A stretch of DNA of 64,000 bases from the human T2T-CHM13v2.0 reference genome, Homo sapiens (GCA_009914755.4 CP068257.2:20032001-20096000); one strand, 5' to 3'; shown: positions 1-64,000, numbered from the stretch's first letter. Notes: generated by a model from the letters alone, not told the origin. Translations and numbers: made by a program.

Positions 1-1262
1 TGAATACCATTGGCCTTGCTGATAATACATTGACAGAATTTTCCCTGCAAGTAGCAGATATACAATTTTTTCGTAACTTACTTGTAGCATATCTATATTC
101 ACATAAGGGTTTATGGGGATAAAGAACCAAAATATGGGCATTTTTATTATACTAAAACATTATAACATGCTATCTAAAATGGTCATTTTAAATTTGTGCT
201 CTACCTTGCTTTTGCATGTATAGTAACAAAAATCAGGAGAAAGAGAGTAAAAATTGTGGTCACCTAATGTTTAATCTATAAGATTTTATGTATATTTCTA
301 AATAAGAGAAGTAGATTTTTTACTAAAACAAAGTTACATGAAGATTTATAGTGTGACATAAGACTGAATTTGAAGTAAATACTATTATTATTATTGCATG
401 TAATCTAATCTTGAAACTCATTTGAATAGGAAGGCCAGAAAAAATATTAGGATATGAAAACAAATCAACTCAAGAGATTTGAAATAGCATTTCTGGCTTA
501 GTTTATTGATCAGAGAACTGGTAACAGAATTATGGAAATAATTTCCTGATCAATATTTTTGGAATGGAGAAACCTTGAGAAAGGGTTGTTGGTGAATTAA
601 TAATTTTGTTTGGGACACTTACATTTGAATTTCCTATTGGATAGATACATCACAATGTCTTCGTTTTTCAGGCACCCAGTAAGGGAGTCTATAAAGAACT
701 AATTTTCCCCTACATTGGAAGGTGGTGACAGGAAGGTATTTTAATCAGGGCTCTGGTGGAATACAAGACAGAAATAATTTCCAGGGAGAAACTCTTTTTT
801 CAAACAATTCAGGCAGAAGAGGGAATGGCAAGATGAAATTTTGGATTCTACATGTGCTCACCTATCATTTAATTTTCATTACCAACACCAAGTATACACA
901 TTTTTAAAAATGATGAAGATAACATTTCAATTATGTAGTGTAAGGATGAATTAATCACTACGTCATCATGCAGAAAGAACTGATTTAATCATTAAAAACA
1001 AAACAATTACAAACTCTATGGTTTCTTTCACACCAGGAAACTTAGAAAGCAACAAGAACAAGAAAAAGGCAGATGTTATAAAAGCAAAGCTAAATACTTT
1101 GGGTATATATACATGTAAAACCTCTGTGTAATGGAATATATTATAAAAAGTGGTGAACAATAAGCAACCATATTTCTTAAATACTTGTAATATATATGAA
1201 ATATAAAGATTTGAAAAGAAAATATGTAAAGATCTCTTATAATAAAAGACAGACTTTCTAAT

Positions 1263-1737
1263 ATGTTTATTACACTATTCACACTGGCAAAGACATGAAA
1301 TCAACCTGTGTACCCATCAATGGTGGATTGCAAAAAGAAAATGTAGTGCATATATGCCATGGAATTCCATGCAGCCATAAAATAGACCAAAATTATGTCT
1401 CGTGCAGCAACATGAAGGCAGTTGGAAGCCATTATTCTAAGCGAATTAATGCAAGAAGAGAAAATCAAATATTGCATTTCTTCACATATAAGTGGGAGCT
1501 TAACACTGAGCACATGTGGACATGGGAACAATTAACACTGTGGACTACTACAGTGGGGATGGTAAGGGAGAAAGGGGGCAGTGGTTGAAAAACCATCTAC
1601 TGGGTTTTATGCTTACTACTTAAGTGATGGGATCTGTACCCAAACCTCAGCATCATGCAATGCACCTATGTAACAAACTTGCACATGCACCTCAAGTATC
1701 TGAAATAAAATTTGAAATTAAAAAAATTGAACCATTG
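1263..1737 (+). mobile_element. Old L1 (L1M/L1PB-like) 3' end fragment with ORF2 C-terminal remnant and A-rich tail
   Basis: ORF 1295-1588 translates to ...YSKRINARRENQILHFFTYKWELN..., which I aligned by eye to the L1 ORF2 C-terminus. The DNA from 1263 aligns to the L1 3' region (tattcacaatagcaaagac... analogue). It ends in an A-rich stretch at 1700-1737. Confidence 0.55.
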
Positions 1738-2615
1738 TTATGCCAGAAAACATAAAAGAAATACTCATCAGGAATAGTATGTTCAAATGTTTGATCTAAT
1801 CAGAGATCCAAGGAAGGCAAATAAAATAACGATGAAATAAAACAACAAAATAAATTCCTCCTGTTTGTTTCGAAAATAGATTGTCCCTTCAACTTGTGGT
1901 TAAAGTTTAAATTGGTACAAACTTTATGACGAGAAATTAGCTGAAAAATGCTTACATTGCACTGAATCAGCCAGTTTGAGAGATCTTAGAAAGCCTTGGC
2001 TACCAGAATGATAATTACAATGTATGAAATGAAAAAAATTGCTAAGCAGTTAACATTTAGTAGAAAGTCATTGATTAAGTAATCTATTAAGTGAAATACT
2101 TATAAGTCATTAAAATTGCATTAGAGATATAGTGAGCATCTGTTGTGGCTGCTGGAACCCCATCAATTCTACTATTTCTCTACTCATACTAATTAGCCTT
2201 TGTTATCTACTATCACTGCCCCCGACATAACACACATATGAGACAGAATCCTGAAGAATCCTGAGTCCTGATAGGAAGTGTCAAGGTGCCCACCCTTCTC
2301 TTGGATCTTGAATGGAGCGCATAATCACTTTTAACAGTGAGAGCTGATGAATCCCAACAGAGAAACCTGGAATCAACTGTTTCTTGGTTTCTGTTAGTTA
2401 TATTCTTGGAGCTACCCCAGTTTCTATTTTAAATATGAAAATGAAAATAGCATTTTTAGCTTCTCTGTAAGTTCTATCAGCCTGTCTATCTACATAAGAT
2501 TGTATACTTGTTTAAAGGACCCTACTTTGGTTTCTGTTGCTTGCAAACAGAGAGCTAAAAAAAAAAAATCTAGATGTATTTACTGAAAAAAGATGGTCAC
2601 CAAATTTTGGTGACT

Positions 2616-2964
2616 ATATTAGTCTGTTCTCATGGTGCTATTCAGACATACCTGAGACTGGGTAGTTTATAAAGGACAGAGGTTTAATTGACTCATACTT
2701 CCACATGGCTGGGGAGGCCTCACAATCATGGCAGAAGGTGAATGAGTACCAAAGTCATATTTTAAATGGTGGCAGCCAAGAGAGCTTGTGCAGGGGAACT
2801 CCCATTTATAAAACCATCAGCTCTCATGAGACTTTTTAAACAGCAGGAGAAAAACCCACCCCTATGATTCAATTAACTTCCGCTGAGTCCCTCCCACAAC
2901 ATGTGGGAATTATGGGAGCTACAATTCAAGGTGAGATTTGGTTGGGACACAGCCAAACCATATC
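2616..2964 (-). mobile_element. THE1/MST-class (ERVL-MaLR) 3' LTR, reverse-complement orientation
   Basis: The reverse complement matches the THE1 LTR consensus motifs: tgatatggtttggctgtgtcc...caattcaagatgagatttgggtgggacac...ttataaattacccagtctc...gagaacagactaatac. Confidence 0.7.
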
Positions 2965-4195
2965 GTTCCAACCCTCCCCCTCCCAAATCTCATGTCCTCA
3001 AATTTCAAAACTACTCATGCCTTCCCAACAGTCCCCAAAAGTCTTAACTCATTTCAGCATTAACTTAAAAGTCCATAGTCCAAAGTGTCATCTGAGAAAA
3101 GGCAAGTTCTTCTGCCTGTGAGCCTGTAATATCAAAAGCAAGTTAATTACTTCCTAGATACAATGTGGGTACAAGCATTGGGTAAATACACCTGTTCCAA
3201 ATGGGAGACGTTGTCCAAAATGAAGGTGCTTCAGGCCCCATGCAAGTCCAAAATCCAACAGGCCTGTCAAATATTAAAGCTATGAAATCATCTCCTTTCA
3301 CTCCATGTCTCACATACAGGTCACACTGATGCAAGACGTGGGTTCCCATGGTCTTGGGCAGCTCTACCCCTGTGGTTTTTCAGCATACACCCCTCCTTCT
3401 GGATAGTTTCACAAGCTGGCATTGAGTGTCTGCAGCTTTTCTAGGTACGTAGTGCAAGCTGTCGGTGGAGCTATCATTCTGAGGTCTGGCGGATGGTGGC
3501 CCTCTTCTCACAGCTCCATTAGGTAGTGCCCAGTAGGGACTCTGTGGGAGGGCTCCAACCCCACATTTTCCTTTTGCACTGCCTTAGCAGAGGTTCTCAA
3601 TGAAGACCCTGCCTCTGCAGCAGACTTCTGCCTGGACATCCAGACATTTCCATACATCCTCTCAAATCTAGGTGGAGGTTCCCAAACATCAATTCTTGAT
3701 TTCTGTGCACCCACAGACTCAACACTATGTGGAAACTGCCAAGGCTTGGGGCTTCCACCCTTTGAAGCCATGGCCCGAGCTCTACCTTGGCCCTTTTAGC
3801 CATGGCTGGAGCAGCTGGGGCACGGGGCACCAAGTACCTAGGCTGCACGGAACAGTGGGGCCCTGGGCCAGGCCCAGGAAATTATTTTTTCTTCCTAGGC
3901 CTTTGAGCCTGTGATGGGAAGGTCTGCCACGAAAGTCTCTGACCTGCCCTGGAAACAGTTTTCCCACTGCTTTTGAGATTAACGTTTGGCTCCTCATTAC
4001 TTATGCAAAGGTCTGCAGCCACCTTGAATTTCTCCTCAGAAAAAGGGTTTTTCTTTTGTATTGCATCTTCAGGCTGCAAATTTTCTGGACTTTTATGCTC
4101 TGCTTCCCTTTTAAACATAAGTTCCAATTCCACACCAAAGCTTTGTGGATACATAAAACTGAATGATTTTATAGTGAAAAGCAAATAATTTGAGA
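2965..4195 (-). mobile_element. THE1-class internal region, 5' truncated, no 5' LTR present
   Basis: ORFs 3143-3349(-) and 3882-4319(-) translate to THE1-internal-like peptides (e.g. AEHKSPENLQPEDAIQKKNPFSEEKFKVAADLCISNEEPNVN). The DNA is contiguous with the LTR at 2964 and ends abruptly near 4195. Confidence 0.6.
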
Positions 4196-5094
4196 AGATG
4201 TAAGAAGGTATGAGTGCTGTATGAAAAGAAGTTTTTTCAACAGAAACCAATGTGAAACTTAGGTAATAGATATATGTTTTCATACTGATTTTCTTAATTG
4301 ACATTTTAATTTGGCCCACCCAAACATCTGGATAGCCAGGCTGTCTGCTTCTTCAATGGAAGTAGGTTTCGTTCTCTGTGTAAAAGAAGGGTACCCCATT
4401 ACCAGTGTCCTCCCTTCCATAATAGCTGAAGAGAGTGGCTCACTTAGACATGTTCAAGAGCAACCAAAATGGCCTCAGGTTGTGGTTGGCTCCAATGTCC
4501 CTGCCAGGGGTGCTATCTTTACTACTAACCCCAGCTGTTACTATTTCCCCATTTGACATTGCTGAATCTCTTCTATCTCTATTTCATTCTGTGCCGTTCT
4601 CTAGGTGTAAACAGGAGTTGTGCAGATTTAACAAAAGGTAACACTCTTCTTTAATTTTTCTGTTGAAGATCTAGATATAGCTAAAGCTTGATTATGAGCT
4701 GCATGCACAACAATTGACATATTGCGTATCAAAACATTTTCTAATAAAATGTAGATATATGATGTTTTGATTACCGTAGTTTTTGTTTATTATCAGTGAA
4801 TTATTTTCCTTATAAATTGGGACTATATTTATTTTTATAGTCCCAATTATAGTAAGGGATTATAGTAAGGATAACTATATTGTTAATCTTAAGATTGAAA
4901 AGTTGAAGAGTATATTTTAATATCATGGCAAAACTGAGGAAACATTTTAAAAATCCATTTGAAACAAACTGTGTACTGCATAAAACAAATTATCGTGATG
5001 TTGTAAGATATTACTAGAAAATGTATAAGTACTTTAATAAGCCAAAGCATGCGTGGGTATAAGTATTTACTACTGTGCAATGCATTACCACACA

Positions 5095-5845
5095 CTTAGA
5101 GGTTTAGAACAAAACATCTTAATTATCTCACAGTTTGTGTGTCAGAATTCCAGGAATAATATGGCTTGGTCTTCTGCTCAGGGTCTCACAAGGCAGCATT
5201 TAATGTATTATTAGCAAGGTTGCATTTCTGTCTGAAGCTTGAGGTCCCCTTCCAAGCTCATATGATTATTGGTCGAATTCTCTTCTAGCTACTGTAGGAG
5301 TATGGTCTCACTTTTCTGCTGACTGTCAGCTGGGAGATGCTTTTATTTCCCAGAGGCCACTCAGAAATTTTTTCCATGTGGCTCTTTCTCAGGTTCTCTT
5401 ACAGACCTCTGAGAACATGACAGATTATTTCTTCAAGACTAGCAAAAGTCTTTCTGGCTCTACTCTGTTAATATGGGGTCTTACGTAAGAATCACAGGAG
5501 TGGCTACCCCATCACCTTTGCCATATTCTTTTGGTAAAAACAAGTCAGAGATTTCACTCAAACTTATGGGGAAAAAAACTTTTCAAGGGTCAGGACACAT
5601 AGGGGTCACCTTGTATATGCCCAGCACAACAGGTTACCTTATAAGTCTTTGTTTTAACATCTTATTAGCCTTGCTTTTAAGATAACCAAATTGGGGTGGG
5701 ACTAACAAAGACTAATTTATTCATATGAGATTCAGTCTTGTGGTTTGGCCAAGCCTATCACAATGAGCAAATTAAATATGTTCAGGTCATTTGAACACGT
5801 CATTGTGGAGACATGCATGGGAAATCCAATTTGATACAAAGTCCT
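5095..5845 (+). repeat. Ancient MaLR-type (MLT1-like) LTR-derived interspersed repeat
   Basis: It carries the motifs atctcacagtt..tgtgtcagaattccagg...ctgctcagggtctcacaagg at the start and ...ggagacatgcatgggaaatccaatttgatac at the end. The same family occurs at 8088 and 8958. The family name is uncertain. Confidence 0.35.
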
Positions 5846-7203
5846 ATGTTTAGACAGTGGTCAAACTTGTGAACTATCTTAATCAAATATAATAATATTG
5901 ACATAATCCTCCCTAAGGTGAAAAAATTATTAAATTATTCAGCAAATACTTGATCTGAGTGTGTCATAACTAAATGTCCTTCGAAAAAAGAAATTTTAAG
6001 GTATTTTTGGAAGTAGTTTAAAAAAAGATAAGATTCAATCAATCTAAACTGAGACTAGAGAGAGATTTTGGTTAAAATAATACAGGATATTCATATCCAT
6101 TCTATATTTATATTTCCTTGAGCTAAAAATCAATTGAGCCAAAATCATCATGTTTATTTATATAGAAAGGATATGACATAAAGGCAAATATAATTTCTAA
6201 CCTCATTTCACTTTTTCAAAGAGTAAGCATAAAATATACAAATAGAACATACATTTGAAAAAGTTAATATTTAACATGAAGTATAACAATTTTTGAAGTA
6301 GGTATTCTGCCTTAAGGACTTTTTGTATAAAATAAAACCTAATGACTATTGAGATCCACCTGAAGAATATGACAGAGGACAGGTTAAGGTATCCTCAAAT
6401 AAAAATGAGAGTTTCTTGTATAAATTTTAGTGCCTATAATTCCTCTAATCAAAGTTGTATTTGATGGCTTTAGCAAAAACAAAATGACTTGACTTTCTTC
6501 TCATCTTTACTATGTGATTGCCACTTATGAATGGAAAAATCTTAATTGGTACTTGCTTACAGAGTTTACTTTTACGTTTTAATTTGTTTAGATTATATAG
6601 CTCAAATTCATCAATTGGACATATGAATTGTCCTGATTTGTAATTTTTTCCTAAATTTTATTCTAGTGTATAAACACGTAAACTGTCCCACATGAATGTC
6701 CTTGTCATTTTTGTGCTAAAGATGCATTTAGAAGTATCAAGTAATTGACATATGCTCCTTTGAATACAGGTTAGCACAAACGTTTTAATAGAAAATGTAA
6801 AGAGTGAAGTGATCACTGAAGGGAGCACTTATAGTATATATAGCTATTAACAGAAATAGTTGCTTTTATGATATATGTTTTTCATTACAAAAGATGATTC
6901 TTTGATGACTAGTCAAATACAAATGAATAAAAACTCATGTTTAAGATAAACCACAAGTGTTTAGTCACCAACAAATGAAAAAGACAAATATGTTTAAATT
7001 ACACGTTTAAATATTTCATATTTCATAATATTGAATGCTGATTTTCTTTTAGAGATAGTAAAAACAATTCATAAATGTCTGAATCGCTATTCAGTGTAAA
7101 TTGGAGAGGTATTGCATCTTTGCTTGATTGAAATGCTGTTATATGTGGAAATACAAAGTTTGATATACTTATAAATGGTAAGTTTCAATAAAGTCTCAAC
7201 TCA

Positions 7204-7549
<346 letters not shown>

Positions 7550-8087
7550 AAAAGTGTGCAAGTGAAATGACAAGGCTGGACTTCCTACAAGGAAACAAAG
7601 ATATTCAGTAAAAGTTTTAGTTAGGTTCCAGACATCTACATAATTACACAAAAATGCTTGAAGAAACAGAAGTTCAATAGACAAATAATCATTGTGAAGG
7701 CAGGGGAAGAATTGCATGATTAGTTATGAAAGAAATGATTTGAAGAGGAATTAGAAGGATTTTAAAAGGTATTTCCAAGATAAAATGTCAAAAGCCTCTT
7801 ATACATTCAATACAGCTTTTGTTTCACTTAGGGCAGTGGATATAAGGTGACCAAATGTCTCCATTAACATAGGACTAAGGGCTTTCTCAAGAATGGTAAA
7901 AGTAAGAAAAATCCATGGCCAAAACACGACAAGCTGGTCAACCTAGCAGTGGTTCTTACCATTTACCCAAATTATCTGAGGATGTTTTTTGTACAAGAAA
8001 AAAATAAATTTAAAACACACCCAAGCTCCTACAAATAGATTATATTTGAACTGGTCTGAGATGAAGTCAGGTATTGTATTGTTTGTA

Positions 8088-8660
8088 TATTAGTTTTCTA
8101 TTGCTGTCATAACAGATTTCCAAAACGTAGTGGTTTAAACACAAATGTATTATCTCATTGTTCTGTAGTTCAGACATCTAGGTGTAATGTGGCTTGGCTG
8201 GTTTCTCTGGTTAGTCTCACAGGACTGAAAGCCAGGTGTCAGCAAGTAGTATCCTAGAGGCTTTGGGGATGAATCCATTTCCTTACTCAGTCAGGTTGCT
8301 GGTGGAATTCAATTGCTTGAAGAGGGTAATAGGAGTGAGATCCTTGTGTCCTTGGCTAGCTGTAAGCTACAGACTGTTCCCAAATCCTAGAGTCCACCCA
8401 CATTCCCTAGGTGGTGACTGCTTATCCCTCTTCAAAGCTCATGATGCCAAGTTGAACCCTTTTCCTGCATCCAATCTCCATGGTCTGCCCTCCCCCGGAC
8501 CCCACTGCTTCATCTCTCCTACTCTTTCATCCACATCACTCTGATTCTTTTCCATCCTCTCCTGCTTGTTTCAGGCCCATGTAATTACCTTGTGCCCACC
8601 TGGATAACCTAAGACCATCACCTTATTTTAAGGTGAGCTGATTGGTAACTTATTTTCACC
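8088..8660 (+). repeat. Ancient MaLR-type (MLT1-like) LTR copy
   Basis: It starts ttagttttctattgctgtcataacagatttccaaaacgtagtggtttaaacac and ends ...gtaattaccttgtgcccacctggataacctaagaccatcaccttattttaaggtgagctgattgg, matching MLT1-type LTR structure. Confidence 0.35.
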
Positions 8661-8957
8661 TAAAGTCTTTTTTACAGCAGTACCTAGACGAGTGTTTGCT
8701 TGAATAACCAAAAGATGGGAATTTTGGAAAACATCCTTAGAATTCTGCCTACTCCAGTTTGTTCTACTATGGGTTCTCTGAGTAATTCTAACTTGGCAGC
8801 CAGATTTGAAAAGCATTTTTCAGGCATGCATTCTTGCTATTGTGCTACCTGATCACACCTACTTCCATATCTCTACAAGCACCAGATATTCTCAATATGG
8901 GAAGAAATAAATACTCTCTCTAGGACTTTCAATTTTACTGTGACATATAAAGAACTT

Positions 8958-9425
8958 AGAAGTTAAATTAGTTTCCTATTGCTGGTATAAGAAATTACAA
9001 CAAACACAGCGCCTTAAAACAGTGTAAATTTGTCTTACATCTCTGGAGTCAGAGGTTCAAAAATCAGCCTCACGAAGCTAAAAACAAGTGTCAACGGGGT
9101 AAATTCCTTCTTCAAGCTTTGAAGGGAAGAATCTATTTTCTTGCCCTTTTACCTCCTAGTGGCTGCCTATATTATTTGGCTTGTGGACACTTCTTCACAT
9201 CACTTTAACCTATCACATCCATCATCACACCTACTACAGACTCTGAACTCCTGCCTCCCTCTTCTAAGATCCTTTGTGATTACATCATACTCACATGAAT
9301 AACCCAATATAATCTCTGCATCTCAAGATTCTTAACTTAATCAGATATTAAAAGAGCCTCTGCCATATAACATTCAGAGTTTCCAGGAGTTACGACATGA
9401 ACATCTTTGAGGGGTAATTTTTAAG
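8958..9425 (+). repeat. Ancient MaLR-type (MLT1-like) LTR copy, same orientation as 8088-8660
   Basis: It starts tagtttcctattgctggtataagaaattacaacaaacacagcgccttaaaacag and ends ...tttgtgattacatcatactcacatg...acgacatgaacatctttgaggg. Confidence 0.35.
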
Positions 9426-10223
9426 TCTACGATAAACATGAGCATCTTTACAAAAAGAACAAGTAGATGAATTTTAAGACACAAAATTTTAAATCCTTCA
9501 GATAAATGAGGTTGTAGAGCAGAATGCTGTGCCAAAATCTGGAGACACAGGTGCATCCATGGAGTCATAGTCGAGATCAGCTTACTGAAGCAAATCACTG
9601 AGCCATAAACTGATAGAAGTATTTCAACACTAATTTTTATCAATTGATGGAAACTGAGTGTGGTCCACTGTGAGAAATTCCCAGAGGCCACAGTTTCAAC
9701 CCTTGGTGGGCATCATCTCTAGTAACATCAACAATTTATCACTGAGAAGGTCTAAGAAAGATGCCATTGTTGACTCCTGCTGGTGAGGGAAATTAATTGT
9801 GAAACATGCCTAGAGGCTTCTCTCTAACAAACGTCTATTCTCTATGGAAAAAGACTTCTCCAGTGTCTTTTTCAAGCAGAGGGAAAGGCATTCTTCCCAA
9901 TCTAGTCCCCGTTAGGCTTCCTACATCACCTGTGGGTGAAAATGTAAACAAACGCTAGGGCTGACTGCACAGAAAGCCAACCACTGAGATTATGAGTATT
10001 GCCAGGAAAGATGGCTTTATTATGGGTAACGTCAGCTCGAGAGATGGGAGGCAAGACCCAAATTATCCTTTCTTTAACTACTAATGTTTGGGATTTACAG
10101 AGTGGGGGAGGAAAACTAGAGAGGCAAGGAAGAGGAGTTGGTCAAAGACAGCAGGTGGTCCAATGAGGGGTTTAGCATCTTATTGTAGCCACATATGAAA
10201 AAACAGGAATTAATGAGGGGTAA

Positions 10224-10589
<366 letters not shown>

Positions 10590-11654
10590 TCAGTTTTTTG
10601 GGTGTCAGGCATGTAGGAATATTGGGCCAGTGTCAAAAAACAATAGTGAAAAGGAGTCAGAGCTTCAAGGAAATAGATCGGGAATACTGAACAAATGAGG
10701 GGACTAGGGAGAAGGGAGATTTAAAAAAATGTATTCTCAAGATACATGCCCATTCAACTACTGAAGATTTAGAATTAAGATGGCCTCATTCCTCCCCGAC
10801 AATTTGTCACCAAAGCAATGCAGTGTAATAACTAAGGATTGAAGCTTAAAGAGCTGCAAGACATGTATTGTCACTGAGGAGTACTTAGGGAAGCCAAAAA
10901 TCAATAAGAGACTAAAATAAAAACATTAGAAAACTGTAAACCACTGGCACCTATAGCTACAACAAAACTTAAACTAGCCCATCTCTAGCAAGATTTACAT
11001 CAATACTAATATAAAAAGCCTATTTACCTCAGTTAATATTACAGGTAAAAAATGTCAAGCATTCAACACAAATTAGATGGAATGCCAAAGGCAAGAAAAA
11101 ATATCCTTGGGGGAAATAATACAATTAACAGAACAAGACTATGATATGATACAGATATAATTATCAGATGAGGGATTTAAAATAACAATAATCAATGTGC
11201 TGAAGGCTTTAGTGAAAAGTAAAAGAAACAAGTTCAAGATCATATGGGTAATGAAAACAGAGAGATGGAAACTGTAAGAAAGAATAAAAAGAAAATGCTA
11301 GAAATAAAAAACATCCCGACGAAAATGAAGAATCCCTTCTATTGCTCAACAATAGATTTGACAAAATTGAGGAATGATTCAGTGGGCTTGAAATTACAAT
11401 ACAATTTTGTAAAGTAAAATTTAAAGACAGAAAGAATAATAATGTAAGAGAGAACTCAACATCCACGAACATGGGATGATTTCAAAAGGTGTTTCATAAA
11501 CAGAATTGGATTATCAGAACCAGAAGAGACAGGAAGACATATTCCAAGTTGTAATGTATGAAAACTTTCCAAAATTATTTACAGATAAAATCCTATCAAA
11601 TCCAGGAAGTTGAAAGAATAACAAGCAATATAAACACCAAATTTTTGATTTATA

Positions 11655-11700
11655 ACAATAATATTACTATAACAATAATATTATAACAATAATATTACAA
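11655..11700. repeat. Short tandem repeat (ATAACAATAATATT)n, about 3 units
   Basis: The tandem unit is visible directly in the sequence. Confidence 0.6.
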
Positions 11701-12086
11701 AATTTATGAAATTGATTTTCATAAGTCAAGCATTGACCTAAGTACTTTTATTTTTAATTTTTGTTTTGTGTTTGGGGGTACATGTGCAGGTTTGTTATAT
11801 TGGTAAAATGTGTGTTGCAGGAGCTTGGTGTACGGATTATTTTGTCACCCAGGTAATATGCATAGCACCCGATAGGTAGTTTTTGGATACTCACCCTCCT
11901 CCCAACCTTCACTCTCTAGTAGACCCCAGTGTCTGTTGTTTGCTTCTTTGTGTCCATATGTACTCAATGTTTAGCTCTCACTTACCAGAGAGAACATGCA
12001 GTGTTTGGTTTTCTGTTTCTATGTTAATTCACTTAGGATAATGACCTCCAGCTACATCCTTGTTGCTGTAAAGGACATTATCTTGT

Positions 12087-12127
12087 TTTTTTTTTTTTGT
12101 TTTTTTTTGTTTTTTTTTTTTTTTATG
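12087..12127. repeat. Interrupted poly-T homopolymer (about 40 nt) expanded inside the L1
   Basis: ttttttttttttgtttttttttgtttttttttttttttt sits where the L1 consensus has only a short T run before atggctgcatag. Confidence 0.7.
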
Positions 12128-15100
12128 GCTGCATAGTATTGCATGGTATACATGTACCAAATTTTTAAAATCCAGTCTATTGCTGATGGGTATTTACATT
12201 GATTTCATGTATTTGCTATTGTAAATAGTGCTGCAATGAACATATGTGGTGATTGTAGACATCAATTCAACGCTATTCATATTAAACTACCTTTTGGTTT
12301 TCATCAGGATGAATACCATCTTGATGGTAGAAAATTTATATTCCTTTGGGTATATACCCAATACAGGGATGGCTGAGTCAAATGGTAACTCTGTTTTAAG
12401 TTCTCTGATAAATTTGCCAAACTGCTTTCCACAGTGGCTGAACTAATACTCATTCCAACCAGCCGTGTATAAGCATTCCCTCTTCTCTGTTCCAGCATCT
12501 GTTCTTTTTTTAACTTTATTCAATAACAGCCATTCTTATTGGTGTGAATGGTATCACATTGTGGTTCTGATTTGTATTTCTCTAATGATTAGTGATGTTG
12601 AACGTTTCTTTAGATGTTTTGTGGCCACACACATTTTCTTTTGAAAAGTGTTAGTGTCCTCTGCCCACTTTTTGCTGTGGTGGTTTGGTTTTTGCTTGTA
12701 AATTTGTTCCAGTTCCTTATAGATTCTTGACATTAAACTTTTGTCACATGCATAGTTTGCAAGTATTTTCTCCCATTTGTAGGTTTTCTATTTATTCTAT
12801 TGATTTTTTTTTCTGCTTTGCAGTTCTTTAGCTTAATTAGGTCCCATTTGTCAATTTTTCTTTTTGTTACAGTTACTTTTGGTGTTTTCATTATAAAGTT
12901 TTTGCCAGGGCCTATGTCCAGAATGGTTTTATCTAGTTTATCTTCCAAGGCTTTTATAATTTTAGGTTTTAAACTTAAGTCTTTAATTCATCTTAAGTTT
13001 ACATTTGTATATTGTGTAAGGTAGGAAGGAAGGAAGGAAGGGGTCCAGTTTCCATCTTCTGCATATGGCTAGCCAGTTATCCCAACAACATTTATTAAAT
13101 AGGAAGTCCTTTCCTCATTGCTTACTTTTGCCAACTTTGTGGAAGATCAAATGGTTGTAAGTGTGTGGCCTTATTTCTAAGCTCTCTATTGTGTTCTACT
13201 GGCCTATCTGCCTGTCTTTGTACCAGTACCATGCTGTTTTGGTTATTATAACCTTATAGTATAGTTTGAAGTTGGGTGATGTGATGCCTCCAGCTTTGTT
13301 TTGTTCTTTGTTTTTGTTTTTTGGCTTAGGATTGCTTTGGCTATTTGGGCTCTTTTGTGGACTCATATGAAATTTAGTATAGTTTTTTCGAATTATGTGA
13401 AGAATGTCATTGGTAGTTTGATATGAATAGCATTAAATTGTAAATTGCTTTTGGCAGTATGGCCATTTTAACAATAATGAATCTTCCTATTAACATATAT
13501 GAACTGTTTTTCCCTTTGTTTCAGTCATCTCCAATTTCTTTGCACAGTATTTTGTAATCCTCATTGTAGAGATCTTTCACCTCCTTTGTTAGCTGTATTC
13601 TTAGGTATTTAATTATTTTGTGGCTATTGTGAATGAAATTGTGTCTTGACTTGGCTTTAAGCTTGTACATTGTTTGCTGTTGAAAATGCTACTGATATTT
13701 GTGCATTAATTTTGTATCCTGAAACTTCACTGAAGTTGTTTATGAGATCAAGGATCTTTAGGGCAGAGATTATGGGGTTTTCTCAGTATAGAAACAAATA
13801 ATCAGTGAAAAGAGATAATGTGACTTTCTATCTTCCTATTTGCATGCCTTTTATTTCTTTCCCTTGCCTGATTTCTCTGACTAGTACTTCTAGTACTATG
13901 ATGAATAGAAGTAGTAAGAGTCAGTATCTTTTCTTTTTCCAGTTCTTAAGGAGAATTATTCCAGCTTTTGCCCATATAGTATGATGTTGGCTGTAAGTTT
14001 GTCACAGATGGCTCTTATTATTTTGAGGTGTGTTCCTTCAATACTTAGTCAGTTGACGGTTTTTAACATAAAGGATAAATTTTACTGAAAACCTTTCCTT
14101 AGTCTATTGAGATGATCATGTAGTTTTTGTTTTCACTTTTTTTAATGTGATGAATAATATTTATTGATTTGTGTGTTGAATCAACCTCACATCTTATTAA
14201 TAAAGTCTACTTGATTGTGATGAATTAGCTTTTTCATTTGCTGCTGGATTCAGTTTACTAGAATTCTGTTGAGTATGTTTGTATCTATGTTCTTCAAGGA
14301 TATTGGCCTGAAATTTTCCTTTTTTGTGTGTTTGTCTCTGCTAGGTTTTTGTATAAGAATGATGCTGACCTCACCAAATGACTTCAGGAGGATTCCCCCC
14401 TAGTCAAGTTTTTGGAATACTTTCAATATTAATGGTATCAATTCTTCTTTATACATGTGGTAGAATTTGGCTGTGAATTTATCTGGTCTTGTGCTTTTTC
14501 TGGTTGGTAACTTTTTTTTTTATTATGTATTCCATTTGGGAACTCATTATTGGTTTGTTCAGGAATTCAATTTCTTCCCTTTTCTATCTTGGGGAGTTGT
14601 ATGTTTCATTAAGTTATCATCTATTTCTTTCAGGTTTTCTAGATTGTGTGCATAGAGGTGTTCATAGTAATCAGTAGTCTCTCAGTTTTTGGGGTTTTTT
14701 TGTTTTTTTTTTTTTGTATTTCTGTGGGGTTGGTGGTAATGTCCCCTTTGTCATTTCTGATTGTGTTTATTTGGATCTTTCTATTTTTCATTAGTCTAGG
14801 TAGCAGCCTATCAATCTTATTTATCTTTCAAAAAATAAATTCATAGGTTCATTGATCTTTTCTATAGTTTTTCACATTTTAGTTCAGCTCTAATTTTTTT
14901 TCTCTCCTTCTGATAGCTTTGAGGTTGGTTTGCTCTTGTTTCTCTAGTTCTCCAAGTGTCATATTATGTTGCAAGTTTGTCTTTCTAACTTTTCAATGTG
15001 GCTGTTTAGTGCTATAAACTTCTGTCTTCACATTACTTTAGCTGTGTCCCAGAGGTTGCGATATGTTGTATTTTTGTTCTCATTAGTTCCAAATAATTTA

Positions 15101-15278
15101 TTGATTGCTGTCTTAATTTTTTTGTTGACCCGAAAGTCACTAAGGCAAGGCTGTTTAATTTCCATATAATTGTATTGTTTTGAGTGATGCTTTCATTATT
15201 GATACCCATTATTATTGCACTGTGGTCTGAGAGTGTGGCTGGTATGTTTTTAGTTTTTAAAAGTTTGCTGATAATTGT

Positions 15279-15617
15279 TTAATGACCAATTATGTGGATA
15301 ATTGTATAGTATGTGCCATATACAGATGAGAAGAATCTATATTCTGTTGGTTTTGGGTGGAGAGTTCTGTAGATGTCAGTTAGCTTCATTTGGTCAGGTG
15401 TCAAACTCAGGTCCTGAATATTTTTTTTATCTTTCTGCCTCTCTATCCTGTCTATTACTCTTTGTAAGTTATTGAAGTCTCCCACTATTATTGTGTGGTC
15501 TTCTAAGTCTCTTTGCAGGTCTCTAAGAATTTGTTTTATGAATCTAGGTTCTACAGTGTTGGATGCATGTACATTTAGGATAGCTAGGTCTTCTTGTTGA
15601 ATTGAACCCTTTACCAT
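15279..15617 (-). pseudogene. L1 ORF2 endonuclease-domain remnant (112 aa open segment)
   Basis: The translation MVKGSIQQEDLAILNVHASNTVEPRFIKQILRDLQRDLEDHTIIVGDFNN...IYRTLHPKPTEYRFFS aligns to the L1 ORF2 N-terminal endonuclease region. The surrounding frame is broken. Confidence 0.8.
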
Positions 15618-18600
15618 TATGAAATGTTCTCCTTTGTTCTTTCTGATAATTATTGGTTTAAAGCCTGGTTTGTCTGAAATAAGAATAGCAACTTTTGCTC
15701 TTGATGGTTTTCCATTTGCTTATGAGACCTGTCTCCATCCCTTTACTTTGAACCCATGGGTATCATTGCATGTGAGATGGATCTCTTAAAGACATCACAC
15801 AGTTGGTTCTTGCTTTATCCAACTTTCCACTCTGTGCCTTTTAATTGAGGCATCTATCCCATTTACATTCAAGTTTAATATTGATATTTGTGGATTTGAT
15901 CATGTCTTCATATTGTTAGCTATTTATTATGCAGACTTGATTGTATAGTTGTTTTATAATGCCAATGGTCTATGTACTTAAACTGTATTTTGTGTTGTCC
16001 CGGAACGGTCTTTCCTTTTTATATTTAGTACACCCTTAAGGACCTCCTGTAAGACAGGTCTGGTACTAACAAATTCGCTTAGCATTTGCTTATCTGAAAA
16101 GAATCTCATTTCTCCTTCACTTATGAAACTTAGTTTGACTGGAAATGAAATTCTTGGTTGGAATTTCTTTTCCTTAAGAATGCTAAAAGTAGACCCACAA
16201 ACTCTTCTGGCTTGTAGGGTTTCTGCTGAAAATTCTGCTGTTAGCCTGATGGAGTTCCTTTTGTAGGTGACCTGCCTGTTTCTCTAGCTGCATTTAACAT
16301 TTTTTTCTTACATTTCAATGTTGGAGAACCTGATGACTATGTGTCTTGGGTATGGTCATCTTGTGTAGTATCTCACAGGGGTCCTCTGCATATCCTGAAT
16401 TTGAGTGTTAGTCTTCTAGTGTGGTTGGGGACATTTTTACAAACTTTATCGGCAAATATGTTTTCCAAGTTGCTTGCATTCTCTCCCTCTGCTTCAGGAA
16501 TGCCAATGAGTCATAGATTTTAATCTCTTTATATAGTGTCGTATTTCTCAGAGGTATTCTTCATTTTTCTTTTTTTTCTGTTTTTTTCTGACTGAGTTGT
16601 TTTGGAGAAGTCTTTAATCTCTGATATTCTGTCATCAACTTGGTTAATTCTACTGTTAATTCTTGCAATTGTATTATAAAATTTGAAGTGAGTTTTTCAG
16701 CTCCATCAGATCAGTTTAGTTCCTTCTCAAAATGCCCATTACTTCTTTCAGCTTCTTTATTATTCTGTTGTATTCTTATAGTCCTTGGATTGGATTTTGA
16801 CTGTTTATTAAATCTTGACGATCATCATTCCTATCCAGATTTTGAATTCTCTGTCTGTCATTTCAGCCATTTTAGCCTGGTTAAGAATCATTGCTGGGGA
16901 AATAATGTGGGTATTTGGAGGAAAAAAAGACACTCTGGCTATTTGAGCTGTCGTTGTTCTTGTGCTGGTTCTTTCTCATATCCGTGTGCTGAAGTTTCTT
17001 CAGTCTTTGCAGATGCTATCCTTTGGATAAGTTTTTTGCTTTTATCTTATTTGATGCTGTTGGGGGTTTTATGGTGGTATAAAGTGGGTTACAGTCTTCA
17101 TTTCTGGAAGATTCTAGTGGGTCAAGGCTCGGCTCAGCACTCCTTGGTTGTGTGTTCCAACTATCGGGAGCTGGTACTGAGCTCTGGCTTTGTTTTCTGG
17201 ACCCCCAAGGTTAGAAATCTGCTATGCTATAGGGGCCAAGGTGTTCCTAGTCTACTGGCCCCAACACTCAATCAGTGGTGCGGGTGTTGGCATAACTTAT
17301 GTATTTGGTGCAGAAATGTTTACCTAGGAAAATAAGCCTATAAATTAGTAAACAATTTTACATTTTCCTAAGAAATTTTTTCAAAGCCATATTATTTTTC
17401 CTCAAGTAAAGAGTTAGATAATTTAGGCAAGCAAGTCTCCCCTCAGGCAATAGATTGCTAACCTGTCCAAACAGCTTGCTTATTTTACAACAGTTTACTT
17501 ATCAAGGCCATTATCTAACTGTGTCCACCAATCTTAATTATGTCACCATCTTTGCACGAACCTAATTATCTTCTTTCTTTGAATGAACAGAAATAATCTG
17601 CAGTATCACAGGTGTAGGCATCTTGTAAATACCCTCCTCTGTCCATTCCGTTCTGAAATGCTGCAGACTCAAGACTCTTCTTTTCAGTAAGAATAATTTA
17701 CTTACCTTTCTTTGGTGAACAGTTTTCTTTGTTATTGTTGATCTTTTGATGGTACCAGCGGTCAAAACTTATTTTATAGCAGATATAGAACTAAGTTATA
17801 ATCCATGCTTTGACTCAAAGATCTCAACAGTCTTCAGTCATCTTATTGAATGCATCTTATTAAAATACATCTCCACTGTATATTTTTCTCTATGGAGATG
17901 AGCTTCCTTAAAAACTCACCCACTTCTATGCAACAGAATAATTCATCTTAATCTCTAGTTTTTACCATTCTTCGAACTCTAGTCCTGCATTTTCTACTGC
18001 CTGCAGGACTTTTCCACTTGACTGCATTTCTATCATCTGACACCATTTAACTGACACTATTTAAACTAAACTCATCTATGCCAAAAATGTAATTCTCTGG
18101 ACTTCATTATTATACCAAAATTTGGCAGACGTTTTAAAAATCTTATGCACACATTTCTTGTCACCCTATTAACATTGTAAATGTCCTGAGGAAAAGGATC
18201 TCATAAGATACTTCTCAATATTATCTTTCTCTTCTGCTAAGCACAATGCAGTGCATGAGGTGTTCAGTAAAGAGAGAAAAAGTGAAAAATGAGAGAGCTG
18301 TAAGTCATTTTAATTACTACATAAAATTAGGTTTGGCATGATATTTAAAATTACAATTTAATTTGATTCAATGGTCATGAGCTAGTGTCATCAGGACTGC
18401 TCAAAAAACCCCAGGGGTACTTATAATGAATAATTATCATACCCTGACCCCTAGGCAGGCTGTTCTTAGGTTGTGAGTGTCATGAAATGAACCCTGGAGG
18501 TGATATTAGGGAAAAGAGAAAAAATGAAGACAGCTTTTTTCTTTCTCTCACTAGAATAGTCTGCTGACAACAGGCAATTAAAGTTCAAGGATATTTGAGA

Positions 18601-20242
18601 GAGGAAGCCCATTTTAAATATGGAAGAGAAAGTTGAGTGATAGAAGGGTTAGATAAATTGAGTCCAGCAGTACAACCTCAAGAATAAGTTCTGAAAGGAA
18701 ATCCTTGTAAACTGTTTGGTTTTCTTTTATAGAATCACCTAAGTTGGTCACCATAGAGATGACACAAGCAAAGACAGTACTCTCTTCCTCTAAGCTTGCA
18801 AATGCCTTTGTAAGAATGGACACCAGCAAATTCCACCCCCAAAAAGAGAGATATAATAGAAACAGAGCAATATTGTCAAACACCAGGACTTCTGATCTAT
18901 GTCCCAGCAGTAGTGGTAAAAATGAATCAAGACAACAAATGTAATTTTTTTTCTTTCTTCCTATAATATAATTGTAGATAAACATGAGAAGTCATATATT
19001 ATTAGGTCAGGGTTAAGTAAAAATGATGCAGCATTCATTTTCATTCAATTTAATTCAACAAATGCTTAGTAAAAGTCATGTGGTAGATACTCTACCAATA
19101 TTGTGGATACACAAAAGGAGTTAATACATAACCTATTCCCTCAAGAAGATGCATTTATTTGTAGTTAGAAGCCCCAGTACTATGTGGAAATTCTATATAC
19201 TTTTATTCCATTCCTCTTTCTACTCTCTTAGGTCATTTCACACTTTCTCATTATTATTAAACTTCTCAAAAATCATTCTGACAAGATAACTCGTAAGTTT
19301 CTCAGAACAGAAAATATATAACAAAATGAATGTGTGAATGAAGTAAAATAATTTCAATATTTCTGTGTAATGCAAAAAATCAAAAAAACAAAGTTCTCTG
19401 GTTTTCACTTAATTTGTTTGGCAAATAGCTCTTATTCTCATAGCTTATTCATTTTTACAGAAATATTGCCATAATTCTGGTTGCTCTTTTACACTAACCA
19501 TCACAGAGGTAAATGAAAAAACCTTTCTTGTGTAATTTCAGAAGGTAATGCCTTTTAATGTAACTCTATATTTTAACATTTTGATTTTAGAACAGAGCTT
19601 TAGTGTTGATAAGGCATAATTATATACATGTATTAATAATTACACACATGTAGAGGTATTATATATAATGGAAATTGAATATACTCTACATAAAAATAAA
19701 ATTATAAGCAAATGAACATTATTGAAATGCATTATTAGTAAAACTGATGCTGTAGGTAAAACTAATTATAATTAAAATCAAAATATTTACTGAACCTACT
19801 TACTCCTATAATTTGCGTTGCTGGTTAAAACCCAGCTATAAAAATTTTGATCAAAAATTTTTATTTTGTAAATGATCTGACACAGCATAAATGTTAATCA
19901 CATTTCTTTATTTTATTTGCAGATTAATTTGAGTAATTTGAAAAATTATTAATGTTACTTAATTACTCTCAACACCTTACAGTGTCTCCTGTAAGCACTA
20001 TTGGTGATACTGAATTTAAGTTACATTTAACAACTATCAGAAAATAGTTTTTAAAGTAAAAATTATGATTTGGAGTTTACCAACTAAATCTTGTTAGCTT
20101 TCACTGCCTCTATTGAGAAGAGCAGCAGTTCTTATCTTCCTCCTTTTTCTTCTTTAATTAACAAGAGATTATTTGTATCATAGCCATAAAATCAGTTCAG
20201 GTCTTACATGAACGACACCCCTGACTGCAATGGTGTAGTTTA

Positions 20243-20603
20243 TTGTATTAGTCCATTTTCATGCTGCTGATAAAGACATACATAAGACTGGGTAATTTAT
20301 AAAGAAATAGAAGTTTAACGGACTCACAGTTCCATGTGGCTGGGGAAGCCTCACAATCATGATCGAAGGCAAAAGGCACATCTTACATGGCAACAGGCAA
20401 GAGAGAATGAGAGCGAAGTGAAAGGAGAAACCCCTTATAAAACCTTCAGACCTCATGAGACTTATTCACTACCACAAGAACAGTATGTGAGAAACAGTCC
20501 CATGATCCAGTTATCTCCCACTGGGTCCCTCCCACCACACAAGGGAATTATGGGAACTGCAATTCAAGATGAAATGTGGGTGGAAGCACAACGGAACTAT
20601 ATC
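20243..20603 (-). mobile_element. Solo THE1/MST-class (ERVL-MaLR) LTR
   Basis: Its reverse-complement LTR motifs are tgtattagtccattttcatgctgctgataaagacatac...cacagttccatgtggctggggaagcctcacaatcatg...gggaattatgggaactgcaattcaagatgaaatgtgggtgg...ctatatca. Confidence 0.7.
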
Positions 20604-22879
20604 ATTGATCAAAGCATTATTGTTTTCTCTGATAAGCTGATCTAGAAAGTGCTGCTTGTGATCAGCTTTGGTGACCATGATCAGTGAAATGGTTAAGGAA
20701 ATCTACAGATTTTGTAGGTTTGTGCCTTGACAGACGACCGGTATCTGTTTCTCTTTTCATGATGAAGTATCTAACAAAGCTCTGTCCAAAATTTTGAATT
20801 TCTCGTTAAAAGCATCATGATTATAGAACAGAGGTTACAATCAATTATTCAGTCACACAATCACTCTCATCAGTCATTAAGGTGCGTACCTGGTGTTCCA
20901 GTTATTCAGTGTGGTATAACAAACTACCTGGAACTTAATGGCTTGAAATAGTCACCATTACATTATGATTGTCCATTCTCTGCATCAATAATTAGGATTT
21001 GGCAAAGAGGGAATGGTTTGTTTACAGACAGACTCCAATGTCTGGGAATAACTTGAAAATATAAAGATTTCTTTTTAAAAATGTTATCTTTAAATTTATT
21101 TTTATTCCATATATTTAAGGTGTACACAATGATGTTTTGATATACACATGAATTTGGATCTATGTTTCAAGATCACCGTCTGTATCTGGTGAGGGGTAGG
21201 AGAGAATAGAAGAATGCTGCTAGAGATGGCTCCTTAAACAGACCAGAGAAAAGAGTCTGAAGTAGTAACTTAGCTAGCATGTTTAATCTACATAGAGTAT
21301 AACTAGAAAATAGTCATATTCTAGGTTGAGATACAAGAAATGGGATGTGTAAGAGAAAGATAATGAAGATGCAGATAAATTCTCCATTTTCAGTGTTATT
21401 TGGTTCTACATAGCATATTGGTAAAAGACTACAACTACTTATTTTTCTCTTTATGATAGCATCATTGTAACACATTTTTTAACCCAAATGCATACATGAT
21501 TGTAGCAGTTTGCTTAATAACTCCTTTTTATTCTGAGGCTTCCCAGGCAAATGCTAAGTGAACATAAAATGAATGTATGTTATCTACACATTTAATATAA
21601 AAAATAAAATAAATGAATGAGTGGATAAATGTAGAGTTTTTAAAACATAAATGATTTAATGCATTCAATAAAACATTTTTATTATAAATAGTTCAGGGAT
21701 AATTTTTAATTCCTTATTTCCCTAAAAATAATTCAAGATCATTATTATAAAAATATTCAACAAACCACTAATCATAGAATTAATATGAATGTAGTAATCC
21801 CTTCTGTACCTTGGAGTCAAAATCTACCACATAATTATTAGGCAATTAATATTTTGGAAAAAAAGTTTAAATATGCTAATTAAAGTGTTTGTTTTTAATT
21901 GTAAAGGGTCATTACCAAGTAATGTGCTGGTAAGTGTCACTTACAAATGGTTAGGAAATGAAAGTTATGAACAATAAAATTAGTTCAAGTTCATTTTTTG
22001 TCTAGGAATATTAAATGCTTTATCATTACACTTAGTTGTAACTTCACTTCATCTGACTCCATATTAATGATGGCAGGGATTTCAGAAAAAAATAAGTATG
22101 ATATTCCTCATGGATTGCTCATCAGAGATATTGATTATGCTCAATTATTTCCTATAAAGGCAGGATTAAAGTTTATGAGCACAAATGAGAGAGCTTGGTT
22201 TACTATACTGAACCTTTACTTGAGAATATGTATATCATATATATATGTAAATTTTTGTTGCTGTTCAGTGTTATTTTGGTCAATTTAAATAGTCAAATAT
22301 GGTTATTTTCTGCTAAAATATCAAAATATCTTAATCCTCTGTATTATTATGATCGTTCATTCATTCAAAATTTCTTGAGCACCTTTTAGGTACTTGAAAT
22401 AAACCACTAAACACAACAAAAGTTTCTTTCCTTCTCTTGTAGAACAACAAACACAAAATAAGTAAATTATATGATGTGTTTATATGTGATAAATATTATG
22501 AAAAATAGAAACATTAGATTAAATAGAGGTTTGGGGAGTCAAGGATGTGTATCATGGTTTATAATTATAAAGATATTGATCAGAATCAATACAGGCCTCA
22601 TTGGGAAGATGTCATTTGAGCAACAAATAAAAGGAGGAAAAACACTGATTTGTGAGGATATTTGCAAGTTCATAAAGCAGAAGTGTGCCTTCCCTGTTTG
22701 CGAAACCTCTGAGATGTTGGTAAGCCTGAAATGAGATATTCAAGGAAAAGGTACTGAGGGAAAGAGGATGGTAGAGTGTGCAGATATATGTAGGAAACTG
22801 TGGGCTACTGTGAGGAATTTGCTTATACTCTGACTGAAATATGGAGCCAGTATTAGGTTTTGACATGATCTGACAGAGT

Positions 22880-23230
22880 CACTCTAACTACCGGGTTAAG
22901 TGTAGGTTTGTAAGAGTGGACTTAGGGAAATTAATTAGGAGGCCATTGCAGAAATACAAACGAGATGACAGCGTCGAGGACCAACATGTTAGTAATGGAG
23001 GTGGTGAGCAGTGGCCATTTTCTGCATATTTGCAATGTAAATGCCGCAGAATTTCCTGGTGGATTGGAAAAGAAAAGAGATATGTGAAAAAGGAAAAAGA
23101 AGAGTCAAGAAAGAGGCTTGTTTGGGCCAAACGAATTGGAAGGGCCGCGTCGCCATCAGCTGGATGCATAGAAGACTGCAGCGGAGCAGGTGTGGCAGGG
23201 AGTGGTAGGGAGGAGCAAAGCTTCTGTTTT
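22880..23230 (+). repeat. Possible L2 LINE 3' region fragment (tentative)
   Basis: The motif ggaggccattgcagaaatacaaacgagatgacag...ggaggtggtgagcagtggcca...gcagaatttcctggtggattggaaa resembles the L2 3' consensus (gaggccattgcagtaatccaggcgagagatgatgg...ggaggtggtgagaagtgg...tgctgatggattggatgtgg). The match was made by eye only. Confidence 0.3.
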
Positions 23231-26200
23231 AATTAAGTATGAAAACTTACCACATATGTGGAAGTTTCTGTTCATTCAAAAAATGTTTTGTTTGTTTTGG
23301 TAAGGCTAACACTGATTTTTTTTTAAAGCATTTGGTTTAATAGTCATAGAATTGAGTCCATTTCTATCAGAGCATTGTATTGTGGAAAGAATTTGCCACG
23401 TGACTTGTTTTGGTTCATGGAAGAAGAGATGAAGTAACCCACGCCTTGAAAAGTGCTCACCCAGTGAGACTTGCCCCACTCTTCTCTCTGAGATGCTTTT
23501 TGTCATTGTATGAACAGGTCGGGGATAATATTTTAAAAGATGAGAGACCACTCAGAGAAAGTGCCTGAGTGTCTTAGTTCCAGCTGGACCCTGGAGGGAA
23601 AACATCCAAGACCACCCAACCCTGATCAAACAAACAAACCACCTAGCCAAGTAACAGTCAAAGAAAATCTTGTTGTTTTGTTACGTGCTACTAATTTTTT
23701 GAGGGAAATTGCGGGGCACATTGTGACGTAGCAAAGGTTAATTGATATAAATACCAACCAGGTTATTTATCTAGTTAACGTCATTGATATTATAATCTAG
23801 ATGATTACAAAATCTCCAATTCATTGAAAAAAGATGTAACTTTTGAGACCAGTAAGACCTGACTTTGAATCTGGAGCTTGATACTTTGCAGTTGCCTGAC
23901 TCTCATCTCTTAATTTTGCCGCACTTGATTTGGGCCCTAAGAAAAAAATGGGAACACAACCTTGTACAGCTTTTGTAGATGAAATAAACTTTATAAATAA
24001 AATATATTCAGCATATACTACATGCTCAACAAACTATTATTATTTTTATTAATTACATGTCATTATTTAGACATCATGTAATGTACTTATTCTGTTTTTT
24101 ACATTTATATTATTATTCTTATTTTTAATATTTTGCTGTCAAAGCTTTAGAGCTTAGTATTGAGATTCTCAACTGTCATTAATTACATTTTTGAGCATTT
24201 TAATAACATCTTATGGAATTCCAATCAGCGTTGCAATTCCTAGAAAAAAAATGATTATCTTGCTTCCTTCCTTGTATATGTACCCATAGTTGATCTTTCT
24301 TTCCTGGCAGAACTGTGGGGAAATTGAGTGGCCTTTGAAGGCATTCATGACAGCATCTGTAAAAGATTTACAGCACTTAATCTGTCAGAGATTTGTCCTT
24401 AGAATTAAAGAGCAGTAGGATATCTTTAGACCACAGGTCGCATGCTTAGTTACATTCAAAATATCTTGTAAAATTAGTTTCAATGTCATCATACTAATGC
24501 CTATGTCAGCTTTTTAAAAACAGTGGCAATGATATACAGCCACCTAAACTTTGACTGGAGACTATAAAATAGATGGAGTGGTCAAATTTAGTCTTAAGTA
24601 ACCTTTTATTCAATGACAGTAATTACTTATTTGAACCTTTAATTCATTTAAATTTGCTTGAACTTTCAAGTGACTACCCACGTATTTTCCATTTTGACAG
24701 ATAAAATTCAATGACTAATATGTAGAACAACCTACCTAATGCTTTGGTGTGATTGACAGTTAAAAATCATAAAGCACCTTTTCCTCTGACAGATTTGAAA
24801 AGCTAAATCTTTAATAAGATCAATTTACATTTATTACTTTTTTCACTATTTTTACAGAAACATTCTCCAAAATAACAATTAATGCTCCATGAATGAGATT
24901 CAAGAGATTTGGGAAAACATGAAAATGTCTTGTATATATACACTTTGCTTGTGAGAATTCCAAAGTTTTCATCATTTTTAAAGTTTTTGTGTGTGTGACC
25001 CTGGTGAAATTACAGTCACTGCTTTAATGACATTGTAAACATCTGTTAATCAAATAACAAGTGATCTTACCAAAAATATATTACAAATGTATCGCTCCAG
25101 TGAAAGAATCATATAGAAATATTCTTCTTAATTTTTCCTCCCAAATGTTTTTCTCTAACTCACTTGCATCGGTTATAATGTATGGACATATTCATTGACA
25201 TAAAATGGATGTATTTATTGAATAAAATCCTTTGAAATGGTTTGCTTTAAGCGGGCTGCTAAAAAAAATCATGTTTTAGTTTTACATTTGTATTTTTGTC
25301 ATTTCTCGTAGAGCAGATGACAAATCAGCCATCTATTGGCTCACTATCCCGAATTTTGGAATAGTGACTTTGTCCTTGAACACATTCTCTGAGATTGTGG
25401 TAGTGCAGCCACATTTTCGCCCAGAACTAATACTCAGAAAGTCGATGGAATTGCACTGTTTTTGAGAGCTTTCAGTCAGGTTGCTATGGGAGTGATTATA
25501 AGGAGTAAAGCTTCCTATGGTTTCACTGAACTATTTGAACAGACTCCCTCCCAACTTACTTGCCATCTCTCTGTTACTGTATTTATCTTAAAGTCTAGCT
25601 CTATACTAACCTGAAAAATCTTGCTTTAGCTATAGAACCACAACATTCTTTCTAAGTTTATCAATTTAGACTCCTTTAACTTGGAACCAGTGGTCATCCA
25701 GATACAGAATAGATGACTTATGGCAGATTTGTTTAAAAAAAAATTAAAGCAGGTATAATGATATCTGCAATTAACCTGTAATTTCTGTTTTTGTAGTTAT
25801 TACTGGCTGCCATTTTTTTTTTTTTACTAATTCTAATTACAGGTTGTTCTCAGATTTTATCAGTAACGCTTGACCAATTTACCATAAATGATGATTATTG
25901 AGATCCAGTGTCACTTTCTAATCCAATAGATCTTGGATGTAGCCCAGGGATATGCATATTTTATGCGTTTCCCCTAATGAGTCTGCCTCTGGTTTTCGGA
26001 AGATCCTGGTTTGAGAAAACTGTTTGAGAATTTAAGTTGGGTCTCTCACCTAAGAGACTGTTTCTTTTCCCTAACCTTCATAAATTGCAGTCAGCAGATA
26101 TATCCAATAAATCTTGTACAATCATGGAGAAAATTTAAGGCATACTTTTAGAAATGAGGATTCTTGTTTTTGTATGTAAACTTTCATGCTGTTTATGTCA

Positions 26201-26663
26201 CCATTCTCCCTACTTCTATTTTTTTTCCATGGATATTCAGGTTTATTATTATTTAGAATCAGAGGATAGTACAACTGGAAGAGACATTTATAATGATGTA
26301 ATAATGCCTCAATTACATATGAGAAACTTGAGCCTAGAAAAGATATGACTTTTACTTAAAAAGTAATGACTTTTATAATGTCATTTACCTAAAAGTTATA
26401 TATAATAATACTAGTTTTATTAGTAAAGATAGATTTACTGGCACTTATTTTAGTGCTATTTTTACCAGATATTTTTAGGATCTTGCTATTAGAACTTTGT
26501 TCAGTGATAAAATTTAATTTTACTTTTAATTATGGAGCAATACATGCTTGTTGTAAAAGCACGAATATTTCAAATATTCCACAATAAAGAGAAAATAAGA
26601 AGTAAGTAATGTTTCTTAGTTTTCCAATGTTAGTGTTCAGAGATAAAGTATATTTTCCATACT

Positions 26664-26822
26664 TTTTTTTTTTTTTGAGTCAGAGTCTTGCTCTGTGGCC
26701 CAGACTGGAGGGCAGTGGCATGATCTCAGCTCAGTGCAAATTCAGCCTCCAGGGTTCAAGTGACCCTCTCATCCCTCAGCCTCCCAAGTACCTGGGATTA
26801 CAGGCCTGCAACACCACATCCC
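26664..26822 (-). mobile_element. Partial Alu (right-monomer portion, about 160 bp) with poly-T
   Basis: A T13 run is followed by gagtcagagtcttgctctgtggcccagactggagggcagtggcatgatctcagctca...cctcagcctcccaagtacctgggattacaggc. Similarity is lost after about 26822. Confidence 0.75.
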
Positions 26823-27699
26823 TTTTCCCAGGCAGTGTTATCACTTTGTCAAGCCCATGCTCTTCCATACTACAGCAGGTAATAAACTCCACTTTTGGTG
26901 ATGAACAGGCTATTCTGATGGTCTTTGGGGAGCCACATTCTATATTTTTATGTCATATTACTACTATAATATTAAAAAATAATCATGTATAAGCCAAATA
27001 ATTAGTAAAATTAAAATTTTCCTGATTGTGATCAAATATTTCATTAGGCTGTAATGGTTTCCTTTTTATTGTCTAAGATTTCTTCATTTGGTCTCATTTC
27101 TGCAATGCAAATTATTTTGTAACCAATTGTTAATTCACAATAGTCCGCAATTAAGTAGTAAGTTCTTTTTATCATTGTTGAAACAGTTATTACAAAGAAG
27201 TTGTCTGTAGATGTCTTCTAAAGTTTCCAAATCTTACTTCATAAGCTATCTTTTTTCCTCTACACCAGATATTTAATTTTTTCTTTTATGCTATAGCTTC
27301 TAGGTTGTTAATTTCTGAATTGCACAAGGCACACGAATAATTGAACTTCACATCTCCTACTAAATTATTCTATGTTAATAACTTAGTAATAACAAGTGCA
27401 ATTACTTTAGCTATTCGTGAACACCTTCCACAGCTTTCAACAAGAGGACTTATTTTTAAGACTTTTTTTAATGCTAAGCATAAGAAAGATTATATGTAGG
27501 GTAATTAATGTCTAATTGAGTTAGGCAAACTCTAAAATGGCCTCCAATAATTCTCACTTCAAGACATCCACAGCCTTGTGTTATATGTTCTGCCTGAGTA
27601 ACTTGCCTCTAGCCAACAGAATACAGCAAAATTGAGGAGATGTCACTTCTTGGATTAGGTTACAAAAGATGGTGTTTTCTGAATTGCTAGTACACTTTC

Positions 27700-28075
27700 T
27701 CAATTACCTTCTCAACTTGCATGCTTTGATAAAGCAAACTTCCCTATGAGAGAGGCCATTATGGCACAGAAGTGCCAGCAGCCTCAGGCCAACAGCCAGC
27801 AGAGAATAGAGGCCCTCAGTCCAATAGTGTGTGGAGCAACAAAGTGCTGCGACATTCACTGAGCAAGTTTGCAAATGGTTTCCTCCCCAGTTAAGACCTG
27901 AGTGAGACCACAGATCCTAAACCAGCATCTTGATTACAGTTTCCTGGGAGACAGTGAAGCAGAGGACCTAGCTACAGCATAGCTGGATTGTTGACCCATA
28001 GAAACTGTAATGTAAGTATGTGTTAATTGCTAAATTTGGGGGTAATTTGTCATTCATTCATCAGTGACTAATACA
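27700..28075 (+). repeat. MaLR-type LTR 3' portion (tentative)
   Basis: The terminal motif ...cccatagaaactgtaatgtaagtatgtgttaattgctaaatttgggggtaatttgtcattc...actaataca resembles the MaLR LTR 3' end (ctgtgagataataaatgtttgttgttttaagccactaagtttgtggtaatttgtta..actaataca). Confidence 0.35.
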
Positions 28076-30320
28076 CTCATGGATGAATTAAAACCTTTTT
28101 TTGGGTTTCCTCTGATGCTCCTCAGCTTCTGAGTGTAAAGATAGTTTAAAAAATTAGGCTTTCTAATGTCAGAGTCTTCATGATTTAATCATTTAGAAGT
28201 CATAGTAATCGGTTTTATTTGGAACAGATAGAGCTCTTAACTGATTAAACAGAAGGGGAATTCTTTGGTTTTCTTTTTATTTGTCTCTTGATAGTCCATG
28301 GAAGTGCTGAGGACAGGAGAGCCACGCTGGAGAGAAAGTTTGCTAAAGCACAGAAGAGGATGCTAAGGAAACTTCTCCAGCTTTGCTGCCTGCTCTGAGC
28401 TCCGGAAGAAACTCCCATAGCCAGTGCAGACGCTGATACAAGAAGGGGCTCAATTTTCAAATAACAAGAGCCTTCGAAAGGTGGACATATGCTTTCTTTT
28501 ACCAAATCATCCCCTCCAAATTGAATTATCTTGTGAATTTATCAGACTAGTAAAGCCAACGTTCTATCTCTGAATCTTGAGTCCTATAGAAGCTGATATT
28601 TTCAGTATTTCTGAGTTTCATCTCTTGGGATGATGGGACTTGTGAGGATAAAAAATTATCCCAATATAACCATAATTAAAAAAAATAAATAAAAGCACAA
28701 ATTTAAAGAAATGAGAACACATGTTGCTAAACCTGTATTATGTTGTTTAATGAATAGCTACTAAGGGAAGAAATGAGGTGGTTGACCAACATCTAGAAAC
28801 AGGGTATTATTTCACCAACTATAAACATAATTCGTATAAGTACATTTCCAAATCGTTCCACATTTCCAGTTATTATTCTGAGACTGGAAGGAGGAGAAAA
28901 AGCCCTTTCATTCCAGACTAAAGGAAATTCCCACACCTAATAATGTACACTTGGAAAGTTGTTCAAATTTGCATTTTTGAAGAAGCAAAGGAAGTCAACA
29001 ATGTAAATCTACATCTAAAAAATGTAAATATTCATTTAAAAAGGAGAAGCTCAGTAAATAAGGTAAAACATATATCTGAAATTCAAACACATATTTGAAA
29101 AGGAAGTGAATCACACTACTTAGAAGAAAAAGGAATCTAACACAAAAGAACTAAAAACTGTTAAAGATGTCGTTTAATAGTTTAGCTTCAGGTGTCATAA
29201 CATTCTGTTAATTATGGATGGGTGGTCCTCCCTCATTACCGGACAGGCAGAAAACATTGCTGTTGTCAACTATAAAAACTCTCATATGATATAATATATT
29301 CATACCATAATCTAGTTTTCTAGAAAATGTTAAGTAAGGTAGCTGCTCTCTGTCTCCAACCCTGGAATATGTGTTCCTCTTCTTGCTTCTTATATCCACT
29401 TTAATTGTTAAAGTAAAACTGTGTTATATTTTCCTGTTTACTTCTCTAGAATTCGATTTAACTATAAATTATTTTAGGACACAGAATGGTTCTCATTTAT
29501 TCTCATTTATCCTTATAACCATATTTGTTACCAAAACCTGAAGCAAAAGTTCACAGGTGCTACACAGATTTCTGTGGAAAGTAAAAATGTGACTCACCTG
29601 ACATTTTCCATACATTTGATAAACTAAACCATGTCAATCTATGAAATAAGAATACCAGAACTTTTTTAAATTATAAAATCTATAGAAGAGAAAAATAGTA
29701 CTTAATAAGTGATATATTAAATGCATTAGATTTTAAGATGGTGATTAACATTAGATTAAAATGGAAATACGAACTTTGGAAATCAGTTCTTAAAATAGAA
29801 CTGATCTATTCAAAGGAATAGATCAGTTTTTGAAAACATTTGGTATTCATAATTATTCGACCGAGTTTAGCCTAAAGCTGCCTCCTCACATACTTTAAAT
29901 TCATCCTAAAGATTTTCCTGTATACTTAAGTGGAGGTGTAAACAGACTGTAACCTTTTGTGCCAATCACCAAATTTTGGCTAACTAAGGAGGACCAATTG
30001 TTTAAACCATGTCCAAATGAGGTAAAAGCTGTAACCAATCCGGCTGTTTCTGTACCTCATTTATGTTTTCTGTCTATACTCATTTTTCCTTTTTCTGTCT
30101 ATAAATCTTCTTCCAATGCATGGCTGAGCTGGAGTCTTTCTGAGCCTACTCTGGAACAGGAGGCTGCCCTATTCACAAATCATTCTTTTTGCAAGAAATT
30201 CAACTCTGTTAAATTTCATGTGGCTAAAAACTTTTTAACATAAAAAAGGCATATATTTTTTTCTAATTGCACAATTAAGAGATTTTAAAAAATTTAAGAA
30301 CATGGGTTGTCTGAAACTGA

Positions 30321-30675
<355 letters not shown>

Positions 30676-30715
30676 TGCAATATTATTTTTACATAGACGT
30701 TATATGCTAGCATTG

Positions 30716-30890
30716 GAATTGCAATGCGAGTGGTAAGGAGGGACTAGTGGAAAGAGGCCAACCATGCCTATAACCAAAAATCTAGTAAACTTGGGGTGTT
30801 CAGGGAAATAAAAAAACAATAACCGAGGTTTAACTGCAATGGTGGAACTACTGGGTATTTGTGTTATAGGATAGTTGGGAAGGATAGAAA
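30716..30890 (+). repeat. Unclassified dispersed repeat, copy A, about 88% identical to 34560-34735
   Basis: ctagcattggaattgcaatgcgagtggtaaggagggactagtggaaagaggccaaccatgcctataaccaaaaatctagtaaacttggggtgttcaggg...gaggtttaactgcaatggtggaactactgggtat appears almost verbatim at 34560-34735. Confidence 0.6.
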
Positions 30891-30956
30891 TATGGATATA
30901 GAACGCACATAAGGCTACCTCTCCCTTATAAATGTCTTCTTAAAATGTAGAGGCTC

Positions 30957-31341
<385 letters not shown>

Positions 31342-32215
31342 TTAATATATATCATTATGTTTTAAAATTGTCTTATTTTCAAAGAAAATAAATATTTCCT
31401 TTTTTATTTCTTCATATATTTACTGAAGAACGTTAACTGTGAGTCTAGGTCAAGTCCCAAAGATACCATCAAACTTACCCTGAGTTTATTGGTTACTAAA
31501 GCAAAAACTATTATTACCTCTGTAGAGTCTTGGTAGCATATGGGGAGGAGAGGTTATAGTTATGATACTTACAAGAGTTCGGGACTGTTATAAGGTAGAT
31601 TTTTAAAATTAGTATCTTAATCAGCATTTGCAAAAGAATGATTTACAAATAGTGCTCAAAGTGAGTTGAGTTGAACATTTTGATGTGAGATTCAAAATAC
31701 AACCATCTATTTCTCTGAGAAAAGAATGATGGCCGTGACCGTGCAAGGGGTCTTGTGTTTGGATAAAAGGAGATTCAGACAGTTCTTAAGCAATGTTATT
31801 TGCAATTTCATCTTGCAAATGCTTTTTGCAATTTATCTGTCTGGATTAGAAATTTCTTGGAATAATAGAATCCCACCAATGTAGGTTTTTAATTAGAAAT
31901 TTAACTTACTGCAACCCTTGAGCTTTGTAGCTGTAGATGGTTTTAGTTTGCACATGCTATCATAATATATAACTTTATGGAACTAACTCTCTATAACAGG
32001 AGAAGACTGGATGTGTGACATAGTCAAGGTCACATATAGAATGTACAGGAACAGACAAATATTTCTTGCTGGATTCTACCTGTATGTACACTTTAATTAT
32101 AAATCTACAATATTTATTAATGACGTGAGTCATAGTGATTTATCAATAAAATTTATCAAAATAAATACAGAAGAGACACTGGCATATTTGTTTATTATTC
32201 AATAAAGTCCTGTAA

Positions 32216-32594
<379 letters not shown>

Positions 32595-32993
32595 CTCTCT
32601 TTTAAAATTAATTGTCATATGTGCAGTTGCTGGCTAATTTCATATTATTCACATTTAAAAAGGGCAGCACAAGGTTGTGGCATTTCAGAATCCATATTAT
32701 AACAATACAGATTTTGCCACGTACATTCCCTTAACATCATTGCCAGTTACTCATTACACCATTACTCATGGGGCTGCATTATCCAATATGCAACCGTTAA
32801 ACATTGGTTTCTATTGATTCACTGAATATTTTTTTACTATGACATTAAATCACTCAATTATATAATGAGCACAGACTATGTGCTAGGTACTAAAGGTATT
32901 GAATAAGTATATCATCAAAAACCTTTATATAATTACTAAAAATTTATATTGCTTTGATAAATTTTACTAGTGGTTTTACTAGTTAAACCATTA

Positions 32994-33030
32994 TTCTCTT
33001 TAGGTCTGGTTAAATCTGGTTAAATCTGGT
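32994..33030. repeat. Tandem repeat (GGTTAAATCT) x3.5
   Basis: ggttaaatctggttaaatctggttaaatct. Confidence 0.6.
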
Positions 33031-34327
33031 TAAATCTATGGATATAATTCTTAACATTTATAGTTTTTGAAACCATTAGCTACCTAAATGAACTTTATTC
33101 AGTGAATAACAAGAAGCGTTTCCTTAATTATTCAATCACTTAAATATTTAATAAACATGGGAGGTTTTATCTTATCCAATGTACTACACATTCACAAAGA
33201 GAAAAAAAAAGATTTGTTTCTGCTTTTGTCTGATTTGATATAGGCTAGAGATAAGATATATGGTTAATGGATATCTCCATATTTTATAGATCTAGAAGAA
33301 AAATTAAATATTACAAACTCTACCTTATCATTTTGTGATTGAGGTAACTAAAGACCAGAAATTTTAAATGACTTGTGTAGAGGAAGACACAGATCTTTTC
33401 AGTGGAAGAACAAGAGATTTAAACTCAGGTTTTATGACTCCAGGTCTAGATCTTTGTTTACTGATTAATATTTTGCTACAGGAAAAAGAAGACAACAAAA
33501 AAAGAGGGAAAGTGTGTTCAACATTAGTGTCTTATCAAAATGGGCTATTGGTTGTAATACGTAGAGGGAAATAACCTTCCATTTTAATAGCAAATAGAAA
33601 TAGAATAATTTATAAAACATGGCAACAATCATTTTAGCCTCTACTGAAAGGACTAAGCAATATCTAGAGTTGCCATTCATTTATTAATTGTGGAGTCAAA
33701 AGAAATAGCTAAGAAAGTAAATATTGATGAAGAAGAAAAGAAAACTTGAAAGCAAATTGAGAAAATAATATTAGCTTAAGTCAAATAGACGGACATATAA
33801 CATAACATAAGGAAATTTTCTTTATCTGAGATAAGAACACTCAGTAAATTGTATATAACAGCGATACAACGAAGAGCAGGGTAGCAAGATCAGTGGCTGA
33901 TGGCAAATATAGATATTGAAAGATTGATTAAAAATCAGGAAGATGATTATGGTGGCAACATAAAAGGATTCTAATTGAAATAGTAAAATACTCAGAATGA
34001 GATATGAAAGGGTGAAGTTATCAGAAATGCAATGTTATAGCATAGCAATGCAATGTTATAACATATATTATGTTATAACATAGCAATGAAAACTCTTTTC
34101 CTCATTGTTCTTTGTTAGAATAGAGTAGCTGTTCTGCAAAAGTTCTTAGGGGTTCAGATATTATTTGAAAAGGAGTCACATATGATAGAGCCGTCTGAGG
34201 AATTTGGAAGATCTAGAGATGATACTTCCAAGATCAAGATCTTACATGAAGTGCAATTATTTCAGCAACATATCAGTTGCACAGTCAGAGTTTTAAAATA
34301 ATATTGTATTACAAGACTTTTTAAAAA

Positions 34328-34412
34328 GTTTTACTTTAAGTTCTGTACAGCATGTGCAGGTTTGTTACATAGGAATGCATGTGCCATGGTGGCTTGCTGC
34401 ATCTATCAACCC
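34328..34412 (-). mobile_element. Short L1 3'-end fragment, antisense
   Basis: ttttactttaagttctgtacagcatgtgcaggtttgttacataggaatgcatgtgccatggtggcttgctgcatctatcaaccca matches the antisense of the L1 3' terminus (ctttaagttctagggtacatgtgcacaacgtgcaggtttgttacata...gccatg.tggtgtgctgcacccattaac). Confidence 0.55.
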
Positions 34413-34559
34413 ATAGAAGACAATTTTAATCACATTTTTTGGCATACATGTATTATGGAAATATTCAAACTAATTTGTAAAGTTACTTGAAATATGTGTA
34501 TTTGTATCACCTTGTGGTAGATGGCTCTACTCCATATATAACATGTTTCTCCAAGTACT

Positions 34560-34735
34560 AGCATTGGGATTGCAATGGGATTGGTAAGGAGGGACTAGTG
34601 GAAAGAGACCAACCACGCCTATAACCCAAAATCTAGTAAACTTGGGGTGTTCAGGAAAAAAAGCAATCAATTAGCGAGGTTTAACTGCAATGGTGGAACT
34701 ACTGGGTATTATAGAATCGTTGGGAAGAATAGCAA
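34560..34735 (+). repeat. Unclassified dispersed repeat, copy B (pair of 30716-30890)
   Basis: ctagcattgggattgcaatgggattggtaaggagggactagtggaaagagaccaaccacgcctataacccaaaatctagtaaacttggggtgttcagg...gaggtttaactgcaatggtggaactactgggtat. Confidence 0.6.
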
Positions 34736-36589
34736 ACATTAGATTTATTTTAAAGACATTCATGGATCATTTATAATGAGATTAATAGAGTTGGACAAGA
34801 GATTAAAAAATACCGATGCAAAATGGGACTGAGGTGCAGATTTTGTTAGTATTAGCTTAAAGGTCAGTGTTAATATTGACAAAGACTCTCTCTTTGACCA
34901 AATTCTAGACAGGTTCCTCTGAGTTTTTCTTTGACTAATTCTCATTCTTGGGCCTTGATCTCAAGAGCCTAGTTGTAGCATGAACCTCGTATAGTCAGTT
35001 TAGCAAGAAGCCTCACCCTCAGTATCTACTCACTCTCAATATCTAATCAAATTCCTCATCTTTCGCCACCCCCCAGGGGTGTCTGATCACCCCGTCCTGT
35101 CCTCAGCAAGAATCTTGTTTATTTAACCAGAATGTACCCTTATCCCTGATGTTTCTTTTTAGTAATTTTTCATCCACTGATCCTCTCTCTGTTCCTTGGA
35201 TATAAATCCCTCTTATTCATGCTGTATTAGGAGTTGAGCTCAATTTTTCTCTTCTGCTGCAAAACCCTATTGCAGAGTCCTTTGTATAAAATCTTCATTA
35301 CCATCTGTGACAAGTGTCAGAATATATTTTTCTTTAACAATATCACTGGAAAATTGCCTGAGGGAATTAATATAAACAAGCATGACAAAAATGACCTAAA
35401 ATTAATACCAAGATGTACAACACTAGGAGGTAAAGAGAGAATGTGAAATTACGTCCATGTATCTTACAAGGCATTTAGGTTCTTTTTTTTTTTCTTTTTT
35501 TTTTTAGCCTAGCCCTCAAGAGCCTGTGGTGAAAAAGTGTATTAGAAGCCAAATAGTTACAGGTTAAAATCCTGTTTTTATCTTACCAGCTGCTGCTTCT
35601 TGAGCAGGATTTAGAGTCAATTCTCAGACTGGAGTTTCCTCATGTAAAGTGGAAATAGTATCGTCCCTTCCTATACTAATACTAATTTAAATGTTAGGTT
35701 TTATTTTATGTAAGCACTTAATTAGGAGCTCACAAATACAGGTTTTATGAAATGCCTTGAAACCACTTTTCCTCTGATCTTACAACTTTTAAAGACAGAA
35801 TAGACGATGTGGGTAGGATCCTAATGGCCCCCATGCATTTCTAAGTTATTTTTGTAGAAAATTTCCAGGCGCTGAAGTGGTAAAGGCAATTGTCATTTCT
35901 TCCCTTGAATGAGGCTTAGTAAAGATTTTATGATTAGGAATTTGGCCACCTACCTCACATCTGGAAACCATGGCTATGAAAATAGTGGGTGACCCATTTG
36001 AAGATGTGGAGTGGAACTTTAGATGGAATAACACACTATTTTCAGTCTTAAAATAGCCCATTGATTCAGACCCTACATTTCCTTATTTAAAAAGTACATG
36101 AACCTTTTTGAAGGCATCTCTAAATATCCTAATTTTGGAAAAAAAAACCTATCATTCTCATTTATATGTAGGGCTGCCATATAATGGAATGTAATACTAT
36201 TAAAAGGAAAATTCAGATTAGAATCTCATCTCTTATGGACTAAATCTTTTATTCCAAAATGAAAGTGTGGCATTTTTCAATGAAATGTGGTTTCTTCAAT
36301 ATTTAGAATTCGATATCTGCAAAAGCCAAATTAAAAGGAGCTTAATTGCCAGAAAGGCAATGTGAAGATGACAATGGAAAGGAATAAGACACTTGGCTTA
36401 TTTATTTTTTCCCCACTTTCAATGGCTTTGTTTTGTAATGATTATCTTTAGGTATCGGCATGTTCATATTTTTCTTCTCAATTATAAAATCTTTAATCAT
36501 TTCCTCGGGTGTATAAAAATGAAATGATTAGATGCAACTTTAAATTATGCAGGGTAATGATCAGGAACTGTTTACTGATTCTGCTATAT

Positions 36590-36850
36590 TATAATATTCA
36601 AATTATATACAATAACATATAACAAAATTATATATAATTATATTATATATAGTTTGATATATTTAGTTTGATACAAAAAACTTGATACATAAATATCAAT
36701 TTTATGTCAAATTAATATATAGATATTATATATAATTACATAATTTGATATAAATATGATATATAAATATATACAAATATATAAGTATCACATTTATATC
36801 AAATTGATATATAAACTATATATATAATTTGAATATCATAATATGGCAGA
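36590..36850. repeat. AT-rich low-complexity block rich in short inverted repeats (ttgatata / tatatcaa)
   Basis: The run is almost entirely A/T and repeats gatata, tatatc and ttgata words. Confidence 0.6.
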
Positions 36851-38969
36851 ATCGGTAAATACTTTTGGCCATAAGACTGGATACAGAGATTCTACCCAAC
36901 ACTCAGTTACCTACCCTATGCACACATATTCAGCTACATTTCTGTTCTTTTGTACTTGCATCCAACTGCCTTAAGCCTCATCCTTTTGATTGAATTCCCA
37001 AAAATCAAGTACTGAAATCAGTTTATAATTTATATTGACCACAGAGGGGCACACCTCAAAACCAATGTAAGCTGATGGACCATTTTCCAAAGCATAATTT
37101 ATCATCATCATCATCAGCGCTACCTTTGGCCCCTGTCTAAATAGGCCAAGGCTGTGTTAAGATGGCTTATTAAATGAAATATGTATCTCTGCAATTGGAT
37201 GGTTTATTACTCTCTTGAGAATGATATTATCTATACTTAAAGGAAAGTTGCATTTTCTTACAATTTCTTTCTTTCAGAACATTTTAGTTACCCATATTTT
37301 AGTGTCTTTTGCTCATGTGTGCTCTTTGTTATAATACATGCATGCTCCACACCAGGTAGTTGGTGAAAGTTTTCTTTCATTCTTTAACTAAGTTCTTTTT
37401 CATATCTGTGAGTACCAAAATATGAAATAAAGGAATATAAAGTTGAGAGAGAATTGATTTCCTAAGTGTCTACATTAAAAAAAGAAATGTAGTCTAGTTG
37501 ACAGGATATTTGATTTCTGTTAGCTCTATATGTTGCATGTAGATCAATTTACTTCTGACCTTCTCATAACAAGTTGTTAAAAAAATTGTCTCTATACATT
37601 GTTTTAAATATCTTTTTTGGTTAAAGCAAACACATTGAAAATCCCTAGATGTGTATTTAAGGCAGTACGACAATTATGATTCCTACTAAGTTTGTTTCTA
37701 GACGTTTTAGGCACGTAAACCTTCACTGGAGAGGGCAAATACAAACACCTGACAAAAACTCTCTGATTGGAGAAAATCACACAGTACCTCAGCCATCAAC
37801 ATCTTTTCTCTTTGCTAAATTTAGGAGAGAAGACAAATGGAAAGGATTTAAAACTTTGGTAATTAGCTATGACTGGAGCAATTCAAAGTCACCACTTTAT
37901 GGTAATTCTGAATTGGTTTACATTACTTAAAGCAAAATCTTCTCATATGAATCTATCATCCAATAAATCAGAGATATTAATAAACACTATTTAAAATACA
38001 AAGCTTAATTGAAAATTAGAGTTATAGAAGATAAGTGCTTCTAGCTGAGGGTAATTTTTACTGCCTACTTGGCAGAATATATTCTCAAATCCAGAGGAAA
38101 TATTTCTAGGAGATATTTCTAGAAGCATATACCAATTTCCAAAATGAAGCAGGCCCAATGGCTACTTTGTTTTCCAACTCTAAGTGACAATTAACTCTAT
38201 CAAACAGAATTTGACAAAGAATCAAACAGATCTATGCCCTCTTCCCTTGCAGGAGCAAACTGAAAGAATACTCTGGTTTCAAATATATATCCTAATAAAA
38301 TGTGTAAATTTTATAAAAGACTATAAAGACTTCCTTTCACATGAAGACCATAAATTCTTTTTTATCTTTTTGAGTAACTGTGAACTTCTTATCCCAGAAA
38401 GTCTATAATAGCAAAGCAAAATATAAGTCTTTCACTCCTTCCATTAAAAAAGTTAAATATTTTTAATAAGTGACTTATTTTTTAAAATGTTAAGGTTTTA
38501 TGTCTATATAGTATTATAATGCCTTCTATAGTATGGTGCAGTTAATCTAAGAAGGATATAGAACATAAAAATATTTGCTTAAAATAAACAAAACATGAAG
38601 GAATAAACAATTGAAAGAGAAGCCTATCTATAATGGTAGAAATAAGATAGAGAGGACTTTGATTAAAAAAAAAACTATGCTTTTTAAAATAGTATTTGTT
38701 TTGTAAGTTTTATTTGTTTTATTTGAATTCATGCTAATATTGCATATAATTATTACACAAAATTAAATTAAAAATCTCAAATAACACAATCAAAATAAAA
38801 TGCAATAAACATAAATTTGCACCCAGTTGGGCATATCCACAAGTGAAAATTATGCCAAATGGATTTAAAACACAGTAATTTGACTATAAATTTATAGTGG
38901 AACAAAAATAGGTATAAAAAATTTTAAACAATCATATTACTTATGGTAGTATTGGTATTTTTATTTTGA

Positions 38970-39297
<328 letters not shown>

Positions 39298-39952
39298 TGT
39301 AGGTTTCTAAGGTATACAAATTAAACAATAAATAACTGTGTAATCTTTGAAATCTTTTGCTCCCAATGTCCTAGAGAAATGAGCTTCTCAGCATAGGTAA
39401 AGGAGATACAAATTTAGAAGGTAAAATGGATTGAGTATAAACCCTATAATCTGCATTTTAAATGGGAAGTATTATCGTAAACTCATTTTGGACTTTATTT
39501 GGAAATCAGCGAAGAAAAAATAACAACAAAAATTTCCTAATTTTTTACTATAAACACCTAGGAAATATGGGCTATCCCCTATTAATAATACTTTTACCGA
39601 GTGCCAAGGTACAGAGCATAAATTACTTACTTAGCTATGGACAAGATAATATACAGGATGAGTTTGCAGCTGCTGATATATTCTATAACAAGGATGCTTT
39701 CAAAGACACAGAAATCTAATAGAAGTTTCCATTGACAAAAGATGGCACATGCTTAGTTTCACAAAAAAATCAATCTATCAAATGTAATCATATCTGTAAT
39801 TTGATTATATTTCTTAAAAATACTTTATTTTTTAAAGCTTGAGAAAAAAACTATTTTGAAACCTGATAAATTCAAAGAAAGAAGTATTTATTCTAAATTT
39901 TTCCTTAGGAATTATACCACTTGGTGATCAAGCAGAAATTGATGATAATTTC

Positions 39953-40003
39953 TATTTTTTTTTTCTTTTTGAGATGGAGTCTCACTCTGTCGCCCAGGCT
40001 GAA
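39953..40003 (-). mobile_element. Extremely 5'-truncated Alu (last ~32 bp plus poly-A, seen as poly-T + gagatggagtctcactctgtcgcccaggctg)
   Basis: ttttttttttctttttgagatggagtctcactctgtcgcccaggctgaaag. Homology stops after gcccaggctg. Confidence 0.6.
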
Positions 40004-40368
40004 AGATTTTGCAGATAAAAAATAAAGAGTAAACATTTGGATTAGAATATTGACTTTTTGCAATTTTCAATAAAATAATCTGTGCAATAATCACCGGTAG
40101 CTGCTAGCACCATAACAAGATGATAACCAGCTCATATGTTTCTCCTAATACAAAATATGAATTTTCTGATTAAAAAAATCAAAACAGTGCACATATATAC
40201 TATAAAATAATTGTGTCAAAATATATAAAACCTGCATCTAGATTCACCTTTCAATGCATAAGGAATACAACGAACAGAGAATACAGTTTCATTATTTTAT
40301 ATCAATACAATCAACAAAATCCAGAATGTAAGAAATGCTATGGAAACAAACTTTTTAAAATGAGAAAA

Positions 40369-43800
<3,432 letters not shown>

Positions 43801-46800
43801 TTTATTCAACAAATAAGTGGAAATGAGAGAAAGGGTCAGAAGGCAGGAAGGAAGAGAGAGGAGGGAGAGAGAAAAAACAAAAAAATAATCTTTGGAGTAA
43901 AAAAAACCTTAAAAAATCATCAATTTAAATGTCTTCCAAAGTATGGTTAAAAATGTGTGACAATTTTGACACAATTGGAAGTGTGAACATTGACATTGAA
44001 TATTAAAGTATTTGCAGATATTTTAGGTATACTACTAATGACAGTATGCTTTCAAAAAGGCTTGCCTTTTGGAGATTCATACTTAACTATCTGTGAATGA
44101 AATGCTGTGATGTCTGGAATATATTTTCTAATAAAAATAGAGGGAAGAAGTGGGTGGAGATATAGATTAAACGTGAATTGACATAAAATATAGGTACCAT
44201 CATAAGCTGGTAACTGTGAAATTTGAGTAATGAACAAAAGGAATCCATTATATCTTTGAGTCTATTTTTGAATTTTTTAGAAATTTTCCATTATAAAAGT
44301 TAAAAACAATGTTAACATTTAGAGAAAGTGATAACATTGTGTGCTTATTTTATCTTGAAGCAACATTTAATGCACTAGTCTGGAAAGAGCAACTTAAAAA
44401 GCCGCAAAGTCAGCTAAGAACTACATCGTCTAAAATGGTATCCACTACCCACGTGTATCTGCTACCCACGTTTATCCACTACCCACATTTCTCTTCAAGT
44501 GAAAAGTGTGTAATTCAAATTGAAATGTAATGTGATATAAACACACAATGCATTTCTTTCGTAAATATTATTTTTAATTGATAAATTATAATTGTAATCA
44601 TTTATGGAATAAAATGTTATTATTTTGATGTATGAATACAATGTGGAATGATTAAATAAAGTTAATTAATATATATCATCTCACCCATCATTTTTTATGG
44701 TGAGAAATTTGAAATTTGCTCTCTTAGTTACTTTGAAATATACACAATGAATTTCATATATAATATAAAAATGTAAAATGCCTCATTTATAATTTTCTAT
44801 TGATTATATTTGACATAACATTTTGAACATATCAGTTTATGTAACATAGCTTACTATGTAAATTCCCCCACTCATTTTACTTTCTTAATATGGCTACTAG
44901 AAAATTAAAAATTAATTTTTAATTAATTTGCATGATATTTTTATTGGTCAGTGCTGTTCTAGGTAATATAAGAAAGCAGGTTAAAAGATACTATAATATT
45001 AGGGACCTTTTGAAGGTTTTCTCTAAGGCAGACATATAGTTGACTTTAAATATACAGATGGTTATATGTGCTTAGGACATTTAAGGCATCAAGAACAACA
45101 AGACTGAATAACATTACTTATTCAGATAGCAGGATAAAAACCATAGAAATGAAAAAAATGAATAAACACAAAAACCTGAACTAGAATAATTATCATAATA
45201 GCTAATTTCTTAAATATTGTCAATTAAGCATAGAATGATAAAAATATTTTGTTATACATTATTTATGGAATGATTGATAGGAAGGCATATTCACAATTTT
45301 AATAAAGTTATATGTTTTAGCAAATCACTATGATAATTATAATATCCCAATGCTTCAGATGTTTAAATTTCAGTATTCAATATTCCAAAAAATAAGCCAC
45401 TTTATGCTTAATATTTTTTATAAATATCATCTGACTGTAGCACTGCATCATTTAAGATGGAGTTTGGGGGGTTAGTTTATCAGTAAATTTTATTCTCGTA
45501 AAAGTTTAAACGCTAATTTGGAAAAGAAATAAAACAACACTTACAGGTTCAGATAGAAAGGATGCCTTGCTCATATTAATTTATTTTACTATTCAAAGAA
45601 AGGAACATTTAGAAACCATCTTTACTGATAATTAATTTACTAAAATAACTTTCCAGAATTGACCAAAACTTACTCCTTGGATTTAATCATGTATCATTGC
45701 ATATATGTACCAATATTTAAAAAATAATTCTGACTCCTTTCAAAAACGATACAGTTCATTCTACTTTCCGTCACTCTTTCTCCCCCTCTACTTATCTGTG
45801 CACAAAAGTCACAGTGGACGTGCTCTTGACTGAATCTGAATCCGAACTCTATTTATCTGCTCTACGTATGTTCCCTGACCCTGTGGGCCCAAGTTCTGAC
45901 TAGCTGCAAAGCATTGGGATAATAGTATCTACTCTGATTTTTTAGAAATATGTGACTACGAGAGACAGAATGCTTTGTCAAATGTGACATCCAAATCCAT
46001 ACAAAACTGAGGTCTTCAATGCTACTGTGTAACCAATGTTTAGACTTTAAGACCTTGACTTTTTCCAAAATGTCAGAAGCTTTACTTCTGAATGTGACAC
46101 TTCATCAGGAGGCAAAGGTCTCTGATAAAAAGTCCTGGCATGTAGCAATTCTGCCAGTATAAGAACTGCGCCCACAGAACAATGTGGAGATAATCTTGTG
46201 TGAAGAATGGAAGGGAGCAAGCAGAATCTTCAAGCAGCTGTTTTGACGCAGGTGATTGGGGAGTTATTTTAAGCAGAAAGAGGAAAGTTCTTTGGGGATT
46301 CACAGTGACAGCCTCAGTCAGCCCTGCTCTGTGTCTGGATTATGGGATGGAGGATAATTGCAAGTGTCAGTCGAGACTGGTATTCAACAGCCGGGGTCTG
46401 AAATTTTCTACTTGAGCAATTTCCCAAACCTATGAGATAAGAGTGTACTATTCATGTCAAAGCTCAGGTATACACAACAGACAATGATCCAAAGTCTTAA
46501 TGGATAAACACTGCCTTGTGTGGTGTTCACTTTGAAAATGAAAATCATCAACATCAGAATGTATGCCCATCTACTTGTCTAAAAGCTTACAAAGCTGATT
46601 TATTAACACAGAAAGGAATCAAATGTCAGGCGTCTCTGGGTTTACCACAACATAGTATGGACCTCTTGTTTTCCATCTGTGGATGTAAGTCTTCACAGGT
46701 TAGAGAATCAAGAGAAATATTAAAATCACGCAGTAATGATGGATAGGGGTCCTTGACTTATTTAAAAAAAAAAAAATCACACAATTCCAGAAAACTGGCT

Positions 46801-49800
46801 AGAGCTTTGTAAAAGAAAAAAGAATGTAAATGTGAACTTATCTAATTCTCATGTAAATAATAGTAAACTTGAATATCTATAGGGACTGTGTTATAAAACA
46901 GAGGGGGATAAACTCTACTGGCTAAGCTACCTCAGAAAATAAATTGCCTTCCTTCTATTTCATTCTTTCTTGGACATGACTGCCCTACTACACAGAATGA
47001 TTGAACTAGATAATCGTGTGTAGGCTGCATGACCAAATAGAGAAGGTGGGGTTGCATTTTCATTGTCCAAGGAGTAGCCTATTGTTCTGCATACTTCTTT
47101 GCATGGCTATGTTAAAAATTTTCCATCAAGTAATTATTTCTACGCATTACTGAAGAACACAGGGAATATATTTGAAGCCAATTCAATTTTTAATTCATTT
47201 ACAAAGGAATTCAAAATAAATTACTCTTCCGAGATTCTTGCATTTTCTTAGGAAAATCTCTTTTCAAAGAAGAAATAAAACTAGAAAGAACATTTCAAGT
47301 TCATTTATATCAGCTTCTCACATCCTTCCCCTTTGGCACCATCAGTGTAAATGCATCTCATTCTATTTCAGTTTTCATTGGCATGGAAAAGGACTAGCAG
47401 TTCTTTTCTGGCAGCCAGCAAAACAGAAAACACAGCAAATCAGTTATTAAAATTTAAAGCACTCTTTTTTTTCTTGGCAATTGTAACTGTGACTCACAGT
47501 TCAGGAGAGTGGTGAAAATGTAAGTGTGATTTAACATCATAAAGTTTCTCGCTTAAGACCAACAATTTCACAAACTCAAGATGCCTTTAAAAAAATAAAT
47601 CTAGAGGAAGTTCATTTCCTGTTCTAAATAATTTTTCTAATCTCTGATAAAACCTTCAAGTGTAATCCTAAAAAACAAAATACAGCTCTCGTTTCTTATT
47701 TAAAAAAAGAAGAGAGAAAAGAAACAACATCACAGAAATAACTTTACTTAGAGGGAAACTGTTGTAAAGTACAGCCTGCCTGCTATTTCAAGATCCAATA
47801 CAATTTCCCAGGTTTTATATTATAAGCATCCACTTGAAGAGGAACAAAGAGAAACTTCAGTGCCAAATCAGCCCGTTGAAAAACACATATCCTCTCAAGA
47901 ATGATGATCTATAATTAATGCCAATCATTTGAGAAAGATTAAAAATGACATACAGCAACCCAAAGGAACAGTGTAGTGATTTCCACCCACTATTTTGATG
48001 GAGAGAAACTGTGATTACATTCAATGCAAGAGCAAGTTTGGGGGTAATGAGGATGATGAGGATGGTGACTCAGAGCACTCCAGAACACAGTTTGAGTAAA
48101 GATGATATAAAATAATAAAAGCCAATGAGATACTCAATTTAGGTTAAAATAACAACTGAAATAATTATTTGTTATAATCTTCTGCTCTCTCGACTGATTT
48201 TCATTTTATTGTACTTGCCTTGGCTAAACCTTAACGTTAGATTAAACCCAACTAATTTTCTTCGTGCTCAGGGCCCATACTTAGCTAATGACTATAGCTG
48301 GATGGCTTTATAAATGGAGAGTTTACCAAAATAAACACCTTTTTAGACATTCAACGTGTTTTATTTATCTTACGGTATTCCTCTTGTTAACCTGCTCTAG
48401 CACCCTGCAAAATAACATATTCGATGTTATTCTAATTATTTATAGTTGCATAGCAAACTATTCACAAAACTTAGTGGTTTAATCAATAATTTATCATATA
48501 TATGTCTCATAGTTCTATGGATTGCCTTTGTTCAGCTGAGTAGTTATATCTTTTCCTTGCATATGGATAGTGTCTGGGGATAGAGTCATCTGAATTCTTA
48601 ATTGAATTGCTTAATTGCAGCCACATGAGTTGGCTCCAATGTGGCTTTCTTACTCACACATTCGGTATTTTGTTGCTCCTTTCTTTAGCTCTCTATGTAT
48701 GGCATCTGATCTCTGGGATCACTTGTCATAGCTTTGGCTTCTCATAACATGATGGACTCAGGACAACCACACTTCTAATATGGTCCTGTCTTCCAAGAAG
48801 GAGAATCAAAGCTGAATTTCCCATTATAGGATATATGTGGGATTGGCAGCGTCAATTTGCCTGTGTTTTATTGGCAAAAGCAGTCACTGTAACTAGTGAG
48901 ATTCAGGAAGGCTGAAAAATCGACTTCAGTTCTTAATTGGAAAGTGGTAAAGCCACAGTGCTGAAGAGCATGTGAGATGGGAAATACTGTCTCATCTCTC
49001 TTTGAAAAATTCACCTACTATCCATTCTCTAGTATTTCAAATTTCTCAATGTCATCCCTACTTTCCTCCTCACCTATACACCATTACCCTTATAAATGCT
49101 GTCACTTCTTACTTTACAGTGAATATTGAAGTCATCAGGCGGATGCCAACTCAAATTTCCACTGCCAATTCTATAAGGCTTTCGGCATCTGTACTCACCT
49201 CTTTCTTTTTCTCTCCCATCATTAATGGAGGAAGATCTGCTTCTAGTAAAGACTCACCTCTCCGTATCTTCTATAAAGGTCATCCCTATATTCCTTTCTG
49301 CACCTTATCATGTTGCTTAACTGTTTTTCTCCAAGATCCTTGACTTCCAAATTTCTACTATTTAATTATATGTTCACAAAACATGGCTCAATTTTCTCCC
49401 ATCATTAAAACAAACAGGCTGACATGCACCAAAATACAGCGGAAGCTTCTTGGTCTTCAATGTACGCATTCAATATCCATGAGGACATAATCTTACTTGT
49501 TTCCTGTGTTTTACCACAGAAATTTTTGAAAGAGTTGTCACCATTCACTTTCTCCATATATTCTAAAGGAGCTTGTGTCAGGGTCAAAAATAAAGTATCC
49601 GGTTTCTAAATCTAAAGCCTACTCTTTAGTCTTTATCATATTAGATATCACAAGCTGCCTTTGACAGAATAGACCGTTTATTGTGGCTTAAAATACACTG
49701 AAGTATTGCTGTTTCTGACTCAATATCTTACAATGGTTTTTAGAAAGATATCTCTTTCTGAATTTAGTTGAATTTTCCCCAAGGCCTAGAGAAGACTCAG

Positions 49801-51288
49801 CAGGCAGAATTGATGACCTTTTCGTCCAATGTAAAGGGCTCAGTTAGGTCAGGTTCATTGTGTCTGGTTTCCTTATCCTTTAAGATGATTTCGCTCCCAG
49901 GAATTTCCTCAGTCTCTTAGCAGAATTTTTGTGGTTCATCCCACCTAGTGCATTGGAGAGCTCCGCATCATAGTTTAGGCTAAGCTTGTACTAGGAATGT
50001 ACTGGGTGAATTAAAATATATATATATTTCATTCATGAAAACATTGGACAGTGGACTCAACATAGTCAAGTTAATAAATACTAATAAAATTTCATTTCCT
50101 TAAAAATGTAAAATGGTCACTTTTTAACAAAAATATTTGGCCAAATAAAGGACGAGAAAAGATAAAATTAAGTGTCTTAAGGCTTTAATTGGAAATAAAA
50201 ATTAAAAATGCATCAATAACCTGATCATTTTTTCATGAATTGTTTAAAATTTAGCTATGGAAATAAATTCATGAGTCTTTAAAAAATTCTATAATTATGT
50301 TTATAATGGGGAAAAACCTCAAAAGTGTATTAAATTATCTTTTTCTTGTATAATTAAACAACTGTGGCATGCTAAATTGCTCAGACCTCAATCAACTCTT
50401 TGATTTAATGCTTCACTGCAATTCTAGCAGGTGGAAATAGAAATCAAAAATAAAATTTGGTACATTTTGTGCTCTGAAATAAACTGTAATTATATGTTCT
50501 TTTATAAAATTTAGTAAATAAGAAGGAAAAAACCAGAAGCTCCGTTGGCCAGCTATTCAGAAATATCAGAAAAAGCAAAAATCTAGAATCCTGATTAGGA
50601 TTCAGAATTCTCAATAAATTAAGCTCTTTGTTCAATGATGTTAGAAGTATAAGAAGGTTTATGGGACCCCAGTTGGCAGAAGATGCTAACATTTGGCTCA
50701 TTATTACTTATATTCAAGAAGCAGTGGTGATATATAAACACTCTAAAATATTTGCTTTTTTTGTAACACCATATCTCTAAGGTACTGCACATGTAAATCA
50801 TTAACATGTAAAGAATAAAAAAAGATAACGTTTAATTCTGTATTTGCATTATCATTAATTAGTAAATTTAGATCAATATTGTGTGAACCATACATTTTCT
50901 ATTCTCTATTATGGGATATTCATGTAATTATGTGTGAATGAATATAGACACAGGACCTGTAGAAAATCAATAACTAGGATAAAAATCACATTAAGAACTA
51001 GAATATTGAGAATTTTGAGAAACTGAGAAAATTGAGAAGTTATGTGAAATGGAAATTTAGAAAATGAAGCAGACAATGTTGCAAAATATTACTTTATGTA
51101 CCTGTTTTTCTGTTTTACATAACTTACAGCTACTTTCTTTGGGAATATAATCATAATAAATGTCTATAAAATTTAAGGCATATATCAGATTATACCGCAA
51201 GTACTATGAGTTTCTATATGGTTTTGAAAATCCTAAAGGTTTTCAAACAGTGTAAAGACATTAAAGACTTTTTACTAATATTATTTTA

Positions 51289-52645
51289 ACTATACGTGTA
51301 TATATAGTATAGTATACTTATATAGTATATTACGCTATACTTTATATACACACATACACTATAGAGTATAGTATATAGTATATACTATACTTTATTATAT
51401 GTAAAGTATATATACTGTATACTCATAGTATATACTATATACTCTATATACATAGTGCATATACTATACTCTCTATGCTATGCATAGTATACAGTATATA
51501 CTATATTCTATGTACTCTATATATAGTGTATATACTAGACTATGCTATGCATAGTATATAATATAGTTGATATAATCTATATACATAATATATATACTAA
51601 ATTCTGTATACTGTATATACATAATATATATACTATACTATATACTCATAGTATATGAGAATATATACTATATACTCATAGTATATATTATACTCTACAT
51701 AGTATATATTATTCTATAAAGTATATGCTATCTAATCACACAGAACTGCACCGTTTCCAAACAGGAAACTTTAACATTTTTGTGTCTTTTTATTCTATCT
51801 CATCCTACCCCTTTATCATACTCTGTATAGTACATACTCTGTATTGTATATACTATCTATATATGGTATATACTTTACAGTATATACTGTAGACTATATA
51901 TGATTCATTATATTATATACTATATACTATACTCTATACTCCTACTATATACTATACTCTGTATTCATACTATATACTATATTATATATACTATACTCTA
52001 TATAGATATTATATGCTATACATCATAATAGTGTATATTTCATCAATTATTTAGTTGCAGTTGTATAAAAATGTTACAACAAATGCTAGAGTCCTTCCCT
52101 TTCTTTCTCAGTTTACAGAGGCATTGGTTACCTAGTATTCACCAAATGAGTATAAGGAGTTTTTATCAAGTTAAAAAAAATTATCATTTTTCATCAGTAA
52201 TTAATTTCCACCAACTTTTCAGTAACGTGAAGTGATGAAGTATACACTACTATGGTATACTATAGTGTACAGTATACTATATACCATTTACTCCCATCAT
52301 TAATGGGGTTATATACTATATACTATAATATATAGTATAGTACATTATACTATATGTATACTACACTATAATACGTATACACACATACTATACAAATTAT
52401 ACTATATACTATATAGTATCATATACTATACTGTATATACACACATATAGTATATAGTATAGTATGCTATAATATACAGTACAGTATTATATATACATAA
52501 ATAGTTATAGTGTACAGTGTAGTATAGTATACCATAGTATGTATCACACATAGTTAAAATATTAGAAAAAATTTTTAATATACACATATATGTATACACA
52601 CACATATATACACACATATTTATATATATAGGTACACATATAATG
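51289..52645. repeat. Complex degenerate (TATAC / TATAG / GTATAC)n low-complexity block, about 1.35 kb, with two non-repeat interruptions (51733-51822 and 52020-52240)
   Basis: The sequence is dominated by the words tatactatatac, agtatatactat and gtatacagtatatac. It is highly self-complementary because GTATAC and TATA are palindromic. (CA/TA) runs lie at the 3' edge. Confidence 0.8.
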
Positions 52646-53509
52646 TTATTTAGTTTTTATTTATATCTAAATTTGTGCTATGGCTAGCCCTCATGTCACA
52701 TTTTTGTGAGAAAAGACTTTAAGAATCAGTTCTATGGTGAACTGTTTGAACTCTCTGTTAACTTTTCTAATAATACAGAACAAAAAATATAGAGATCATA
52801 AAAATCAGCTGGGAAAGAACTGACTTGGAAAGAGAATAAAGACATAGGCAACATAAAACATAACCAACCTAATCCATATTTAAGCTTTTTTTCAGCTAGT
52901 TATGCATCAGATAGAAAAGCATAGGCTGTAATGTGTTTGTTACAAATGATTTTTTAAAGAGTATTAGTCAGACATATTATTCAAATTCAAATAGCTTGTA
53001 AAATCCATAATATTAAGTCTTTAAGTGAAGAAAGACAAACTTGATAAGTTAATATAGTTTTTGTGTCTGATAGTTAAGTCTAAAAGTAAAGGCTCTACAA
53101 TTGAAACATTCTGGGTCTAAATCTCAGTTTGTATTACTTTGTGATGGTGGACAATTTGCTGAGCCTTTTTTTCTGAGTCTTAGATATTTTTATCTGTACA
53201 AGAGGCTTAGCAATAGCACCAACTTCATGAAATTGTTAGGAATATGACATGGTAAATGGAAATAAAGCAGTTATTCTAATGTCTGACAGAAGAAAGAGCC
53301 CAAATAAATTGTTAACATAGCTTTAATCAATTAGCTACCTCATGTATTCCAAAATTATATGATTCAAATTTACATTCACAGAGTAATTACTTCGCTTGCC
53401 TCTCTTCACCTTTGGTTAGTTACTATCTTTATGTTTATTTCTTCCATTTTCTTGATCCTTTTTCTCTCTATTGTCCTTCTTACACCCACAGGCAAGGCTA
53501 CGACACGAT

Positions 53510-53900
53510 TACTATTGACTAAATTATGCCCGTGCCCAAATTCAGACGTTGAAGTCCTAACCCCTAGCCCCCCTCAGAAGGTGACTGTAATTGGAGATAG
53601 GACCTTAATGAGGTATGTAATGTTAGAAGAGGTAATCTGAGTGAGCCCTAATCCAATATGACCTGTGATTTTTTTAAGAAGAGGCAGAACCACTACAGAT
53701 GCTTGTTCACAGAGAGGTCATGTGAGAACACAGCGAGAAGGCAGGACAAGGAGAGAGGCTTCAGGAAAAAATAACCCTGATGACACCTTGATCTCGGACT
53801 TCCACTCTTAATGACACAGAACGGCATCACTTGCAAACTGAAAACTTAAACGTTTTTGTGTCTATTTATTCTATCTCATCCTTCCCCTTTATCATCTGAT
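53510..53900 (+). repeat. MaLR-type LTR fragment (tentative)
   Basis: tgcccgtgcccaaattcagacgttgaagtcctaacccctagccc...ctgtaattggagataggaccttaatgaggt...gagccctaatccaatatgacctgtg...caccttgatctcggacttccac is the standard MaLR-LTR motif series (tgcccaaattcatatgttgaagccctaaccccc...ccctaatccaatatgactggtgtcct...caccttgatcttggacttc). Confidence 0.4.
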
Positions 53901-54303
53901 CATGTTTAGTGCATCTGATATTTTCCTTCATCTGATCATGTATTCTTCAGAAATTTTCCATGTATTAGTTTTTCATTCTACTTTTAGTCTTAATTTTTTT
54001 TTTTGTTATCCTGTCTACATTGAACCATGTCAGTTGTCCTATCCAGAGCACTCTTGATTTTCCTCTGACCTTTAATGAGATCAAACATAAAACTTGCTAT
54101 GTTTGGATGAGCCTTTCTTCACTTACCACCGCATCACTGCTAACGTTGCAAAGGAAAATTGTAAATATAGATGATTGTCTACTTAAAATTCCTGTCACTC
54201 AGAATTAGGTAATTTCTCATTGTTAACTTTTACTCATTTAAATTATTTTACTTAATACATAATCTAATATGTCCTTTTCCACTTTTATTAAGCTCCCAAA
54301 TAA

Positions 54304-54682
<379 letters not shown>

Positions 54683-56478
54683 CTAAGTTTGTCTTCTGAA
54701 TAGCTTCCTCAACACATTGCATAAGACAACAGCTTGTCTATTTAAACTTACATAAGTACACACATGCACACATACATATAACAGTTGTGAATTTTGTCAC
54801 AGAGCTTACAGAATTTCTATAAACTTTATGTTCTACCCACCATATTTATTTTGGTTTCTCAAGATTATATTTTATTATCTTCCACCCTTCCCAATTTCTC
54901 TTTATGTCACCTTTATAGAGTGATTGCCCTATTGGAATGTATCCCTGGGTTTAAATCTTAACTTTTCTATAAAGTCATTTATCTTATTGTTCCTTTGACA
55001 CCACACACAACAGCCAAGAACATGTCCTTCCCCACTCGTGTATCCAGGCCAGATACATGAAGCAACACAATCTGGTTCTCTGGGCCCAGTGGAAAAGGCT
55101 AAGTCTTCTTTCTATTGGGGAGATCAGTTACTTGGCTTCCTTATTTCACCCTGTTACTTTCAAAAGCTGACCTGGGTTCCTAATTAATTGAAAAAATGTA
55201 AAACTTATTTTTACTATGTACTTTCAGAACTTTCTTTATGCATGAAACTTCCCTTTATGTTCATCCACCTTCTCTTTATTCTGTTCTATCTTTGAGTGAG
55301 ACGTTGACTATCATTTCACCAGAGCCAATTCTGCCATTTGTATCCTCTGTTCAATCTATTCTATCTCTAGGGATTTTGTTCCATTATTTCCTTATTCTGC
55401 CATGCTTCTCAAATCTTTCTCCATGGAACCCTTTTAACTACAAAAATTCTTATGATTTTCTAAGCTTCAAACCCATTTTCTCTTGCTACCACTCTAATAT
55501 AATATCTTCTCTATTTCATTATAATTGACATCAAATTTCTCTGTCTCTCCTTTAGCTCTGCTAGTCTTTCATCTCATTACTCTTTTAACATTACAACAAT
55601 GACTTCACAATGGCAACTTTCATAGCATTTCCAGAAACCTCTTCCTTCTCAACTACTCAGTACCATTTTATAAAAGGCTCCACTTTTCTAGGTCTATAAT
55701 CTCTTATACAGGATTGAAAAAATTGCAGAATGCTAATGAGAGTCACGTTCTAAAAATTACTTTCTGGGAAATAAGTAAGCTAAGGAAAGAGAGAATTGAA
55801 GCCCACATGCTTTAAGAAAGGATGAAGATTCAGAGTTCAAAATGATGATGATTGTAGGAGCGTGTATGTCTCATATGAATCATTTGATACTAGGTGATGA
55901 TTTCATAGAAATCATTAAAAGATAGCTAGGGCTTAAGAATATAAGAACAACAACAAAAAAAGAAAGCTGTTTTACTGATAACTCTGTAAAACACTGAAGC
56001 ACAAATCAGAATACATTGGTTCTGCAATAGCAAAGGAACAAAGAGTGACTGGCAATCTTCGTGTTTCACAAACTATTAGAACATGTGTTCATTCTTCATA
56101 GAACTTATAACATAATTAATGTATGAGAGTCCATTATTTTGTAATGTAAAGTATGAGAGTGTCTACACACATTTTTGGTTTTTTTTCTGGGGACTATTAT
56201 TAAAATAAAAAATACTTTCATCTTTAGATGCAGCATTGACACCTAAGAATCTATACAAAAGAAATAAAAGTGAAGTCATGTAAAGGTATATGTACAAGGA
56301 TGTTAATTTCAGCATTTTTTTAAGTAGCAAAAATTAGAAACAGAGATCTTGTCATCAGTTTTAAAAAATAGACAAAGCATGGTGTATACACCAGGAAAAT
56401 ACATGCCATAAAAATTACACAGCCATTAAAAATATTAATTTCCATTATTCCAGTTTAACTAGAAGAGTTCTCTAAGTC

Positions 56479-56530
56479 GTTTTTTTGTTTTGTTTTGTTT
56501 TGTTTTGTTTTGTTTTGTTTTGTTTTGTTT
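56479..56530. repeat. (GTTTT)n microsatellite, 10 units, derived from the poly-A tail of the adjacent reverse AluY
   Basis: gttttgttttgttttg... runs directly into gagatggagtctccctctgtcgcccagg. Confidence 0.85.
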
Positions 56531-56817
56531 GAGATGGAGTCTCCCTCTGTCGCCCAGGCTGGAGTGCAGTGGCGCGATCTCGGCTCACTGCAAGCTCCGC
56601 CTCCCGGATTCACGCCATTCTCCTGACTCAGCCTCCTAAATAACTGGGACTACAGGTGGCCGTCACCTTGCCCCGGTTAATTTTGTTTTTATATTTTTAG
56701 TAGAGACGGGGTTTCACCGTGTTAGCCAGGATGGTCCCGATCTCCTGACCTCGTGATCTGCCCGCCTCGGTCTCCCAAGGGGCTGGGATTACAGGCGTGA
56801 GCCACCGCGCCCGGCCC
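56531..56817 (-). mobile_element. AluY-like element, reverse orientation, with TSD ctctaagtc
   Basis: It carries the AluY-diagnostic region gcaagctccgcctcccggattcacgccattctcctg. It ends ...ggctgggattacaggcgtgagccaccgcgcccggcccc. The flanks are ttctctaagtcgtttt (56465-56480) and cctctaagtcattttt (56817-56832). Confidence 0.9.
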
Positions 56818-57580
56818 CTCTAAGTCATTTTTAAGTTAAAAAAGTAAGGTATATCAAAAGTTGTGTATCATTTTAAAAATTTTTTTAAAAGGAAGGATGC
56901 TTACTATGTGCGATGGTTAATTTTGCATGTCAGCTTGACTGAGTCACAGGGTTCCCAGACATTTGGCCAAAATTTATTGTGAGTATTTCTGTGAGGATGT
57001 TTCTGGATAAAAATAGCATTTGAATTGATAGGCTGAGAAAAACAGCTTGCCCTCCCTAATGTGGTTGGACCTCATCTAGTCTGTTGACGGCCTCAATGGA
57101 ACAAAAATGCTGACCATCCCATCAGCAGAAAGGAACTGCACAGACTGCCTTGAGCTGGGATCTTGGTTCTTTCCTGCCTTTAGACTTGAACTGAAATTCT
57201 GGCTTTTTCTGGGTCTTGAGCCTGCCAGCACTGGAACATTAACTACGCCACGGGCTCTTCTGGGTCTCCAGTTTGCCAACTTCTCTTTGTGGGCCTTGTC
57301 TGTCTTTGTATATGTACATCTTATTGGTTCTGTTTCTGTGGAGAACCCTGACCAATACAAAGTTGATGTAATCACTCAAGGCATTGAATTCACACAAATT
57401 AGAGATTTTAACCAAAATTAAGTCTCTATAATTCCAAGTATGTAAGTTATCACAAGGAACAGGGAAGCCTCAGGAAAAGGAACACAGCTCTCCAGGTGCT
57501 TCCTTATGATGTTGAGTATATTTTATGGCCAAAATTAAAATATGTGTCTTCCATGTAATAACTGTGGCCACATAAATTAA

Positions 57581-57599
57581 ACACACACACACACACACA
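57581..57599. repeat. (AC)n dinucleotide run, about 9.5 units
   Basis: acacacacacacacacaca. Confidence 0.6.
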
Positions 57600-59433
57600 T
57601 GCTAAATATTTCAGTCAAGGAACATCTCCATTTTGCTCAGATGGTAACAAAGCTTACATGACATTTTCCCAGAAGCCATGCCTAGTCAATGTCACCAACT
57701 TGTTTGACAGGAAGTGTGCCATTACCATGCTTACAAGCAGCATAGATCAGGTTGACCATCTGTCTTCTTTCTTGTAGAGGTGAATGCCCTCCCATCATTG
57801 AGGACAGGTGGCTGAGCTGCTGCTTTCATCATTTATTTCCAAGTACTGATATGCATGATCCCATAGGTAGCTGAAGTAGGGGCAAGCAAAATAAATAAGT
57901 AAATAAATAATAAAGCTTTATGAAAAAGAAAAACAGGTTATAGGATAAAGCTTCATTTGTGCAAAATATTTATATAATGAACTATATGTGCATTTTTATA
58001 TTTTAAAAATGCATACTATAGATGCATTTTTAAATGTTTCACCCATTACACTTGTTACAGAGCTTTGCATATTATAGGTATTCTGTATGTATGTATGGAA
58101 AGAGTGCTTAAATCTACTGTTAAAATAATACATGAAACAATCAAAAACCGTATGTCATATATAATAATATAACATTATTTCAAAATTAAATGTTGCCCCA
58201 AAACCCCATGAAAGTAATTCTTTTGGACAAATTTTGCTGGAATAGGTTAGACTGAGTAGAAAACATTTCACAAAAATATTACGGGGTTCTTATTTACCCA
58301 TGAACATTGATGGAGGGCTGAAAGAGAACAAAAAATATCAATGCCCATTTCATAAATTGCTGGAGAAATTTGCTATGAATATTGAAATCATGAGTTTTAT
58401 TATTCTTCTACTTCTCCTAATGCACATGCATATCCCATCTTTGGCTCACATTGTGAATATTCACTATTCTCAACTGATTTTTCTCAAAGAGTAAAAATCT
58501 AAAGGTGATATTTTTGGTTAAGGGTGTTATGAGAAAATCGAAATACTTCTTATATGATCAGATAAAATAAGAGGAAATCATGCAAATATAAAGTTTAATA
58601 ACATTTAGTAAAGCAATGTTCCTCTAAAGTTTAACTCTAAAGCTTAGAGTGTAGGAAGGAAAAATAATTTTCAAAATTTGCAAGAAAAATGGGTGCAACA
58701 ATATGGAAGTTTGTCTCTTTCTTCCCCCTTCTCCTCCTCCTCCTTCTCTTTCTCTTATTTTTCTCCTGCTTATTATGCTGTTCCTCCTCTGTCCCCTAGC
58801 ATTCTTGATTATCTACTGTTATGCGAAAAATATCCTATCAGATTTGATGAATAAATAACAGTAACATCTCTAATTTATGTATTTTTTACACTGTAAGAAA
58901 ATTGGCTGGCAGATTTTTATTTTAGATATCTTATTTTTGAGCATCTATAATATGGCACACAATGAATGTGCCTAATTAAGTGAACCAAAATGTTATTAAG
59001 AAGATGTAGTGAGTTTTTAATGACACTATTTCATGAAATATACTTCCTGTACACTACATCTCATTGAAATGTAAGAAAATTGTTCAATGAGTATATCATT
59101 CTACCTAGAACTTTTTTTTTTTGAGCTGGATTTAATGTGGTTAGGAATTTATTGCTTGTAAAACATATTTGTAATTCCTGGAATTAGTTCATTAATGTAT
59201 ACAGGTAATTCTCAAAAACAGAAAACAATTTGAATATCTATTAGGAAATATTATGGAGGAAACTGTATTTTAAAACCAGAGAGTAGAAAATTTAAGAGTG
59301 AATTAGATAGAATATATTGTTCTCTCACAGTATGTTTTTATATTATCAATTTTATTCCATTCATACCATTCTCTGTTCATAGACTGCAGTGTCCTCTGTC
59401 TGCTTCACACCCTACAGGACATACAAACATACT

Positions 59434-59736
59434 TCTTTTTTTTTTTTTTTTTTTTTTTGAGACAGAGTCTCCGTCTGTTGCGCGGGCTGGAGTGCAGTGG
59501 TACAATCTCGGCTCACTGCAACCTCCGCCTCCCAGGTTCAAGCAATTCTGTTGCCTCAGCCTCCCCAGTAGCTAGGATTACAGGCACCTGCCACCGCTCC
59601 CAGCTAATTTTTGTATTTTTAGTGGAGACAGGGTTTCACCATGTTGGCCGGGATGGTCCCGATCTCTTGACCTCGTGATCCGTCTGCCTCGGCCTCTCAA
59701 AGTGCTGGGATTACAGGTGTGAGCCACCGCTCCCAG
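59434..59736 (-). mobile_element. Alu (AluS/Y-like), reverse orientation, T25 tail
   Basis: A T25 run is followed by gagacagagtctccgtctgttgcgcgggctggagtgcagtggtacaatctcggctcactgcaacctccgcctcccaggttcaagcaattctgttgcctcagcctcc... and ends ...gtgctgggattacaggtgtgagccaccgctcccagg. Confidence 0.9.
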
Positions 59737-61344
59737 GCATACACTTTTGCATTAACATTCTACTTATCTACAGCATTAAGAAATGTCAGAGAGGATTCTT
59801 CCCTGAAGTATGTACCTTTTATTACATCATTACTTTTTAAAAACAGCATTTTAAGATTATTCAATCATTGGTATGCATTCCCATCACATTTATTTCTAGT
59901 TGTTTTGTTGCAAATTAGTATTGCACTAATATGCTTTCAATATCCCATAAAGTTTCTGCAGGGATCTCTTATGTACAGTAGTCCCTCCTTATTTGCAGTT
60001 TCATTTTCTGCAGATTTAGTTACCTGCAATCAAGTCCAAAAGTATTAAATGGAAAATTCTGGAAATAAGCAATTCATAGTTTTAAATTTCATGCGGTTCT
60101 GAGTAGTGGGATGAAATCTCACACCATCTATTTGGTTCTCCTCCATCACAAGAAGAAGAGTGAGTATAGTACAGTAAGATATGTTGAGAGAGAGAGAGAT
60201 CATATTCATGATCTCTTTTATTACAGAATGTTGTTATAATTGTTCTATTTTATTATTAGTTCTTACAGTTAATCTCTTCATGTGCCTAATTTATGAATTA
60301 AATTTTATCATAAGTATGTTAGTATAGAAAAAAATATAATACAGTTTATATAGGGTTCAGGACTATCTGAGGTAACAGGCATCTCCTGGAGGTCTTGGAA
60401 TGCATCCACCAAAGATAATGGGGGACTACTGTAATAGCCGTATTACCTTTTTTACAAGTGTTTTCTTACAGAGGTTGAAAATTTTTTTCAATGGCATTAA
60501 AATGTAGTATTTAATCTGCTTGAATTTCACAGATTTTTTTCAGATTTTGAGTAACTCATATTTCTATCGTATTAGAACATTAATATACGAGATGATCCCC
60601 GTTTTTAGTTCTTCACACACTCCCACCCAATCTGGCATAATTATTCACAGCTTCTTTTATCTTAGGAAGAGAAAGCACAACCTAGTTTCACGCATTCCTC
60701 ATTTTCTCCATAGAATATTTCATAATACTTGTTGAAAAAACATCATGTACTCTAAATTTCACCTAAGGATTCAAAATTATTTGGCCTTACTTAAAAGATA
60801 TTTAAGTATGCATTAAAGAAAAATAACTGCCGTGTTATAATAATACTTTCTGTGTTATTTTTGAAGCTTGGGAAATACACCTTTCTGAAAATTGAATTAT
60901 TTAATAATTTTCTTCTATTAAATTTTTAAAAAGTAACTGATAAAATGCAGCTGGGTGAGTTTTTTTATTAAAAGCCTTACAAACGATTGTTCAGATGTTA
61001 GTGATAGTTAAAACTGAATCAACTTTCAAATCAACAGAAAAATTACCTTAATAGATTATATACATAAAAATATAAACTGTTTCATAAGCCACCTGTCAAT
61101 CAATGATCACAGAAATGTTACTCACCAAAACAACCAAAATATTGGATACTTCCAAAGGCATTGGTAGTTCAGTGATAGAATTCTTGCCTAAATATTGGAA
61201 ACAGTTTTATTATCTGTTTTTATAATATTTTAGTCTGTTATTTTTCAACATTAAGAAATATAAAACTGAAGAAAGATTGCGTATCAACACAAAAGTCAGC
61301 ATGTCTTTTACATGAAAACTTTTTTTAAAAAATAAACATTTTGT

Positions 61345-61478
61345 TTCAGGCTTACATATGCAGGTTTGCTATATGGGTAAATGACCTGTGGCAAGGGTTT
61401 TGGTGTACAGTTAATAAGCATGGTACCTGACTGGTAGTTTTTTGGTCCTCAGCCTCCTCCCACCCGTCACCCTTAAGT
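61345..61478 (-). mobile_element. Old L1 3'-end fragment, antisense (tentative)
   Basis: ggcttacatatgcaggtttgctatatgggtaaatgacctgtggcaagggttttggtgtacagttaataagcatggtacctgactggtagtttttggtcctcagcctcctcccacccgtcaccc resembles the antisense of older L1 3' UTRs (acatgtgcaggtttgttacataggtaaa...tggtgtgctgcacc...agtatttctcctaatgctatccctcccc). Confidence 0.45.
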
Positions 61479-63062
61479 TATAATTTCTGAAAATTCTTTA
61501 GGTTTGCAAATCATTGATGTAGGAAAAATATTCTCCAAAAATTCCCTGATTCCATAAATCATTGTTCTTGAAGCCAAAAAAAGTAAACTGATCAAACCAC
61601 AGTTTTATATGATTGGAAAAATGTTCACTTGAACATTGACAAAATAAAGATTACCTAAGAGATTATATACTTTTAAAACTAAAAATATCACTTTAACCTT
61701 TCTCTTATTATTTATTTACACAACGTTATGAATCAAGATTCAGAGAATTAGTATTAGAAATCCATCCTCAGGATGTGCACGCCAGAACTGGTGAATCTGG
61801 GCTCTATTAAAACATATTACATTATTCAAGATGAACAGTCATGAATCACATGAATCATAAACTTAAATTTTTTAAAAGTTAGAAAAGAAAAAAATAATAA
61901 AGTACACATTTTGCCTATTTCTAATGTCTTTCCTTTATAGTTGTAAAGGGATATAAACTGTATGTTAGTTCATACATAGCCTATACGAACAAATAAAATA
62001 CTTCCAAAAATACATTGCATAGCTTAGTGTCTCCTGTGGCTATAATAATTCTTTATTTTGAAAAGAAAAAAACTTTTAACCTCTATAATGGAGTTTAATG
62101 GTTCAATGATTGAACCGCTGAAAGAGGCTGCTGAACTTGAAGCTATTATACTTGGTATTTCTGTGCTTTGTTTAGTGATGCTGGGACTGCATCTCAGCAA
62201 GACACATCTCTTTTTGTTTTACTCACCTTTCAATAGATTCTGTTAATAAGAAGACCCACAAGGAGATTGGAAGGCAGGAAGGTAGAGAAAGGACTGAATC
62301 TGTTTCATTTGTAAGCTGTTCCCAACAGCTTCTCCCCAGAAATTAACGTAAAAACCGGCAGTAGCTTCTTTCAGCTCACCCAAGGCTAGTCTCATGCATT
62401 CTCCCGCGAGGGGTGCCCGCAAGAGCCTGGTAACATCCTGTCCTGAAGGTCTTAGCCCCATTTCATGGGATCCCTTCTCCAATTTTCTAGGTTTCCAGAA
62501 CCCCAACTTCCTCCTGTTGCTCCTCTAGCCTGACATCTTTCTTTGTTACCTGAATGATTCTCTTTTGCTTTGTTAGCTTTCCAGCACCCATATAACAAAT
62601 TACACTAACTTACTTCTGTGAAAATACCTCATCTGGTTTCTGTTTTCTTGACTACATCTTTACCAAACAAACTATTCTTCTTTTCCTCCTTATTACACAT
62701 TTTCTCCTTTCCTCTCTGTCTTCCTGCCCTCCAGTGAGGCGTTAGGATCCTTCCCAACACATACTTGCACTCAAGTCATTATTCCAAACATTGCTCCTAG
62801 GAACACAAACTAAGAAATATCGTAAAAATATTCATGCAGACTGGTTCAAGTTTTGCTGCTTTCAAGATACAAAGGTAGTGCCTGGATATTTTGCAGCAGC
62901 AGCTATTTTGATTTTGATATTATGGGACATCTGAAGGGTAGTCAAAATTTTGTTTAACACATACTTGACTGAGTTTTAATCAGGTGTCTGGCACTGCTCA
63001 AAGTGTAGAAGGAACATAGGTAAAAGACAATCTGTTTTCAAAAGCCTAAGAAGGAAAAGAGG

Positions 63063-63132
63063 ATGGACTATATATATATATATATAAAATTTTTGTTTTG
63101 TTGTGTTTTGTTTTGTTTTGTTTTGTTTTGTT
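63063..63132. repeat. (TA)n followed by (TTTTG)n, the mutated poly-A tail of the adjacent reverse Alu
   Basis: tatatatatatatatataaaatttttgttttgttgtgttttgttttgttttgttttgttttgtttg. Confidence 0.8.
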
Positions 63133-63406
63133 TGAGACAGAGTCTCGCTCCATCGCCCAGGCTGAAGTGTGATCTCGGCTGACTGCAAGCTCTGCCTCCT
63201 GGGTTCATGCCATTCTCCTGCCTCAACCTCCCGAATAGCTGGGACTACAAGCGCCTGCCACCAGGCCCAGCTAATTTTTTGTATTTTTTAGTAGAGACGG
63301 GGTTTCACCGTGTTAGCCAGGATGGTCTCCATCTCCTGACCTCGTGATCCACCGCCTCGGCCTCCCAAAATGCTGGGATTACAGGCGTGAGCCACTGCGC
63401 CAGGCT
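63133..63406 (-). mobile_element. AluY-like element, reverse orientation, internal about 10-bp deletion, TSD aggatggactat
   Basis: gagacagagtctcgctccatcgcccaggctgaagtgtgatctcggct lacks the gcagtggcgc segment. It continues ...gcaagctctgcctcctgggttcatgccattctcctgcctc... and ends gcgtgagccactgcgccaggc. The flanks are aggatggactatat (63057-63070) and taggatggactatt (63406-63419). Confidence 0.9.
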
Positions 63407-64000
63407 AGGATGGACTATTTTTTAGCAGAAATTCTGGGAATCATGGCAGTGTGAGAAAATCGTGTTGTAAATTAATTATTATTTAAGTGATTATTAACAT
63501 AGGTGGAAATAATTCAAATAAAACATTTCTACTTATAGCTAATATGTTTCAGAACACAATGACGCTGAGGTTCAGGGGAATGATACGCTCATAGTTGTAA
63601 ATACTGCTTATTCACACTATTGAGGGCTACAATAATATTTAATTAATTTAATGTAATTTTAAGTAAATGTCGATTAAAATGTAAATTTTCGTTTTTAATG
63701 TTATTGTAGCCTCAATAGTGTGGATTTTTATGATGCTAGTTAATTTTTTAGATTAGAAAACGGGATTGAATTCTTAGAATATTTGTTTAATGATATATTT
63801 TTATTTGAGACATACTTAAGTCTAGATCCAGGTTTTCTCACTTCAAATACATTTTCTCTCAAACATAATTATTATCTTAAGGAAGATGTCTTACTGAGGC
63901 TCGTTTCTATCACATTATGCGGTTGACAGCTCTCCATGGGTCCTTCAGATGACCACATACAACAGCATATGACAGACACACTTCCGGCCACCAGCTTAAC

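What the first reader, a model, noticed from the sequence alone, without database searches (positions are those of the whole stretch)
51289..52645. About 1.35 kb palindrome-rich (TATAC/GTATAC/TATAG)n block, a candidate cruciform-forming and unstable AT-rich repeat
The block consists of hundreds of degenerate copies of words built on GTATAC, TATA and CTATAG. Each is its own reverse complement, so the region is densely self-complementary at many scales. Palindromic AT-rich repeats of this kind are known substrates for hairpin or cruciform extrusion, replication stalling, length polymorphism and assembly collapse. The block is split into three sub-arrays by two non-repeat inserts, which suggests repeated expansion and interruption.
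Basis: partly seen in the sequence, partly recalled or inferred. Interest (0 to 1): 0.55.

Follow-up and report, generated by a model that had tools for sequence, protein, structure and literature searches.

The report
Degenerate AT-rich TATAC simple-repeat cluster
This is an ordinary, heavily mutated AT-rich simple-repeat cluster in primate non-coding DNA; it can make many tiny hairpins and melts easily, but it has no long palindrome, so a cruciform is unlikely, and its low repeat purity points to modest instability, which could not be checked here.

Summary
The block is real. In 51289-52645, TATA-based words are 14-50 times denser than in the rest of the window, and weak periodicities of 2, 5 and 7 bp are present. 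The window is catarrhine primate DNA (dimeric Alus, human-like L1).

The description is overstated. GTATAC occurs 11 times and CTATAG twice, which is chance level. There are at least three interruptions, not two. The repeat is very impure: TRF matches are 62-83%, and the longest perfect tracts are (TA)5 and 2.6-2.8 units.

No extended inverted repeat exists. The longest perfect hairpin stem is 13 bp. The longest arms are 57 nt at 77% match with a 300-nt spacer. Hairpin counts, best inverted alignments and folding energies all match random sequences built from the same short words. A real 300-bp AT-rich quasi-palindrome at 36566-36864 passes the same test. The middle sub-array is one-directional and folds no better than shuffles.

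Best reading: a neutral, old, "cryptically simple" AT-rich micro/minisatellite cluster. It amounts to three 284-492-bp "flexibility peaks" with the weakest duplex in the window. It is prone to strand opening and short hairpins, not cruciforms. Length polymorphism could not be tested.

Side finding: insert 1 is a 103-bp paralogue of sequence 2 kb downstream.

The parts
51289..51731 (.). Sub-array A1. Degenerate (TATAC/TATATAC/TA)n with frequent orientation flips (TATAC 26 : GTATA 20).
   Evidence: TRF period 7 x51 copies at 63% matches, period 27 x12 at 66%, period 67 x2.6 at 70%. ssDNA fold z = -3.8 vs dinucleotide shuffles but z = -0.2 vs the Markov-4 null.
51365..51391 (.). Longest perfect palindrome in the block: 13-bp stem with a 1-nt loop (AGTATAGTATATA G TATATACTATACT).
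   Evidence: The size is not above dinucleotide or Markov nulls (P = 0.33-0.54).
51732..51816 (+). Interruption 1, non-repeat. The homologous segment 51733-51835 is a paralogue of 53809-53914.
   Evidence: 86% identity over 87 nt, E = 2.5e-25. Under lenient scoring it extends to 106 columns at 81%. Alignment.
51817..52033 (+). Sub-array A2. One-directional (TATAC 13 : GTATA 4). It starts with the 16-mer CATACTCTGTATAGTA x2.4 and then runs into variable 9-30-nt TATAC...GTA units.
   Evidence: Lag-7 autocorrelation is 0.56 vs 0.33 expected. ssDNA fold z = +0.15.
52034..52237 (.). Interruption 2. Non-repeat sequence of about 204 bp with no paralogue in the window.
   Evidence: AT+TA fraction 0.20.
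52238..52545 (.). Sub-array A3 (TATAC 18 : GTATA 11). It contains a third short interruption at 52286-52309 (TTTACTCCCATCATTAATGGGGT).
   Evidence: Fold z = -3.8 vs dinucleotide shuffles for 52238-52645, i.e. A3 plus spacer and tail; z = -1.2 vs Markov-4 for 52238-52545. The 16-mer CTCCCATCATTAATGG is identical to 49213-49228.
52546..52645 (.). A 32-bp non-repeat spacer followed by a tail of (TATACACACA)-like compound TA/CA repeat (52578-52645).
   Evidence: TRF period 14 x3.4 at 81% matches. Sequence.
53809..53914 (+). Paralogue of interruption 1, just after a truncated old interspersed repeat (53536-53804). It is followed by a related 19-mer x3.2 tandem repeat (53892-53949).
   Evidence: Unit similarity is 12/16, P about 0.006.

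Best explanation
The block is a neutral, old, heavily degenerated compound micro/minisatellite ('cryptically simple' AT-rich sequence) in non-coding primate DNA.

How it arose (inferred):
- Short AT-rich units (TATAC, TATATAC, TA) were amplified locally by replication slippage and small tandem duplications with periods of 16-67 bp.
- Frequent short strand-switch events at the palindromic cores (GTATAC/TATATA) flipped unit orientation.
- Point mutation then eroded the arrays.
- Sub-array A2 at least seems to have grown out of a short 16-19-nt tandem repeat that is still visible in a paralogous segment 2 kb downstream.

Physical behaviour:
- It is a cluster of three AT-dinucleotide-rich 'flexibility peaks' and the weakest duplex in the window.
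- Under negative supercoiling it should open by strand separation.
- When single-stranded it can form many short hairpins (13 bp or less) in sub-arrays A1 and A3.
- It is not a cruciform-extruding palindrome.
- Because of its low purity, its length instability is expected to be modest.

Shown: composition, periodicity, impurity, absence of an extended inverted repeat, low duplex stability.
Inferred: the slippage/template-switch origin, neutrality, modest mutability.
For: - Word enrichment and weak periodicities at lags 2, 5 and 7 (match 0.45-0.56 vs 0.33 expected).
- TRF arrays show only 62-83% matches and many competing periods.
- The longest perfect tracts are (TA)5, 2.8 x 5-mer and 2.6 x 7-mer.
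- Local exact duplications of 19-23 nt lie at spacings of 30, 36 and 67 bp.
- There are 54 orientation switches among 99 TATAC/GTATA words.
- Hairpin number and size, inverted alignment scores and MFE are all reproduced by Markov-3 to Markov-6 random sequences built from the same words. A genuine quasi-palindrome at 36566-36864 is not reproduced this way (z = -5.0 to -9.3).
- The sub-arrays are not colinear copies of one another beyond word content.
- Three of the window's four flexibility peaks and its least stable duplex windows fall here.
- The context is an AT-rich, Alu/L1-bearing primate region with no Rfam hit.
- Literature: imperfect AT-rich inverted repeats melt rather than extrude (PMC3834812). 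AT-rich interrupted TA runs longer than 200 bp define flexibility peaks (PMC10754330; PMC6765107).
Against: - No orthologous or population sequence could be retrieved, so age, neutrality and length stability are inferred, not shown.
- Two of the three sub-arrays do fold better than dinucleotide shuffles (z = -3.8) and rank in the top 1-4% of the window for ssDNA MFE. Some replication-impeding hairpin potential is therefore real.
- The dinucleotide twist table used for the flexibility calculation was recalled from memory.
- Interruptions 1 and 3 have nearby paralogues. This hints at past rearrangement rather than pure slippage.
Confidence: 0.8

Rival explanations
1. The block is a palindromic AT-rich repeat that extrudes cruciforms or large hairpins and is therefore a hotspot of breakage, length polymorphism and assembly collapse (PATRR-like).
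For: - High density of short self-complementary words and 27 perfect hairpins with stem >=8 (20/kb vs 1/kb elsewhere).
- Sub-arrays A1 and A3 fold at z = -3.8 vs dinucleotide shuffles.
- 124 imperfect inverted pairs were reported.
- A perfect 13+1+13 palindrome at 51365-51391 is just above the 10-bp minimum that can extrude in isolation at sigma = -0.06 (PMC3834812).
Against: - There is no extended inverted repeat. The longest arms are 57 nt at 77% with a 300-nt spacer, and the best alignments are at or below Markov nulls.
- MFE is explained by word content.
- Sub-array A2 shows no excess folding.
- PATRRs are 190-600 bp with 96-99% matched arms. A 9-bp spacer plus 4 central mismatches is enough to abolish extrusion (PMC1851657).
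- In competition, AT-rich imperfect inverted repeats denature instead of extruding.
- Internal exact repeats are 25 nt or shorter, so assembly collapse is unlikely.
Confidence: 0.06
2. The block is a moderately active AT-dinucleotide-rich replication impediment (AT-DRS). It stalls forks through clusters of short hairpins, is measurably length-polymorphic, and has undergone break-and-repair events. Interruptions 1 and 3 would then be templated repair patches copied from 2-3 kb away.
For: - Three flexibility peaks of 284-492 bp. Peaks longer than 200 bp are predicted to form stable structures, and AT-DRSs longer than 400 bp perturb replication at FRA16C.
- The A1 MFE of -45.3 kcal/mol per 300 nt ranks 5th of about 425 windows.
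- Insert 1 is a 103-bp copy of 53809-53914 and appears to span a transposon/flank junction.
- Insert 3 shares an exact 16-mer with 49213-49228.
Against: - The total length of 1.36 kb is interrupted, well below the >=3 kb class linked to fragility.
- AT+TA is 50-55% against 66% in the FRA16C element.
- The longest pure TA run is (TA)5, whereas the polymorphic perfect AT repeat in Flex1 ranges from 11 to 88 copies.
- The insert 1 paralogues are 14-19% diverged, so any such event is tens of millions of years old.
- The transposon-end match that argues for a local copy is weak (P = 0.04) and rests on a consensus recalled from memory.
Confidence: 0.1
3. The block is a functional base-unpairing region: a scaffold/matrix attachment site or another element that exploits easy strand opening.
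For: - The least stable duplex in the window, about -0.94 to -1.0 kcal/mol per bp vs a window mean of -1.23.
- A strand-asymmetric A/T/C-rich composition in sub-array A2 (G 15 of 217), which resembles the 'ATC sequence' context of SATB1-type BURs (my own knowledge, not tested).
Against: - No functional or conservation data are available.
- Such composition is the default for decayed AT-rich simple repeats.
- A similar low-stability element lies at 36.6 kb, so the property is not unique.
- Nothing in the sequence requires selection.
Confidence: 0.03
4. The block is part of a defined satellite or a transposon-internal tandem region, that is, a member of a named repeat family rather than a locally grown array.
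For: - Insert 1 and its paralogue abut an old interspersed repeat.
- Both copies are followed by a related short tandem unit.
- The 2076-bp spacing is in the size range of a small LTR element (inference).
Against: - There is no colinear homology other than the 103-bp patch.
- No dominant unit length exists.
- The FRA16B 33-mer is absent.
- The canonical tail of the recalled repeat (seen at 8088-8168) does not match insert 1.
- No repeat library was available to test the idea properly.
Confidence: 0.04

Closest known systems
AT-dinucleotide-rich sequences / DNA flexibility peaks of common fragile sites (TwistFlex definition; FRA16C AT-DRS, FRA16D Flex regions)
   Same: - Interrupted runs of AT/TA steps.
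- Mean twist fluctuation above 13.7 degrees in 100-bp windows over 284-492 bp.
- Low duplex stability.
- Above-average ssDNA folding in two sub-arrays (PMC6765107, PMC10754330).
   Different: - Shorter and interrupted (1.36 kb in total vs the >=3 kb class tied to fragility).
- Lower AT/TA fraction (0.50-0.55 vs 0.66).
- No perfect (AT)n core: (TA)5 at most, against the polymorphic perfect AT repeat of Flex1, 11-88 copies.
- Chromosomal position unknown, so no link to any fragile site has been shown.
Palindromic AT-rich repeats (PATRR11, PATRR17, PATRR22, PATRR8)
   Same: AT-rich, with many self-complementary words.
   Different: - PATRRs are single near-perfect palindromes of about 190-600 bp, with 96-99% arm match, a 4-41-bp loop and central symmetry.
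- Here the longest perfect stem is 13 bp and the longest arms are 57 nt at 77% with a 300-nt spacer.
Expanded AT-rich minisatellites of rare fragile sites FRA16B (33 bp) and FRA10B (about 42 bp)
   Same: AT-rich tandem repetition with hairpin-forming potential. Various AT-rich motifs are known at those sites.
   Different: - Those have a defined unit in many near-perfect copies (7-12 normally, up to 2000 when fragile).
- Here there is no dominant unit and TRF matches are 62-83%.
- The FRA16B motif is absent.
Cryptically simple sequence / decayed compound microsatellite (RepeatMasker Simple_repeat or Low_complexity classes such as (TATAC)n, (TATATAC)n, AT_rich; my own knowledge of the annotation classes)
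   Same: Strong over-representation of a few short words, weak short-period autocorrelation, low purity, a non-coding AT-rich context, and local small tandem duplications.
   Different: Nothing substantive. It is somewhat longer than a typical instance, and orientation flips are finely interleaved.

Membership tests
PATRR (palindromic AT-rich repeat) | A single near-perfect palindrome of about 190-600 bp with arm match of about 96-99%. | tested here: not met
   Best arms are 57 nt at 77%, 46 nt at 80% and 44 nt at 86%. The best gapped inverted alignments are 28-35 nt and are not above Markov nulls. Criteria come from PMC1851657 and PMC3834812.
PATRR (palindromic AT-rich repeat) | Central symmetry with a short loop (a few bp to about 40 bp) around an AT-rich centre, and relatively GC-rich ends. 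| tested here: not met
   The long arms are separated by 55-1262 nt. Only stems of 13 bp or less have loops of 20 nt or less. There is no single centre of symmetry.
PATRR (palindromic AT-rich repeat) | Location at recurrent translocation breakpoints, with size and symmetry polymorphism among alleles. | not testable with these tools
   No human reference or population data were available. Four scans for independent copies found nothing.
AT-DRS / flexibility peak | Mean twist-angle fluctuation above 13.7 degrees in 100-bp windows. | tested here: met
   Peaks at 51264-51755, 51802-52085 and 52232-52689 (maxima 14.9-15.4 degrees). Only one other peak occurs in the 64 kb. The threshold and window size come from PMC6765107. 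The dinucleotide table was recalled from memory (Sarai et al. 1989).
AT-DRS / flexibility peak | Very high AT/TA dinucleotide content in interrupted TA runs, with length above 200 bp. | tested here: met
   AT+TA is 0.50-0.55 in the sub-arrays vs 0.19 for the window. The published element has 0.66 and controls 0.11-0.16. Peak lengths are 284-492 bp.
AT-DRS / flexibility peak | Long class (>=3 kb) and residence in a common fragile site band. | tested here: not met
   The total is 1.36 kb and is interrupted. The chromosomal band is not determinable here.
AT-rich minisatellite of rare fragile sites (FRA16B/FRA10B) | A defined 33-bp or roughly 42-bp unit in many near-identical tandem copies. | tested here: not met
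   TRF finds competing periods (5, 7, 16, 25, 27, 34, 38, 67) at 62-90% matches and at most 3.6 copies for any unit of 25 nt or longer above 80%. The FRA16B unit is absent even with 3 mismatches allowed.
Simple repeat / cryptically simple sequence | Significant over-representation of a few short words with short-period autocorrelation. | tested here: met
   TATAC 60 vs 27+/-5, TATATAC 30 vs 9+/-3 and TATACTATA 20 vs 3+/-1.6. Matches at lags 2, 5 and 7 are 0.45-0.56 vs 0.32-0.34 expected.
Simple repeat / cryptically simple sequence | Annotation as Simple_repeat or Low_complexity by RepeatMasker/TRF, with no match to a transposon or satellite consensus. | not testable with these tools
   No Dfam/Repbase library was available. 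TRF itself reports the arrays. There are no Rfam families in the window.

The most novel reading that the evidence does not exclude
The AT-rich cluster is, or was, a real replication-stalling and break-prone site. Interruptions 1 (103 bp, copied from 2076 bp downstream across a transposon/flank junction) and 3 (an exact 16-mer shared with a site 3 kb upstream) would then be fossil templated-insertion scars of break repair (MMBIR or polymerase-theta-type). The interval would still be structurally polymorphic in human populations.
Probability: 0.08. Interest if true: 0.35.

Novelty: already known. Interest (0 to 1): 0.1.

Why it matters
It matters little in itself. Thousands of such degenerate AT-rich simple-repeat clusters exist in primate genomes, and standard repeat tracks mask them.

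The useful result is negative and methodological:
- A high density of palindromic words (TATA, GTATAC) does not imply a cruciform-forming palindrome.
- Word-preserving (Markov) nulls separate this block from a true AT-rich quasi-palindrome in the same window (36566-36864).

If the minority reading were true, with polymorphic fork stalling and templated repair scars, the locus would be one more example of AT-rich repeat-driven structural variation. It would not be a new principle.

Tried and rejected
1. Independent copies of the locus. I searched for human contaminant contigs with two unique anchors (27 and 30 nt) in genome contigs and metagenome contigs. All four scans returned 0 hits, so no length comparison was possible.
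2. Rfam scan of the window: no family.
3. PATRR-like long palindrome: rejected.
4. Higher-order duplication between sub-arrays. It was suggested by direct-repeat families spaced about 1030 bp apart. I rejected it because gapped alignments between sub-arrays are not above Markov nulls (P = 0.14-0.39).
5. The inverted pair flanking A3 (52248-52281 / 52506-52539; 34 nt, 85%). It is not significant against word-preserving nulls, and its 224-nt spacer makes it irrelevant for a cruciform.
6. FRA16B identity: the motif is absent.
7. Sequence of the FRA16C AT-DRS for direct comparison: the supplement is not held.
8. Literature search for a (TATAC)n pentanucleotide family: nothing relevant.
9. Insert 1 as the canonical 3' tail of the neighbouring old interspersed repeat, which would make it two independent transposon copies or two LTRs of one provirus. 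The recalled consensus tail does not align convincingly with insert 1 (P = 0.17). A bona fide tail elsewhere in the window aligns strongly. No other colinear homology exists at the 2076-bp offset. The idea is not fully excluded.
10. Pfam on L1-like ORFs: no hits. A PDB sequence search then confirmed L1 ORF2p.

Full report
**Context.** The window is catarrhine-primate genomic DNA, most plausibly human.
- At least twelve dimeric Alu copies match a recalled AluY consensus at 80-94% identity.
- An ORF at 41388-42248 matches residues 990-1275 of human LINE-1 ORF2p at E = 1.5e-180.
- The window is AT-rich (about 66% A+T) and holds no Rfam family at gathering threshold.
- The tools available are built for prokaryotic and viral data. 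No human reference, repeat library or population resource could be queried.

- The interval 51289-52645 (1357 bp) is 76% A+T with only 9% G.
- TATA occurs at 116/kb against 8.3/kb elsewhere. TATAC occurs at 44/kb against 0.96/kb, and GTATA at 29/kb against 1.0/kb.
- The enrichment is more than compositional. Against a first-order Markov model of the block itself, TATAC (60 vs 27+/-5), TATATAC (30 vs 9+/-3) and TATACTATA (20 vs 3+/-1.6) are all in excess.
- Autocorrelation shows weak periodicity at lags 2, 5 and 7 (0.45-0.56 identity vs 0.32-0.34 expected).
- TRF reports arrays of period 5, 7, 16, 25, 27, 34, 38 and 67, but at only 62-90% matches.

**Where the description is overstated.**
- The truly palindromic hexamers are rare. 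GTATAC occurs 11 times. CTATAG occurs 2 times, which is chance level (2.5+/-1.5).
- Word coverage defines sub-arrays A1 (51289-51731), A2 (51817-52033) and A3 (52238-52545).
- The interruptions are 51732-51816, 52034-52237 and a third short one at 52286-52309.
- A 32-bp spacer follows, then a tail with a different TATACACACA-like motif (52578-52645).

**Purity.** The repeat is very degenerate.
- The longest perfect tandem tracts are (TA)5, 2.8 copies of a 5-mer and 2.6 copies of a 7-mer.
- The longest exact internal repeats are 23 nt (direct, 30 bp apart) and 25 nt (inverted, 554 bp apart).
- Sequence this degenerate assembles uniquely and lacks the long pure tracts that drive high slippage rates.
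- In contrast, the same window holds a 96%-pure (TTCC)20 and a perfect (TTTTG)9.6.

**Is there extended inverted-repeat structure?** No.
- TATAC and GTATA words are finely interleaved, with 54 orientation switches among 99 words. Short hairpins are therefore dense: 27 perfect hairpins with stem >=8 and loop <=20, or 20/kb against 1.0/kb in the rest of the window.
- The longest perfect stem is only 13 bp (51365-51391).
- Within each sub-array, neither the number nor the maximum size of hairpins exceeds dinucleotide shuffles or Markov-3/4 sequences (P = 0.32-0.79).
- The longest imperfect arms are 57 nt at 77% with a 300-nt spacer, 44 nt at 86% with 491 nt, and 46 nt at 80% with 55 nt.
- The best gapped inverted local alignments span 28-35 nt and are not above Markov nulls.
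- Folded as ssDNA, A1 and the A3 region (52238-52645) beat dinucleotide shuffles (z = -3.8 each). A2, which is one-directional (TATAC 13: GTATA 4), does not (z = +0.15).
- The excess in A1 and A3 disappears against word-preserving nulls (Markov-4 z = -0.2 and -1.2). It reflects the co-occurrence of both orientations of the same 5-7-mers, not any larger symmetry.
- The test has power. A roughly 300-bp AT-rich quasi-palindrome elsewhere in the window (36566-36864) gives z = -9.3 against dinucleotide shuffles and z = -5.0 against Markov-4. Its outer arms are 44 nt at 89% match.

**What the physics implies.**
- Kogo et al. (PMC1851657) show that cruciform extrusion and in vivo instability of PATRRs depend on length (190-600 bp) and central symmetry. 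A 9-bp spacer plus four central mismatches abolishes both.
- Zhabinskaya and Benham (PMC3834812) calculate that short inverted repeats do not extrude. A perfect 10-bp arm is the bare minimum even in isolation at sigma = -0.06.
- In the same study only 0.38% of sequence-detected inverted repeats extrude once competition is included. Imperfect, highly AT-rich inverted repeats denature instead.
- The present block holds the least stable duplex windows of the 64 kb, together with the 36.6-kb element: -0.94 to -1.0 kcal/mol per bp against a mean of -1.23.
- The expected superhelical transition is therefore diffuse strand opening, not a cruciform.
- By the TwistFlex criterion (100-bp windows, above 13.7 degrees; PMC6765107), the block forms three of the window's four flexibility peaks, of 284-492 bp. 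The dinucleotide table was recalled from memory.
- A table-free measure agrees. AT+TA steps are 50-55% in the sub-arrays against 19% in the window. The FRA16C AT-DRS has 66% and controls 11-16%.
- In absolute terms the 300-nt ssDNA MFE of A1 (-45.3 kcal/mol) ranks 5th of about 425 windows. Some hairpin-mediated polymerase pausing in A1 and A3 is therefore plausible.
- The block is still shorter, less AT/TA-rich and far less pure than elements shown to cause fragility. Those include AT-DRSs of 3 kb or more, 14 or more perfect FRA16B units and Flex1, whose perfect AT repeat ranges from 11 to 88 copies.

**Origin.**
- The three sub-arrays share words but are not colinear duplicates.
- Local exact duplications at 30-, 36- and 67-bp spacings, and short arrays of 16- and 25-nt units at 83-90% matches, indicate small-scale tandem duplication on top of slippage.
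- Interruption 1 is not anonymous. The segment 51733-51835 is 81-86% identical to 53809-53914, which lies 2076 bp downstream on the same strand (E = 2.5e-25).
- That downstream copy lies directly after a truncated old interspersed repeat at 53536-53804. It matches a consensus I recalled at 73% identity, E = 9e-45. The name I attach to it, MaLR/MLT1-like, is unverified.
- Both copies are followed by tandem repeats of a related unit: CATACTCTGTATAGTA x2.4 and CATCTGATCATGTTTAGTG x3.2 (12/16 identical, P about 0.006).
- I infer that A2 grew from this proto-minisatellite after a local duplication tens of millions of years ago, given the 14-19% divergence.
- Interruption 3 shares an exact 16-mer with 49213-49228.
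- These paralogies could be remnants of older duplications or templated repair patches. They cannot be resolved without orthologues.

**Comparison with known classes.**
- The block works like, and meets the operational definition of, an AT-dinucleotide-rich flexibility peak cluster.
- It fails the defining features of PATRRs (near-perfect long arms, central symmetry).
- It fails those of FRA16B/FRA10B-type minisatellites (a defined unit in many near-identical copies; the FRA16B motif is absent).
- It fits the generic category of cryptically simple or decayed compound microsatellite sequence. Standard repeat annotation labels these Simple_repeat or Low_complexity (my own knowledge; not testable here).

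**Verdict.**
- It is right that this is an AT-rich, easily opened, short-hairpin-prone repeat. It is wrong that it is a cruciform-forming palindrome at many scales.
- 'Unstable' remains untested and is disfavoured by the impurity.
- The feature is ordinary and of a known kind, so interest is low.
- The one residual lead is the pair of nearby paralogues of the interruptions. These might record ancient rearrangement at the array (probability about 0.08).

Noticed in passing
window 36566-36864: A roughly 300-bp AT-rich quasi-palindrome. The outer arms are 44 nt at 89% complementarity with 211 nt between them, and there is an inner 29-nt/86% hairpin with a 6-nt spacer. ssDNA MFE is -54.4 kcal/mol, z = -9.3 vs dinucleotide shuffles and z = -5.0 vs Markov-4. 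It is also a flexibility peak and among the least stable duplex regions. It is far more palindromic than the target block. It could be a MITE-like element with terminal inverted repeats or a genuine AT-rich palindrome.
   Followed up: partly
window 51733-51835 and 53809-53914: A 103-bp same-strand paralogous pair 2076 bp apart (81-86% identity). One copy forms 'insert 1' of the AT-rich block. The other abuts a truncated old interspersed repeat. Both are followed by a related 16-19-nt tandem repeat.
   Followed up: partly
window 52291-52306, 49213-49228 and 49391-49408: The third short interruption of the block (CTCCCATCATTAATGG) is identical to a 16-mer 3 kb upstream and is 17/18 identical to a second site 178 bp further on. 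Either it is a dispersed repeat motif or a short templated patch.
   Followed up: no
window 53536-53804 (+) and 8088-8168 (-): Fragments of an old mammalian interspersed repeat. They match a consensus recalled from memory (positions 1-292 at 73%, E = 9e-45; positions 295-379 at 74%). The family name (MaLR/MLT1-like) is unverified.
   Followed up: partly
window 54320-54400 and 56483-56530: Pure microsatellites: (TTCC)20 at 96% matches next to an Alu (54435-54662, minus strand), and a perfect (TTTTG)9.6 at the tail of an Alu (56524-56816, minus strand). These are much better candidates for length polymorphism than the target block.
   Followed up: no
window 40848-42979 and about 12000-17000: L1 fragments. 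The ORF2p C-terminus at 41388-42248 (+) is close to human L1 (E = 1.5e-180). It overlaps an opposite-strand ORF at 42113-42979 that I recognise from memory as ORF2-like (no tool confirmed this), which suggests a 5'-inverted or nested L1. A strong T excess over 12-17 kb, with an endonuclease-like ORF at 15279-15617 (-), again recognised from memory, suggests another L1 on the minus strand. Pfam gave no hits for these ORFs.
   Followed up: partly
window 3001-4000: A local GC peak (0.49) with the most stable 300-nt ssDNA folds in the window (-46 to -55 kcal/mol at 3451-3751). It is not covered by an Alu hit and was not examined.
   Followed up: no
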